Positions 1-64,000 of a stretch of 64,000 bases of DNA are shown piece after piece; positions within the stretch are counted from its first letter, which is position 1, and each line of letters starts with the position of its first letter. The stretch lies in the NCBI GenBank assembly GCA_965285935.1, contig OZ260665.1:46066001-46130000 (forward strand). The letters run 5' to 3'. The translations under genes were made by a program, and so were the position numbers. The stretch is from Ophelia neglecta. Taxonomy: Eukaryota. The notes below the pieces were generated by a model that was not told the origin of the DNA, made no database searches, and saw nothing but the letters and a program-made list of their open reading frames with translations.

Positions 1-1415
1 CCCTCCAATAAAGGAACGATTCTTTGAATGGGTGTTCCCTATGAAACGCTCAACCTACAAGAACGCTTCCTGGGCTGCTTTCGTTACCAAGACTATCTAG
101 ATACACACATTTTACGGGGAGTTTGTAACAGACTAGATGGCTGGGAGCAGGTACCTTTCCGTTCGTTGGCGTTTGGAGGGGGGAGGGGTGGCATTATTTA
201 TTCTGTACATGCAACGAGCTGCATCTTTTTCGGTGCTGATTGAAAACCACTCTCGCCGTCCCTCCCCAATTGAATTTTGTCCATTCGTTTAAACAGGACG
301 TATTTCTGCGCTAATCATGCGACCGGTTTGTCTGCATTATATAAAAGCTCACACAGAATTTAATCGATGGGAAGTGCCTAGAGGCAGATCAACCGTTAAG
401 AGCGCCGTGATCGGAGAAGAGACGCAGGCGTTGATAGGCTGATGAGCCAGATGCCGGACATGACGAAATCACGCCCGGTCAACCTTTACGACCTCGTGTC
501 TATGATTGATGTGTGCGTGTCTGGCCTGCAGACCAGGCGGGAGTTCTCAGAGAGATGTGAACGCTGGTATCGCAAAGCGAAACGCCCATTTAGCTTCAAA
601 TATGATATAATGTTGAGTGGAACATTACAAGGGTGTTCAAACTGGCAAACATGGGCGACACACATAGCCGAAAACACTGTCATGTCATCAAAGTAGATGA
701 GTAGGCACGCTCGATTAATTAGGGCTGGCTAATATCCAGCATGTAGCGCACATAATAAATTATTCCAACGCCCATCCTGGTATCTCACGATCGATATTAC
801 GAAATTTGACAAACGACCCCCCCCCCCCTTGGGCTTGTTCCGCCAAATTAATTTGTTCGGAGAAAATTATACATTTCACTCACTTTTCGAAATATGTCCA
901 CCATCCCGAAAGGAAACCCGCACAGTGCCATCTGTCTTAACCTTGAGATCTGTCCAAATCTTCGCTGATTCACATGTATAGCGCACCATCAAAAGTATCC
1001 GTCTGCCTTATAAATTTCGAATCCTGCATAGGCAATATCCAAATGAAGAATAATAAATTAAGTAAATAAGTAAACAATATTATGCATAGTATTCCACGGC
1101 GTGTCACTGCTTTGATTTCTGTTACAGTTTTGATAGGTATAAAATACAAAAACACAGTCTTATGCCATGCGCAAGAAGTCAACCCACACCACAAGACATG
1201 ACAGGAAATCAGGCACGGCGTCGACCTATGTCCCCGCGGTTTATCTCTCGTTCTTAGTACCAGTCAAGCGTGAACACCAATTCCGATGTAAATGGTGGCA
1301 AAAATAAACTTTGCGGCTTGCCTTTCCTAGTTTGAAGAAAAGCTAACATACGTACTTCCGTCCCTCCTACGCTGTCTATTGGCATACAGTAGCTTACAGT
1401 GCGATTCGTGACTAC

Positions 1416-1800
1416 CTGGACACGGGGCCCGAGCGTGTCGTAGGCAGAACGGAGATGGCCGATTCCTGAACAACACCTCGGCTGCTGACGTCTCTGACGG
1501 CTAGGTCCGGGTCATGTCTGGTGGACACGGCACCAGATGCCAGAGCTGAGAGTGGAGGAGGTACCCAGTCATCAGTGTGGACCAGAGCATCAGGCTACCA
1601 TATTTCTTTCGTGTTTTGGGGCCCTGATTATTAACTAGGCTGTGTACTCTCTGATCGCTTGGCTCCTCTTGAGTTACCAGCCAGCATTCGGCTCAGGTAG
1701 CCATAGGGGGGTGGCTTAGCAACTCCTAGCCGTGAGGTGATTATCTGGCTAGGCTACGGCGCCTGTCTCTCAGCCACCAGGTGCGCACGTGCGTGCAAAA
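1416..1800 (-). other. GC-rich block, possible non-coding first exon/promoter of a gene running left out of the window
   Basis: Locally high GC, a minus-strand donor CCAG|GTAGTC at 1416/1415 and an E-box cluster caggtgcgcacgtgcg at ~1778-1793. No convincing ORF. Confidence 0.2.
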
Positions 1801-4800
1801 CCTACATGAAAATACGGCAAAATTAGGCGAAATTCATTTCTGGCATTGCTGCGTCATTTATCAATAAATTACAGGGTGGCTTCCACTCTGGCATGAACCT
1901 AGCTACAAAATCGAGACTTTTTTCCTGGCGCGCGATTAAGTCTCCCGCATCCTATACGTGACTGCTAGGCCAAGGTTGAGGAAATAGTGCAACAGTGAAC
2001 AAAAGACACCCTACATGAGAACAAGGACATTTTGTATGATACATTTGGTGTGATTTAATTATAGGATTACACATGCATGATTAATTAAGTCACACTCCAC
2101 AACTTTTTAGCATGCATGCGTGTATGATATTTACTGTTCGGAAAAACTATAGGCTCTTATAACTTCCCGATTCGATGTTTTGATTGTAAAGGTTGATCGC
2201 CATAAAACTCATGCGCACACCAAGTTTATAAACGCAAGAATTGTGGAATTCTAGGCCCACACACAGTTCAAAGAATGACATATGGTCAAGGAAATAGGGC
2301 TTAAAGTCATTTTAATCAAAGTTGATATAAACTTTATGGTTATTAGCTGAGAAAAAAAGAAACATAATCAAATGATGTGGACATTACAACACTAATAGAA
2401 CGCCAGTATAATACTTAAGTTCAATTTATTTGCGAACATAGAGATCCGCAAATAAATAATTCAACAACCTGTCCATTGCATGTTGTGTCATCATGCCTAC
2501 TTTTCGATTATCTTGTAGGCCTCCACTAACTTCTAGGTGTAGTTTGTTATCCACATTTAACTTAATTGCTAATCGTAATTTTTGCCAGTATCATTATGCA
2601 TCATAGAAATACAGTATGTATGTATTACAGGTGTCTATACACAATGACCTCGTGTGCGAAGGTCAAATTTCCTCTAGGCTCCTATGCGTGCAGGGTTAGC
2701 GGGTACACACTTTAAGTTTTACATCTCTATAGCCGTATCTATTGATTTCGAGACGATAGCCAAAGGGATGCTAACATGATGAATTTCACAATGTCCACAC
2801 AGGACGTAAGTCCAATAAGGCTACACTTGTGTGAAAAGGAAAAATAAAATTAATGGCATATCGACATCAAGTGGCATTAAGGTAGTATTGGCTAAAGGCT
2901 ATCGGCTGGTTGTTTTACACCGATTTCCATTATTTTTCTCTTAGGGCTAAAGTAAGCACGCCCTTCACTTACGATTTGAGCTACGAGGGTTTATGCCTAG
3001 TTTAATTTTTCTCGCCTTAATTATGTATATACACCAATGTAACTGAACAAGACTGTGATTTATTGATGACAAATCGTGTCTATAGTATATATATATATTG
3101 TTATGGCAAAAAATCACCACAGGCCAATTCCTGTAGTTAGGATAATTGCATGTACTGATCAAGAAAATGCAACTTATTCACAGCGAAAAGTGTATTTAAA
3201 ACTGCCATCGCATGCAATTGCAGCGCCATTGCTGTGAGATATACCAAATGAGAGATAACACGCATCAATTTTTAAAATAAACGGAAGCCAATTCAAGCCA
3301 ATGTAGAATAATGACCATGTCCGATGGTAAAGGCCGGTATAATAACCGAAATCTGCATCATAACAGCCAAGTAGCGTTTATTCACAATAAAAATGCACTC
3401 GTGACAGCATGCAAATTTTATTTATTGGCCTTTTCTCTCCAGACTTAAAAACACATTATACAGACACAAGCGCCTTTATGATGAACTCATTTACATATTC
3501 TCATGGCAACATTGGCATGATCGCTTACCATAGGTCAAAATTCTCTTTTCATGAAACCTATCGAGATTAACAATACCCTAATATGTGATCGAGTGATCGA
3601 TGGTAGTTTTATTCTTCCTGGGCCTGGTCTGGCCAGACAAAACCCCAGGATTGGTCTTTGGTGTACACTTCCCTTCATCATTCAAAACTCACTTTTTGTT
3701 GGACAGTTGTACTGAGTCACGAAGCCGCGGACAATTCAGGCATTATCGGCATAATTTTAGTATTTATTACCTTTTTTTGCAACCAGGAATATAAAACTAA
3801 TAAATGTTTAACTTTATATACCCACGAGGGCCGTATTTCTAAATTGACAACTATTGTATTTGACAGTATCTGGAACGATGCATGGTTAGTCGAGAATCAT
3901 GGGCAGTCGTTAGATTCATCACTCTGTGCGAGTTATTGACCTGTACGTGATCAATCGGGGTGTCTCAGAATAAGATAGAAAAGTTACCGAGTTTGAGTCA
4001 ACAACATTTGCAATGAAATAAAACCAAAAAGAACCACATGCTTCCAAATATAAATTGATAACTGACTGATACTGAATAGTATAGAATTAATGTACCAGTA
4101 CTGCTCTGGACCTATGGCGATATTATTCTCGTCCACTTATATTTTAAAGACTCGTGTGCCTTGCATTTATATACGTTTTTAGAATATCTTGTACATTGTA
4201 TATCGATGTCTCGCATATTGGTCAATCATTCCTGAAAAAAAGCACAATTCAGAAAATTGCTGTCTTCTTGGATTATTCAAATATTATGCATAGTTCTGCA
4301 AACACTGTACTTGTAGTCTACTGATCTCACTGGAACAACTTAAAATATACGAATCTAGGTCCCATTTTCAACAGAGTTATTAATAAAGGTCAAAAGGGAT
4401 ACAACGGCTGTCTCCACCTGAAGCTTTTGATTCAGTTGTAAAACGTTCCAAGGTATAGTTATAGGTTTTTGTTTTGTTTTCTTGAAGTGTCAAACGTGTT
4501 GAGACATCCTGGTACCATGTTTAAATACGAATGTCATTGGCTAAACCCATCGCTTCCTCTTTAGAGTTATTGAGCCCGTGTACAGTTTATATGTAACATA
4601 CGTTACCAATGCATATGCATTCTGGGCCTATTCAAAACGGTTTACACAGGGTATTAATAAAGACATCATTACCTTAAACAAATCTAACAATTGTCGATAT
4701 ATGCAATAATATTTGTGAAAGATAGTAACATCTAAAAATAATTGACTGACTTGATTCAATATTTAAATATTCGAAGTGTTAAACAGATTCACTTCGATTT

Positions 4801-7800
4801 GGCAGAGTTTCTCAAGGACAAGTGTAAACGCAATTTATCCAATAAAACAAAATAATGATAGTTCACAAAAAACTATTAGTATATTAGAATTGTGAAGCCT
4901 CACATGTCAATACTTTTGGCCTTGCGAGGTTGCATTGAGTTATCCCCTCTATAGATTCATTATAACAGCCTGAATCTACCTTTCCAGTCGTTCAAGGAGA
5001 GGTGGTGTCAGCTCCGAACACACCGTGACGGGTCCCCTTTTTCAGACCAAGTGTTCACCTTGGGTAGAAAACATTGATTGACCCGTAGTATAATTTAAGA
5101 GTTTACAGTCATGACCAGGTACGACATAGCAGGAGGCTGTGGTTTCAGGCTTTGTTGAGGGGAGGATGGGGGTAGGTAATCAAAGGTCACAGGAAATAAA
5201 AGTGCTCCTTTCAAGGTTAACATAAATACCAATAAATTTTATGAGAAGACAGACGAGGGTTCCGATCACAGTTCACGTAAATAAAATCTCCCTTTCTCAA
5301 TTTACTAGATACAAAATTGTCTGAACAGTTCATTAGTTTCAATTATTTTATCCCACAATTTACCGGCAATCATTGTTTCACGAGTCACGAAGAATAAAAT
5401 CACATTTTCATGCGGTTCACAGGGATCAATTTCGTGCTTAAATGATGATGTCCTTGATGAGCATTGACGTGTAGTAATTCCAGGAAAAGCGTGTTGCAGT
5501 ACAACACGTACGATCCGAATAGGCGCCTACATTTTATTTGAAATGGAAATCGGTAGAAAAAAAATCACCTGCGTTGAAACGCCAATAGCAAACGTAGCTA
5601 CCACAAGACTACTTTAATTTCTAGTAACCCTATGCAAAACTGCACAAGTATCGACTCACCAAACTACAATTCTTCTCCCTGACTAAACACATGTAAGACC
5701 CAGGGCGAGGGGGGCGGGGGCATAAATATGTATGTGTGGTCTGTTGGTGGCAAAGTATCAACCACAACACAATTCACGCCCATTTCATTCCTTAAACATC
5801 CAAATTTTAATATCCTTGTGAAGATATATTATTATGTATTAGATAGAATTGCTGTAATAATCAGACGTGAAAAAGTTGCAAACAGGTAACTAGTATAGAC
5901 AGGTTGATGTAGAGGAGTCCTGTTCTGTTCTCAAAGACAGATGCAAAAGCAAACATTGCTTGTCGCCCTGTTCAAAAGGACTTTTCTGTCATCCCCACGT
6001 GCAGTAACTTCTGCCAATGATATACCTGATAACCAGCTATTAACTTCTTGTCCAACACCTCAGTGTCATGCTGAAAGCTAAACATATAACATGCACACTG
6101 CTCTTATGATAGGCCTAGTGATGTAACAACTTCTTTAATATAATAATTCTGTCATACGGTCACTGATTTGAATTATCTGTTCAGTTCAGAACATTTTAGG
6201 TAAACTGGGTATTTTCATGTAAAAATCGACATTTAAAATTTTCTATTAAATTTTCTCGAAGGCTCTCTTTACATTTCTTTGTAATTTCTTTACATATGTA
6301 CCATATACTGGTTTCCATATACTTTTCGATAGTTAATCAGTTAAAAAAACACGTACTATGTACTATAATTCAAGCAGGCTACCTAGCATTAATTATAGTG
6401 CATGAACTTGATTTTCAAACTTGCGACTGGGGCTTACCAGTATATATGACTTGGAAGATGCCTGTGCTGAATGAGATGGTCGAAATTTTTAAGCTATTTT
6501 ATCCCATAACTTAGCCCAGGAGTGGCCTACAAAGCTTGTTTTGGTGCCTACACCTTTGTTTTCAGGACCAATTTAAGGAATTCAAAAATGACAAGCAGGA
6601 AATGGAAGACATCTTGTAAAAAAAGATGGCCGCCATTGTCAACCCTATCATTTCTGTTTTGTGCACTTACTTTGTTCAAATAATGACCTTGGGCCATGGC
6701 TTGCTTAAGGTTTAAATGCTTCTAAACTGCAAAGCAGAATAAAATCAGGAAAACCAAATAAAATTAGAAAAAAGGAATTAATTCATAACACATATAAAAA
6801 CTTTAAATTAATGCAACATAGTATATGTTTCCAAGCAGCCCACACATGTATCGGTACATGCTAGTTAACAAACCAAGGCATATTCTTAGGGTCCAAAACC
6901 CTCCCTGAAACTCAGCAAAGTGCTCACTCTTTGGAAGATGATAGGCTTATATACAACAAATTTTGACATTCAAAAGTATAAATTGCATTATGCATTATGC
7001 ATTCAGGTCTCACATGTTCTTTTAAAACTCTTCTCATATATTCTTCTTAGAAAGATTCAATAGATAGATTTTCAACGGGGCAGATGATAACATGTGCTTA
7101 ATTGCTCTAATCATATATATTTATATTATTTATCACATGGACGTTCAAACTGTTTTGTGCCTTTTACTATGCAATTTTCCACTATTCGGGAACCCGCCCA
7201 TGCACCTACCCAGCCGGCCGCAGCCAGTCGAGCCATCTCAATTAGATAGCGCTATCTGCCCCCGCCCACCACCCGGGCTCACAAGCGATCGAGTACCCGC
7301 ATTTGCATGGTATAGCAAGTGTGTCACACACATATTCTTAAACAGGTTCAAATATATTCTGAAATGGCTAAGATCAGCGGGTAGAGTCCACGCTATATTA
7401 TTTCTTTCTCCTCAATTCTATATCTATAGTTAAATTTTTCAAGCAAGCATGCGCAAGGCCATAACAGATTTTTTGCCAAAGCACTTCAATACATAAACAT
7501 ATATTTTAAAATCCAATAAGATTTGGTGTAGTACTCAATAGGTTTCAGGCTGCTAATCCTAGCCAAATATGTTTGTTTTTTATATTGAAATATATATACC
7601 CTCACGTTACATTTTGTATAAAATTGACCAGCAAAAATATTCAGTAATCTATTAACAACTGGACATTCTCCAAATAGATAGATAACTGTCTATTCATGAA
7701 TGCCATAAAAAGTACAGTGGCGAATTTTAATTTTCATTTGTAGCTTTGTTTATTTGATATTAGGGTGTTATTACTAATAGTCGATTTTTTATTGTAGTCA

Positions 7801-9394
7801 TTATAATTGTAGTTTTATGTTCCGCGTGGTTACATTGTGGTTTTACAGCAGTCCTTCTTTTCCATTTCGGTAACTTGCAGACGGCGCTCCCCTTTTTTTG
7901 CTTTGTCCATACAATAATGTTTTTTTTCCAAGACCATATCTTTACAGCCTCTGACATAACTAAACATTATTCTTAATGACGCGGGAAAAAATGTTCAAGT
8001 CAATCGATTTGGTTCTCTCAGTGTATTAAGGTAGCTCCAACACACTATGTGGACCAGGTATAATACCTCATATTGTAAGAGCTGCCATAGTAATACGCTG
8101 TATAATACGCCTTTAGAATACGTTACAAAATTTGACCTTATGTCATAAGCAGTAAACACTTCTCTATTATTAGAAGAGCCATTTTCTTTTAGCAAGTCAT
8201 TGACATTTACAATTCCACATTTTTACCAGTGGTTGTAAAGTATACTACCATTGCCAATTCAAAAAAATAAAAGGTTATGCCATAGATGCTCTATCACAGA
8301 GTCAAACCAGTCATTTTGCTGTTTGCAGTTAGTACAAAATCCAAGATAAATCTACATCCTTCCAAAATGCATTGCTTATAAGACCTATACCGCCACAAAG
8401 ATAATTGGGACCATATAGAATTCATGCTATATTGATTTTCTAAACTTTTATTGAGGGCATGCTTGGCCTCAAATTTGGTTCTAATGCAATGTTTTCTTTG
8501 GGAAGACCAAATAAAAGGAATTAAAATGCATACGTGTTGCATTTGCTTGATTTCAAGGAATCCGGAAAGTGTCTAACCGGACTAAGTGACCTGTAAATTG
8601 TTCCTTTTTTTCTTTGAAGGGAAGCAGGTGGCTTAGAAATACAAGCATTTAATGCATAAGTGCACACTATTATGTGCATACAGTTTTGAAGGTTTTAGCT
8701 CCACAAGTATACTTAAGGGGCTGTATGGAACCAGGCCAAAAGAAAAACGTCAAACAAATTAAAATGCAATATAAAAAGGAAGCTCAAAGAGAGGATATCC
8801 ATACACTGGCAGCCAGTTATGAGGAATAAAAGACGATTAGGCCCTTAACATGAACGAAAAAGTCATTTTGGCGAAATACTGATACGCTGTATAATACAAT
8901 TTACTATGCATCTAAGTATAGTTTAAATTATTAATTAACGAAACAGAGAATAAATGATTCAAGACTGCATTGCATATTACATAATTTCATTCATTCAGCA
9001 AGTCTTAATCCCATTTGATTTACCTATACCATTGATATACTCTGCATTTTTTTATTGATTTAATTTTGTTTAAATATGTTGGTCTACTCTGAATTATTTT
9101 GCACTGTGCAACTTGTGGGCAGACACAGTGAATATTTAAGATTGACGATGAAGTCCTTTGGCCGCGAGTACTTTTAAAAGAAAGAAACCTTATGTCACAT
9201 TCACCTTTTTCTCACTCGAGCGGTATTACAGAACTGGGTTGCGGAGTGATACTGTAAGCACATTCTTGTTCTTTAACAATATAACTAGCCGTAATTTGAA
9301 AGCTCATAATTGTCAGTTGGAGTGTAGCATTGCAGTGTTTTTTTGCGGCCACAAAGAAATATACTCATTTTGCTGCTTTTTTGTATTGAGAAGA

Positions 9395-9395
<1 letters not shown>

Positions 9396-9458
<63 letters not shown>
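9396..9458. repeat. (ATT)21 microsatellite
   Basis: Perfect trinucleotide run. It explains the poly-Tyr and poly-Leu ORFs. Confidence 0.97.
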
Positions 9459-12400
9459 TACTTGCGGCCTCTCCAGGACTTTCTTTTATCAGGTATTAAG
9501 TTGGTATTTGCATTCCATGTCAGGCGAATTATGGTTGTTTTTTTGGGGGTTTTACGTGGCTTTTAACACTTATCGGTCATCGCGAATTTTGGCAAATAGG
9601 CATTCTATAAACTTCAAAGTCGGAAAGGACATTTTTGTAATCTTAAAAGAAAGAAATATAATTACACAATCGCCAAAGTTTGCTGATATTCACTCCTTTA
9701 CCAAGGTGGATTTATTCTTTATATAAGGGGTGATTTAAGCGGGGATGCCAAGGCAAGTACTTACATGTCATTGAATTAAATCATTTTACCAAGGCGATTG
9801 AGCCTGGGAGATTTAACATAAAATTCATGGCATAAGTTCATTGTAGATATAAATGTTGACTGATTTCATCAAAAGAAGATAACAAAGGTAAGGTGAAATA
9901 TCTGATATATATCAGAACACTTAACCTCCGATCGAGGTGTGAATTTCTTACATGGATAGGAACCTATATAATTATGTGATAGATACATTTTCATGGTGGT
10001 GGTCGGGTTTTTTTTATACCGTCAAAGATATCTCCCCACCTAAATGTTGCGAAGAATACCCCCCCCCCTTTTCTCCTGAGATTAATATCATTGCATCGTC
10101 TGTCATACAACAAAATTGTACATCTTATGAGTCAGCAAAAAAAGCCAGACAAACGAGATTTATTTCGTTCTGGAGAAGAGACATGGATTGTCATCTCCAC
10201 CGACGACAGTTAGCACGTGAAGAGTGTGAAGCGTGGGCGCATTAACACATCACTTGCCTCTGTGAACCAAACGTGGGAAAGTTTTGCTCAAAACGACAAT
10301 AAAATGCACTCCTCTTTAACATGGGAGTGATTAGACTAAATACCCCTTATTTGTGGGGTCTGACTTGCAGGGGGTTTCGGTGTGCCGCCAAGTGCGACGG
10401 TCATTATTCCATGTTGTGTGGTTAGAATCATTATGCATTTCAAAAAGCAACTTTTACTCCTATTACATAATAAATCACGGGCTTCATTGCAGTCAGCATG
10501 GAAGGAAATAGTTAACATTTTACCAGCTTCCCAGGTAGGTTGCCAGTGGCGAATATTTTGTACTATGGACCACGCACCCTAGAGGCTGTTACATGATAAT
10601 GTGAAGTAAATAGTTATCAGAAAAGCTTGTGCAAGCAAACGCATGCAAATAGGCCCAACTTGGAAGATTAGAAAGTCTTATTTCTGGGCAGCAGACATGG
10701 ACATTTATATTATATGTAGGCCTCTATTTGGGTTATCAATAATAAGATGATATTATCATGTGCATTTTTTTCTTCAAAAATAAAAGTGTTAGCTTCACCT
10801 CCGATGGTGACGATCGATATGACTAGGAAAACCTCCTAAATACCCGTTAGAAGTAACCACCCTTAATTCATTGTCTCCAAGTTACAGCTTGCTCCAGCTT
10901 AGGTAGAAATGATCGAATGAATTTGTAAATATGTAACTGATAACCCTGCTACCAGTGATGAACCTTGGCATTCGCCCAGTCGCCAATGGTTTATGATTTT
11001 TGAGTTTGGCTCATATATGTCTCATAGAAACATTAAACCAGGTGATGAGTGTTTTTCCCAGACAGGATGCAACACAAAAATAAGCTTTGGGAAAAAATAA
11101 GTTGTGTTTCTTATGCGCTAGTCAGAGTTATTAATTAAAGCATATATGTACTTAATCATATAGGTAAATGTGGTTTTGTAGCATAGAGCCAAGACGGGCT
11201 GCATTTGCTGGGCTCATAAATATGCCCCTTGGCTAATAATTTGCTGAAGCTATGTGTCCAATGGACTCCCACCATTTATATCTTAATTTCCATCCGTGTG
11301 CTATACCAAGGGAACCATTCACATGGTCTATCCCATCTCTATGAAGACTGCATTGCTAGCTAACCATTCTGAGCTTAATATGCACAGAGAAGACCAGATT
11401 TAAAATGTCCTGTGATTTCACCTGTAATGTGTAGGTACGGGTCTATTTTAATGTCAAAGACAAATTTGCCTAATGTGGTTAACATACATTTAGGTTTCTC
11501 CCCCACAGTATTCAGTATTGTAAGCTCTATCTAATACAACCAATTGAACAAAATGTTCAACGAGTTGACTAGATGACATTTCATAGGCTCTCAAGACATT
11601 TGACCGCCATATTAAATTTAATATGTGACTTTATGACGAAGTTACAAAGGATTTTGTATGACACAGGTTTTTAATTTTGGTTGATGTGGCAGCAGAATAT
11701 AATCATTTTCTTACAGCCGGAAGATGCTTCAGACCGCCGTTGCTATACGGGCTAGTTTAGGAGGATAATTAAAAGGCTGTTAATAACCATCATGAAAAGA
11801 CATAACATGAGTGGATTCCAAAAAAGTCCCAGGCCTGGGATTCATAATGCCCTATATTGAAAATGATCAGATTGAATTAAACCTTTTGACTAATTATTGG
11901 CAATAAAATGTCCGTGGGATTTGCACCGGCAGTATTGCCATAGAGTCCTCAACATGCACAGCTCTTCTGTTTTAAGTCGGAAACAATAGTTAATACAATT
12001 GTGGGGATGACTTGCCCGCTGCCGCACACGTGAGCCCTTTATCAGTGAACATGCCTGGGTGACCTCCCATCGGACACATAAGTCACCATTACGTTTTCAG
12101 CAAACATTTGTCCATTTCCATCTGAGAACGATCAAAGTGTTCCCAGAATTAATTATTAACGCTAGGTGGTCTGAGCTGGTGCTCTACGATAGGTTTTTTT
12201 TTCGTAAATTACAAATGCATTTAGATATATGCCACTATGAAAAAGGTAATACATTGCTATTGATCGACTTTTAATGGGGTCATGTTTTGAAAGTAGAAAG
12301 ACAAAGCCATTTGTGGTAAAAAAAAGACTAAACGAAAACAGTTACAATAGTATCAATTTTGATATCAGCTAAGATGTGCAGTGGGGTTAACATGATCATG

Positions 12401-14524
12401 ACAGATCGAGGCACGTGTTATTTTAGAAAGTCCTGCCCTTAGGTCATTTTATATTCTGTGGTCTATCCTTGTGTAGTTCGTTTAGTTAACAACTTTGGTG
12501 TTCTTTATTTTACATACGCCGTTCTTTTTCAGATTTTCTTTCCGGTGATTGGACACTAACGTTAGTCCTGGATTATGCATAAAGGATTACAATATACACA
12601 GGGCGCATGTACCTTGGAAAAACGACCTAAACCTGTACAAACAATTGTACTATCCGGAATGAAGTGCTTTAAAATAAGTTTCTGACCGGCCATTGCTAAG
12701 GTCTGATTCTCGAATACATTTTTTCCGGTATACGGAACTGGAGCCAGAAGAAAATGAACATTGAAAAAGTTGGGTATGATTTATGTATTAAGGGGGTTTA
12801 AACGTCTTAAAAGGAGGATTGTCTGGGCGCGTAATAATTTAAAAAAACAACAATAACCAAGGAAAGTTGTTTTACAACTCTGTTAACTGTGTTAATTGGT
12901 GCGTGCCTTAATGGCAGGTTTAAATTATTAAACTTGACAGGAAGTCTTCTGTCTGACGGTGAAGTGTACTGTTTGGTTTAATTAAACGGGTCTTATTAAT
13001 TCCAGATTCTCCACTACCTATTATAATATTGAGACAGCCGCCCATTGCATGAGATAGGCCTTGTGTAAACAGCGAAAGAATAAGATATGGCGAAGAAGAA
13101 GGGTAGCTTAGCATCGGCTAAAGTGCACACAGTGTTAATCATTATCTAAGTCGTTATACCTAGTGAAAACTAGTTAGTATGGGTTTGCTTATTAATCGGC
13201 TGATATTTTTTGATTATTTTTTACCAATGCTGCGTTCGCCACTCCTTTCGCTTTTGACATTTCCACACAGCCTTGGGACACGGGAACCATTGGAACATCA
13301 CACATTTTAGCTCTGTTACCTAGGGCATAACATCGCTCGTGGCATAAATTGAGGGCAGGAGGATACTGCATCTTTTTATCACAAAACTTTAAAAAGGGAT
13401 AGCATGATGGCATAGAAAAAAATTTGACAAAAGTACGTTTCTTTTGTGACATATATGTCCTTCAAAATTGAAGACATTGAGACGGTTACATTAATTTAAA
13501 GGTATCTTTATATTCTCTTAAATTGAATGATACCTAAATGAGTTATTTCCATACAATAGGTTTGGATTACTCGTCATAAAGGAAAGGTGATCATTACATT
13601 GGAGAACATTGGGATATCCAATGTGGGGCTCAGGGGGACAATAATCATGCATGCTGGGATAGCCCAACATTTAGACATGGAAATAACTGACCAGGAAATA
13701 TGAATTGCTAAAGTTCCAAATACGAATCTAGCAATAGATACATTATCTTAGAGGATGAAAATTAAACAAAAGCTACCTTTAAACTAAAACTTAGCAAAAC
13801 TGATCCAAAAAGATAATGGTGAGTTTTTACAACAGATGGCAAATAAATCTTCTTTCCAGTGCAAACTGGAACATAATTTGTGATATCAGAAATCACCAAA
13901 GGATGATGCTATTTATATTCATTTAATTCATTAATGCTATACCAATGTGAATCTCTTCAGTATATATATATACATATATATAACTGCAGGGGAAGATTAA
14001 TTATAACGACAAAGGGGGCTACTGATGTATGTGTTGTGATGTATGTGTGTGGGGGGGGGGAGGGGGGGGGGTAAAAGAATATCACCACCCTCTGATGAGT
14101 GGTGTTGGGAGGGGAGTGGGGGTCAAATTCTCGTAATCTCATAAATAAGTATACCTGTACACGTAATCATTTTCACCAAAGTTTAAAAACCATACTATCA
14201 AATTTACAAGGAAACCCCTATAGCTAATATTAATGAGATTTTTCAATCTGATACTCAAGCATGGTTTTAAAGGGAGCTCATACTTGTTGAATTTGTTATC
14301 TAAAATAATAAACATCTGTACTGTTAAGTTTGAAATGATTTCGAGGATTTTTGCAGCCCTGTCACTAACTTTTAGAGTAGCTTAAATGTAGGTGGCTTAC
14401 TTCAACCCCTACCCCCCCCCCCCAAAAAAAAAAAAAAATTATTAGCGCTCACAGCGCTCCAATTCCCCATTTTGGTCTACTGCTACACATGTTGAAATGT
14501 TGCGTGACATCTCGCAGTATTTGT

Positions 14525-14756
14525 CATGGCCACCCAGGATTGCGAAATGCTCGCGATGCCATAAAAATGCTATAGTTCTGTCAAGTATTTTGGGTTATTT
14601 TGTTCGACAAGCGCAAAAATTTAAATCAAACTACAAAACTCGAAAAACTCATGCTATAATTTGACGGAAAATTCCTCCCTAGTAGGCGGCGATTTTCCGC
14701 TAGTAGGCGGCGAAATCGCCGACTGCTAATGACAGGATTGATTTTTGTGGCCAGTG
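14525..14756. mobile_element. Possible small MITE remnant
   Basis: Ends catggccac and gtggccagtg are near-inverted. Internal direct and inverted copies of tagtaggcggcga lie at 14680-14728. No matching TSD. Confidence 0.3.
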
Positions 14757-15296
14757 TTGCATTATTTTGTCCTGGGGCCAACATGAAATCAGCTGATTAA
14801 ATTCTTCATAGCAAACAAACTGGATGAGAAGTAAAATGAAATTTTAAAATGCAATAAAACCCAATTTCTATATTGCCAAGAGGATTGTTTTCAAACAGGT
14901 TCAGCATGATAATGCTTGGCAACATTTCTGAGCAAACACTATTATCTATTAAGTAAGGAACAATGGTGACCTAAAACTGGCCAAATGATGTTTCAACAAT
15001 CCATGTCCAGATTTCTTAGTTCATGTTTATTAACTGTTTTTCAATCATCACATAACAAGATTCATTCCCTTCTGCTATATTTAAGTCATAGTATAATGAC
15101 TACTAAGAGGCCTAACAAACTGACATATTTACATCAAAACTCCAACCATAGACATTTATACTGGTCACATTTTAAAGGGAAGAACAAATTGGTCTGGTTA
15201 TCTGCATTGATAAAGCCAATTAAACATGGGTCACATGTCAAATCTTATTTACCTATTTATGGTCATTTACTCTTTCCTATTATATTATATTTGGCC

Positions 15297-17060
15297 TCAA
15301 CTGATTAACAACTTTGGATGGCGAACACCCTTTTTAGCAGCTTGATGGATGTGTCTGTCTATTTTATAAATTTTATGCTTCCCTTTGATTGGAAATTTCA
15401 CCAGAAGCACCTGAGGATTGTCACAAATAAACACAAAGGGACAACTAGATTCTCCACCTGGAAATTTCAATTGGTATTCTTCCTGGGAAAGACAGCTGGT
15501 GACATCAATTGAACCCAACAAACAGCCTACAGGATAAGACTCTGGAAAAGGAAGATTAGCATCTTCATACAGCTCCCGGTACTGCTGCTCTACTTCTGCT
15601 ATTTCATGCACATCTGGTGGTTTTGCTGTGGCTGCTATCCACAGACGCCCTCGATGAGGGGTGTACCAGGTGCGCCCCTCATGCTTTTTTATGCCAGCCA
15701 CCAACAAAGAGGCCCACGGCTGATGCATGCTCATAGCCATTCCATCGTCAGCCATTTCCTGAAGCTCTTTGTCCTGTATTCGCTTCTGCTTTGGTTTACT
15801 ACTTGCACTGACTAGGCCACTACTCCATGCATTGACATCACGATTCATGTTCAACTCTGGTGTGGGCACGAACTGTGGAGCCTGCTGTTTAATGCCCGGA
15901 TTGACCAAGTCCCCAAAATCCTCATTGCTAAAATTTGGCTCACTACCACTGCCGCTTTTCTTCTTACCAAAGTGCACTTCTTGTATAACATCATCATTTG
16001 TATTGTATATATCAATTTCATTATCAGTCTCCAAGACCCGCCGACCAGCAAAATCTAGAACCACTTTTCGGTCTTTACGGGATGCATGTTTCAGAGCTCT
16101 CAACTCCTCTTCCCTTTTCTGAAGCATTTCTTTTTCTTTCTTGCTCAGCCAAGTGTTAGAATCCGTAGAAAAATAATCAGATTCATCATCTATAACTTGT
16201 GTCCTCTTCACACTAGTTCTGTCATACTCCAGAAGGGTATTCTTGTGTTTTATAGCCTTATCTTCGTTTTCCTGCGCCTTGCTAGCCACTGAGGAAAGTG
16301 ACTGGTTGGTCTTTTCATTGGCTGATCCCAACAGATAGGTGCGTAACCTATCACTCTTTTTTGAGCCGCGATTGAGAATCTCCTGTTCCTCCTTTGAGCA
16401 CACTAAAGTTCCACAAAAGATGCAGGGACCAGACCCTTCCTGTTGGCATACTATACGGCCACATTTGGTGCAGTTACTCACCAGGGGGTGTTTTGCAGCT
16501 TGGCATTCACATGGATGACGGCCTGGCATTTTGGCCACCGTCTTTGATTCACCTTGGTCACTGAAAAGAGGGACAAATTTGGATTTCTTTTTAGCGCCCA
16601 TATCTTTACCCTGACTGAAGTCAGATGGGTTAGCAGATCCTCTGGGAGATGTGTTGACAGCTGGGGACTGCTCACTTGGTGTGTTCGGACTGTGATTTTG
16701 AGAATTGTTGGCATTCGAGAGATGCTGTTTTCCCTTCTTCTTTTCTTTTGAACTACTGTCAGGACACATTTTGTACCTGTCATCGTTCAATTCCTTTGGT
16801 TTCCGATAAACAGTGATACCATCTGGCACATAGGTGGTGTCAGGCCGGTGGCTATCACCTGGTGATCGCCATTTCCCTACCAACTCTTCAATAAACTTTC
16901 TGTTTTCAGGCACTGATGCGTCCATAAGCTCGTACATATATTCCTCCAACTCCTTCCGATCGTCGATGGCTAGAATATATTTTGCTATGTCTTCTGTAGC
17001 TTCGATGCCAAGTAATTTTGACATATTCTGACAGACCCATTGCACAACCGGGGAAGCCAT
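15297..17060 (-). CDS. TRIP4: Activating signal cointegrator 1 (TRIP4/ASC-1), 587 aa, single coding exon
   Basis: Uninterrupted 587-aa ORF. It has a PWI-like N-terminus (WVCQNMSKLLG..IAKYILAI), a C2HC5 zinc finger (CECQAAKHPLVSNCTKCGRIVCQQEGSGPCIFCG), the conserved LLEYDRTSVKRTQVIDDESDYF segment and a C-terminal ASCH domain (SMHQPWASLLVAGIKKHEGRTWYTPHRGRLWIAA). Confidence 0.97.
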   Translation of the reverse strand: MASPVVQWVCQNMSKLLGIEATEDIAKYILAIDDRKELEEYMYELMDASVPENRKFIEELVGKWRSPGDSHRPDTTYVPDGITVYRKPKELNDDRYKMCPDSSSKEKKKGKQHLSNANNSQNHSPNTPSEQSPAVNTSPRGSANPSDFSQGKDMGAKKKSKFVPLFSDQGESKTVAKMPGRHPCECQAAKHPLVSNCTKCGRIVCQQEGSGPCIFCGTLVCSKEEQEILNRGSKKSDRLRTYLLGSANEKTNQSLSSVASKAQENEDKAIKHKNTLLEYDRTSVKRTQVIDDESDYFSTDSNTWLSKKEKEMLQKREEELRALKHASRKDRKVVLDFAGRRVLETDNEIDIYNTNDDVIQEVHFGKKKSGSGSEPNFSNEDFGDLVNPGIKQQAPQFVPTPELNMNRDVNAWSSGLVSASSKPKQKRIQDKELQEMADDGMAMSMHQPWASLLVAGIKKHEGRTWYTPHRGRLWIAATAKPPDVHEIAEVEQQYRELYEDANLPFPESYPVGCLLGSIDVTSCLSQEEYQLKFPGGESSCPFVFICDNPQVLLVKFPIKGKHKIYKIDRHIHQAAKKGVRHPKLLIS

Positions 17061-17117
17061 TTTGCATTTTCTGGTTTCTTGTTGAGTGCAGTGAAGAGTT
17101 AGCCTGCCGCGCCTACT

Positions 17118-17300
17118 ACTTCCGATCAGTCACATCATACCACACTGTACCATGCGGGCCAGGAGGGGGGGTCAGGGAGTGGATATTATTTAATGTCGGG
17201 GGGGGGGGGGGGGGGGGCCGGGGGGGGGGGGTTGGGTGGACACATAAACCTTTGCCCCACCGAAGGGGTTTTAGATCATCTTGGGGGGGGGGGGGGGGCA
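17118..17300 (-). promoter_or_regulatory. Putative TRIP4 promoter: ETS-type motif plus G-tract cluster
   Basis: CGGAAGT on the minus strand (acttccg, 17118-17124) lies ~60 nt upstream of the ATG. Several long G runs follow at 17160-17298. Motif match only. Confidence 0.35.
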
Positions 17301-19565
17301 AAAAGTTGCAGCATCAAGGGCAATTTTTTATACACAATACTCAAATAAATTTAAAAAATTGTCACGATGGATGGCTAGAGCTCGGGAATTCAACACTCCC
17401 TACACAATGCACATTATCACATTATAAACTTAAAAAGTCTCAGCCCCTTGCTTTTTTCTTTACTGTTCATTTAGCTGAGACTATACGATTATAGAACTAG
17501 TCCAATGAAAGTAAATGTATTGATTGCGACGATAAGCACGACAATTATTTCGTTACATTTGGTTTGTTGTCATGGTTTTAAAGTCAGGCCAAAGGCAAAT
17601 AAACTGTTATATAAATGTACACTTTTAGAAAAAAAAAAGGCAATTCATTTTAAGAAAGTAGCGGAAATTAAGGATAATGTACTGTTTGTACTGCTCTATA
17701 TAGCAGTTGATTTATGTATAGCCAACTAAAAGTTACGCCATTCAGGATTCGGAAGTATAAAATTAGGAAGGTAAACGTATACAATAAAATGAAAATGTGG
17801 ATATTAGAACTACAGTGCGTTGTTTGGGTGATTTGACATAGGCCAAGCTGAATCAAAGGAAGTTTGTCCTAGTGACGTTTTGACGGTGGTGAGCTGAACC
17901 TTTATCCATTATTTACAGTAACTAGTATTAAACTTGGTCACGTTCTTCCTCACAGTTATGTTTTTCATGAACATCATAAATAGCATATTCTGTGAAGCCT
18001 ATAAAGTTGTTGTTTTGACCGTGATCCGAAAAGTAATCAAACCTTAATTTTTCTTGACGCGGGAAATGTTCATTTACCCGAACCTGGAAAACCTGCACGC
18101 CGTTAAACATTTAGTTTTGGCCTAAACGATTACAATTTACAGAAAAATCAAAGGATAGATAGACAAAGCCATTGTTCAGTAACAAAATTATATAATAATC
18201 ATAAACAAGGGCACACATCTACTCCTCTTGGCTAGTTTGGTATTTGAATTTGTCATTTTCTTGGAGTATGCGATACAGGCCTAGATTACCTGTCAAACAA
18301 AAACTTCCTTTTCTCTTATATGCATGTTTACCTGTGCATGAATAATCCAAATATATATTTATCACTGAGAAGCAAGTATTGTTGTATCTTAATAAGCTTC
18401 AACTACTAAAGATGCGTCAGAATATGGTATTAGTGTTTTCTTTTGCATCTGGAATTGTGGACTACTTTAAACTAATAAACCACATGAAGGCACGATCTTA
18501 GGTTTTTCCATACATTGTAATTCCGACGGCAGACTTGACGCCATCGTTATCGAAGTTTCATTTTAACATGCGTTAAGAGAACCATATTGCAACGTTCCAG
18601 AGGGGAAATAGGTCACATTGGGTACGCCTTCTCTAGGGGTAGTAAGGATTTAGTCATTATATCACAGTCTGCCCTAATATGCCAAGGACTATAATCTTAT
18701 TTTTGGAGTCGAGTATGATACCCGGCAGGCAAAACCAATCGATCAAGTAACGACCAAGCAAGGTGCCAGTGATCAGTCACACCAGAGAAGCGTTTAGTGC
18801 CCCCCCCCCCCCCGCCATCACTATAACACACCCACAAGCCTAAACTGCATCCACACCCAACACCACCCGCCGACGCAAGACACAAGGTACCAACATAGTA
18901 GGCAACTTGGTACATGTAGCAAGCATCACACACAGTATTCGGTCAACTCTGTGGAGAATTTTCACCTCATGAAATCATCATATGGCCAGAACCCCCCCTT
19001 TTCCCATTCTCAAAGTTGCGCCAGTGGCGGTATGCCATCTTCGAATTGTAAAAACTGCTTCCCTTTATAGTGGGAGGAAACATCGAAACTCTCTACAGAT
19101 CGCTATCTATAAGAAAAAGAGATCCGCGTAGGATTCTGATCAACATTTGTTGTTCTAAAAACTCCCTATCAACCTAAAACGCCTTAAAATGTCAACATTT
19201 AAAAATTGATATACACGTAAGTCGTACGGCATTTTTTTGTTGCTTCTTGACAATCCATGTTTTCTAAACTGTTATTTCCCGAAAGAATAAATCCAACCGG
19301 ATCACCTCAACTGTTAATGCAGACGACAATATATTGTGCATAATTACTGGCTTTTGAAGGCGTTTGCAATTAAGGAGCAAATTTGCTACCTGCAAAAAAG
19401 CGGACTATGACTGTTATCAAGATATATGATAAGTGACTGGTAATGACAGTTATTATCAGTTAGTATGAGGTGCAGTGTGACATTGTGCAGACGTCTAGTT
19501 TTTTTTTTTTTTTTAGTTCAGAGTAGACCCATGTCTACAATCTGCAAAGACTATAAACCTTTGTT

Positions 19566-19835
19566 AAAATTAAAGGTAAAGGTAACGGTAGAGTTTATAG
19601 TATTGATCCAGGTAAATGTGCTCTCATGACTTTACCATTAGCTCCCCCGCTGAATGAACCTGCATCTGACCAAAGCATTCTCATCTCCCTGGGGAGAGAG
19701 TGTATATTATTGAGTATGTTAAATTTACAATACATGAAGCGCACGCTGCTATCTAGAACAGGCGCATGTATGTACTGTAGTTTATATTGGTACATACTGT
19801 GTATATTCTTTGTTACAATGTCTGCCAGGTACGTC
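19566..19835 (-). mobile_element. Possible SINE-like remnant
   Basis: Short simple tail (aaaggt)n followed by tttatag...catgactttac...ctccctggggag...gccaggtac. These blocks resemble conserved-core invertebrate SINEs from memory and are unverified. Confidence 0.25.
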
Positions 19836-21871
19836 AACCTCGGCAATAGGCCCCCGTAATAGGGACGCTGTCGCGATGACGCATTGATAGAAACCTGGTA
19901 TGTCACAGTGGATGGAGAACCCATGTTTTTTCATGGTTTAATGAACAAGACTTTGTTTTTGTGTTTCTTCTTTTCTCTGTGTGAAATTAAAACGCTATTT
20001 TTGAATAAAATACAATATTCTTAATAACGCACCTGCTTATTTTAGCATTGTAAAAAGCATTGCTTATAATTGTGGTCGTGATTGGACAGGCAGTCTGATG
20101 TATTGTGAGTGGCGATACATGCCTGTAGCGTGGATAATTGGGAGTTGGCATTAACTGAATGGGAAGATGTAGGGACACCATTCCTCGGGTAGTTTTTGCT
20201 GGAAATTTTATTACCCCATCCCATCAGAGACTGATTCGATATAGTGTTATATGCCACCCTCTCCCCCCTTACCCATCCGAGACCCAACTGACTCTATTAA
20301 TCTCTATAATCTCTATAAATATGAATCCCCCATGGGAATGTTTCCCGTACGCAAAGCTCCCATGTGTTCAGTTTGATCTCGGGCCGCTGGGGGGGGGGGG
20401 GGGGGGATTGGGGTTTTGATTCTTTTTACCAAACTAAGCTCTCTTATTTGCATGAAGAGAATTTTTATTTCATAGGCACAGTTAAATGGAGATTTAACCT
20501 TTTTTTCAAGTTTCATGTTACTTTCGGAAATTTGGGGACTTGCATGGTTGCTAAGAAAAGGCCGTTTGAGTAATAAACAGCCAATTCGAGGCTTCCAGTG
20601 TTCAATAAATCTCCTGTCTATATCTTGAAAAGAAGTGCGGAGACTCTATATTTCATGTTTAATATCAGTAAGGTTTTTAAGAATAAAGAGTAGTTGAAAC
20701 TTTTAACCAGACTTTACATAATATGAACGGAAAAAGTCTATATTTTACAGCGTTTAACCCCGACATTGGCAAATATCATCCACATTATATAATTCGCACG
20801 AAAACTGCTCAATATAAGCCATGCATACCAAAGTCAAAACTATGTAGAGTACATTTGACGAAATAAACACGGCTTGATGCAATAAACGGTCTTTCCCAGT
20901 GACCTTTCTTAAATGCACTCCCAACCTGATAGTTAATTCCGGTTATGTAAATTGGTGCCTAATGCTGAATGCAAAAAGAAGTTTTGTTACAGTGCATGCT
21001 TGTTGCACAAGGCCTAATTTCCTGCATATAGGCTACTTCTAATAATCACCACAGTTTAACTGTATAAAAAACACTGTTATGATTTCACATTTTCCCATAT
21101 GACTGATAACCGGAGCGTCCTCTAAATGTTTCATTCTCTTCGTTAATGACAATTTCTGTCTAACAAAGAGTAAAGTCATCTGTTTTGACCTATGTTTATG
21201 TAGGAAACACATATAATACAAACTCCATGTCCTCATCAAAATACAATGAAATTAGCGAGACAAAACGTTTTAACATTTTCTTGTTTAAACTGAGATTAGG
21301 GTACAATTGCGCTTGCTTTGTATTTACCTTAAAACAGAATGCCCACAGGTCTTCTATACTCCAGTATTGAGATGCTGATGGACGAACTTCTGTATCCTAG
21401 GATTGTAAATAATAACATTATATACTAACACCATTCGTATTCTTATTATATATTCCAGGTATTATATATATGTCTATCTTTTATGTAAACACTTTGCTAT
21501 ACGGCAAAAAAAAGTAATCGTCTAGATGTGTGCTGGCGATTTGTCTTTAAGTGTTTCATTAGAGAGATATCACATAACCTAATCTGGGGTTTCTTTTACC
21601 CACGTATTTCGTGTATGGCCTATATTTTCAATAAATAAACCACCAGGAAAACGTGATATTCGGTACCACCTTTGACTTTACCGTGTCCAAGGAAAGCATT
21701 GATAAAATTCTCTTTCTTTCAGGTAAAGATACATACGAGTGACTTTTTGTTTGTTGAGTAGTATGTGGGAGTAAGTGATCACGACTACATGGAAAAACGA
21801 CGTATCACAACTAAATAGTAAAAGTCTACACTCGCCAAGTTAAGCGACAAACTAATGACTGCCAAAATAAA

Positions 21872-22028
21872 GTCATGATATTGTATTTCAATAAAAACCC
21901 TCGTGCAACCCGAGTCCTACACGAGCCAAGTTAATTTTTATTGATTTGCGCGTTAATATCACGACCCAAACGAGCATTCTTTAATTGGTTGAAATATAAT
22001 TTTGGCTTAGCTTAATAACTATAGTTAT
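21872..22028. mobile_element. Imperfect long hairpin plus 14-bp palindrome, probable transposon end remnant
   Basis: Nested arms gtcatgatatt/aatatcacgac, tcaataaaaa/tttttattga and ctcgtg/cacgag at 21872-21965. ATAACTATAGTTAT lies at 22015-22028. A Crypton-like assignment would be tentative recall only. Confidence 0.35.
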
Positions 22029-22559
22029 CTCAAATGAAATATTAATTATTATGTTTTATATGCATAATTGTTTCAAGCACACTGTCACCTGTTCTTTGAA
22101 CCGCAAATTATACTTCTAAAGTGCCCACGGGAGGAGGGAGCAAGTAAGTAGTTATACAGGCCTACACCATATCGATAGGTATTACTGTGACACCCGAATG
22201 CCAGGTACTGTTGGTGAGGTTACACGTACATGTTAGGCTGTAACCGTTCATATCAGCCTCTTTCTGTATATCTGCATCACCGTCACTCCCGCTAAAAAAA
22301 ACTCATTTCGTAATTCGTTTCGTTTTTTGTTGCGGTTTGGTTGTTGTTGTTGGTTTAGTCTTTCTTTTTTTAAGGCGGGGAAGTTGTAGCCATACACAAC
22401 GTGAACAGGGAGTTGGTTAAAGCATCTTTATTAGGGATTGGTCAAATAACCACACAAATCCCTTTTTTTGTGGGGTGATAATAGGTAAAAAAAATGTAAA
22501 AAGAAAATAATAAGCACAAGGATGATATATATATATATAATGACACTGATAAGCCTAAC

Positions 22560-23275
22560 ACATGCCCTGTGATAACTAGAAATTCTGCGGCATGACATGT
22601 TGTTTTACCTCGAAGTTGACGGGTAGTTGCCCTTGAGGTTCTGAAAAACCCGACCCATTCATGTACAGAGTGAACCTGGCAAAAAAAGGACCAATCCATG
22701 TAAAACGGTTAAGATGAATATAGCCGGTTATTAAAATGTCTCTCAAGTAATAAAGAAGCATGATTTATCCATCTATATACGCCCACTCGTACATACATTC
22801 AGGAGATAAGACCCACGCACCAATATGTACGGGCTGGAAGAAAATGGACTTAATACATGTTAATCCTTGACCTGAAAAACCCATGGACCCATGAAAGGTG
22901 TAGTTGAATATGAACTCAATACATGTACATTTAAGCAGTGGAAAACTCTGTAGCCATAAACGTAAGCGGCTTATCTTTGTATGCCATTATGACGAAGGCC
23001 AAATATGTACCGATACATGTAAGTATACGAAAGGTTTCTGAAATAAAGAAACACATTTTGCCTACCAAAAGTTATAAAATTCATTAAAAAAATACCTTTC
23101 CACGGAAGTTTAGCCGAAAATTGACCCCATCATGTAAATATTACGGGCCTGGGTAAAGCACACATGAAAGTGTTAGCCAATAATAGACCCATGCATGTAA
23201 ATCCCGGCTCTAAAAACCCACCCATGTAAGCGGCACGTCTCGGAATACGAATATAACGGACCCTCCCCCCCCCCT
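22560..23275. mobile_element. Non-autonomous DNA-transposon-like remnant with internal degenerate repeats
   Basis: Recurrent AAAA-n-ACCC-n-CATGTA motif at ~22644, 22681, 22874, 23117, 23181 and 23212, ending in gcggcacgtc...ccccccccc. Family not identified. Confidence 0.45.
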
Positions 23276-24771
23276 GTTTCTTGCAGCCTTTGAAAACAGC
23301 TGGTTTGAATTTTACCTTTTTGTTTCCTATCGGTTGTAAACAAGCATTATTGACATTAAATGAATGAGTTTGGATGAATATGTATATATGATATTATTTG
23401 TAAAGCATCTGATAAAAAATGTAATTCCTTAGGCTTTTGGCTTTCAACTACGATTGGGAGTTGGTGGGAAACGCATAGCTAACAGCCAAGGCAGCTCCTC
23501 CAGAAAGAAAGTGGTATATGGTGCTAAAAGTGTAGAGACTAAGTGTTCAGTAGTACCCGAGAATACAGCAACAGTATAAAAATATCAGGTCTGTTTGAGT
23601 ATACTATAAAGCAGTGGAAAGAAATATTTAAGAAATGCTATTAAAAAAAGTCTCAGAAAAAGTTATGAAATGGAAAACTACTGACTAGACACTGAAATAT
23701 TTTACATTTTTATTTCACTTCGCCATATGAGGTGGACTAGGCCCCGGTCTCGTCTTTCTCCCCACGACGTCTGGGCTTCAAAATACAATGAATGTCTACG
23801 CAAGGGAAATAAGATAAGAATGTCCAAGAAGTTTTGCACCAAGGCTTATTTAGAATCTATCCAAATACATGTATTTAAATATTAATACCCCATAGACGGT
23901 TTCCCATTAATGCAACTGAAGTAGGATGACTTTTAATTGTCCTGCCCACACCAAACGATATATTCGCCTAAAACGGTAAAAAATCCGTCTTCATTTTATT
24001 CTATTTTTCATTGTCAATTTTGCATAGACATTTCAAGCAGAAAATGACACAGGATTTTCAGCCTGGACCTTTTCTGCTAATAGACGGTTAAAGGTGTCTT
24101 ATTGGCCTGGGGGTATATACATCACATTTGTAAAATTCATATTTCGGTTAACAGTTTCCAGCCAGAATAAACAACGCGCAAAAATTTCTGCAATATTTAT
24201 TTGTTTATTTATTTCCCCTTTTAAAAATAGCGTATTTGTCACTATTAACTAAGTTTTAAAAGCTATTTAGAAGCTTTTGCTAGAAACATAGATTTTTTTT
24301 GCACGTGTTCCAAACCATATACTTGCCATTTCTGACATTTTATGCAGTCTAATTCAAGAAGGACTTATTTGCAATTGAGGTGGTCTCCAAAATTCTGAAA
24401 TTGAAATGCTGCTGCCGTTTTTCGTAAATTTAAATAGCTATTATAAATTGTTGACGGCGTACGTCTACCTAGATTTTCATTCATATAAATCTTAATATAT
24501 CTTTTTTAAAAAGCATAATGAGTTGCCTTTTGCACAACACATATTATACCCAAAATCTTGCTTGAAATGCAATAGTTAGTAAAATGTGTACTCTGATTTC
24601 ACTTGTAAATTGCAGATGCACTTACGGTCACATGATTGTGGCTGAGCAGCATGTAGATTGTTTATAGTTCCTAATAGACATAAGCCTATATATTAAAGTG
24701 CTCTGTCTAACTGAGTAAAGGTCAGACCTTTCAGATGTATGTTAAGGTCAAATCCCTAGGCATAATTTGAT

Positions 24772-24830
24772 GTCATGTTAAAGATTTCCTGAGTGTTCAG
24801 ATTGAACACTCAGGAAATCTTTAACATGAC
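24772..24830. repeat. Perfect inverted repeat, 28-bp arms with a 3-nt loop
   Basis: gtcatgttaaagatttcctgagtgttca-gat-tgaacactcaggaaatctttaacatgac. The arms are exact reverse complements. Confidence 0.97.
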
Positions 24831-26849
24831 TTAACTCTAGCCAAGCACTGCAATCCCTTTTTGAGTAAAATCATACGCATGATGGTTCCCAATTTCGCGA
24901 AAATGGGGTATTTTTCTCCACTTGAGAAAGTCCGTGAAAACCTGAAGAAATGGTTTTTTTCTCAAACAGAACAGCATGATTCCATCAGGCAATGGGTGGC
25001 CAGATGGGATCCATTGTTGTTTTCATAATGTTCATATGTTTTGCTCTGGTCGAATCACAAGGTAAAAAAAAAAAAAATGCATTTCATTTCCTTGCCTAAA
25101 ATGAGTTACTTTTTAAATGTCAGTGGTTGGGAGCATTTTTACCAGAAATCAGTGGAAAAGGGGTAACAATCATATGAACTTTTTATCTGGAGTGCAAACA
25201 TCATTCTGGTTTTTTGTTTCTTTGACAAGTAAACAAATTTCTCAAAAAAGATCATCGTACCTCGTAAAGCTATCAGTGCATAGAGCATAAATTATGGCAC
25301 ATCTGTTTCATGCAAATATATAAACAAAGTAGTTTAGTTTTGGTAATTATGGTATAGTTATTAGGCTTCTTATGCACTTGTTTACCAAGGGAATAGTGTC
25401 AAATTTGGAATATTTTTTTCTGTCTTCACAATGATGACTATACAAATATCGGAGTGATATTTTGTTAATTTTAAAACAACTGGAACTTTATTTAGTACTG
25501 GCTTCATCCAGTTTAGACTTGATGGGTGTGTCCGTACATGAAAGCACAAACAGTCAAATTTAGGACTTTAAACAAATAAGTCTCAGTATTAACTTCATTT
25601 AAAAAAAATAAAACCTGTTTCTGCATAATTATAAGGTTAAATTCAGGTAATGTTTATAGAAATTGTCAAGTTGTGTCAAAGTTATTAAGCTAATTATTGC
25701 CAATTGCGAGAGGCATAAAGATTTGGAAAACTGTTACTCTGTTTATTGAAATCCTTAGATACTGAAAAAATGTAACAACTTGACAATGGACTAGTTCATG
25801 CACTTTGTTTCAAACAGTCATCATGTATGACGAAGCCATTCTTTGTATAAATGTATCACAAAATAACATTTGGTCGGCATCATCCGAAAAGAACAATGAA
25901 AGGATAATATACATTTTGATACATTACCCCAAATTTTAAGGCTGTGTAAGTCGGTTGTAACTCATGTTGAAACACATATTAATACATGCCGTCTGGGAAC
26001 AAACAGATGCCGAATTAGGCTTGGAAAATCACATTTTAATCAATTTTGTAAAAATGAGAAAGGGCGGGTTATGCAATTTAAAGATAGCAGACGCCTGGAC
26101 CTGTTCTAGACCACCTGTATGAGAGTGGTATGATTCTGGTACCTATTAAAGGTGCAGTGACGAATTTAATTTGGGTCAAAGGTTAAATGTACTTGTTCTT
26201 ATGTTTTACAAAATGAAACACTTTTTTGATGACAACAGTTACACGCCTTTATTGGCAATAACGATGTCTTGGTTGTAACTGTATCTTGAAATGAGCGCGC
26301 TTTTTACCCGTAGGCCAATAGCAGCACAAAAACCTCTAATGTAAATGAAAGGGAACGCCATGCACACAATAACTGCCCGCCATTCCAGGATACAAGGGAG
26401 TTTCTGTTAGTTATATATTCAAAGTTTGTGATCACGTTTAATGTCTACGCCTTCAACAGATCAGTCAAGTGGCACAAATTTTATATAAGTACTGACTTCG
26501 AAGAATTTGATGTGACGTAAATTAAGGTTTTCTATTGATTTTCATCACAGAAGCTCGCTGTTATCGACGTATGTTAAATCAATATGCGTTAGCATTTTTA
26601 GAAAATGGCAACTAATGCCCTCGTAATTAACCCCATTATTTCTTTGTTGGTTCAACTGTCCTTATTTTATTATGAGTGCGTTTTTCCACTGTGTCGCAGT
26701 ACAAAAACACACACGCTAGTTACTTCGTTAATGAGACAGACCTTAAAGTAAAAGTATTATAAAATTAACAACATTTGATCACGTACATATAAAACTATAA
26801 ATGGCACTTTTTGTGATTTATCAACAACGGAATGCCTATTTATCTTGTC

Positions 26850-28560
26850 CTTGCTCAGTAATCATATCCTCGACAATTGCCTGTAAAACAAACATAGCCA
26901 GAAGCATTGGGCAGCGCTCAAAAGCGTGATGCTGGGGCGCTTGTTATAATCATTGCAAATAACCATAGATTATTTGATAATCATTTCAATGGCGAGATCA
27001 ATGGTTGCCGCCATTAATATAACCTCTGCCTTTTTCAATGCCATGTGGTCGCCTTCATGTCCTTTTTAGGTATATTGGAATGAGCTAGAAAGCTTTTTAT
27101 TTGACTGGTACACAGCCGTCACAAGACTACTATTTTGCTTGTCTGGCGTGTCCACATGGTTCCACATCTTCGTGAATTTTGCGGTCATGATAGGAATTGA
27201 TACTATACAAGCCAATTGTGCAATGTGGAACACCACTTGAGCAAGTTGTATTGAATTATTCCAATCGCGCACTTGAACCATGGACATAAAAGAATGACAG
27301 TGAATCCAGGAATTGAAGGCAACAGTGAGCAGCCGCACAAACCTGCCGCGCATAAACTAGTCACGGCAGAGCGAGCTCATAAATCACTACCCGACACAAT
27401 GTGGTCGACAGCGGGAAAAGTGCTGAACGAGAAATACGAGAATACTGTTAGGCTGCAGTATTGTTTTCTTTTTTCTCTTATGCGCATGGGCGTCGGCACC
27501 ATCATGTGCAAAAGTAAATACAAGCTGGGTTAAACGCATGCGTTGAGACATGACAAGAGATATCTACCTGGGTACCGTTCACATTAACCACAATGGCACT
27601 TGTGTGTACATAGTAAACTTCTGAGGGCTCTTCACTTTTAGTTAAAAGTGTTTGTTTCTCTCCATGAGCATGGATCCCTAACCTATCGCTTACCAAGCTA
27701 TCTCTATTTTTATTTCACGGTGCTAACTTGGAGCTTTTTGCCTGTATAGTGTCTTCCTGGGGATTAGGGAGTTTTGGAATATTGTCACTCCGAGCTATCC
27801 AAACGACAGGTAGGTGCATTACGCTATTTAAAGATCCCAGTTGCGTACCACAATACAGCATTAGTCCTTTTATAATTTCTTTTCTTGAATATTCCAGTTT
27901 ATCGTTTAAAAAGTAGATTCGTGTGCTCCGAAAGGAACTTGCCTCAAGGCCTGTATGTACTGAAAAGAACCGTGTCTTTATCGATCATAAATTGAGCATA
28001 CGACGCTTTCCTTGATTGTACAAGCATATTTGTTGTAAAAAAAGGAAACATTTCAGCATATGCTTTCTTGTATGGACGCCAATTAACAGCTAATTGCGTG
28101 GCTTGATATTTTTTTGCCGCGGCCACTAGACCATGACGCAAAATATCTTTCGGCGGACCACAGGTCATATTTAGCATGATATTTTTCATTGCCTACTTGG
28201 GCATGAATGAAACTTTCAGCCTACCAGATGTCGTGATCGCCACCACTTTACATGAAAATTGTGCATTACTACAATCAGTCTACATGGTGGCACCTAAATG
28301 TCCACAATGAAGGTCATGGTGAAATTGTACCAAAAGATTTGACTGTAGTCTAAAAACTCTTGGTCTGTTGCCATGTGTATGAGCCTATGACATAATTAAC
28401 GGAAACAAATCAAAGACGACTTTTTTTGTATTAACAAATGACATGCCTTAGTTTTGCTGTAAGAATTAAAGACCGGCTGAAGCTGAGGACATCAGTTTAA
28501 CTACCATAGTGGTATTTTGTTAATCTTGCCTACACGAATGACATTCTCGCTGGCCATGAC
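26850..28560 (-). pseudogene. Possible heavily decayed intronless gene, product unknown (hydrophobic toward the 3' end)
   Basis: Chain of adjacent minus-strand ORF pieces (27944-28189, 27700-27960, 27502-27696, 27066-27353) linked by single stops or frameshifts. No family motif is confidently recognised. Confidence 0.22.
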
Positions 28561-31500
28561 TCTGGCGATATCCAGTCAACTTTCATCAGGAAAAGCCCAA
28601 TGAATACTGAATGGCTTTATTTCATCATAGGCCAAAGTAATCGGACGCAGCCATGGTCAACCCTGTAGCCACAAACTCATTTGATCAACCCTTGTGCGCG
28701 TGGTTCATAACGCTACTCACAATTGCTAGAACTATTGATTTCACTATAGTATCTGAGTATTATAACACATGACACGGGGAGGTTCATTGACTAACTGTCC
28801 TGGAATAGACTGAATGGACAATAGCCTCGATGTTAAACCCAAGAGCGGCTCATGAAACTAAGTGCTTGCAATTTTATTAATCCACGAACCATGTAGACTT
28901 TGCAAAGTCTTCAAATGATTCCAATGAAAGTGTTTTGACCATGAAACAAAGCAAAGAAATACGAATCATCGCAGAAGTGATAATTGGTTTTGTCTCGGTT
29001 GAGTGCTACCGACCTGTTATTTGCTTGTAAATTAGAATAAATAAGAAACGAGTTTTGTCTAACTTCGAAAAGGTGTTTATATTAATAGTCAAGCATACCA
29101 GTCTCACTATCACTTCCAGTCTCGAGCAGATTGCTTAATATCTCAACGAGAAAAACGTGAACAATGATTGTTTTTCAATTGCCTTTTGTCATGTTTTGTG
29201 TAACATTAAAAACAATTCATTTTTCGGGGCAAAACAACAAATAGGATACTCATAGTAGTATCTAGCAGATGTTACATGTATTCTCATCTTCTTGGCTAAT
29301 CAAAATAATGCCTTATTAAACACTAATCATACCATTCTGATTCACACATACGATATTTTTATTTTTCATTTGCAGCTAAGGAAATGTAGCGCTTGGCATT
29401 TTCCTTTTATGTTTTGCTAGCAGACTTTGAAATCATATTGAAGGCTATCGTTTTGTAAATCGTTTTAATGCAATGTTTCATATCCATTCTTCGCCTTCTT
29501 CCGTTTCCTATAACGTCTGTATGTTTTGCACCGACTAGATATTGAAAATATCTTAAGATAGGTTATATAGGTTAATGATCCTTCCGCATGCAGGAAACAT
29601 ACATCCAGTTTAACACTAAAAGCACACAAAAGTAAAGAACTGATTTATTAAATTATGGGGGAAATAACAATTCAAATACAAAGTCCGTGGGTCCGACTAT
29701 TTCAAAGCGTTTAAGCTAATTGAGAATAGCCCGGGATCTTTTGACAGAGAAAAACACGTATATCGCTTTTACATCTATGTTGACTTCCTTTCAGACGCGC
29801 GTGGTCTATTTTGACGGACGATGCATCGCTATTTACTCAGGACTTCAAAAGTAATTTAATCCCATGTTAAACAGGTAGTGAATAACACATGCCATGTTTA
29901 TACCGCTTGGCAAATAGGCACATCTATTTGCCTGTAAATGTATAGTTCTACCTGATACAAATTCCACTAGTGGTTTGCCCGATTTTCTTTTTCTTTTTCC
30001 GTCATCATCACAACAATGCATTTCTAAGTATTATAATGATACAGGATTTTGTTTATAGCTTTCTTTCACGGTATTTTTTTAGAAGCACGTGTCAAGTGAA
30101 ATCTGGCGAAAAACAACTCAAAGTCACTGGACGGATAAATCCCGCAAAAGCAGTTGTTGACCAAAAAATTATGGAGGGATTTCAAGACAAAACCTAGTTT
30201 AGCAAGTTCCCTTTACAGATATGAAAATTTGAAAATTCAGCGACAATTTTTGGGATTATTGTGTAGAATATAAGAATACCATTATTGAATTAGGTGAATA
30301 CTTCATAAGCGTCACTAAGATACTTTATTGAATGCCAAACGCACGTACAATGAAATCCTAATTAAAATTATATAAGATTGATATCATATATAAATTTTAT
30401 TATTACAATGCGTAAGTATCGGCCTTCAAATTATGTACATTGCACTTTTTTAGAGCTGCAATGACGCTCCACTAAAATAGATATAAGTAGGTCTTATTTA
30501 AAATATGCCAGATCTGTCGTATCACATTCTAAGGGCGTTAATTTGCACAGCGATGAGCATTTGACTAAACCCAAAAGTGGTGTACAGAAAGAAAGAGTAT
30601 ACCTTGGGAAGAACGAAAATATGCAAGATTTAAGAGTTCTTTTCAAATATTTATTTTATTTTTTTTATTTGAGAGTTTATATGAATTTGATGTTCCATCC
30701 ACTTAATACTTTTTTCCTTCATTTAGGGAACATTTATTTTCAGTTATCAATCACAGGTTCCTTGTGTTATTGTGAATGGTAACTTTACCACATGCATTAA
30801 CTGTTATCTGTTTATGAAAGTTTCATGATCGCCGACAGCGGGTATCAGCGAGAGGCGATTGACATGTCCTTGCCTAGGTTGGACGTGAGTTGCTTGTTCA
30901 TACTACCAAAGTTAGGTTTTGGGATGATCCTGTTGACAAGAAGAGTTGATCCCATATCTGATTACACCACATACACCCAAGCTTATCGATATTTATATGC
31001 AACAAAGGCAGACATTTGGAGTACGACAGCGTCTTCTACAGACATCTTGTCTTGTACTTGACAGGTTGGATAAACAACCATCAAAAACACATTTCACACA
31101 AATAAAATAACAAAAATTCCTGGTGAAATATGCACAGAACCCAATTGAGTGCCGGGTTATATCAGTCATTTCAATTCAAGCATTTTGGTAATTGTTTGAA
31201 ACAACCATTAACTAGGCTATGATTCTATTTTACTGTCATAAATCCCGTTAAAATTTAGAATGTTTTAATAAGAGTAGAGTAGGTTTACTTTTATTGTTGC
31301 TATACCTTTGACGCTAAGAAGTAGAACTCAGACTCGAAATGCACAATATTATTTTTATAACGTTATAACCGTTTTTGCCGGGAATTAACCAGAAGCTTGC
31401 AACGTTGTCTTAATATAGGCCTATATAGGCATATCACACCATAGGCCTACCAGACAAAGATGTGGTTTAGGCTATACAAAATGAAATCTTTATTATGGGT

Positions 31501-34500
31501 TTCGGCCAGTTTGTAGTTTATGACAAAGCTAATACATGCGAGGGCTAGTTAATGAAATAGGGTTAAACACATTTAAGAACCACTTTTCATTTATCTGTAC
31601 ACGCGCAATGCTGCAATTATGCCTTATATTATTTTGTCTTTCATTAGAACACCGACTGTGAATTAAACACAGCTAATCAAAGTTTCATCTTGAAAATGGC
31701 GGCCAACTTGAAACACGGAAAACATGCCGACCATTTCTATATTTGTACAAATGTCAATATATAATCACGAAACAAACGTGGATTTTAACTGGCATGTCTT
31801 ATGCCTGCTCAACTGAGTTAGACAATTCTTTAGTCATTTTTGTTGCATGGATCCCTAGGTCATACCAAAACCTTATATGCCTATAGGCAAACCGTATATG
31901 CCTGAGGGCCTAAGCTTATTTTCGTTCCATCCAGCTGACATGCCACGGCTTTTCCTTGGTCGTTAAATATTACTTTTCTATACATGGGTCTGCCGCAACT
32001 TCACAACCAAATTAGTGCAGAGCAAGCAAAAATACAAGAGGCAGAAAACAACAGTGTCATTGCAACAATGTTCCTGGACTTGTTTGCTTTATATTGTCAA
32101 CTAGACCTAAAATAAAATGATTTGTCCGGGCATGATGTCTTGCTTGATCACGTATTTAACAGGTTTGAATTCATCAATCTACACGTCTTTAAAAACCCTT
32201 GTAATCATGGTCCGCAAACGGGAAAATTTCAGGCTAAACGACTCATTTCCATTAGTTGACAAAGCCAAGAGAGAACACAAGAAAAGGGATACCTGACAGG
32301 TTGCGTTTGTGTCTGTTCATAGAATATGCCTTGAAACCTGTACCTATAATGTCAGACTGTAATATATCTTGATACCAAAAGGTTTGATATCAAAAAGCTG
32401 GTGACACCAGGCCCAATGAGAAATGTTCATATAAGTGCTTCCAGCAAGAACAGTTTTGTCTTTCGTCGCAAAGCACCACTTATTCTCCGTAAAACCAGTA
32501 TAAAAGTTCCCAAAAGTAAGTAAGCTCATGTTGATACAGCTTTGTATTTGGACAAGATTTGTTAAAATGATCCAAATGCAAACTTTGGATTTCTCCGTAT
32601 CGTCTGATCTCTCTATATTGATATAGTTAAATATTAATATATATTGAATATTGTGGGGACAGAAGCTACCCTTTTTATTTTACCACTATATGGTAGGCCC
32701 ACGTCCCTGCAGACCACGCATGTCTCTGTAAATGTTCTCGCGACTTCTTTGACAGCACGCCTCTCTACTTGCACATATAGGGCTTTGCAAATAAGAGACA
32801 GGAATTTTGAAGCTCATTCACAAATCCCTGATACCCTGGATCTTTCATTCTCCGGTGTTTCATATGAGGCCATTCAAGCATACACAACCCCGATATACTT
32901 GTAGTCAGATCGTGTTCCGTTTACATATGTATTTAAGCTGACTTCTTTGCATTTGTAGAAAATATTTATGACGTGACAGTTTTCTATCGCACTAAGCGAT
33001 CACCGAGAATCATATAAATTCCTATATAAATCGTTATTCAGTTGTTAAAATGTATCCAAATAAGCTAGATGCGTCTGTACATAGATGACAGCTGCTCGTG
33101 CCTTGCAAACAACATTAAACGTGCTTTACTGTCCCGTTTAATGGCACAATATATGTATATGCTTACAAATACACGACTGGGAAATGAATGTATATGACCT
33201 ACAATAAGGTAAGGTCTGGTTTCAGTAAAACCATGCATTTTCCCCCTTTTAGTATTTGAAATTTATGGATTTTGTTATGCACAAATGCATACTTTGCCTA
33301 TAGAAAGGCAACAATTAAATACATTTTGATAAGATTGTTAATTTTACAGGGCAACCACCCATAAAAGACTTTCGTTAAAAGGCGATTTGCTGTTTTCAAA
33401 AATTCACCGCTGCTCACAGCGTTTACATACAGAAAGTTTGCCGAACCTTGCATAGTAAGGAGATAAGTAACAAATCGCAAATCGTTTGGAGCATGCTACT
33501 CTTTCCATTGAACGTTATATGACGTTTTACCCGGGCGTTTTACTTCAAAGGCATGGTATACCTTTGTGATTAATGGCACGTATCCATCTTACTAGTGGCC
33601 AGGAAAATGTTGTACAGGCCTTGAAAGTTGCAATTTTTTTCGCAGCGGGACAAGCTTTTTCTCGCTTTTGAGAGTTCCTTCACAAGTTCCTCAAAAGTTG
33701 CCAAAGTTGTCGTACAAGCAGGGGGCTATTGTCGTCGCTTGAGCAAACTTCCTCAATGTGTACATTTTAATTCGTGTCACGACTCACTAAATACTGAAAA
33801 TCTATCGGCACTATATGGGGTGATGACTAATCTTTGGTAATACCGGGGAATATTGTCAACAAACCTGTTGAGCCGGGCCTTTATGTTTATTGTGATAGCA
33901 TGAGATCGGTCTATAGAATCTAGTTTAACCAGCTGGGAGGATCACAAAGGATTCCGAGAAGCAGCTTAATCGTGTGACATCAGGTTGTGTCAATACTGGG
34001 TGTGTGGAATATGATGATATGGACGTTGGGTGCTATATTTGCAACTTTGGCATGCCCCATAGCGTCCTGTAGGCCTACATATAACTGTCCGAATAATTTG
34101 TATTTATAAATTTAGCCACGGGCGACCAAGGTGTTTTCCAAAGAAAAGGACCAATAGAGGGTTACATATTATGTTTTTTCGAGCATGTCTTTATCGCCTA
34201 GTGCAGACAAGGATGTACTTTTTAAAGGGTGTGCGTCTCACAAATAAAGCAAGGTAAGGACAATAGATTTGCCGATGTTTAATGGCAAAGGACCAAATTA
34301 ACAGTGAAGTTGATGGCAATGTATGTAGCCCGTTTGGTGTAAATTGGTAAATACCTATATTTAGTTAATAAAAAATATATGTACTGTAGGCCAATCTGAT
34401 ATTAATTAACAAGTAAATACGGCATGAAGCACAGCCTTGGACCATGCTCGTTAGAGGAAGACTGCTCCACCGGTACCTGACTAGAGACCACCACAGAAAT

Positions 34501-36999
34501 TATATTCCTGCCGTGAATTCTAAATTACCAAAAATCACTATTTAGTGATCCCAGTTACAAAGGACTTAATTGTAACGAAATGGAAGAAAATGAGTTTTGA
34601 ATGATATTCTTTTGTGGACAATGTAGACAAAGAAATTTTGTTTCCATTTGGCCATGCAGTTAGTATTACACGTTATTACTGCATTTTTATTTGTCGAATT
34701 GCATAATAAGCGAGGTTCCGATATTCCTAAAGTCTTTTAGTATAGATTAACATTAAGTGTTATTGATTTACATGTAATGTTTATTGGTCTGTGCTGGGTG
34801 TATTTGTTGACCAGCTTCACATGATTTCAGCTGTAGTAAAGGGTCCAAGATATGTTTCTTTATGTTGAAGTAGGGCCCATATTAAATGTGAACGCTCAAA
34901 CATAATAATAAAACCAATTTTCTATCCGATCTAATAATAACTCATTTTGCAAAGATGCCTAACGTATTAATGGTGAACTGCATTTTTGTGTCACTTCTTC
35001 GAGCAAAAATCCTTTATACGTTCAAATCAGCACAAGCTGGAAGATAGTATCACTACAGCGCCATGTGTGCCTTCCACAAAATGATGTCATTTCCATTTTT
35101 GCAAGCCACATTAATGAAAAGTGTGGTTCAGTATAACGCAGTACTGTTTTCTTGTTTACAATCCTGCTGCCTTTCGGCGGAGTTGCCGTAGGTGACATGT
35201 GCACGCGGTACACAGCGGCGATAAAGCTTGTTTTAATTGATAGGCTGGTGATTAACATGCCCCGTCCTCCTCGTGTCTTAACATGATCACCTGCAGCGTG
35301 TCAATGTCCCAAGGCAACTTCCCCAGACAATACAACTTCATCACCTGTTCAACTTAAGTTTCGTGACACTTAATGTAGCCTATAGCTAAAGGATAGTCGC
35401 CTTGAATAAACATGCCAGGGCTGCATGAAAGCTCTTTATGGTTTCATTGCGTTTTTTCTCTGGGACTATTTCTGCAATTATGAAGACAAGCTAGCATTTA
35501 CTAAAACAACGCTATATGCATGTACTTTATGTAGTAAATTGATTTAATGGTGATCATCCGAATGGTGAACATTAGTGGGTCGCCCAAGTGGAAAATGGTG
35601 CATTTTCTGTATACAAGCATGAAATTCAGCGTATGTTCAAGTTATGGTAACTGGCAATATTGGATATAGACCCTAAAGATAGTTACCTCATGTTGCCATG
35701 GTAAAGAGCATCAAAGTTTCAACAAAAAGCAATCGAAAGCATCAAAGTGTAAAAGGAAACTATTCTGAATTATATAAACGTAACCGAATTTTAATCAATG
35801 TCATTGGAGGGAACATATATGATACGGAGGCCAATCAGTGAAAATGATCGCAAAAGACGCTTCCATAGTAACGGGTGAGCAATTTAAATATTTACCTCGA
35901 ATTTCCGCGTTATTTTATATACTATAGAATGCTACATGCTGTGATATGCCACTTGCTTTAAAATAGAATTGAAATAAAATGCGATTTTGTCATAAATTAT
36001 TTAGATGTTGACCTGGGAATTGACATTCAGGTAACTATGGTAATATGTTATGAATTGCATCATTATGTGCTATTAGTGTATTGTATACCAGAACACAAAT
36101 TAAATCCGTTTTTTGCAGACAAAGCAATATTTACCATGGAAACATTTTTTTTCTATTCCTTATTTATAATTTTTTAAATTGTCCGCTTCCTTGATATAAA
36201 TATGAACATTCTCTAATTAGATCTAGCTTTTAATCAATTCAAAAGTAAGCTTAGTTGATGCAGACCAGAAGAAAGCTTTGCAATGTGTGCAGTTGACAGA
36301 CCAGGATTTGAGCAGGCGTCTTCTGTGTTGCAAGCCCATAACCTAACGATGAGCATTTCATTCGATAAACTAACATTTTACTATATTAGTTGATGCGTTA
36401 TTTCTATCATGGGGGAAAATAATGTCAAGAACCATTTAAAACAAAGTATTAGTGAAGTGAGCAGAGTGTTTTGTTAAAAAGCCTCCGCTTAGAGGCCACA
36501 GACACTAACAATAGTGAATTCGTATTAATTCCGTTTTTCATTTGTCTTTTTAAGTCATTAAATTTAAACCGTTGAGCTGAATAACCTATTTAATGTGGAT
36601 TTTGTATTTAGCTTGTTTGAGCCTAAAGTTTAAAACTAATACAATGATGTTAATTTGTATTGAGCTCCTCGTATCCCTGGATGACAACGAGGGTTATGGT
36701 GCTCTGCCCTTATTTGACCTATTCCACACACCTTCCCTCACGTCCATCTTTCATTATTTAAATTGATTATCGGCGTGCTTGTCAAGGTTAATCGATGCCA
36801 AATACAAGATAAAAAATTGCTGGTGATGGCTGATATGATCGATTGATTTCAGTCTCCTTGCTGGGTATCGATCATAGCTTCGGAGCCATTAGGCCATTGG
36901 CTTACCAAGTTGTTATAGGCATATGCACAAGTCAATATCATTAATCTGGCAGGTTTTAAAACTCTGACCTACTTGAGAATTCCGCTCCTGAAGGGACTG

Positions 37000-38585
37000 T
37001 TAGCGATGGAGGATTCAAAGTTAGTCCCGACAGACCTGAATAAAAGTCTGTCGGCCTAGCGTAACAAAACAGGAATATTTATTTGTCCGGCTATATTTCA
37101 AGAGGTGTTAAGGTAAGTATGTGGAGATATAATCATCAGTGTTATCAGCAATAATGTTTATCTTTTTTCATCTAGAACGTTGAGTACTATGTGCAGTCTA
37201 TGCAGGCAGTGAGTGATGCTTAAGCAATTGGTTGCAATTATTACACACACTATTCAGATCGTAGGGCTTTTTGTTAGATCTAAATTTGCATTGGTTGTTA
37301 GCTGTTAGCTGTTAGGTTATTCAAGTACAGTCTTAACAGATAAAATTTATTAACTAAAGCGCGTACTAGTACAGCCCTGCCGTCCCGCCCGAAATGAATA
37401 GAAGCGCAGTAGACTTGAAATGTACTATCAGATAATCGTAGAATCGACTGAGATATATCTAATTATTACCGAGACCGTTGATTTCCGGATACATTTCATA
37501 CTGTCTAATTTCCTTAGAAACAGAAATGTTTTCAAGGACCGCCTGTCTTTGAAGCGCCACCATACCCAGTCAAATCGAACAATTAGGCCTTACTCATATG
37601 ACATTGTTCTCAACTTAAGTAACATCCACCTGATTAGAACAGGATTCACATTCTCCCAACCATTGTTTTCTATATCTTTCGGCACAGGGAGCTATCCACA
37701 GAGCATCTACACATCAAGTTGTCATTTTAAATAAAACACCTCATTATCTTTATTTAATGTGTTCAATGGGTGACCGTGTAAATCCTCCGTCTTATTTGAG
37801 CATGTCCGATTTGTTCCGAGAGAAATACTACACAAGTTGTAGTTTTGTGCCATATGAGGAAAAGGCACTTTTTTCTTAATGATAAGGGTAAAACCGTTTA
37901 TAATCCAAAACGTCGAATTGTGCCCTTTTCCTGGTATGAGTGAAATCCCCCTTTAAAAGTAAGCATCTCCATATAATTTAAAGGGATAAATATAACTTAA
38001 GCAATGCAATACATGTGTAAATGCGGAATGCAGAATCGAGCGCACATAAGAAAACTTATTGCTTTCTTAAGAGACTACATTGACAAACCGTTATTGATTT
38101 TTTAGAGGTATTTTATAGAATAATATATACCTGATTATTCAAAGTGGATACTGACCGTATATACATGTACGTACACATTACGGATCATCAGCATTGGCAA
38201 AAAAGACCAAATAGATTTCAAACGTCAAAACAGGTAATTTTATGACTCTTAATTGAACGAAATCCATTCTTGATACTGTTGTTATTCAAAAGGTAATTCA
38301 ATATTTGTAGGTCAAATGTCAGGACACAATGCCAGGTAGGTCATTCAAGACCACATTAAGACATTCAAGTTGTTCCTGCACTCTGATGTATATGTGTATG
38401 TACTTTGATTCAATTGACCATTAGGCACACCAATAGCATGTGGATTCACCAAAGCCTAACATTATTTTTCAGGACACTGCCCTACACATGGCGGAAAGAA
38501 GCTTGCCATACGCCTAAGTCATAGCTGAAGCATTTGCTTTGCCTCCCTTAGCCCTCACTCAGTCAAGTGACAGGGTCCTGCAAAG
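37000..38585 (+). other. Probable 5' UTR exon and intron of paralog A
   Basis: Strong donor AAG|GTAAGT after 37112 and a polypyrimidine acceptor ttttttcAG ending at 38472, upstream of the ATG at 38586. The transcript start is not determined. Confidence 0.35.
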
Positions 38586-41500
38586 ATGAGGCGGACGGGC
38601 TTCATACACATAAGAGCATCCTTCCTCACACTTCTACTTGCTTGGCTCGCCAATGGACAAGGTAGATGAGTGTTATTATCACAACTTCAGCACTGCCCTC
38701 TGCAAATATGTTGCAGGTATTAATTTTACTTTTTTAAGATTTTTATAGGAAAACCATGTTAACTGATATGAAGACATTTTCTTTGTGCCGTTAAACAGTT
38801 GACAAGTACCTATTGGAGGTGCGTGGTACGGTGGAGGTGTGGGGCCACGAGTTGGTGAAGAGGAACCATTCGGGGACAGAAGAGACCCCGCGTTCTTGGG
38901 TCGACAGCGTTGTTTCCCTTCCTGCAGGCAGGATAGTAAAATTTATGGTATGCTCAATATATTTTATTCTTTAGATATAGTGTGATTTTATTTACTTGTT
39001 GTCTTCAAATGAATAGCAGGGTCATAAAAATATAAATATAAATGTAAAAGACTGCTTTTATTCTCTAGTATAACGACCATCACCCATGTTCAAACCACCA
39101 ATCAATTAAACCAAACTAATTCAGCCAAACCTCAACGGAAGGAAATTTCATAATGGCGTTCGCCCCTTAATTTGAACCATTCTGATTGCTAAGCCTGCTT
39201 ACAAATTTGCCGTGACAACCTTTGATTTCGCCGTCTTCGCATCTAGCATGCAATGTTGTGCGAACAAGTGGCTCGAAAACACGTCTTTAGGTTTTGCTAG
39301 GCCTATGTGTTATTAATATCGACCCTAAGAGTTGACTCGGGTTGACTTGGGGAATATCGCTATATATTGTCCTTGGCTCTAGAGCCAATCACATCTGTAT
39401 ACGTAATAATAACTTTATTTGCGTTTCTTCTACTTTTTATAGGCATACATACATCGCGCGCCCTTGCGGTCATCTGTGATTCGTTTCCAAATTTGGCAGG
39501 CGACGGGCCGCATCAGCTACAGACTGCTTTACGAGAAAACAGGAATGGTGCCCATTCGAGAGGGATTGCTTGAGGTAAGAAAGGGGCTTGTAAGCCACAA
39601 TCTATATAGTTAACGACCACGGCAGTCCATACAGAATGGGTGGATTCTATCACATGATGGCATACACGTCTGCGTGGAAAAATTATGAATATAGACATTC
39701 CTAGGAACGCGGTACATTGACATTGAGTACCTGACGAGTTGTTCCTTCTTTCAGGTGAAAGCCGACGCCGACGTGTACATACCGGATCTCTGTCGTATCG
39801 GGTGGACTACGGAGGAGGGTAGGAGCCCAATCAGTTTCGACTTCGTGGAGGGCTATCTTTTATACTTCCGAGGTATCCCCAATGGGAATTATCCCCTAGT
39901 CGATAATACATACGACTTCGCCAGCTTGCCATACCCAGCGATTCATTCAATCGCTGTGGAAATTGACACTAGTAAGTCTCTCTGTCTTCGAGTTAGTTTG
40001 CAAAATTAAGACGCAGAAGACTAATTTGTGAACAAAAAAATCCAAATTGTATACCCAAAGTTACAAAAAAATGTAACGACTGAATTCCAATGTAATATTG
40101 ATGTTGATCACAGAGTGTTATCACAGGGGGTTATAGTTGCTGTAGTCTCACCATTCAGATAAAGTCCAAGACAAGTTCCCTCAGTACAGTGGTGTTATGA
40201 GAATGCACACAGTCGCCCCACCATCATTCCCCTGCATGGATTTAAGTCCCAACTGATGTTGCCCAGTTTGAATTGAACAACACAGTCATGTATCTATTTT
40301 ATATAAAGGACTACCGGGCGCGACTGGTCCACCCGGTCCACCCGGACCAATAGGTCCTCCCGGAGCAGACGGAAAGAATGGACCGGCGGGGATCGCAGGC
40401 CCTAAAGGAGACAAAGGAGAGCCAGGACCTCCCGGACCCTCTGGCCCAACAGGACCGGCTGGACTTCCGGGCAAAGAGGGTCAAGCCGGTGCACCAGGCA
40501 CTATCACAGGTAAGTCAAAGTTTCACTGGTCATGGATTGTTGCCTATACAATTCATAAATGCGTACTAACCCATTGGGAATTAATAACAAAAATTGTTTC
40601 ATCACATTCATTCAGAAATCAAAAAGGATTTGAACATTCTTAACACATTTTTATAATGTATCTTTTATCATCCTAAAACTTCAGACCCTTCACTATTTAA
40701 AACTCGGGAGGCATGTTGAATACCGAAGGAAATATCTCGTAGCAAAAGTATGTGGGTTTGCGTCGTTTGCCTAAAGTTTTCATAGTGACACTTACCTCAA
40801 AATGCCCGATATGATTGAACAAATCGCATCTTAGGTCCATGGACTTTATTCATATACCCACGTTAAGGTATGAAAAGAGCACATGCTGATGTATGATAGT
40901 CAGACATCATTAAACTTTTTATGGTTGCTGCAAAACTTAATGTGCCAAAAAGACCACGAATGCTGATTTTTTGATAAATAATTATCTACATTAGACGTTG
41001 ACGATAACTGTTACTTTAAGAGCGTATTATAGACCGGGAAGATATGTTGCCTGCCAAAGACTATGACATATATTTGTATATCAAAGTAAACTGGAATATA
41101 GTGAATTTGTTAGGCCAAGGTCCAATAAGAATAAGTGAAAACTAAACATTATAAATTTGAAAATAAATGTCTGATGTGAAGTTGGGTTTATAAACTTTTT
41201 GCTAGACAGACACAATGTATGGCATTGTTTTTAGTGTAAACGTGACTAAGCAACACAACTAGAGCATATAATTAAAACTCAGTTCTTCAGAATATAGTCC
41301 AAAAATAGTATCACAAGAAGGTAGCCCTAGATCTCTATAGGTAAAATGCACAGACGCTGTCTGAAAGTAAGCCTTTGCCATTTTTGTAGTAAGGGTTCAC
41401 TATTGGCACATTTTCGTATTAAACATGGTTCTTATGTTATTTTCTACAGATATTGACGAGTGCGAGACCTCTAATGGGGGTTGTAGCCAGACTTGTGAAA

Positions 41501-42911
41501 ACACATTCGGGACATTCCACTGTGAATGTCGATCTGGGTTCTCCCTCGATGCCAACGGCAAGGACTGTAGCGGTAAGGAAAAGCCGCAAAGAAACCAAAA
41601 GATAAAACTCGCTTCTCCCACAAGCATTTTGTTTCCATCCTTGTTCAGTATTCAACACATTTTATATCATGCCCAATTTCAGACCGAAATGATTTGTAAC
41701 GAAAATTATTTGGATGCCATTTCAAATGAATGTTGGTTTTATCATAAATATGGATTATACATATCTATGGTTTCATTAACTATCTTATAGTATCATTCAT
41801 TATAGAAATTTGATTTTGACCCGGGTTTTGTACGACAGACAAAAACATCCATTTCACCTCAAAATTGATCGATTGATATATATTTTGCTGTTTAGAGCTA
41901 AGTGGGTAACAAAAAAAAATTCAACCGGTTAAATCATTATTATTGTTTTACAGACGTGAATGAGTGTGCTCTTGATAATGGCGGCTGCTCTCAAATTTGT
42001 GAAAATTCCCAGGGAAGTTATCAATGCAGCTGTAACAAAGGCTTCAATATTGGCCTCAACCAACACGAATGTTTAGGTAAACAAGACTCATCCATTAATG
42101 AATTGTACACTACCAAAATCTTTTAGCAATCAGATTATATTCAGAATAGCTGTGAAGCTTTTGAGCACTGCTATGAAACATAATATTGTGTTTGGTAATA
42201 ATTTAATGGTTTCCTTATCATTCAGACGTAAACGAATGCGACGTTGTAAAATGTCGTATGGCTTGTATCAATACGATGGGTAGCTACTACTGCTTACAAT
42301 TACAACTCACGTTTAGGGATAACCAGCCCAGTAGTAAGTAGCAACCGAGAAATGTATCATTAAACGTATGCTTTATTTTGTTGATCTTTCTTCGGCCATA
42401 AATTGCATTGTCAGACCTCTTCTCTTGCATAGTAAAAACACTTAGGTGGACGTTAAATCGAATAATAATTAGTATTAGTATATCAAGGCTTAACAGCTTC
42501 AGAGAATATCCATAGCTATTTGGTAAAGTCAATTTAGAATACTTTTCAACTCGACTTCATTCGTTTCTAATCATGTTTTCTTTCTCAAAACAAATAGGTT
42601 TAGTTGGGGAGGATTCCAAAGCAGCGAAGGAGAACTATTTTCTATCAAACTCTACTGCCACAGCATGGCTAACGCTGCTGACTGTCTTAATAATCGCGTT
42701 CATAGCAATCATTGGCGCAAAATGGATAAGAGGCGCTAGAAGACGGAGAAGTTTAAAAGGGGACTTGGAAACGAGCAGCACCTGCTCTACTTACGATATG
42801 TCGAGCAGGCGTTCTTCTCATGTGACGACCTCTAGTGGGCATTCAAATGGTGCATTCGCAAATGATTTTAGTAATATTAGCACAGTAGGACACAACTCGT
42901 CGAGACTATAG
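38586..42911 (+). CDS. Type-I membrane collagen-EGF protein, paralog A (~480 aa): signal peptide, unassigned N-domain, 22 Gly-X-Y triplets, 2 cbEGF + truncated EGF, TM, Ser-rich tail
   Basis: Hand-spliced GT-AG exons with consistent phases: 38586-38661 ([25 protein letters not shown]), 38799-38947, 39443-39574, 39755-39971, 40309-40509 (collagen), 41450-41572 ([12 protein letters not shown]), 41954-42076 ([12 protein letters not shown]), 42226-42333 ([10 protein letters not shown], 4 Cys), 42598-42911 ([21 protein letters not shown]). Total 1443 nt, in frame. An extra 33-nt exon at 40159-40191 is possible but its donor is weak. Confidence 0.88.
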
Positions 42912-43731
42912 TGGACCTACATATAGAACTGGACAATGAATGATATATTTCCTTTTTCCATTCTGCTGGCAGGATCTAGAGCCTGCCAGCCTCTTCATCC
43001 CTCCCGACCCGCCTAACAAGATTAACACAGCTCGAGAACGTGTGTTGTTTACGACCCTTTTTGTCTCAGACACAAGAACCGGTTTTAGTCATACGCATAT
43101 ATTAAGATCAATTCAACGGAACTAATTATTTCATTAGCTTAATATTTAAAGGCCTCTCAAATGCAACTACCCCTAAATCAATTTTACTCGTGCAAAATAA
43201 TGTGTAGGTCTTTTATAATATGATCGAAGCATATGATAAACTCATTGTAAAACAGTGAGCGTCCGTGTATCAACACGAACCTTAGTGAACAGTGATATCG
43301 ATCATGGGATTAAAACTAATACCTCGGAATTGTCCTTTCCTTGTGATATAAAATTGTATAGTTTTCAGTATTGAACTACGGTTATAGGTTTGAAAGTTCG
43401 TTTTTATTACCAACAGAACAAGTGTGGTATGTGTATATTTTGGTTTTGTTTGTTGGCGTTGAGCTTGTAGAAATTACCTTTAAAGTTAAACCGTCATAGA
43501 TTGTGGTCCCTTTGTTACACCGGCATTTTTTTTATGTTAATGGCATTATTGATTCACAGATTTGCAGAATAGTGTTGTTATTTCATATACTCATCATTAA
43601 TGATGCATTGACAGACGACTATATATGCAAAGCCATTTGTATCATGTTTAAGGTATATCATTACAATGGTTAGGCTGTGTTTATGTAATTATCAATAATA
43701 TAATAATGTTTTGATATTTTTATTGATGCTA

Positions 43732-43737
43732 AATAAA
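43732..43737 (+). terminator. Candidate polyadenylation signal of paralog A
   Basis: AATAAA ~820 nt after the stop, followed by T/GT-rich sequence (tatttatttcgtttcttgtttt). Confidence 0.4.
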
Positions 43738-45114
43738 CCTTATTAGGCTATTTATTTCGTTTCTTGTTTTACATTAATTCAGTGATACGCTAGGCCCTAA
43801 TTTTCCAGTTAGTTTTTCATTCCTATAGTTCCTGCTATGTACCTAAATTGTCCAAGAAGCTCCTAATTTCAAGTTCACATGCGAACCCCATCTACTCAAT
43901 TGCATATATCTCTCTTATCATGATTCAGCTACAACACAAGGCATTAAATCTGAAGGGGCTTAGATAAGACCCTGTGGCTGTGATTTGTTTACAGCCATGT
44001 TATTCAGTGGCTTACTTTCACCCTAAAAATGAACACTTTTATAGCATGTGGCATTCCGTCCGTTGTAACATACGTCACTGTAGCCGTGTTTGCTTAAATG
44101 ACTTGTATATATCACCACTGTAGCTGACTTTTAAACACTTTCAAAAACGCCTGTATAAAAATGTTGATTACCAACCTTTACCAGGTAAGATTCCATCATT
44201 GCCACAGGCGTAGCAGGCTCCCGGCTGGAAATAAAAAAAGATAATTGTGGTGAATTAAAACGTCCGTTCTTATAAACTTGCATGCATGCATGCGTTTATT
44301 CATAGGATGCATTTTTTTATTTCAAAGGGCAGAATAAAAGGAAGTTCTGTAATAAAAATAACAGCAAGTTTGTTTATTCGTAACAATACTGTTATTAATA
44401 TTATCATTATCATGTTGAACTTATTATGTATACATAAATTTTGTTTTATTATACCTATATGGGAACGAAAAATCTATTCTGAATTGAATTGCTTTATTTG
44501 AGGTTGACCACGTCTGTTATGGCCTGCGTGGTTAACCAGTGTTTTGATTACAACTTACTATTCCAAGTACACAGATAGGTTTACCATATGTTGTTGTAAC
44601 TGAATAATGCTATAGGCTACAGGCTATTTTTTATTTTCGGTTTCTGTGATAGCACTGTGGTTTATCAGTGTTTTAACTTCAAATCCTTTTGTACCAAATG
44701 GAACACTTGTGTTTTCTTTGGTCTTAAATGCTTCTGTATTATCAAATGCTTTGTTATCAAATGCTTCTGTATTAGTTTTTTACTAAGGGGATAAATAACT
44801 TTATCTACTATTCTGTGGTCCTCACTGCAACCTAGTTGAATGAGTTCTCCCTATAAACCCCGAATTTGTTTATGTTAATCTCACCAAAGAACCGCTAGGT
44901 ATAGACATTAATTAATATTTGTTTCATTTCTTAATTAGAACATTGGAACTGTACCTTAAACGATACAGTATTTTTGCAATAAAAAACAATCAAAGAAAAT
45001 GCATGTATTTCTCTATTGGTCCTAGATGTATCCCACATAGGCATAAAGATAAAATTAAGATTATCGGCGAGATAAAAGATAAGTGAAGGCAGTGCAGATG
45101 GTTGAATTATTTAC

Positions 45115-45778
45115 AAGGCTATCGATAAATCGTTAAAGCAAAGCTATTTACAAGTTGTGTTGCCATGAACTATAACATACAAATTTTATATATACGGTTA
45201 CACGTCCATGTGTGGCCTGTTGACAGACATGTATATGACGCCAGGACTAAGGTTTCACAGTCACTGTGACATCAGCTGATATCCAGGCAATCCATAAATT
45301 ATGAATTAAAACACTTGTCTGAAAGGCCCACTTGTTTGATAAACAAAATAAAGCTGGTTATATGATACAATTGAATTAATGGCATAAATATACGTTTCAG
45401 TGGTTCATATCTTTCAAGACCGAAATAAAAGGTAATGGTAGGCTTCATGAGCCCCAATTAACAGTACATTGAACCGCGCTAGTCTTTGGAGATGAGGCCC
45501 AGTGTTCTTACCATCTTACCGTTGAGAGATCGGATGTATGATCAGTAGAGTTGTTGGTTAGCACTTTTGAATTGAATTGACAAGGATATTAGACAATGGC
45601 AATGATGCGCTAAATATAGTGAATTTTTGGTTAATGAGGGCTGAGATTTGCCTCTTCTCGTTAACTCCCATGCATTGGCAAGAACTATATTTAAAACCAA
45701 ACACGTTTTTCAGAAATCGTTTATTGTGAGACAGCGTTGTTTTATTGTCGTTAGAATATCACTTTAGAAAAGCCTGAC
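45115..45778 (-). pseudogene. Decayed 3' fragment (last TMs + 3' UTR) of the otopetrin-like gene
   Basis: Colinear by eye with ~56990-57660, e.g. tatacggttacacgtccatg vs tatacggttacatgtacatg, aagctggttatatgataca vs aagctggttatgcgataca, gctgagatttgcctcttctcgttaac vs gctgagatttggtctcttttcgttaac. Translates PTITFYFGLERYEPLKRIFMPLIQLYHITSF vs PTNTFYFGHERFELIEHIFMPFSQLYRITSF. About 65 nt matching ~57312-57376 are deleted, and there are further indels. Confidence 0.88.
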
Positions 45779-48096
45779 ATTTAATCCTTTCTTATTTAAT
45801 CAAAAATAACCAGAATTAATGTACAGGTCCAATATCCAAAGCAAGGCCAAAAAACTCCTTTGCATTTTATTAGGTTGCTTGAAAAGTGTAAGGTACCTTT
45901 GCACTTAGCAAATCAATTCCGATTTTCAAACCGCCCTTACACTGTTTGAAAGGCCCTTTTTCGCCTTGTTTCTGTAACACTAAAACCCTGGCTATTATTG
46001 TGCTATAACCGTCCAGTGGTCTAACGAGACAGCATAAAAATAACATTATAAAAGACTCAAAAGGTCTAAAAAGGAAATTCTCAAGCCCCCCCCCCCTTCC
46101 CGCACATCCTAATCTATATTCTTACCCCTACTCTGGAACCCAATACATTCCCTGACAACATGAATTAGGCCTATTACAATTTCTCAGTATTATTCTTTAT
46201 CAAATTTAAAACCTTATAAAGGAAAACAGCAAAATAAAATACACAGATTACATTCCCTGCCAAAACATGAAAAGGGTCAATATTCTACAAACTATCAAAA
46301 TCTGTGAGGTTTTCCTCGTATTAAAGTTCAACGGTCTTTCGAATTTGAACAAAATCTGTATTGGTACAACAACAATAGTATGGAATTCGGACCCTATTTC
46401 TTATAAATTGTTAACTTTATATTTTCTATGAAAGACACATATTGCATATATGGTGACCTGTTCCTAGTAGAAAAAAAGACGGATGTAAAAGTTTAACGAC
46501 TGCAGCGAGACCGCACTGCTCCAGTAGGCCTAAAGTATTTTTCTGAGAAGACATTTTCATTTCAAATTTTATGAGCTTACTTTTGATCATGACACTGAAA
46601 AATAGTTTTCTAGTAGACCTATCGTATTCCAGGACGTGCTACTTATTAACGCTAGTTTTAAACAACAAAACCGCAATGCTTTTAAACTTCGGGTTGTATT
46701 CGTAAGAAGAGTTTCGATTCTCTAAAAATCTAACCCAAGTTGGATAATCCTTTGGGGGATAACCTCTAATCAACCCTTTTTGTTACTTTATAATTCTTAG
46801 CCGTAATTAATCCACAATAAAGTGACCAAATTGGGAAAATAAATATTTATGCAACCTCCTCTGCAAGACATCCGACTTGTTTTCTGAACAACGGTTTGTA
46901 CTTAAGGCGAGGCCAGATAAGAGAATATCATAGCTTAAATGTATATGTAGAGGGTAAGCCTATAAGTCGGAGCTACTAGCACGTTTTATCTGATGTACGG
47001 AATTTGATGTATGAAATTTGGAAAATAGGAATTTAGGTATTTTCAGGTTTTCAAATTGATGAAATAGAATAAATAATAGACTTATGGCTGTAATGAAAGG
47101 TAAAAAATAATGATGTACGGTTTTTGGTATTCTTATTGCGTGTTTTTAAAATGTTACAAAATTGAGTGGCGACAATTTTTCTTCGAATTGCATTTTATTT
47201 TTATACAAATAACCTGAACAACATTTGAACGATAATAATTCTTACACCCACGAAAATGTGAATGCATGCAAAAAGGATTCTCCGGCTATACCGAAATTAA
47301 TACTGATAAGAATGAATATCGGTACCTTGATTATTGACCATAAAAAACACACGCGAGATAGTATACATAATTTCTTTGCAGAAATCATCGCCTTTCAATG
47401 CTTATTGGTCGCCTATTGTTAGCTAAACTCAGGGTGCTCTTCACAAAAACCCGGTTTTCAAAGCACCTTAAATTTCTTACTTTTCCTACGCATGTGAATC
47501 AAAAAGCAAAAAAAAAATACATTCCAAAACATTCGCCATTGAATCGCGTCTACTTTTGGACGCGTTCTACGGTAACAATCATTTCTGATTTATGCCAATG
47601 CAATAGTCACCGGGTAGAGAACAATTGAAACGTATACAAATCAAAATAAATGTGCTTAAAGGTACGATTAGGTAGTGGGTTTGTCCCATCATACACACCC
47701 CGTATAGGAATACTTGATGAGTACTTGTGTAGAGTCCCAGGGCCACAACATACAAGGGACGAACCGCAGGGATGAAGGGCCTACGTCGTGCCTACCTGCA
47801 CGCCTTGAAGACGTCATTATCACAACCAACGGGTTTACGTTTAACAAACAACATAATTCAGTTACTGGTGTCGAGGTAGGTGTGTTGATTACGAGTGCTA
47901 GTACATGACAGACTGTATCCTCTCGTCAACAATTAAAAGCAGAATTGATTGATAAATATACATGCTTTGGGTATAAGTTTTATAGGTAAGACGAGCGACC
48001 TCAAGGTCCTTTGTTGTCAATGAGGCCGCCTGGCCCGACAAGGGTGGTATGTTGATGAATAGCTAGGCCTTCAAATTCAATAATCAGGTGTATTCA

Positions 48097-48121
48097 CCAA
48101 TAGAGCTCAAGGATATAAATA
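48097..48121 (+). promoter_or_regulatory. Candidate CCAAT + TATA core promoter of paralog B
   Basis: CCAAT at 48097-48101 and TATAAATA at 48114-48121, ~90 nt upstream of the ATG at 48204. Confidence 0.4.
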
Positions 48122-48203
48122 GCCATTACGGATAAGGTCCAATGCTGGTATTTACAGTAGGTGCTTTCTACCATTTAGAAACTCAAATTAAATGCAGGAG
48201 GAG

Positions 48204-51200
48204 ATGAAGATGGATGCACTGTTGATCCTTCCAGTTCTTTTGGTCCTAGGCCTATGTGCGACTTCAGCCCGTTATGCCGGTAAGCAGGGTTACAATATTT
48301 ACATTAAGAACAACTCTATATCCTGATATAGGTCGGTATACTATATGATATACTTTTAATATTATTTGGTTTGGAATCAAACCACAAGTAAGTACTATTG
48401 ATTATGGAACAGGTAATACTTTTATCAATTTTTCCACATGAATGTAGGAGTATAGATGTGAAAAGTTTGTATTTCTATCATACAGCGAGACGAGTTATGG
48501 TTTATTATTTTCAATGTTAGAGTCTCGCGTGACAACGTCCGGGCATCCTGTGATCGCGAGGACCAACTCGTTTGTCCAAAGCGGTCTTCACCACTCCTAC
48601 GTCGACTATAACATCCTCCTCCTGGCCGGCAGACTCCAGAGCATCAGTGTCTTTATCCATGAAGACAGTAAGGAGCGCACCCCCTGCCGGCTCCAGGTGT
48701 GGGTATCCCGGGATCAAACCCCTCTCCAGTACACGCTCTTCTACCAATACCGAGTAGAACTACCAAATTATAGAGGGGTATTTCGGGTGAGGAGATTTGA
48801 ACAATTAACAATGCAATTTATGTTTCTTTATATGTCTGACATAAAATGCAAGCGTTTAAGTACCTTAGACGGTGCAAAGACAATACATGTACCTATAGAA
48901 CTTATATGGGACTTTCTGAATTTTAAAATAAATGTGCATTTTTGCCCCAACGTGGGGCCAAACAGAGCAAAGAGTGGGGCACGTCAGGACGATGTAGACC
49001 TAATTATCACTATCACCATGGAAAGGCGATCTTTCAATGAATTCATAAAATGACTGTAACAGGGAAAGTCAACCGACAACATGCATAAAGAATTATATAG
49101 GATACTGTTTTTTATGTTTATTTGTGACAAGCACGAGAGCTTCATTGATAAATGAAAACTTTACTTTGCATCGTCTTAATAAGAGTTATGTGTAATGGCA
49201 CAGGTGGAGATTCCCGACACACCTTTGGTGCCTAAGGGCTCCCGTCTGGGATGGACCTACGAGAAGGACACAGGCCCAATTTCGTTTTCCTACCAGGCGG
49301 ACTACCCCCTCTACTACCGACCCATCGACGGCCGGGGCTTCCCGCTTGTGGGTCAAACATACACCTTTCGCAAGGACACCTTTCCGGCTGTTCACTCCAT
49401 CTCGGCGAGCCTACTACGGCTTAACGATTCCGGTGGTAAATGTCTCACACACAGACCCATTTCTAGATTTTAAATTTCGCTTTTATATCAAATGAATCTA
49501 TATGTACAGATGAAAAATATAAATGAGGTTTAAATGTACCTATAGAATGTACCCTATCGTTGAATAGGGGTCAGGGTAGTAAAGCAAATAATGATTGCAA
49601 GAAATTGGTTCTAATTATTAAAAGCTTTGTCTGTTTTTGATCCTGGTGGAAAAGAAGAGACTACAAGTCCATCGTGCCAAGCTGTCTCCACAGAAGGAAC
49701 TGGGCCAACGTATACAGCAAGCTCTTTGTCTGGATATACAGCAATACCTGGGTCTGGCTCCACAGAAGGAAACGAACAACTGACCGATGAAGAGGGGAAT
49801 TCTTGGCCTCATGGAACTATTGTACCTCTTGGCCCATCCCTCAGTGTGGAAGATGTCAGTACCACTAGCATGTTTAGGTCAACTGGACCTGACAATGGAG
49901 AGGTAAAAAGCACCGTCACCCTTCCTGACACAGGACCATCAGTCCCTGCTGGCACGTCAACGGCAACAGGGCCAGCTGGTCAACCAGGGACAACTGCTGC
50001 CCCACTTGAACCAACCGCCCCCCTCGGTCTGACACTGGTTACCGAGGCCACAGATAACCGCGGGTCGACAATGGGCTTACCTAAATTAAATGGGTCTACA
50101 GGGGCAACCGGTCCTGTCGGACTATCTGGGACAACTGGCGTTGCTGGGGGAACCGGCTCGTCTTGCACACCGGCCGCAACTGGGCCAGGTTCAACAGGGG
50201 CAACAGGCATCCCAGGAAGGACGGGGTCTACTGGCTTGATTGGTGGTACCGGATCGAGTGGCGTGGCAGGAACTCCGGGCAAGACCGGCGCAACAGGTAA
50301 GAACAATAAAGAAGCTTTCTTTTGATCAAATTATTTTCCAGCAGGTTTATAAGTCACCCATTTATGGACCCAAATTTAATTTTGATAAGAGAATTTATTC
50401 ATTCAGGAATGCCAGTATTAACAGGTGCTACCGGCCCAAGGGTCCTCTCGAGGGCTAGTCGCAGAGGTAATGCGGAAGAATGGGGCTCGCCCGGCCTCCC
50501 TGGACCAACAGGGGCATCAGGACTTCCCGGCACCGCGGGCGAAACTGGTGCCATTGGTCTAGTTGGACTGGCTGGAGCAACTGGTCCTCCAGGCAATTCA
50601 GGGGCTACTGGGCCAACTGGAACGAAAGGCAAGTAATATATCGCCAGACTAATGCCAAAATGGCCTAAGAGACATTTGGCCGAAATGGGGTTTTGTTTAT
50701 CAAAATTACCGCCTGACCAAGCTCTATCGTCCTAATAATAACACCAACATATATCGATAGTGAAAATGCTTTTTTTGCCAAAAACAAATGGGCATGTTTT
50801 TAGCTTGGCCATTTGGCTTTGATGGCAAGTGCAACTTAGGTTCTTTTGGGACTTCAGATTTCTGTTACTTAGGCCATTTTGGAAATAAATCCTCTAACTT
50901 AGGCCATTTAGGTCACAGAACCATATGTAACTTAGGCCACTTTGGACCTTAGTTCCAAATGTGGACACATCATAACAAAAGACTGTCAATTATTATTGAT
51001 ATCATGAATTGGAGTATTCCATGCGATCAAACACTAAAAATTTAAATGCGTGAAGGGTTAGAGAGACAAAATGGTGATGTGCATAAACTTTTATAGGCGG
51101 CAGTGGCGTTGATGGTGTACCTGGCAATACTGGGGAAACTGGTCAACAGGGTGAGATGGGGTCCACGGGACTAGTAGGAAGTCCAGGTCAGGTGGGATCT

Positions 51201-54200
51201 ACTGGCACTTCAGGCTCTCCTGGAAAGTCAGGGGCAACTGGCCAACCAGGACCTACTGGCTCGATAGGGTCGACAGGAATGAGAGGCTTGTATGGGATTC
51301 CAGGAGTAACCGGAGCAACTGGGAGCCAGGGAGCAACTGGATTCCCGGGAATAATCGGGCCAGCTGGAGAAACGGGCCCTACCGGACACCAAGGACAAAC
51401 AGGGGCTAAAGGTATCGTATCCTCCATCGCCATTTGCTTTAGATGGCAGATTTACATATACTATTGGCATGCAAGTATTTGTAACTAAACGGGCTTTTAT
51501 TGCCCGTTTATATTGCAGGAACTGCAGGAATCACGGGGAGTTCTGGTCCCAGTGGTCCACCTGGCTTGCCTGGTCGCTCTGGGGCAACGGGTCCACAGGG
51601 CTTTCCGGGACAAGCTGGCTCCATTGGATATTCGGGTAAGACCGGTGCCACCGGTGTTGCAGGAGAGCCAGGCAAGACTGGCTGGACAGGACCTGAAGGT
51701 CCCCAAGGAAAACACGGCGTCACAGGAGTCCGGGGCTTACCTGGCCTAGACGGGGCCACAATCCAGGCCGGAATTCTAGGTTAGGTATAAACCGAATTAG
51801 CCGTATGTACAGATGTCATTGACGAGTACTCATTTTTGAAATAGACAGGGGTATTATGTTGAATGTATTCCTTATAGGGAAGTAGCCTCGGGCATGAACA
51901 ATTTTTATGCAAAACTTATTCAAGCGGCAAATCAATTTAGTTGGAATTTATATTCATTCTATAGGACCCACCGGGGCAACTGGACAGAGTGGAGAGACTG
52001 GTGCAACGGGCATGCAAGGGAAAACAGGTGCTTCTGGAGAAAGCGGCCCGGAAGGCAGCAGGGGACAGCTTGGTGAGAGGGGAGGGGTTGGCGCCACTGG
52101 ACCGTCTGGGGAAACCGGAACTGCCGGAGAGACCGGTTCTACTGGGCCTCAAGGGGAAACGGGAGCAACAGGTGGTCCGGGACGCACCGGTAGTATGGGG
52201 GCCACAGGAAGAGAGGGCCTAACTGGACTAGTGGGCCAGCCTGGAGAAACTGGTAAGTGTGTGGGTTAGCACACAGAAAAATGATAACAGGTGATCAAAT
52301 ATACACTTTACGTTTAACTAAAACAGCCATCATGCCTATAGGGCCTAATTGAATTGCATCAAAGTTATTTCCTCGAGGCAAGGTGAGGCTGGCGCCACCG
52401 GCTCAGTGGGCCCGACTGGTGCTGTTGGTGCTACAGGCCAAGGCGGAAAAACTGGGGGTACAGGAACTGTGGGTCCTTCCGGGAAGACGGGAGCCACCGG
52501 AGAAGGAGGAAGAATCGGCGATTCGGGTGTTCCTGGGAAAACTGGAGCTCGTGGACAAGCGGGTTTCACTGGGCCTGGTGGGGAGACAGGAGCAACAGGA
52601 GCGGATGGGGAAACAGGTGCAACAGGAGAAAGAGGAAACAAGGGGAAAACTGGAGCAACAGGCAAGTTACTTTAAGCCTTTAGAGGAATTATGAATGACC
52701 TTTGAATCACTTATATACATATGTATTTCAATTTGTACATGCGTTATTAGACTGTTTATAAGATAGTATTAACAATGGCGATGGGCATGCTTGTTCACTT
52801 GAAGGCGAAAGAGGGGAGCCAGGTTCGACCGGTGAATCTGGCTTCACGGGGTCGACGGGAAAAGATGGAAATGTAGGCATTGCAGGAGCAACGGGGCTCC
52901 CGGGAGAAAGTGGGGCTAGTGGTCCTCCTGGCCAAACTGGACCCGGTGGCAAAGATGGAATAGTGGGGCCTCCGGCAGAAACTGGTGCCACCGGCCAACC
53001 AGGAGAGACGGGGGCGACCGGTCATCGGGGTGAGCCAGGGCCAGCTGGTCCCGCGGGGGGATCAAAGTCCAATGGAGAGCCTGGTGCCACAGGCATCATG
53101 GGCGAGACTGGTGCCACAGGAGAGCAGGGGGTAGCCGGCCGCCCTGGTGTGTTTGGTGCAACTGGACACACTGGACCCATGGGTGAGAATGTCGAGTTGG
53201 TCAGGGCATTATATTGCTATACATTTGTTCACAGTAAATCGACTTTTGTTAACGTTCCAGCAATAAACAATCGTAAATTTGGGAATTTATCTTTCAGGTG
53301 AAAGTGGTGCAACAGGGCCTCCCTACGAAGGTTGCTCTTAAGTCTACTAGAATAAGATAATGCGTTTTTCATTTATCTTACCAAAAAAGGCATGTAGTTT
53401 AGATCAAAAGTGTTTTTCCTCTGTAGATGTAAATGAGTGTGCTGAAGACACCCACACCTGTAGTCAGCTATGTCTCAACACGTTTGGGGGTTATCGTTGT
53501 GAATGTCAGGAGGGCTTTCAACTACAGGCCGACAACCAGAATTGTAAAGGTCAGAGAGCAAATATAGCCAACATGGGGTTAACAGGGGCTAAGTCCATAC
53601 ACATGGGTTCAATTACCATTATCCAGTCTACCCCAAAACTAACTTATAGCTTTCATATAATATATATATACATATATACATATATACTAGAATCCATTTT
53701 TCGGATTGCAATCAGTCCAGTTTGGTTTTAAGAAAAAGATAACATAGTGTTGTGATGTTCTCTCTGTTGTCTTTAGACGTTGACGAGTGCCAGATTTACA
53801 TGCCCTGTATGCAGAACTGTACCAACTTTGTCGGTTCTTACTCCTGTTCCTGCTTCGAGGGCTTTACACAGTCGTCTGATCTTCATTTATGTGAAGGTAA
53901 CGAAACAGTACATCAACGATACTTCATTCACTCCAATAACAGGATAATTGGATAATTTGCCATACCCACGTGGGGGATGTAATTCACAAGTTACTGGTAA
54001 ATGCATAATACACCCTCGTCTTCAATTGATATCGACGTCCGCACACTTTAAAACCCTCCACGAAAAATTCATTCATAACTGCCGTTATCAATTTTTTAAA
54101 AGCGGTTTCTTTATATGCTCTGTGTATAGATATAAACGAGTGTGAAGAGGAGCCTGGTATTTGTCAGCAGTGGGATAACACCTTATGTTACAACACATAT

Positions 54201-55037
54201 GGAAGTTACCACTGTATCGGCATAGACCTCGGTCTCTTGGCTAAAATGGGAATACTCAACTACGTTTACGGCCCTGGTCAGAAAGGTAAGTTCACAGGAC
54301 CGAAACTTCTTCAAATCACTTCATTTACTATCTACTCATACCAATGATGGAATGTCGTGGTCAATAGTGTCGAAACACTTAAGTTTGATTTAAAAAAGCA
54401 TTTCCACCACCAAATCGTCATTTACGACAACGGGTGGGTCAATAATGACTTTGTGTAAATAAGTTGGAGTAGAATGAAAAATAGTCGATTATAGTCCATG
54501 CTCCAGTTGGAGGTCCTGATTTGTAGTCAGACTGTTTTTGTGATAGGGATGACTTGTCTGCGTATTTCCTGAGATGCTATTTCGCTTGCACAGCAGAGCT
54601 TTGAGGTGGCTTTAATTTATAGGGTCTCAAGCCGCACACGGGAATTTACCACAGGCTAGGTTAGCACTGTATATTGTATAATGTACATTGTTTTAGTGAA
54701 TGGTTTTCTTCTACTTTCAGGATCCAAGGCGGAGATGAGAGAAATTAGCAGTAAATTGGCAGGCAGTGAAGTGGCTGACCATTCCTCTGCTCTAATGATT
54801 CCAGATTTTGTTCTTTACGTAGTCGTAGCTGTTCTTGCTGTGTGCCTAATATCAGTGATCATTCTTGCTGTCGTTTTTTACAAGCACATCCACAAAGGCC
54901 GTAACTCGTACCAAGAAAACTCGAGCCTAGAGTCTGCACCCCAACACCATTCCATCATCCCCATAGGCCTAACCACTTCGTCGAGTGTTGATGACAAATA
55001 TCATTATGACGACGATCTTAATGGAACATTTTTATAA
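48204..55037 (+). CDS. Type-I membrane collagen-EGF protein, paralog B (~1245 aa): signal peptide, unassigned N-domain, S/T/P stalk, ~188 Thr-rich Gly-X-Y triplets, 2 cbEGF + truncated EGF, TM, tail
   Basis: Hand-spliced exons: 48204-48279 ([25 protein letters not shown]), 48521-48786, 49204-49435, 49625-50296, 50407-50628, 51097-51411, 51519-51779, 51965-52252, 52383-52661, 52805-53182, 53298-53330, 53427-53549 (EGF), 53777-53896 (EGF), 54130-54285 (truncated EGF), 54721-55037 ([27 protein letters not shown]). Total 3738 nt, in frame. Pure collagen exons are multiples of 9 nt with phase-1 junctions inside Gly codons. The model needs two GC-AG introns. Confidence 0.88.
50648..50958. mobile_element. 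Fold-back MITE-like insertion in intron 5 of paralog B
   Basis: Left end gactaatgccaaaatggcctaag is an imperfect inverse of the right end cttaggccactttggaccttagttc. The motif acttaggcca(t/c)tt recurs three times at ~50867-50945. No TSD confirmed. Confidence 0.45.
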
Positions 55038-55126
55038 TCATTTGATGGCTAGTGTAAAACAAGCATTTAAATATAATTTAAATTTTCCGGTTAAAATAAT
55101 CTCGGTAGTCGAACTGACAGCGACTA

Positions 55127-55375
55127 GTATCTAAAACGACCATTCGTTTCCAGCCTGTTCCTTATGCCATTTGAGATGTATTTCGAGAGACCATTTCGGT
55201 TCCTGCCCGTTTGTTATGCCAGTGCAGCTGTATTTAGAGAGACCATTTCGTTTCCTGTCTGTTTGTTATGCCAGTTGAGCTGTATTAAGAGAGACTATTT
55301 CAGTTCCTGCCCGTTTGTAATGTCAGAAAAGCGGTATTTAAATAGGCCATCTCGTTTCCTGCCTGTTTGTTATTT
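55127..55375 (+). repeat. 52-bp tandem repeat, ~5 diverged copies, in the 3' UTR of paralog B
   Basis: Units start at 55127, 55178, 55230, 55282 and 55334. Consensus is close to gtatttagagagaccatttcgtttcctgcctgtttgttatgccagttgagct. Confidence 0.85.
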
Positions 55376-55635
55376 CGGTGTCTGCATTTTTATTATGCCG
55401 ATGCAATGTACAAATCTTGCTGTGTGATGCATTCGTTATACCGCTTGTAAACTCTTTGTTACTGTTTGTGAATTACTCATTTTATACTTAGGTTCATGAT
55501 TTAGCACTGTTTCTCAATCAACAACAGTTTACTGCAATTTCCATTTTTCCAAGTATGTTCTAAAACAAAACAAAACTTTTATAGTATTTACTATAGTGTC
55601 AATAATGCTTAATGGATATACATGTAGAAATGTAA

Positions 55636-55641
55636 AATAAA
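55636..55641 (+). terminator. Candidate polyadenylation signal of paralog B
   Basis: AATAAA ~600 nt after the stop, with a T-rich downstream element. Confidence 0.35.
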
Positions 55642-57184
55642 GTTAATGTTCATTATTAGTTAATTTTTGTTTCATCATGAAGGGAGAACACATTCGGATA
55701 GTTTATCTGAATATGCGGGTAACATAAATTTGTCCATATGTTCAATGTTTGAAAATGCTAAGGCTATTTTGCTTTTGATCCAATATCCATTCATTGACTG
55801 TTTTGATAATTGATCACTTTAAAGCAAATATAAAATTGAAATGCTGAAATATTAATTAAATGTAATGGCTCAATTATATAGGATATTATGTCCGAAAGTC
55901 ACACTACTTAAGTTTAGAAGGATGGTTGTTGTTTGAAAATGCTACGACATTGGTAGCGTTATTTGTGTTGTAATAAACAATCGTAAAACTCCATTTGAAA
56001 GATGACATGGATATTGTCGTGGAGAGTGGCTTCCCTTCACATCTACACTCCGACTGAACAAACTTATATTGTGAAATGACTATCAAACTTGGGTATTTCT
56101 AGAATACTGTCATTGGCTATACATGAACAACTTACAATAATAGCTATTGATGAACGATTTAAAATACAAGAGTTCATGTAATCAATACATGAAATTATCC
56201 ATGGTTAGTAAACCAAGTACATTTCATATTTATTCTGATGAGTATATTACAAATGTTTTGCCGCGTGAAACTAAGTTGATACCCGCCCGCTGAGATCAGA
56301 AATCTGCCTCGTCGGTTTGCAGACTGTTTTTAACAGGACCGTAACAGTATATAATTGGTTTTAAAACCAGACCAGAGAAACACACAATAAGAGAAATGCT
56401 TTACTTTTCAATGTCATGCTTTATTGGAAAAAGACACATATTTTATTTACATTTCCTCATTGTTCACGTAACTGCCATATAATTCCACTCATATAACCTC
56501 GGCTTGCATTTAAAGAAATTATCCCAGAAACACATGTATATTCATAAACTGTTGACATCTATCTCTCTCCGATATCATGTGGTGTTGTCGGGTCACCAAA
56601 TAATCAATTAATCAAACGTATGGGAGTTTAAACCTATAGTTGTACCCTAAGGGAGTGATGGTTTACTCAATTAGACGCTACGTGCAACATCTATAACTCC
56701 CATACGGTTCCTTTGATCTTTTCACTTTTACCTATTGCAGTTCTGACTAAACCAAAGTTTTCAGCATTTGTCAGTGAACCTGTTCAAAAGATTACAGTGA
56801 CTCTGTTGTCAAAACTCTAACGGATGCGTTCATTTCCAGAATGGAAACACAATTATGGCCTTTATGGGCAAATATAATACATTTATAAGACTTAGTTAGA
56901 TTTTATCAGCCATCAACAGAATACTGATATAGCCTGTGAAATATTCAAGCATAATTTTTTGTAAAAAGCGCTGCATGGAGAGTACGTGTCAAGGTCATCA
57001 ATTAATTTGATAAAGCTACGCTATTTACGCACTTTACGGTTACAAATACTACAAGATATATACGGTTACATGTACATGCGTTGCTTGTTAACAAACATGT
57101 AGGACGCCAGGACTTTGTTTCCGAGGGTTAATTCAGATTCACTGTGAGATCAGCTGACATCCAGGGCATCAATAAATTACTAAT

Positions 57185-59821
57185 TCAACACTCTACCAAT
57201 ACTATGTTAAAACACAAAAAGAAGCTGGTTATGCGATACAGTTGACTAAATGGCATAAATATATGTTCTATTAGTTCGAATCTTTCATGACCAAAATAAA
57301 ATGTATTTGTTGGCATCAAACTTGGATTTTTCAGTTCTACGAACGAGTTAATTCCCCATAGAAACCCATTTGAAAGCATGAGCCACAGCGATACATTAAA
57401 TAACACCAGTCTTTGGAGAGGGGGCCCGACCTTTACGTTAAGTGATCGGATATGTATGAGAAGAGTTGTTTGTAAAAAGAACTGGGCGATGTTAATAAAG
57501 CGCTCAATATAGCAAAATGTCAGGTAATGATTGCTGAGATTTGGTCTCTTTTCGTTAACAAGCACGAATTGGCAAGTATTATTTACCTGCATGCAGGTTT
57601 TCCAGATGTCGTTTTCTGTGCTATCATTTCTTTTGGATGTTCCCATTAGAAATGCTGTGCAAGCATAAATTGAAAAAAAAACGTGAGTGTAAAATCCAAA
57701 AGAAGTTAATATCATGAGGGTTTCTAAGCCACTACGCTTCTGGCCCTTAAGCGTATTGAATTTCGTTGTAAACGATTCACATGCCCAATAGCCCCCCAGG
57801 CATACGCACACCATCAAGGACTGGTATACAAGTTTGAAAACTTCGTACGCTAATCTATACTGATAATCATATGTTTCTGAAACTGCAAGGATTGATCCAT
57901 TGACCTGAATTGAATAATCTGGAGTAGTTTTTGCAGAACCAAAGCTTGTCCGGAAAGATCTTGGTACAATCTCGCCGTCTTGTCCTGTATGGAAGTTGTC
58001 GTCCTCGACTTTGGTAAACAGTCCAAGTACAAAATGAATGACACTGAGCAGAGCCGAGACGATGATGACAATACCTGCCGTGCTGACAGCGGCACGCCTG
58101 TCCGAGTCGGTGATAGCTCCCTGACCATCTGGCCACTTACTTCTTTGATATACCTGACTATTTTGCACTTCTATGTCTATATTTTGTGTTCTTTGCGAAA
58201 CGTTTTGATCCAAATTGCATGGTTTTCTGGCTGATTTAATTAATGTATTTCGCATCTTATGCTTATTTGCGCGCTTTTTTCCTTCGAGAACAACACAGGC
58301 CCTTTGCGAAGCGAGATCTGTTGATCCGTAGATACTGCCAACCGTTGACAAAGCTTCATCGTCAGAACTGGAATCTGTGAGGTCTGTCCCTAAATCATGT
58401 ACGATAGCATTCCTGGAAATCAAACATGTGTTTTCTGATATTCTGTCATTGCCTTTCCCTGAAGAACTTCTTCTCAAAGTTCTACACCTGTTTTTTGACT
58501 GGTAGCTTCCAGATGGACCTGCCCGCACTTCACTGCTTCCTTCGTCTGATGAGTCTCTTTCTCCGACGGCAGAAACAAGGATTGATAAAATTTCTACCAC
58601 CAACAGAGCAAATTCGATGTGCACTGTGTAAGTGAAAGAGCTAACATATGCTTGATACTCAAACGGTTTGGTGGTATGATTAAGGCACGACTTGTCCTGT
58701 GATGACAATTCTGACAGGTTTGTCCGGCATTGAGTGTAGTATGTATCATGTTTTCCACCTTCAAATAAGTTTTTCGATTCGAACAGGAATGTTTCCACCC
58801 ACAAAGCTAGAGTTGTGGACATCATTATAAATAAACTGTACAATACCCACCAAGTTCGCTTCATTGTCCTCGTATGTGTCAAAAGGCAAAACAGAAATTC
58901 CAACGACATGAACAGTATTCTTAATATTCTGAACGTGACTTCTATGACGTATGGCCACGTTAGTCTACACTGCTTATAAGTTTTCATACACCAAGAAATA
59001 CCTGCAATAGGAAATATATCCCTAAAGCATCCAATAAGCAAAAAAATGCTCATGCAAATGATGGTAATGCTGCCGCTGAGTATCTTTTTCCACGCATGCT
59101 GACCTTCAGGGCAACACGTATGTTGTTCTTCATCCTGGTGGATGAACAACTCCTGCCTGCAAAGGATGGTCGTGATCACAGCCATGGCTAGTACCAGCTG
59201 GATGGAGAGGATCAGCGATAAGTGTGCAGGCTCCACGGCGACGGTCTGCTGATAGGACATCCACCTGGTCATAATTATACTGGTATTCATAGCCAGTATC
59301 ACCAGGAAGACGCCTTGGGCCGAGATGAATCCATCCTGAGAAAAAGTATACGTTAAGTCGTCTGTCGTCTGCTGCCGTCCACATAGCTCTGCGATGTCCG
59401 CAGTCCTCGGGAGCTGTTCATCTGCTAGCTGAGATGTGAGGGATTCTTTTTTCCTAGCATCGGTCAAACGATTGATAGGATTGCTGTTTTTCTTTCCGGT
59501 TTTGCTGGTAGATGATTGACCAGAGCCCTGAGAACAACCGACGTCCTGTTCTGGTGTCGTTTTGGCCTGACATCGTCTTGCTGGCTCCATATCGCCGCTC
59601 TTTCTGATGATCGGTTGTATTTCGACATGATATCCCACATTAAAGCACCTGATGAGAAATTTCAGATGGCCTGGTATTGATTTCAATCGCTGCCACACAG
59701 TCATATTACCAAAGAAGACTTCCCACAAATAAATTAGTCCAATGATATATATGCAAAAACTATATTTGTTAAATGACTCTTTTGCCAATATTTCACCGTC
59801 CTCTAGATTCCAACCTGGCAT
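57185..59821 (-). CDS. Divergent otopetrin-family 12-TM protein (proton-channel-like), single long ORF; true start uncertain
   Basis: Two blocks of six hydrophobic helices separated by a long Ser-rich loop. Otopetrin-like signatures: TTLALW..FLFE (TM5), FTYTVHIEFAL (TM6, cf. YLYPFxIEYSL), LETLMIL..FFSIYA (TM9), QFFLQTTLL (TM10), LMLSNGFLW..SF (TM11) and FYFG..IEHIFMPFSQLYRITS (TM12, cf. FYG..PLxIFYRFHS). The ORF track starts at a GTG at 59830 and the first ATG is at 59821. Downstream Mets (MTVW, MEPA) are also possible starts. Confidence 0.82.
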   Translation of the reverse strand: MPGWNLEDGEILAKESFNKYSFCIYIIGLIYLWEVFFGNMTVWQRLKSIPGHLKFLIRCFNVGYHVEIQPIIRKSGDMEPARRCQAKTTPEQDVGCSQGSGQSSTSKTGKKNSNPINRLTDARKKESLTSQLADEQLPRTADIAELCGRQQTTDDLTYTFSQDGFISAQGVFLVILAMNTSIIMTRWMSYQQTVAVEPAHLSLILSIQLVLAMAVITTILCRQELFIHQDEEQHTCCPEGQHAWKKILSGSITIICMSIFLLIGCFRDIFPIAGISWCMKTYKQCRLTWPYVIEVTFRILRILFMSLEFLFCLLTHTRTMKRTWWVLYSLFIMMSTTLALWVETFLFESKNLFEGGKHDTYYTQCRTNLSELSSQDKSCLNHTTKPFEYQAYVSSFTYTVHIEFALLVVEILSILVSAVGERDSSDEGSSEVRAGPSGSYQSKNRCRTLRRSSSGKGNDRISENTCLISRNAIVHDLGTDLTDSSSDDEALSTVGSIYGSTDLASQRACVVLEGKKRANKHKMRNTLIKSARKPCNLDQNVSQRTQNIDIEVQNSQVYQRSKWPDGQGAITDSDRRAAVSTAGIVIIVSALLSVIHFVLGLFTKVEDDNFHTGQDGEIVPRSFRTSFGSAKTTPDYSIQVNGSILAVSETYDYQYRLAYEVFKLVYQSLMVCVCLGGYWACESFTTKFNTLKGQKRSGLETLMILTSFGFYTHVFFSIYACTAFLMGTSKRNDSTENDIWKTCMQVNNTCQFVLVNEKRPNLSNHYLTFCYIERFINIAQFFLQTTLLIHIRSLNVKVGPPLQRLVLFNVSLWLMLSNGFLWGINSFVELKNPSLMPTNTFYFGHERFELIEHIFMPFSQLYRITSFFLCFNIVLVEC

Positions 59822-62800
59822 GTGCCACACTTCAAGGTTGGGGGTTTGTCGGAGCTTGACAACCTATATTCTTCCTGCCCTCTCTCTTTTTCACCACTCA
59901 GGACATTTAGTCTTTGTCATCACTTGACTTTTTTGGTGTTTATTTTTGCATGCCGACTTTCCTTTCACTAAAGGATATCCTATATGGTGATTTATTAGAT
60001 ATCCTATATGGTCTTCTCCGATATTAGTATATCTTATGACAGTAACTGTTTGAAATCAGCTGTTCTTAATTATAGGACTCAAACATGGTAATAAAACCAA
60101 GCGAATCGCTCGCTGTATTCAAATTGAAAAGTGAAGTGACACAACGAATGATTAATCTACAATTAATGGCCGCTGCAAAAAGCGGAATATCCCACTGTGG
60201 TTTAGTTTTCAAGCCAAATCTTGAAAGTGTAGTAACGTGTTAGAAAAATAAAAGTTTTTCGTAATCTTCTGGACGGAAATCTTAATAATGTAATAATGTT
60301 CTGTATGTATACCTAAATTGTTGGGAAAATAGTTTTTTGGTGCAACTAAGGGAGCTTGCATGATTTTATCGGTATACTTATAGATATATAATAGTAATCC
60401 GCTTAAAGCTGGAATTCCAACAGAGTTCAATCCCACTTAAGTCGCAATTTTTCTAGTACAATAAAACCGGGAAATAAAGAGTTTGCAGCTGGTACCACTG
60501 AGGGGAAAGTAATAGCCAGTTCATATAACAATCTTAATCTCGGTAACAACACACCCAAAATTTTATAACCTCATCAAATGTTGCAGGGAAAACACATTGG
60601 TTTGTCAAAAAAAAACAATAAGGCCTATAGGCCTATCTGCAACTCATTCTGCACCACCACGCCATAAATTCAGACTTTTCCCTAGGCGGTGGATGATCAT
60701 CATCACATGGTTCTAGATTCTGGTGATAATTTTCTTTCAAAAAACGTGATGGTTTTTACTTATTACGACCATATCTAGTATAATAAATATGGGCAAGTAT
60801 ATGGTCTGCCGGTAGCGGGAACCAGTTCTAGCTGGGTGGTAACCGCTCAACTTTACTTTTTGCACGGTCAAAGATGGGGATGCAAGCAGTCGGACGACAA
60901 AAATATATTCAGCCCCCATCTATTCAAGACACATTTAAATATGCAAGAACAAAATATTATAAAATAAAAGACGAAATATATCGAACGATTGGATGAATAC
61001 TCGGCAAAATTTTGCTAAGTCCCAAACTGTTGAATTTAAGAACAGGACTGATTTCTTCGTGTTTCAGTCAGAAAGTTTTAAATTAATGAGAAGTCTGGGA
61101 TTCGCCATTAAATTTGTGTTTTTCGTCTGGGCGGTGCTTTTCGAACACAATACACCATGTTATATGATATATATCATGTTTAATGTCTGGAGATGTCGTA
61201 CATCATTTAAGACAGAGGTAGCTAACGTATGATTTGTGTGCCTTGAGGGCAAGTAGGCCTATTCAGTTTCCCATAATTACTAGGGAAAATGGCCAGCGAC
61301 GCACGGTTGGTTATAAAATCTAAGAGCATTTGTTCATAAATTGGGAGCACACAAAAACAACTTCCTAGATTTCGGCCTCTCAATCTGCCTTTTCCCAGCA
61401 TCGGTCATATATACAACAAACTGAACGCTAGGGGCTAAGTTCAAACGGCGTCATTCTTTGTATTGTCATATAATAAATATGTGCTCCAAATTTGTAAACC
61501 TGTCTTGTCCCCCTTTTTTCCAATGACCCATGGCCAAGTCATGCCGACGAGTAATGTGTTCATTTAGCCAAATTTTCTTGTATATTGTTTCTTGTATCCT
61601 AAACATTTAGAAATTTGGCAGAATTTCCTACTCTATTCACAGCGATCGTAAGCTACAAATAGAAAGTAAAACTTCGGCAATGGATAAGGTCAGGCTCTGG
61701 TTCAAACATTCAGATCACCAAAGTATGATTTTTATGCATGTATTAATCAATAAGTAATGTTTGGTGATGATATTGTTAAGACACTGCATAATTTATGAGC
61801 CAAAGTCCCTACAGACTTATCCTACCAAAAAAATGCAACTTTGTTGTCTGTGTATGTTCAAACGCTGCTTCGTTCTTAGTAAAAAAGATGCGTATTAAGT
61901 TATATTAATCTTTCGGGAATAACGGTTAAGGCACAGTGGACTGGTTTGTGTAATAGTAACCATTAGTCTATAAGCCTATATCTCAAATTTTGAATTATTC
62001 ATTTAGAATTCAGAAACGTCATTTAAAAGCAGCTTTTCGCAGAAATGTAACAAGCTGTTTTTAGAACGTTTGGCTGATCTATTTGGCGCAATGTGTAAGT
62101 ACTTTATTATGGATGGGGTATGCATGTACTCAATGCAGGCCTGGCTTAATAGCTGCTTGCATTTCTACTGATTATGAAAAGTACGTTTTGAACGATTGCA
62201 TAAGCTTTTTCATATTTATAATAATCACTTTGCTCATCAGTTTTAATAAAAAAAATTTTACATTTATAGTGACTTGTCTGATATGTTTTGTATATTATTA
62301 ATTACGTCTGCAATAGCCCAATCGACATTGTCAAAGTTGAAATGAAAGAAATGAAATGAACAATGAAATAATTACATATATATTGATACAATACTCAAAC
62401 CTCACGGTTGTTGCCAAATGACACTGAGATGGACTGTTTTTAAAACAAACACAGTATGTCACTTCGAAAGCAGCATAATTCCGGAAAAAAAAATAAAACA
62501 ACTCAATATAGAGCCCATTTCAGAATACTGCAAGTAATTTAAAGTTGAAAATATGTTCAACAATTTTTTTTCGTAATCAACTGGGACTTTACAGTAAATT
62601 TATTATTGCGTACATTTTCCATGGTTCAGAGAAAAAAATTATCTAGCTGACTTTGAAGAGAGATACACTATTGAATTTCCAGTCGTCATATTTCCATAAG
62701 ACAGTATATGTTTTGTCTCTTGGCCTAGTATGGCATATTTATCAAACTCACTGACACTAAATATAGCACAGGGCATTACCTCACTATGTAATGATGTTAT

Positions 62801-64000
62801 ATTTATGTAACATATTGTAAACACACTGACACGTATTCTGCTACGAGTATAGCCCGCATGCCGATTATAAGCTATTATAAAAGAGAATAAAAGTTACACT
62901 TCAAAATTCAATAGTTTTTCTCTGGATTCGGCGGACGCACAAAGAAGATGAGGGTCTTCTGTATCTGATCTGCGAACCCGTATAAAATCTAAATGTTTAA
63001 AAGGCTTTAAAGCCTGCTCTGGGGTCGTGTGTCATTCAGTGTTCTTACTAAAGCGGACTTGGAACATAAACCTATAGTGATCGACAGTCATCCCTGGATA
63101 TACCATTACATAGACTCGCGATTTATCTACAACAGGTAGCATGGCATCAAGTAGGAGAGTAGCCGTTGTAAGTTATCAGATTACCTACTTAAGTCGTTTA
63201 TAAGTGACAAAATTGATAGAGATTGGGCAAGAAGGTATTATAATCGGTCTTTGGGATAAGATTTCATTATATTTTGGTATATAATATATAGGCGTTGGGA
63301 GAGCATTGCACACAATGCGTTATAAATCAATTCAATTATACATTAATGAAAACATTTGAAACTAGGAATTGATTGGCACATGGATATTGTTTACAGCCTA
63401 GCAGGGTTTGATTCCGTGATCTTAAAACGGAGGTCGCGTTTTAAAACGAAATAGCTACAAACCATTTTTCACGACAACCTTTCTTTTGCGACATAGTTTA
63501 AAGAAGATGTTTAAAGAACTGTAGATTATGGTGCCTCGGAATAACATATACAAAACAAGCGCATGTTTGCTTAATGGCAACTAAAGACTTATTAAAATGT
63601 GTAATTTTTAGTTCTTGCCAGTTACAGTAAACTCCTACAGAATGCTCAACACATATACATAACAACATATATAAAAACAAAATATGTTTACATCTAGTTC
63701 ATAAAATAACATTGAAAATGATTGCTGTCGGTTTTTCTTATTTAATGAAAAATGGTTTGAAATATCACGATATTCTGCACAAATAAAAACATACGACGCG
63801 CTCTTTGTTCCAGATGGGATTTTTGTGGTGCATGGTTTAAATGCGCGCAAAAAACTGATTTGTGTACAGATTTATACTGATTCTGGGTTTTGTGCTTTAG
63901 TGTATATATCTCACCACACAAAGTTTCAAAATTAAAATTAACAAACCTATAATTTTTTTCCAAAACCTGCAGGGAAGCACTATGATTGAACATTCTAATT

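Follow-up and report, generated by a model that had tools for sequence, protein, structure and literature searches.

A predicted Thr-rich type I membrane collagen and its giant neighbor in a likely annelid genome

Gene B, identified in the window (the whole 64,000-nucleotide stretch of DNA analyzed here), probably belongs to an annelid family together with a giant neighbor, gene C, and its product is predicted to be a type I membrane collagen. The Thr residues at the Y position of its Gly-X-Y triplets are likely O-glycosylated and would replace hydroxyproline in holding the helix. We rate this reading slightly above even odds (probability about 0.55). The host probably belongs to the annelids, as does Riftia. 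In a quick tree built from TRIP4 alone, without starred support, the host gene clusters with Capitella (SH-aLRT 87), within a group including Owenia (93), and among 20 homologues looked up, all seven with an organism name are annelid.

Gene models and domain organization

Gene B (48204-55037, + strand) contains 15 exons encoding 1,222 amino acids, and its spliced frame has no stop codon. The predicted protein consists of a signal peptide, a β-sandwich domain without a family name, 208 Gly-X-Y triplets, three calcium-binding EGF domains and a C-terminal membrane helix. The features of B and of its neighbor gene A are as follows.

48204..48279, + strand, B exon 1: start codon and predicted signal peptide (hydrophobic amino acids 4-22, mean hydropathy 2.13)
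48521-48786 and 49204-49435, + strand, B exons 2-3: N-terminal domain of ~165 amino acids with no assigned Pfam family; a lectin/CBM-like β-sandwich is predicted for a homologue
49694..50296, + strand, B exon 4: 132-amino-acid Thr/Gly/Pro/Ser-rich linker resembling decayed triplets, then helix runs of 8 and 13 triplets
50407-50628, 51097-51411, 51519-51779, 51965-52252, 52383-52661, 52805-53182 and 53298-53330, + strand, B exons 5-11: main Gly-X-Y region
53427-53549, 53777-53896 and 54130-54285, + strand, B exons 12-14: three calcium-binding EGF domains, all three above the curated Pfam EGF_CA cut-off
54721..55037, + strand, B exon 15: predicted membrane helix (amino acids ~1151-1169, mean hydropathy 3.45), basic stop-transfer residues, short cytosolic tail and stop
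38586..42911, + strand, gene A: nine exons, 480 amino acids, architecture as in B, with one short Pro-rich collagen exon (40309-40509)

Exons 5-11 of B are all in phase 1, with GC donors after 50628 and 52661, and the longest triplet runs in this region are 78 and 83. Exon 8 matches the Pfam Collagen family (E 1.6e-15). The acceptor of exon 4 is a frame-based choice, unconfirmed by RNA. No R-X-K/R-R site was found in the ectodomains of A or B; one R-x-x-R in the main Gly-X-Y region of B, at amino acid 408, lies inside a helix interruption.

The proposal of the preliminary description that B is a membrane collagen is supported by the predicted C-terminal membrane helix. The COLFI and C4 matches lie elsewhere in the genome, and B ends in EGF and membrane exons, which places B outside the fibrillar and type IV classes. 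The vertebrate transmembrane collagens XIII, XVII, XXIII and XXV also carry a membrane-anchored, potentially shed triple helix, but they are type II proteins anchored at the N-terminus. In both A and B the N-terminus is signal-like and the strongest hydrophobic helix lies near the C-terminus; the family thus departs from the type II layout in its predicted type I topology, its C-terminal anchor and its EGF domains. CCBE1 and other proteins that combine collagen and calcium-binding EGF domains in one chain are secreted, with a short Pro-rich helix and the reverse domain order.

A and B were proposed to be paralogues, in agreement with their N-domains (31% identity, E 3e-25) and their common EGF and membrane end. 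The N-domain of A shares 51% identity with that in Capitella ELT93466, and the short A type is conserved across annelids. The B N-domain clusters with the A type and not with C (support 87). The N-domain also occurs in proteins without collagen and has no Pfam or PDB sequence match; two representative homologue hits, P0147 and P0171, are unrelated repeat proteins. The structure model of homologue P0203 (pLDDT 86.7) has its best VIA matches in a phage tail tip, a capsid chain and Cwp84 (Z 11.5, 11.2 and 10.3; rmsd 3.1-3.5; 140-165 aligned residues) and scores Z of about 6-7 against CBMs. The N-domain may have a galactose-binding-domain-like fold and may function as a lectin.

Threonine at the Y position in gene B and its relatives

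Thr at Y had been counted as 15 of 32 triplets with 2 Pro in exon 51965-52252, and as 15 of 31 with 1 Pro in exon 52383-52661; a recount confirmed both exactly. The 8 Pro and 2 Thr in 22 triplets given for A hold for the unspliced frame 40308-40505, but splicing turns the initial Gly into Arg, and 21 triplets with 7 Pro and 2 Thr are left. Across the whole B helix, Thr occupies Y in 82 of 208 triplets (39%) and X in just 8 (X vs. Y, p=3e-20), with Pro at 30 Y and 27 X sites. Collagens from the same genome, pooled as a baseline, have 44 Thr and 406 Pro at Y in 1,151 triplets (B vs. baseline, p=3e-42 and p=5e-10, respectively). This baseline comprises one fibrillar and three type IV loci. The C4 fibrillar stretches yielded no triplet runs; runs above 60% Gly and strands below 15 triplets were dropped, and four Gly-periodic loci (C2:8.03M, C7:10.04M, C8:27.24M and C12:70.43M) were excluded as simple tandem repeats. 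Fibrillar and type IV collagens of the genome contain 2-5% Thr at Y.

The two exons counted in the preliminary description are the Pro-poorest part of B (3/63 vs. 27/145 elsewhere, p=0.009). Its suggestion that B is largely hydroxylation-independent was therefore overstated, and with Pro retained at both positions B is better described as a mixed helix. A and B differ at Y in Thr (p=0.008), whereas the Pro difference reaches p=0.054 since A has only 21 triplets. Thr is enriched specifically at Y in B, but the idea that the sister genes use different stabilization chemistry is not supported as stated: A and B are two points on a gradient, which runs from six A-type proteins of other animals (Thr 21/111, Pro 31/111) through B to 68% in C.

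Gene C lies just left of the window, so the preliminary description could not include it. It has the same architecture as B, with N-domain exons and, in frame, four EGF-like exons and a membrane exon. Its 20 collagen exons, each in phase 1 with AG..GT borders, encode 5,207 amino acids without a stop. Among its 1,729 triplets, 1,178 have Thr and 52 (3%) have Pro at Y, and 421 have Pro at X. A run of 1,622 triplets is free of interruption, with only 2 Lys at Y and 0.19 charges per triplet. An assembly artifact was rejected, the longest exact repeat being 34 nt and the best internal identity 82% over ~110 nt. Short-read contigs from three DNA-type runs of one study, which may represent the source sample, cover 8.3 kb of the 20.6-kb collagen region with no indel listed; no single piece spans the region, and three joints in one run are mis-lays of short repeats. 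The contigs differ from C at nine exonic positions, five synonymous and none at a triplet Gly. A metagenome contig from another animal carries a C-type N-domain followed by at least 406 triplets with at least 191 Thr at Y, where the stretch ends, and this gene is probably a C orthologue. In the protein collection, no long C-type protein, from a siboglinid or otherwise, was found among 466 candidates, a weak result restricted to 567-2,000 amino acids.

The cuticle collagen of Riftia pachyptila is reportedly known from protein chemistry by Mann et al. in 1996, and its length is 1.5 µm. With a rise of 0.286 nm per residue, the C helix is predicted to reach ~1.48 µm. C further resembles the Riftia protein in its likely annelid host and in a Y position dominated by Thr, with little Pro. 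The B helix, in which this pattern is weaker, is predicted to extend ~178-180 nm and falls short of 1 µm; B itself is hence not counted as a Riftia-type cuticle collagen. In the sections available from three sources, the Riftia protein is described as a very long helix in which glycosylated Thr, not hydroxyproline, dominates the stabilizing positions, and the membrane helix, EGF domains and β-sandwich N-domain of B and C have no counterpart there (PMC11766948, PMC10141479, PMC6953826). Annelid cuticle collagens are said to combine globular domains with very long helices, and Thr glycosylation is named as the stabilizer in Riftia (PMC11766948). C is in our view the strongest candidate for the class of genes that encodes Riftia-type cuticle collagen, and it is likely a sugar-stabilized cuticle collagen.

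Four more Thr-rich collagen-EGF-membrane genes occur elsewhere in the genome, with Thr at Y in 172/392, 135/643, 172/346 and 145/339 triplets; no N-domain hit was obtained within the stretches taken around them. Two C1 collagens of 2,912 and 2,922 triplets also end in a membrane helix. Their Pro contents are 38% and 43% at X and 20% and 22% at Y, and Thr rises from ~6% and 3% in the middle to 33 and 24 in the last 100 triplets. The membrane exon of one C1 giant has no genome match but itself. The C1 genes match the giant collagens of Alvinella, Paralvinella and Eisenia (7,700-8,900 amino acids) in length and Pro use, whereas B and C are of a Thr-rich, Pro-poor type; a membrane helix, a VWA domain or a Thr-rich class is unmentioned for those giants in section 12 and Table 1 of the source (PMC12403961). 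No description of a membrane-anchored or Thr-rich annelid collagen gene was found in the non-subscription literature searched.

Thr triplets also stand in for hydroxyproline in the G-X-T collagen-like proteins of bacteria and viruses, Bacillus BclA among them, with glycosylation proposed as stabilizer; such triplets are reported as over-frequent in prokaryotes and viruses and not in eukaryote collagens (PMC11923368, as far as available). The genes here are spliced and animal, with phase-1 introns, EGF domains and annelid homologues, which argues for convergence, and bacterial contamination was rejected on these grounds. The 47 genome matches to galactosyltransferase family PF01762 are not specific evidence.

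Alternative explanations

B looks fast-evolving and partly decayed. Perhaps it is a decaying, weakly constrained duplicate, whose Thr was inherited or stems from an amplified GAT-type repeat and whose ectodomain behaves more like a mucin-type glycosylated stalk than like a stable triple helix; we give this view about one chance in four. It draws on the exon 4 linker, where residual triplet periodicity exceeds that of shuffles (p=0.0025) and Thr is followed by Gly or near-Gly in 15 of 23 cases (p=0.015), as well as on six helix interruptions, a branch length of 1.68 and the absence of a B-specific orthologue among the 150 hits listed. All seven exonic differences between B and the read contigs are non-synonymous, one changing a triplet Gly to Glu; synonymous differences number 5/9 in C and 0/7 in B (p=0.034, small numbers from one study). 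A compensating frameshift at the exon 5 interruption was rejected, three runs lacking an indel there. Against decay, the 15 exons hold one frame with usable splice sites, the two long perfect runs persist, exonic differences (7 in 3,669 bp) have about half the intronic density (13 in 3,165 bp), and the two indels fall within introns. A decaying B would also leave gene C unexplained. The Pro at Y, the interruptions, the decayed linker, the long branch, the non-synonymous variation and the A-type N-domain of B nevertheless count against the glycosylated-Thr reading, and B may not be a working example of it. Also against it, bacterial collagens are reported to be capable of stability with neither modification (PMC11923368, in part).

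The G-X-T membrane collagens could also be long surface rods or adhesion or sensing receptors (microvillar tethers, or tube, chaetal or egg-coat attachment), with the bulk cuticle built from the 2,920-triplet pair alone. This is improbable in our view. EGF domains, membrane helices and Ser-rich cytosolic tails are kept family-wide, and the conserved short A type, the N-domain in collagen-free proteins, the ectodomains of A and B without R-X-K/R-R and the likeness of the C1 pair to published giants all fit such a role. But the long unbroken helix of C with its two Lys at Y suits a structural fiber, the membrane end recurs in the C1 giants, which become Thr-rich over their last 100 triplets, and the sole animal precedent found for a Thr-dominated Y is a cuticle collagen (PMC11766948, in part). 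On the other side, a Thr-rich Owenia protein bearing the N-domain of the A/B family (22/47 at Y) also counts against the preferred reading, as Oweniidae reportedly lack layered cuticle collagen fibers (PMC10127387, in the portion available).

It is very unlikely that the Y-position Thr is unglycosylated and the helix held by hydroxyproline at X, lateral packing or low habitat temperature. C has Pro at 421 of its X sites, and earthworm cuticle collagen is reported to be high in 4-hydroxyproline at X, but the same source finds that 4Hyp at X is not positively correlated with melting temperature (PMC8233474, in part). Without sugar, (Gly-Pro-Thr)10 forms a random coil, and it becomes triple-helical once galactosylated (PMC11923368, in part). 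C also has little Pro at Y and few charges.

Proposed assembly and implications

Collagen helices usually zip from the C- to the N-terminus. If B is a glycosylated-Thr membrane collagen, its chains would enter the ER and remain anchored through the C-terminal membrane helix; three chains would align close to the membrane, and the helix would zip outward. Sugars on Thr would stabilize the helix, with the remaining Pro sites assisting. The family is likely epidermal, and O-glycosylated Thr likely stabilizes it, as in the cuticle collagen of Riftia. The rod would be displayed on epidermal cells, where it may stay tethered or be shed into the cuticle, and its N-terminal lectin-like domain could attach to neighboring glycosylated rods. 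B would be a rapidly evolving copy of the short A type whose helix is longer and is decaying at the 5' end, and C would be the full-strength version.

More tentatively, and with somewhat less than even odds, annelids make their cuticle collagens as type I membrane proteins: C would represent the Riftia-type class (~1.5 µm), the C1 pair would correspond to the 2.4-µm type of Alvinella and earthworms, and shorter G-X-T members including B would tether and order fibers at the epidermal surface. A C-terminal anchor would then take over chain registration from the propeptide and account for the ordered layering of micrometer-long helices between microvilli.

Glycosylated Thr as a helix stabilizer in animals has so far been represented by one protein, studied by chemistry; in the available part of the Alvinella genome paper, the siboglinid predictions compared include no matching gene and none reaching the length of Riftia cuticle collagen (PMC12403961). 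The A/B/C family provides full sequences for testing this stabilization, and long Pro-poor collagen templates for biomaterial work. The graded Thr share, from about 10% to 68% within one genome, suggests that glycosylated Thr is a general annelid device and not a vent adaptation. Membrane anchors on the longest collagens would offer a testable mechanism of annelid cuticle assembly, in which worm skin fibers may start out tethered to the cell surface.

Threonine at Y in genes A and B

Scanned in six frames, the window shows Gly-X-Y runs on the plus strand only, at 40308-40505 and at 50092-53190. The models of genes A and B were built from splice signals and frame alone. The features of the window are as follows:

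38586-42911, plus strand: gene A, short paralogue, 480 aa, 21 triplets, domain order as in gene B
48204-55037, plus strand: gene B, Thr-rich membrane collagen gene, 15 exons, 1,222 aa without internal stop
57185-59863, minus strand: intronless frame of 892 codons, with numerous hydrophobic stretches
15297-17129, minus strand: intronless TRIP4/ASC-1, marker for placing the host

Gene B encodes, in order, a signal peptide, the N-domain (~165 aa), a 132-aa linker, a helix of 208 triplets divided into seven runs (83 in the longest), three Ca-EGF domains all above the Pfam cut-off, a predicted membrane helix at about residues 1151-1169, and a short tail. The ectodomains of genes A and B contain no R-X-K/R-R site. 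Intron 5 of gene B carries a dispersed repeat (50636-51042) with many partial matches among read contigs. The 892-codon frame has no Pfam match at E 0.01; on visual inspection it resembles an otopetrin-like multi-pass membrane protein, which we take as a candidate assignment.

The preliminary description had opposed Thr at Y in gene B to Pro at Y in gene A. Its counts were reproduced from the exon models: Thr occupies 15/32 Y positions in exon 51965-52252 (Pro 2) and 15/31 in exon 52383-52661 (Pro 1). These two exons are the Pro-poorest in gene B (p=0.009). Over the complete helix, Thr takes 82/208 Y and 8/208 X positions, and Pro 30/208 Y and 27/208 X. The baseline, drawn from four loci of the O. 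neglecta genome (one fibrillar, three type IV) found via COLFI and C4 searches, has Thr at 44/1,151 and Pro at 406/1,151 Y positions, and Thr at Y in gene B is enriched far above it (p=3e-42). The contrast between the paralogues holds for Thr (p=0.008); for Pro, at 7/21 vs 30/208 Y positions, it is marginal (p=0.054). The observation was confirmed and its interpretation supported in part: instead of largely hydroxylation-independent stabilisation, gene B appears to mix both routes, since 30 Y positions are still Pro.

In the linker of gene B, Gly or near-Gly periodicity exceeds that of shuffles (p=0.0025), which argues that part of a formerly longer helix has decayed. Compared with read contigs, all 7 exonic differences in gene B are non-synonymous, one at a triplet Gly, vs 4/9 residue-changing differences in gene C (p=0.034; small numbers from one study). 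The reading frame is intact and exon variation is about half of intron variation. Gene B looks relaxed, not dead.

The giant paralogue and the proposed stabilisation of its helix

In a search of the O. neglecta genome (G000; C numbers denote its sequences), exon 8 of gene B matched a block directly left of the window. This block belongs to gene C:

G000:C8:46057033-46005706, minus strand: gene C (L016-L021), at a distance of 9-60 kb from the left end of the window
C8:46057033-46056729 and 46040872-46040656, minus strand: N-domain exons
C8:46032391-46011767, minus strand: 20 collagen exons, all AG..GT, phase 1
C8, ending at 46005706, minus strand: 3' part, four EGF-like exons, then a membrane exon

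The collagen exons encode 5,207 aa without a stop; the signal exon was not located. Of 1,729 triplets, 1,622 are uninterrupted; Thr stands at Y in 1,178 (68%), Pro at Y in 52 (3%) and Pro at X in 421. At the collagen rise of 0.286 nm per residue, the predicted helix is ~1.48 µm long. Riftia cuticle collagen measures 1.5 µm. A collapsed repeat was ruled out, as the longest exact repeat is 34 nt. Contigs from three runs match an 8.3-kb part of the gene, and 0/9 exonic differences fall at a triplet Gly. On a metagenome contig from another animal (L124), the two N-domain exons are present together with a matching collagen exon series, in which Thr takes 191/406 Y positions up to the end of the stretch examined.

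Eukaryote collagens in general show no enrichment of Thr triplets, and (Gly-Pro-Thr)10 is a coil unless galactosylated (PMC11923368). Annelid cuticle collagens are very long with globular domains, and in that of Riftia glycosylated Thr is the stabiliser (PMC11766948). With so little Pro at Y and few charges, little else in gene C would hold the helix, and glycosylation would therefore be its likeliest stabiliser. A C-terminal anchor would keep three chains in register at the site where folding begins. These collagens may be of epidermal origin, and their ectodomains could be shed.

Related genes and the N-domain

Further collagens were found elsewhere in the genome:

C8:55.47-55.55M: three tandem Thr-rich genes, Thr at Y 172/392, 135/643 and 172/346
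C1:106.92M: one Thr-rich gene, Thr at Y 145/339
C1:92.97-93.01M and 93.05-93.09M: divergently transcribed giant pair (L064-L068, L107-L114)

In the first four genes (L074-L077, L102, L116-L122), EGF-like and membrane-type exons follow each collagen part, and the N-domain was not detected within the stretches examined. The C1 giants have 2,912 and 2,922 triplets, rich in GPA, GER and GPS, with Pro at 38% and 43% of X and 20% and 22% of Y; their last 100 triplets are Thr-rich (33 and 24). The last exon of each is of membrane type and, judged from the exon junctions, in frame, and the plus-strand giant has VWA domain(s) N-terminal to the helix. Short, mostly single-exon G-X-T-rich frames lie at C8:17.43-17.48M, C8:19.94M, C1:55.18M and C1:118.60M (Thr at Y 131/291, 58/145, 17/31 and 26/117); no EGF or membrane exon was recognised nearby, and they are possibly secreted partners. 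One frame at C9:15.40-15.41M (L103, minus strand) has 342 uninterrupted triplets, rich in GVQ, GPI and GPE, with Thr at 3% of Y.

A quick 31-row tree places TRIP4 with Capitella (support 87) and Owenia (93). The N-domain exon profile recovered 200 proteins at E <= 0.001, 150 of them listed; 7 of 20 looked up were organism-named (Capitella 1, Owenia 5, Ridgeia 1). Some atlas neighbours belong to clusters in which the few members with a name are sponges, suggesting that the N-domain itself may predate annelids. The complete architecture of gene A is shared by six proteins from other animals, with 12-26 triplets each and, pooled, Thr at 21/111 and Pro at 31/111 Y positions. In the N-domain tree, gene B has a long branch and clusters with the A type, and gene C belongs to a separate group. 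An Owenia protein combines the N-domain with Thr at 22/47 Y positions, and Oweniidae are reported without layered cuticle fibres (PMC10127387), which counts against a simple cuticle link.

No Pfam family and no PDB sequence matches the N-domain. A homologue is confidently predicted as a β-sandwich (pLDDT 86.7), which in structural comparison scores highest with a phage tail tip chain (Z 11.5), a cyanophage capsid chain (11.2) and Cwp84 (10.3). Carbohydrate-binding modules score Z 6-7. A lectin role is therefore only a lead.

Other N-domain copies lie on C7. A tandem array of about seven (63.517-63.528M, L096-L097) has no collagen nearby. Two C-type copies at 71.21M and 71.33M (L049, L061-L062) share 74-76% identity with the second exon of gene C, with no same-strand collagen found within 200 kb; the 71.21M match contains a stop codon. 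Further genes with N-domain and short collagen lie at C7:45.15M and C7:58.64M (L099, L078, L141), the former Pro-rich with Thr at 0/22 Y positions, the latter with Thr at 10/44, EGF exons and weak N-domain matches.

Comparison with published collagens

Collagens of 7,700-8,900 aa are reported from alvinellids and Eisenia, and none as long from siboglinid predictions (PMC12403961); section 12 and Table 1 of that source mention neither a membrane helix nor a Thr-rich class. The C1 pair, at a predicted ~2.5 µm, compares with published cuticle collagen molecules as long as 2.4 µm (cited in PMC2443231). No description of these genes was found in the open-access literature searched. Vertebrate membrane collagens have type II topology. 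There is a precedent for the putative chemistry, glycosylated Thr. The family of genes appears to be undescribed, as do its predicted type I membrane architecture and its giant Thr-rich member.
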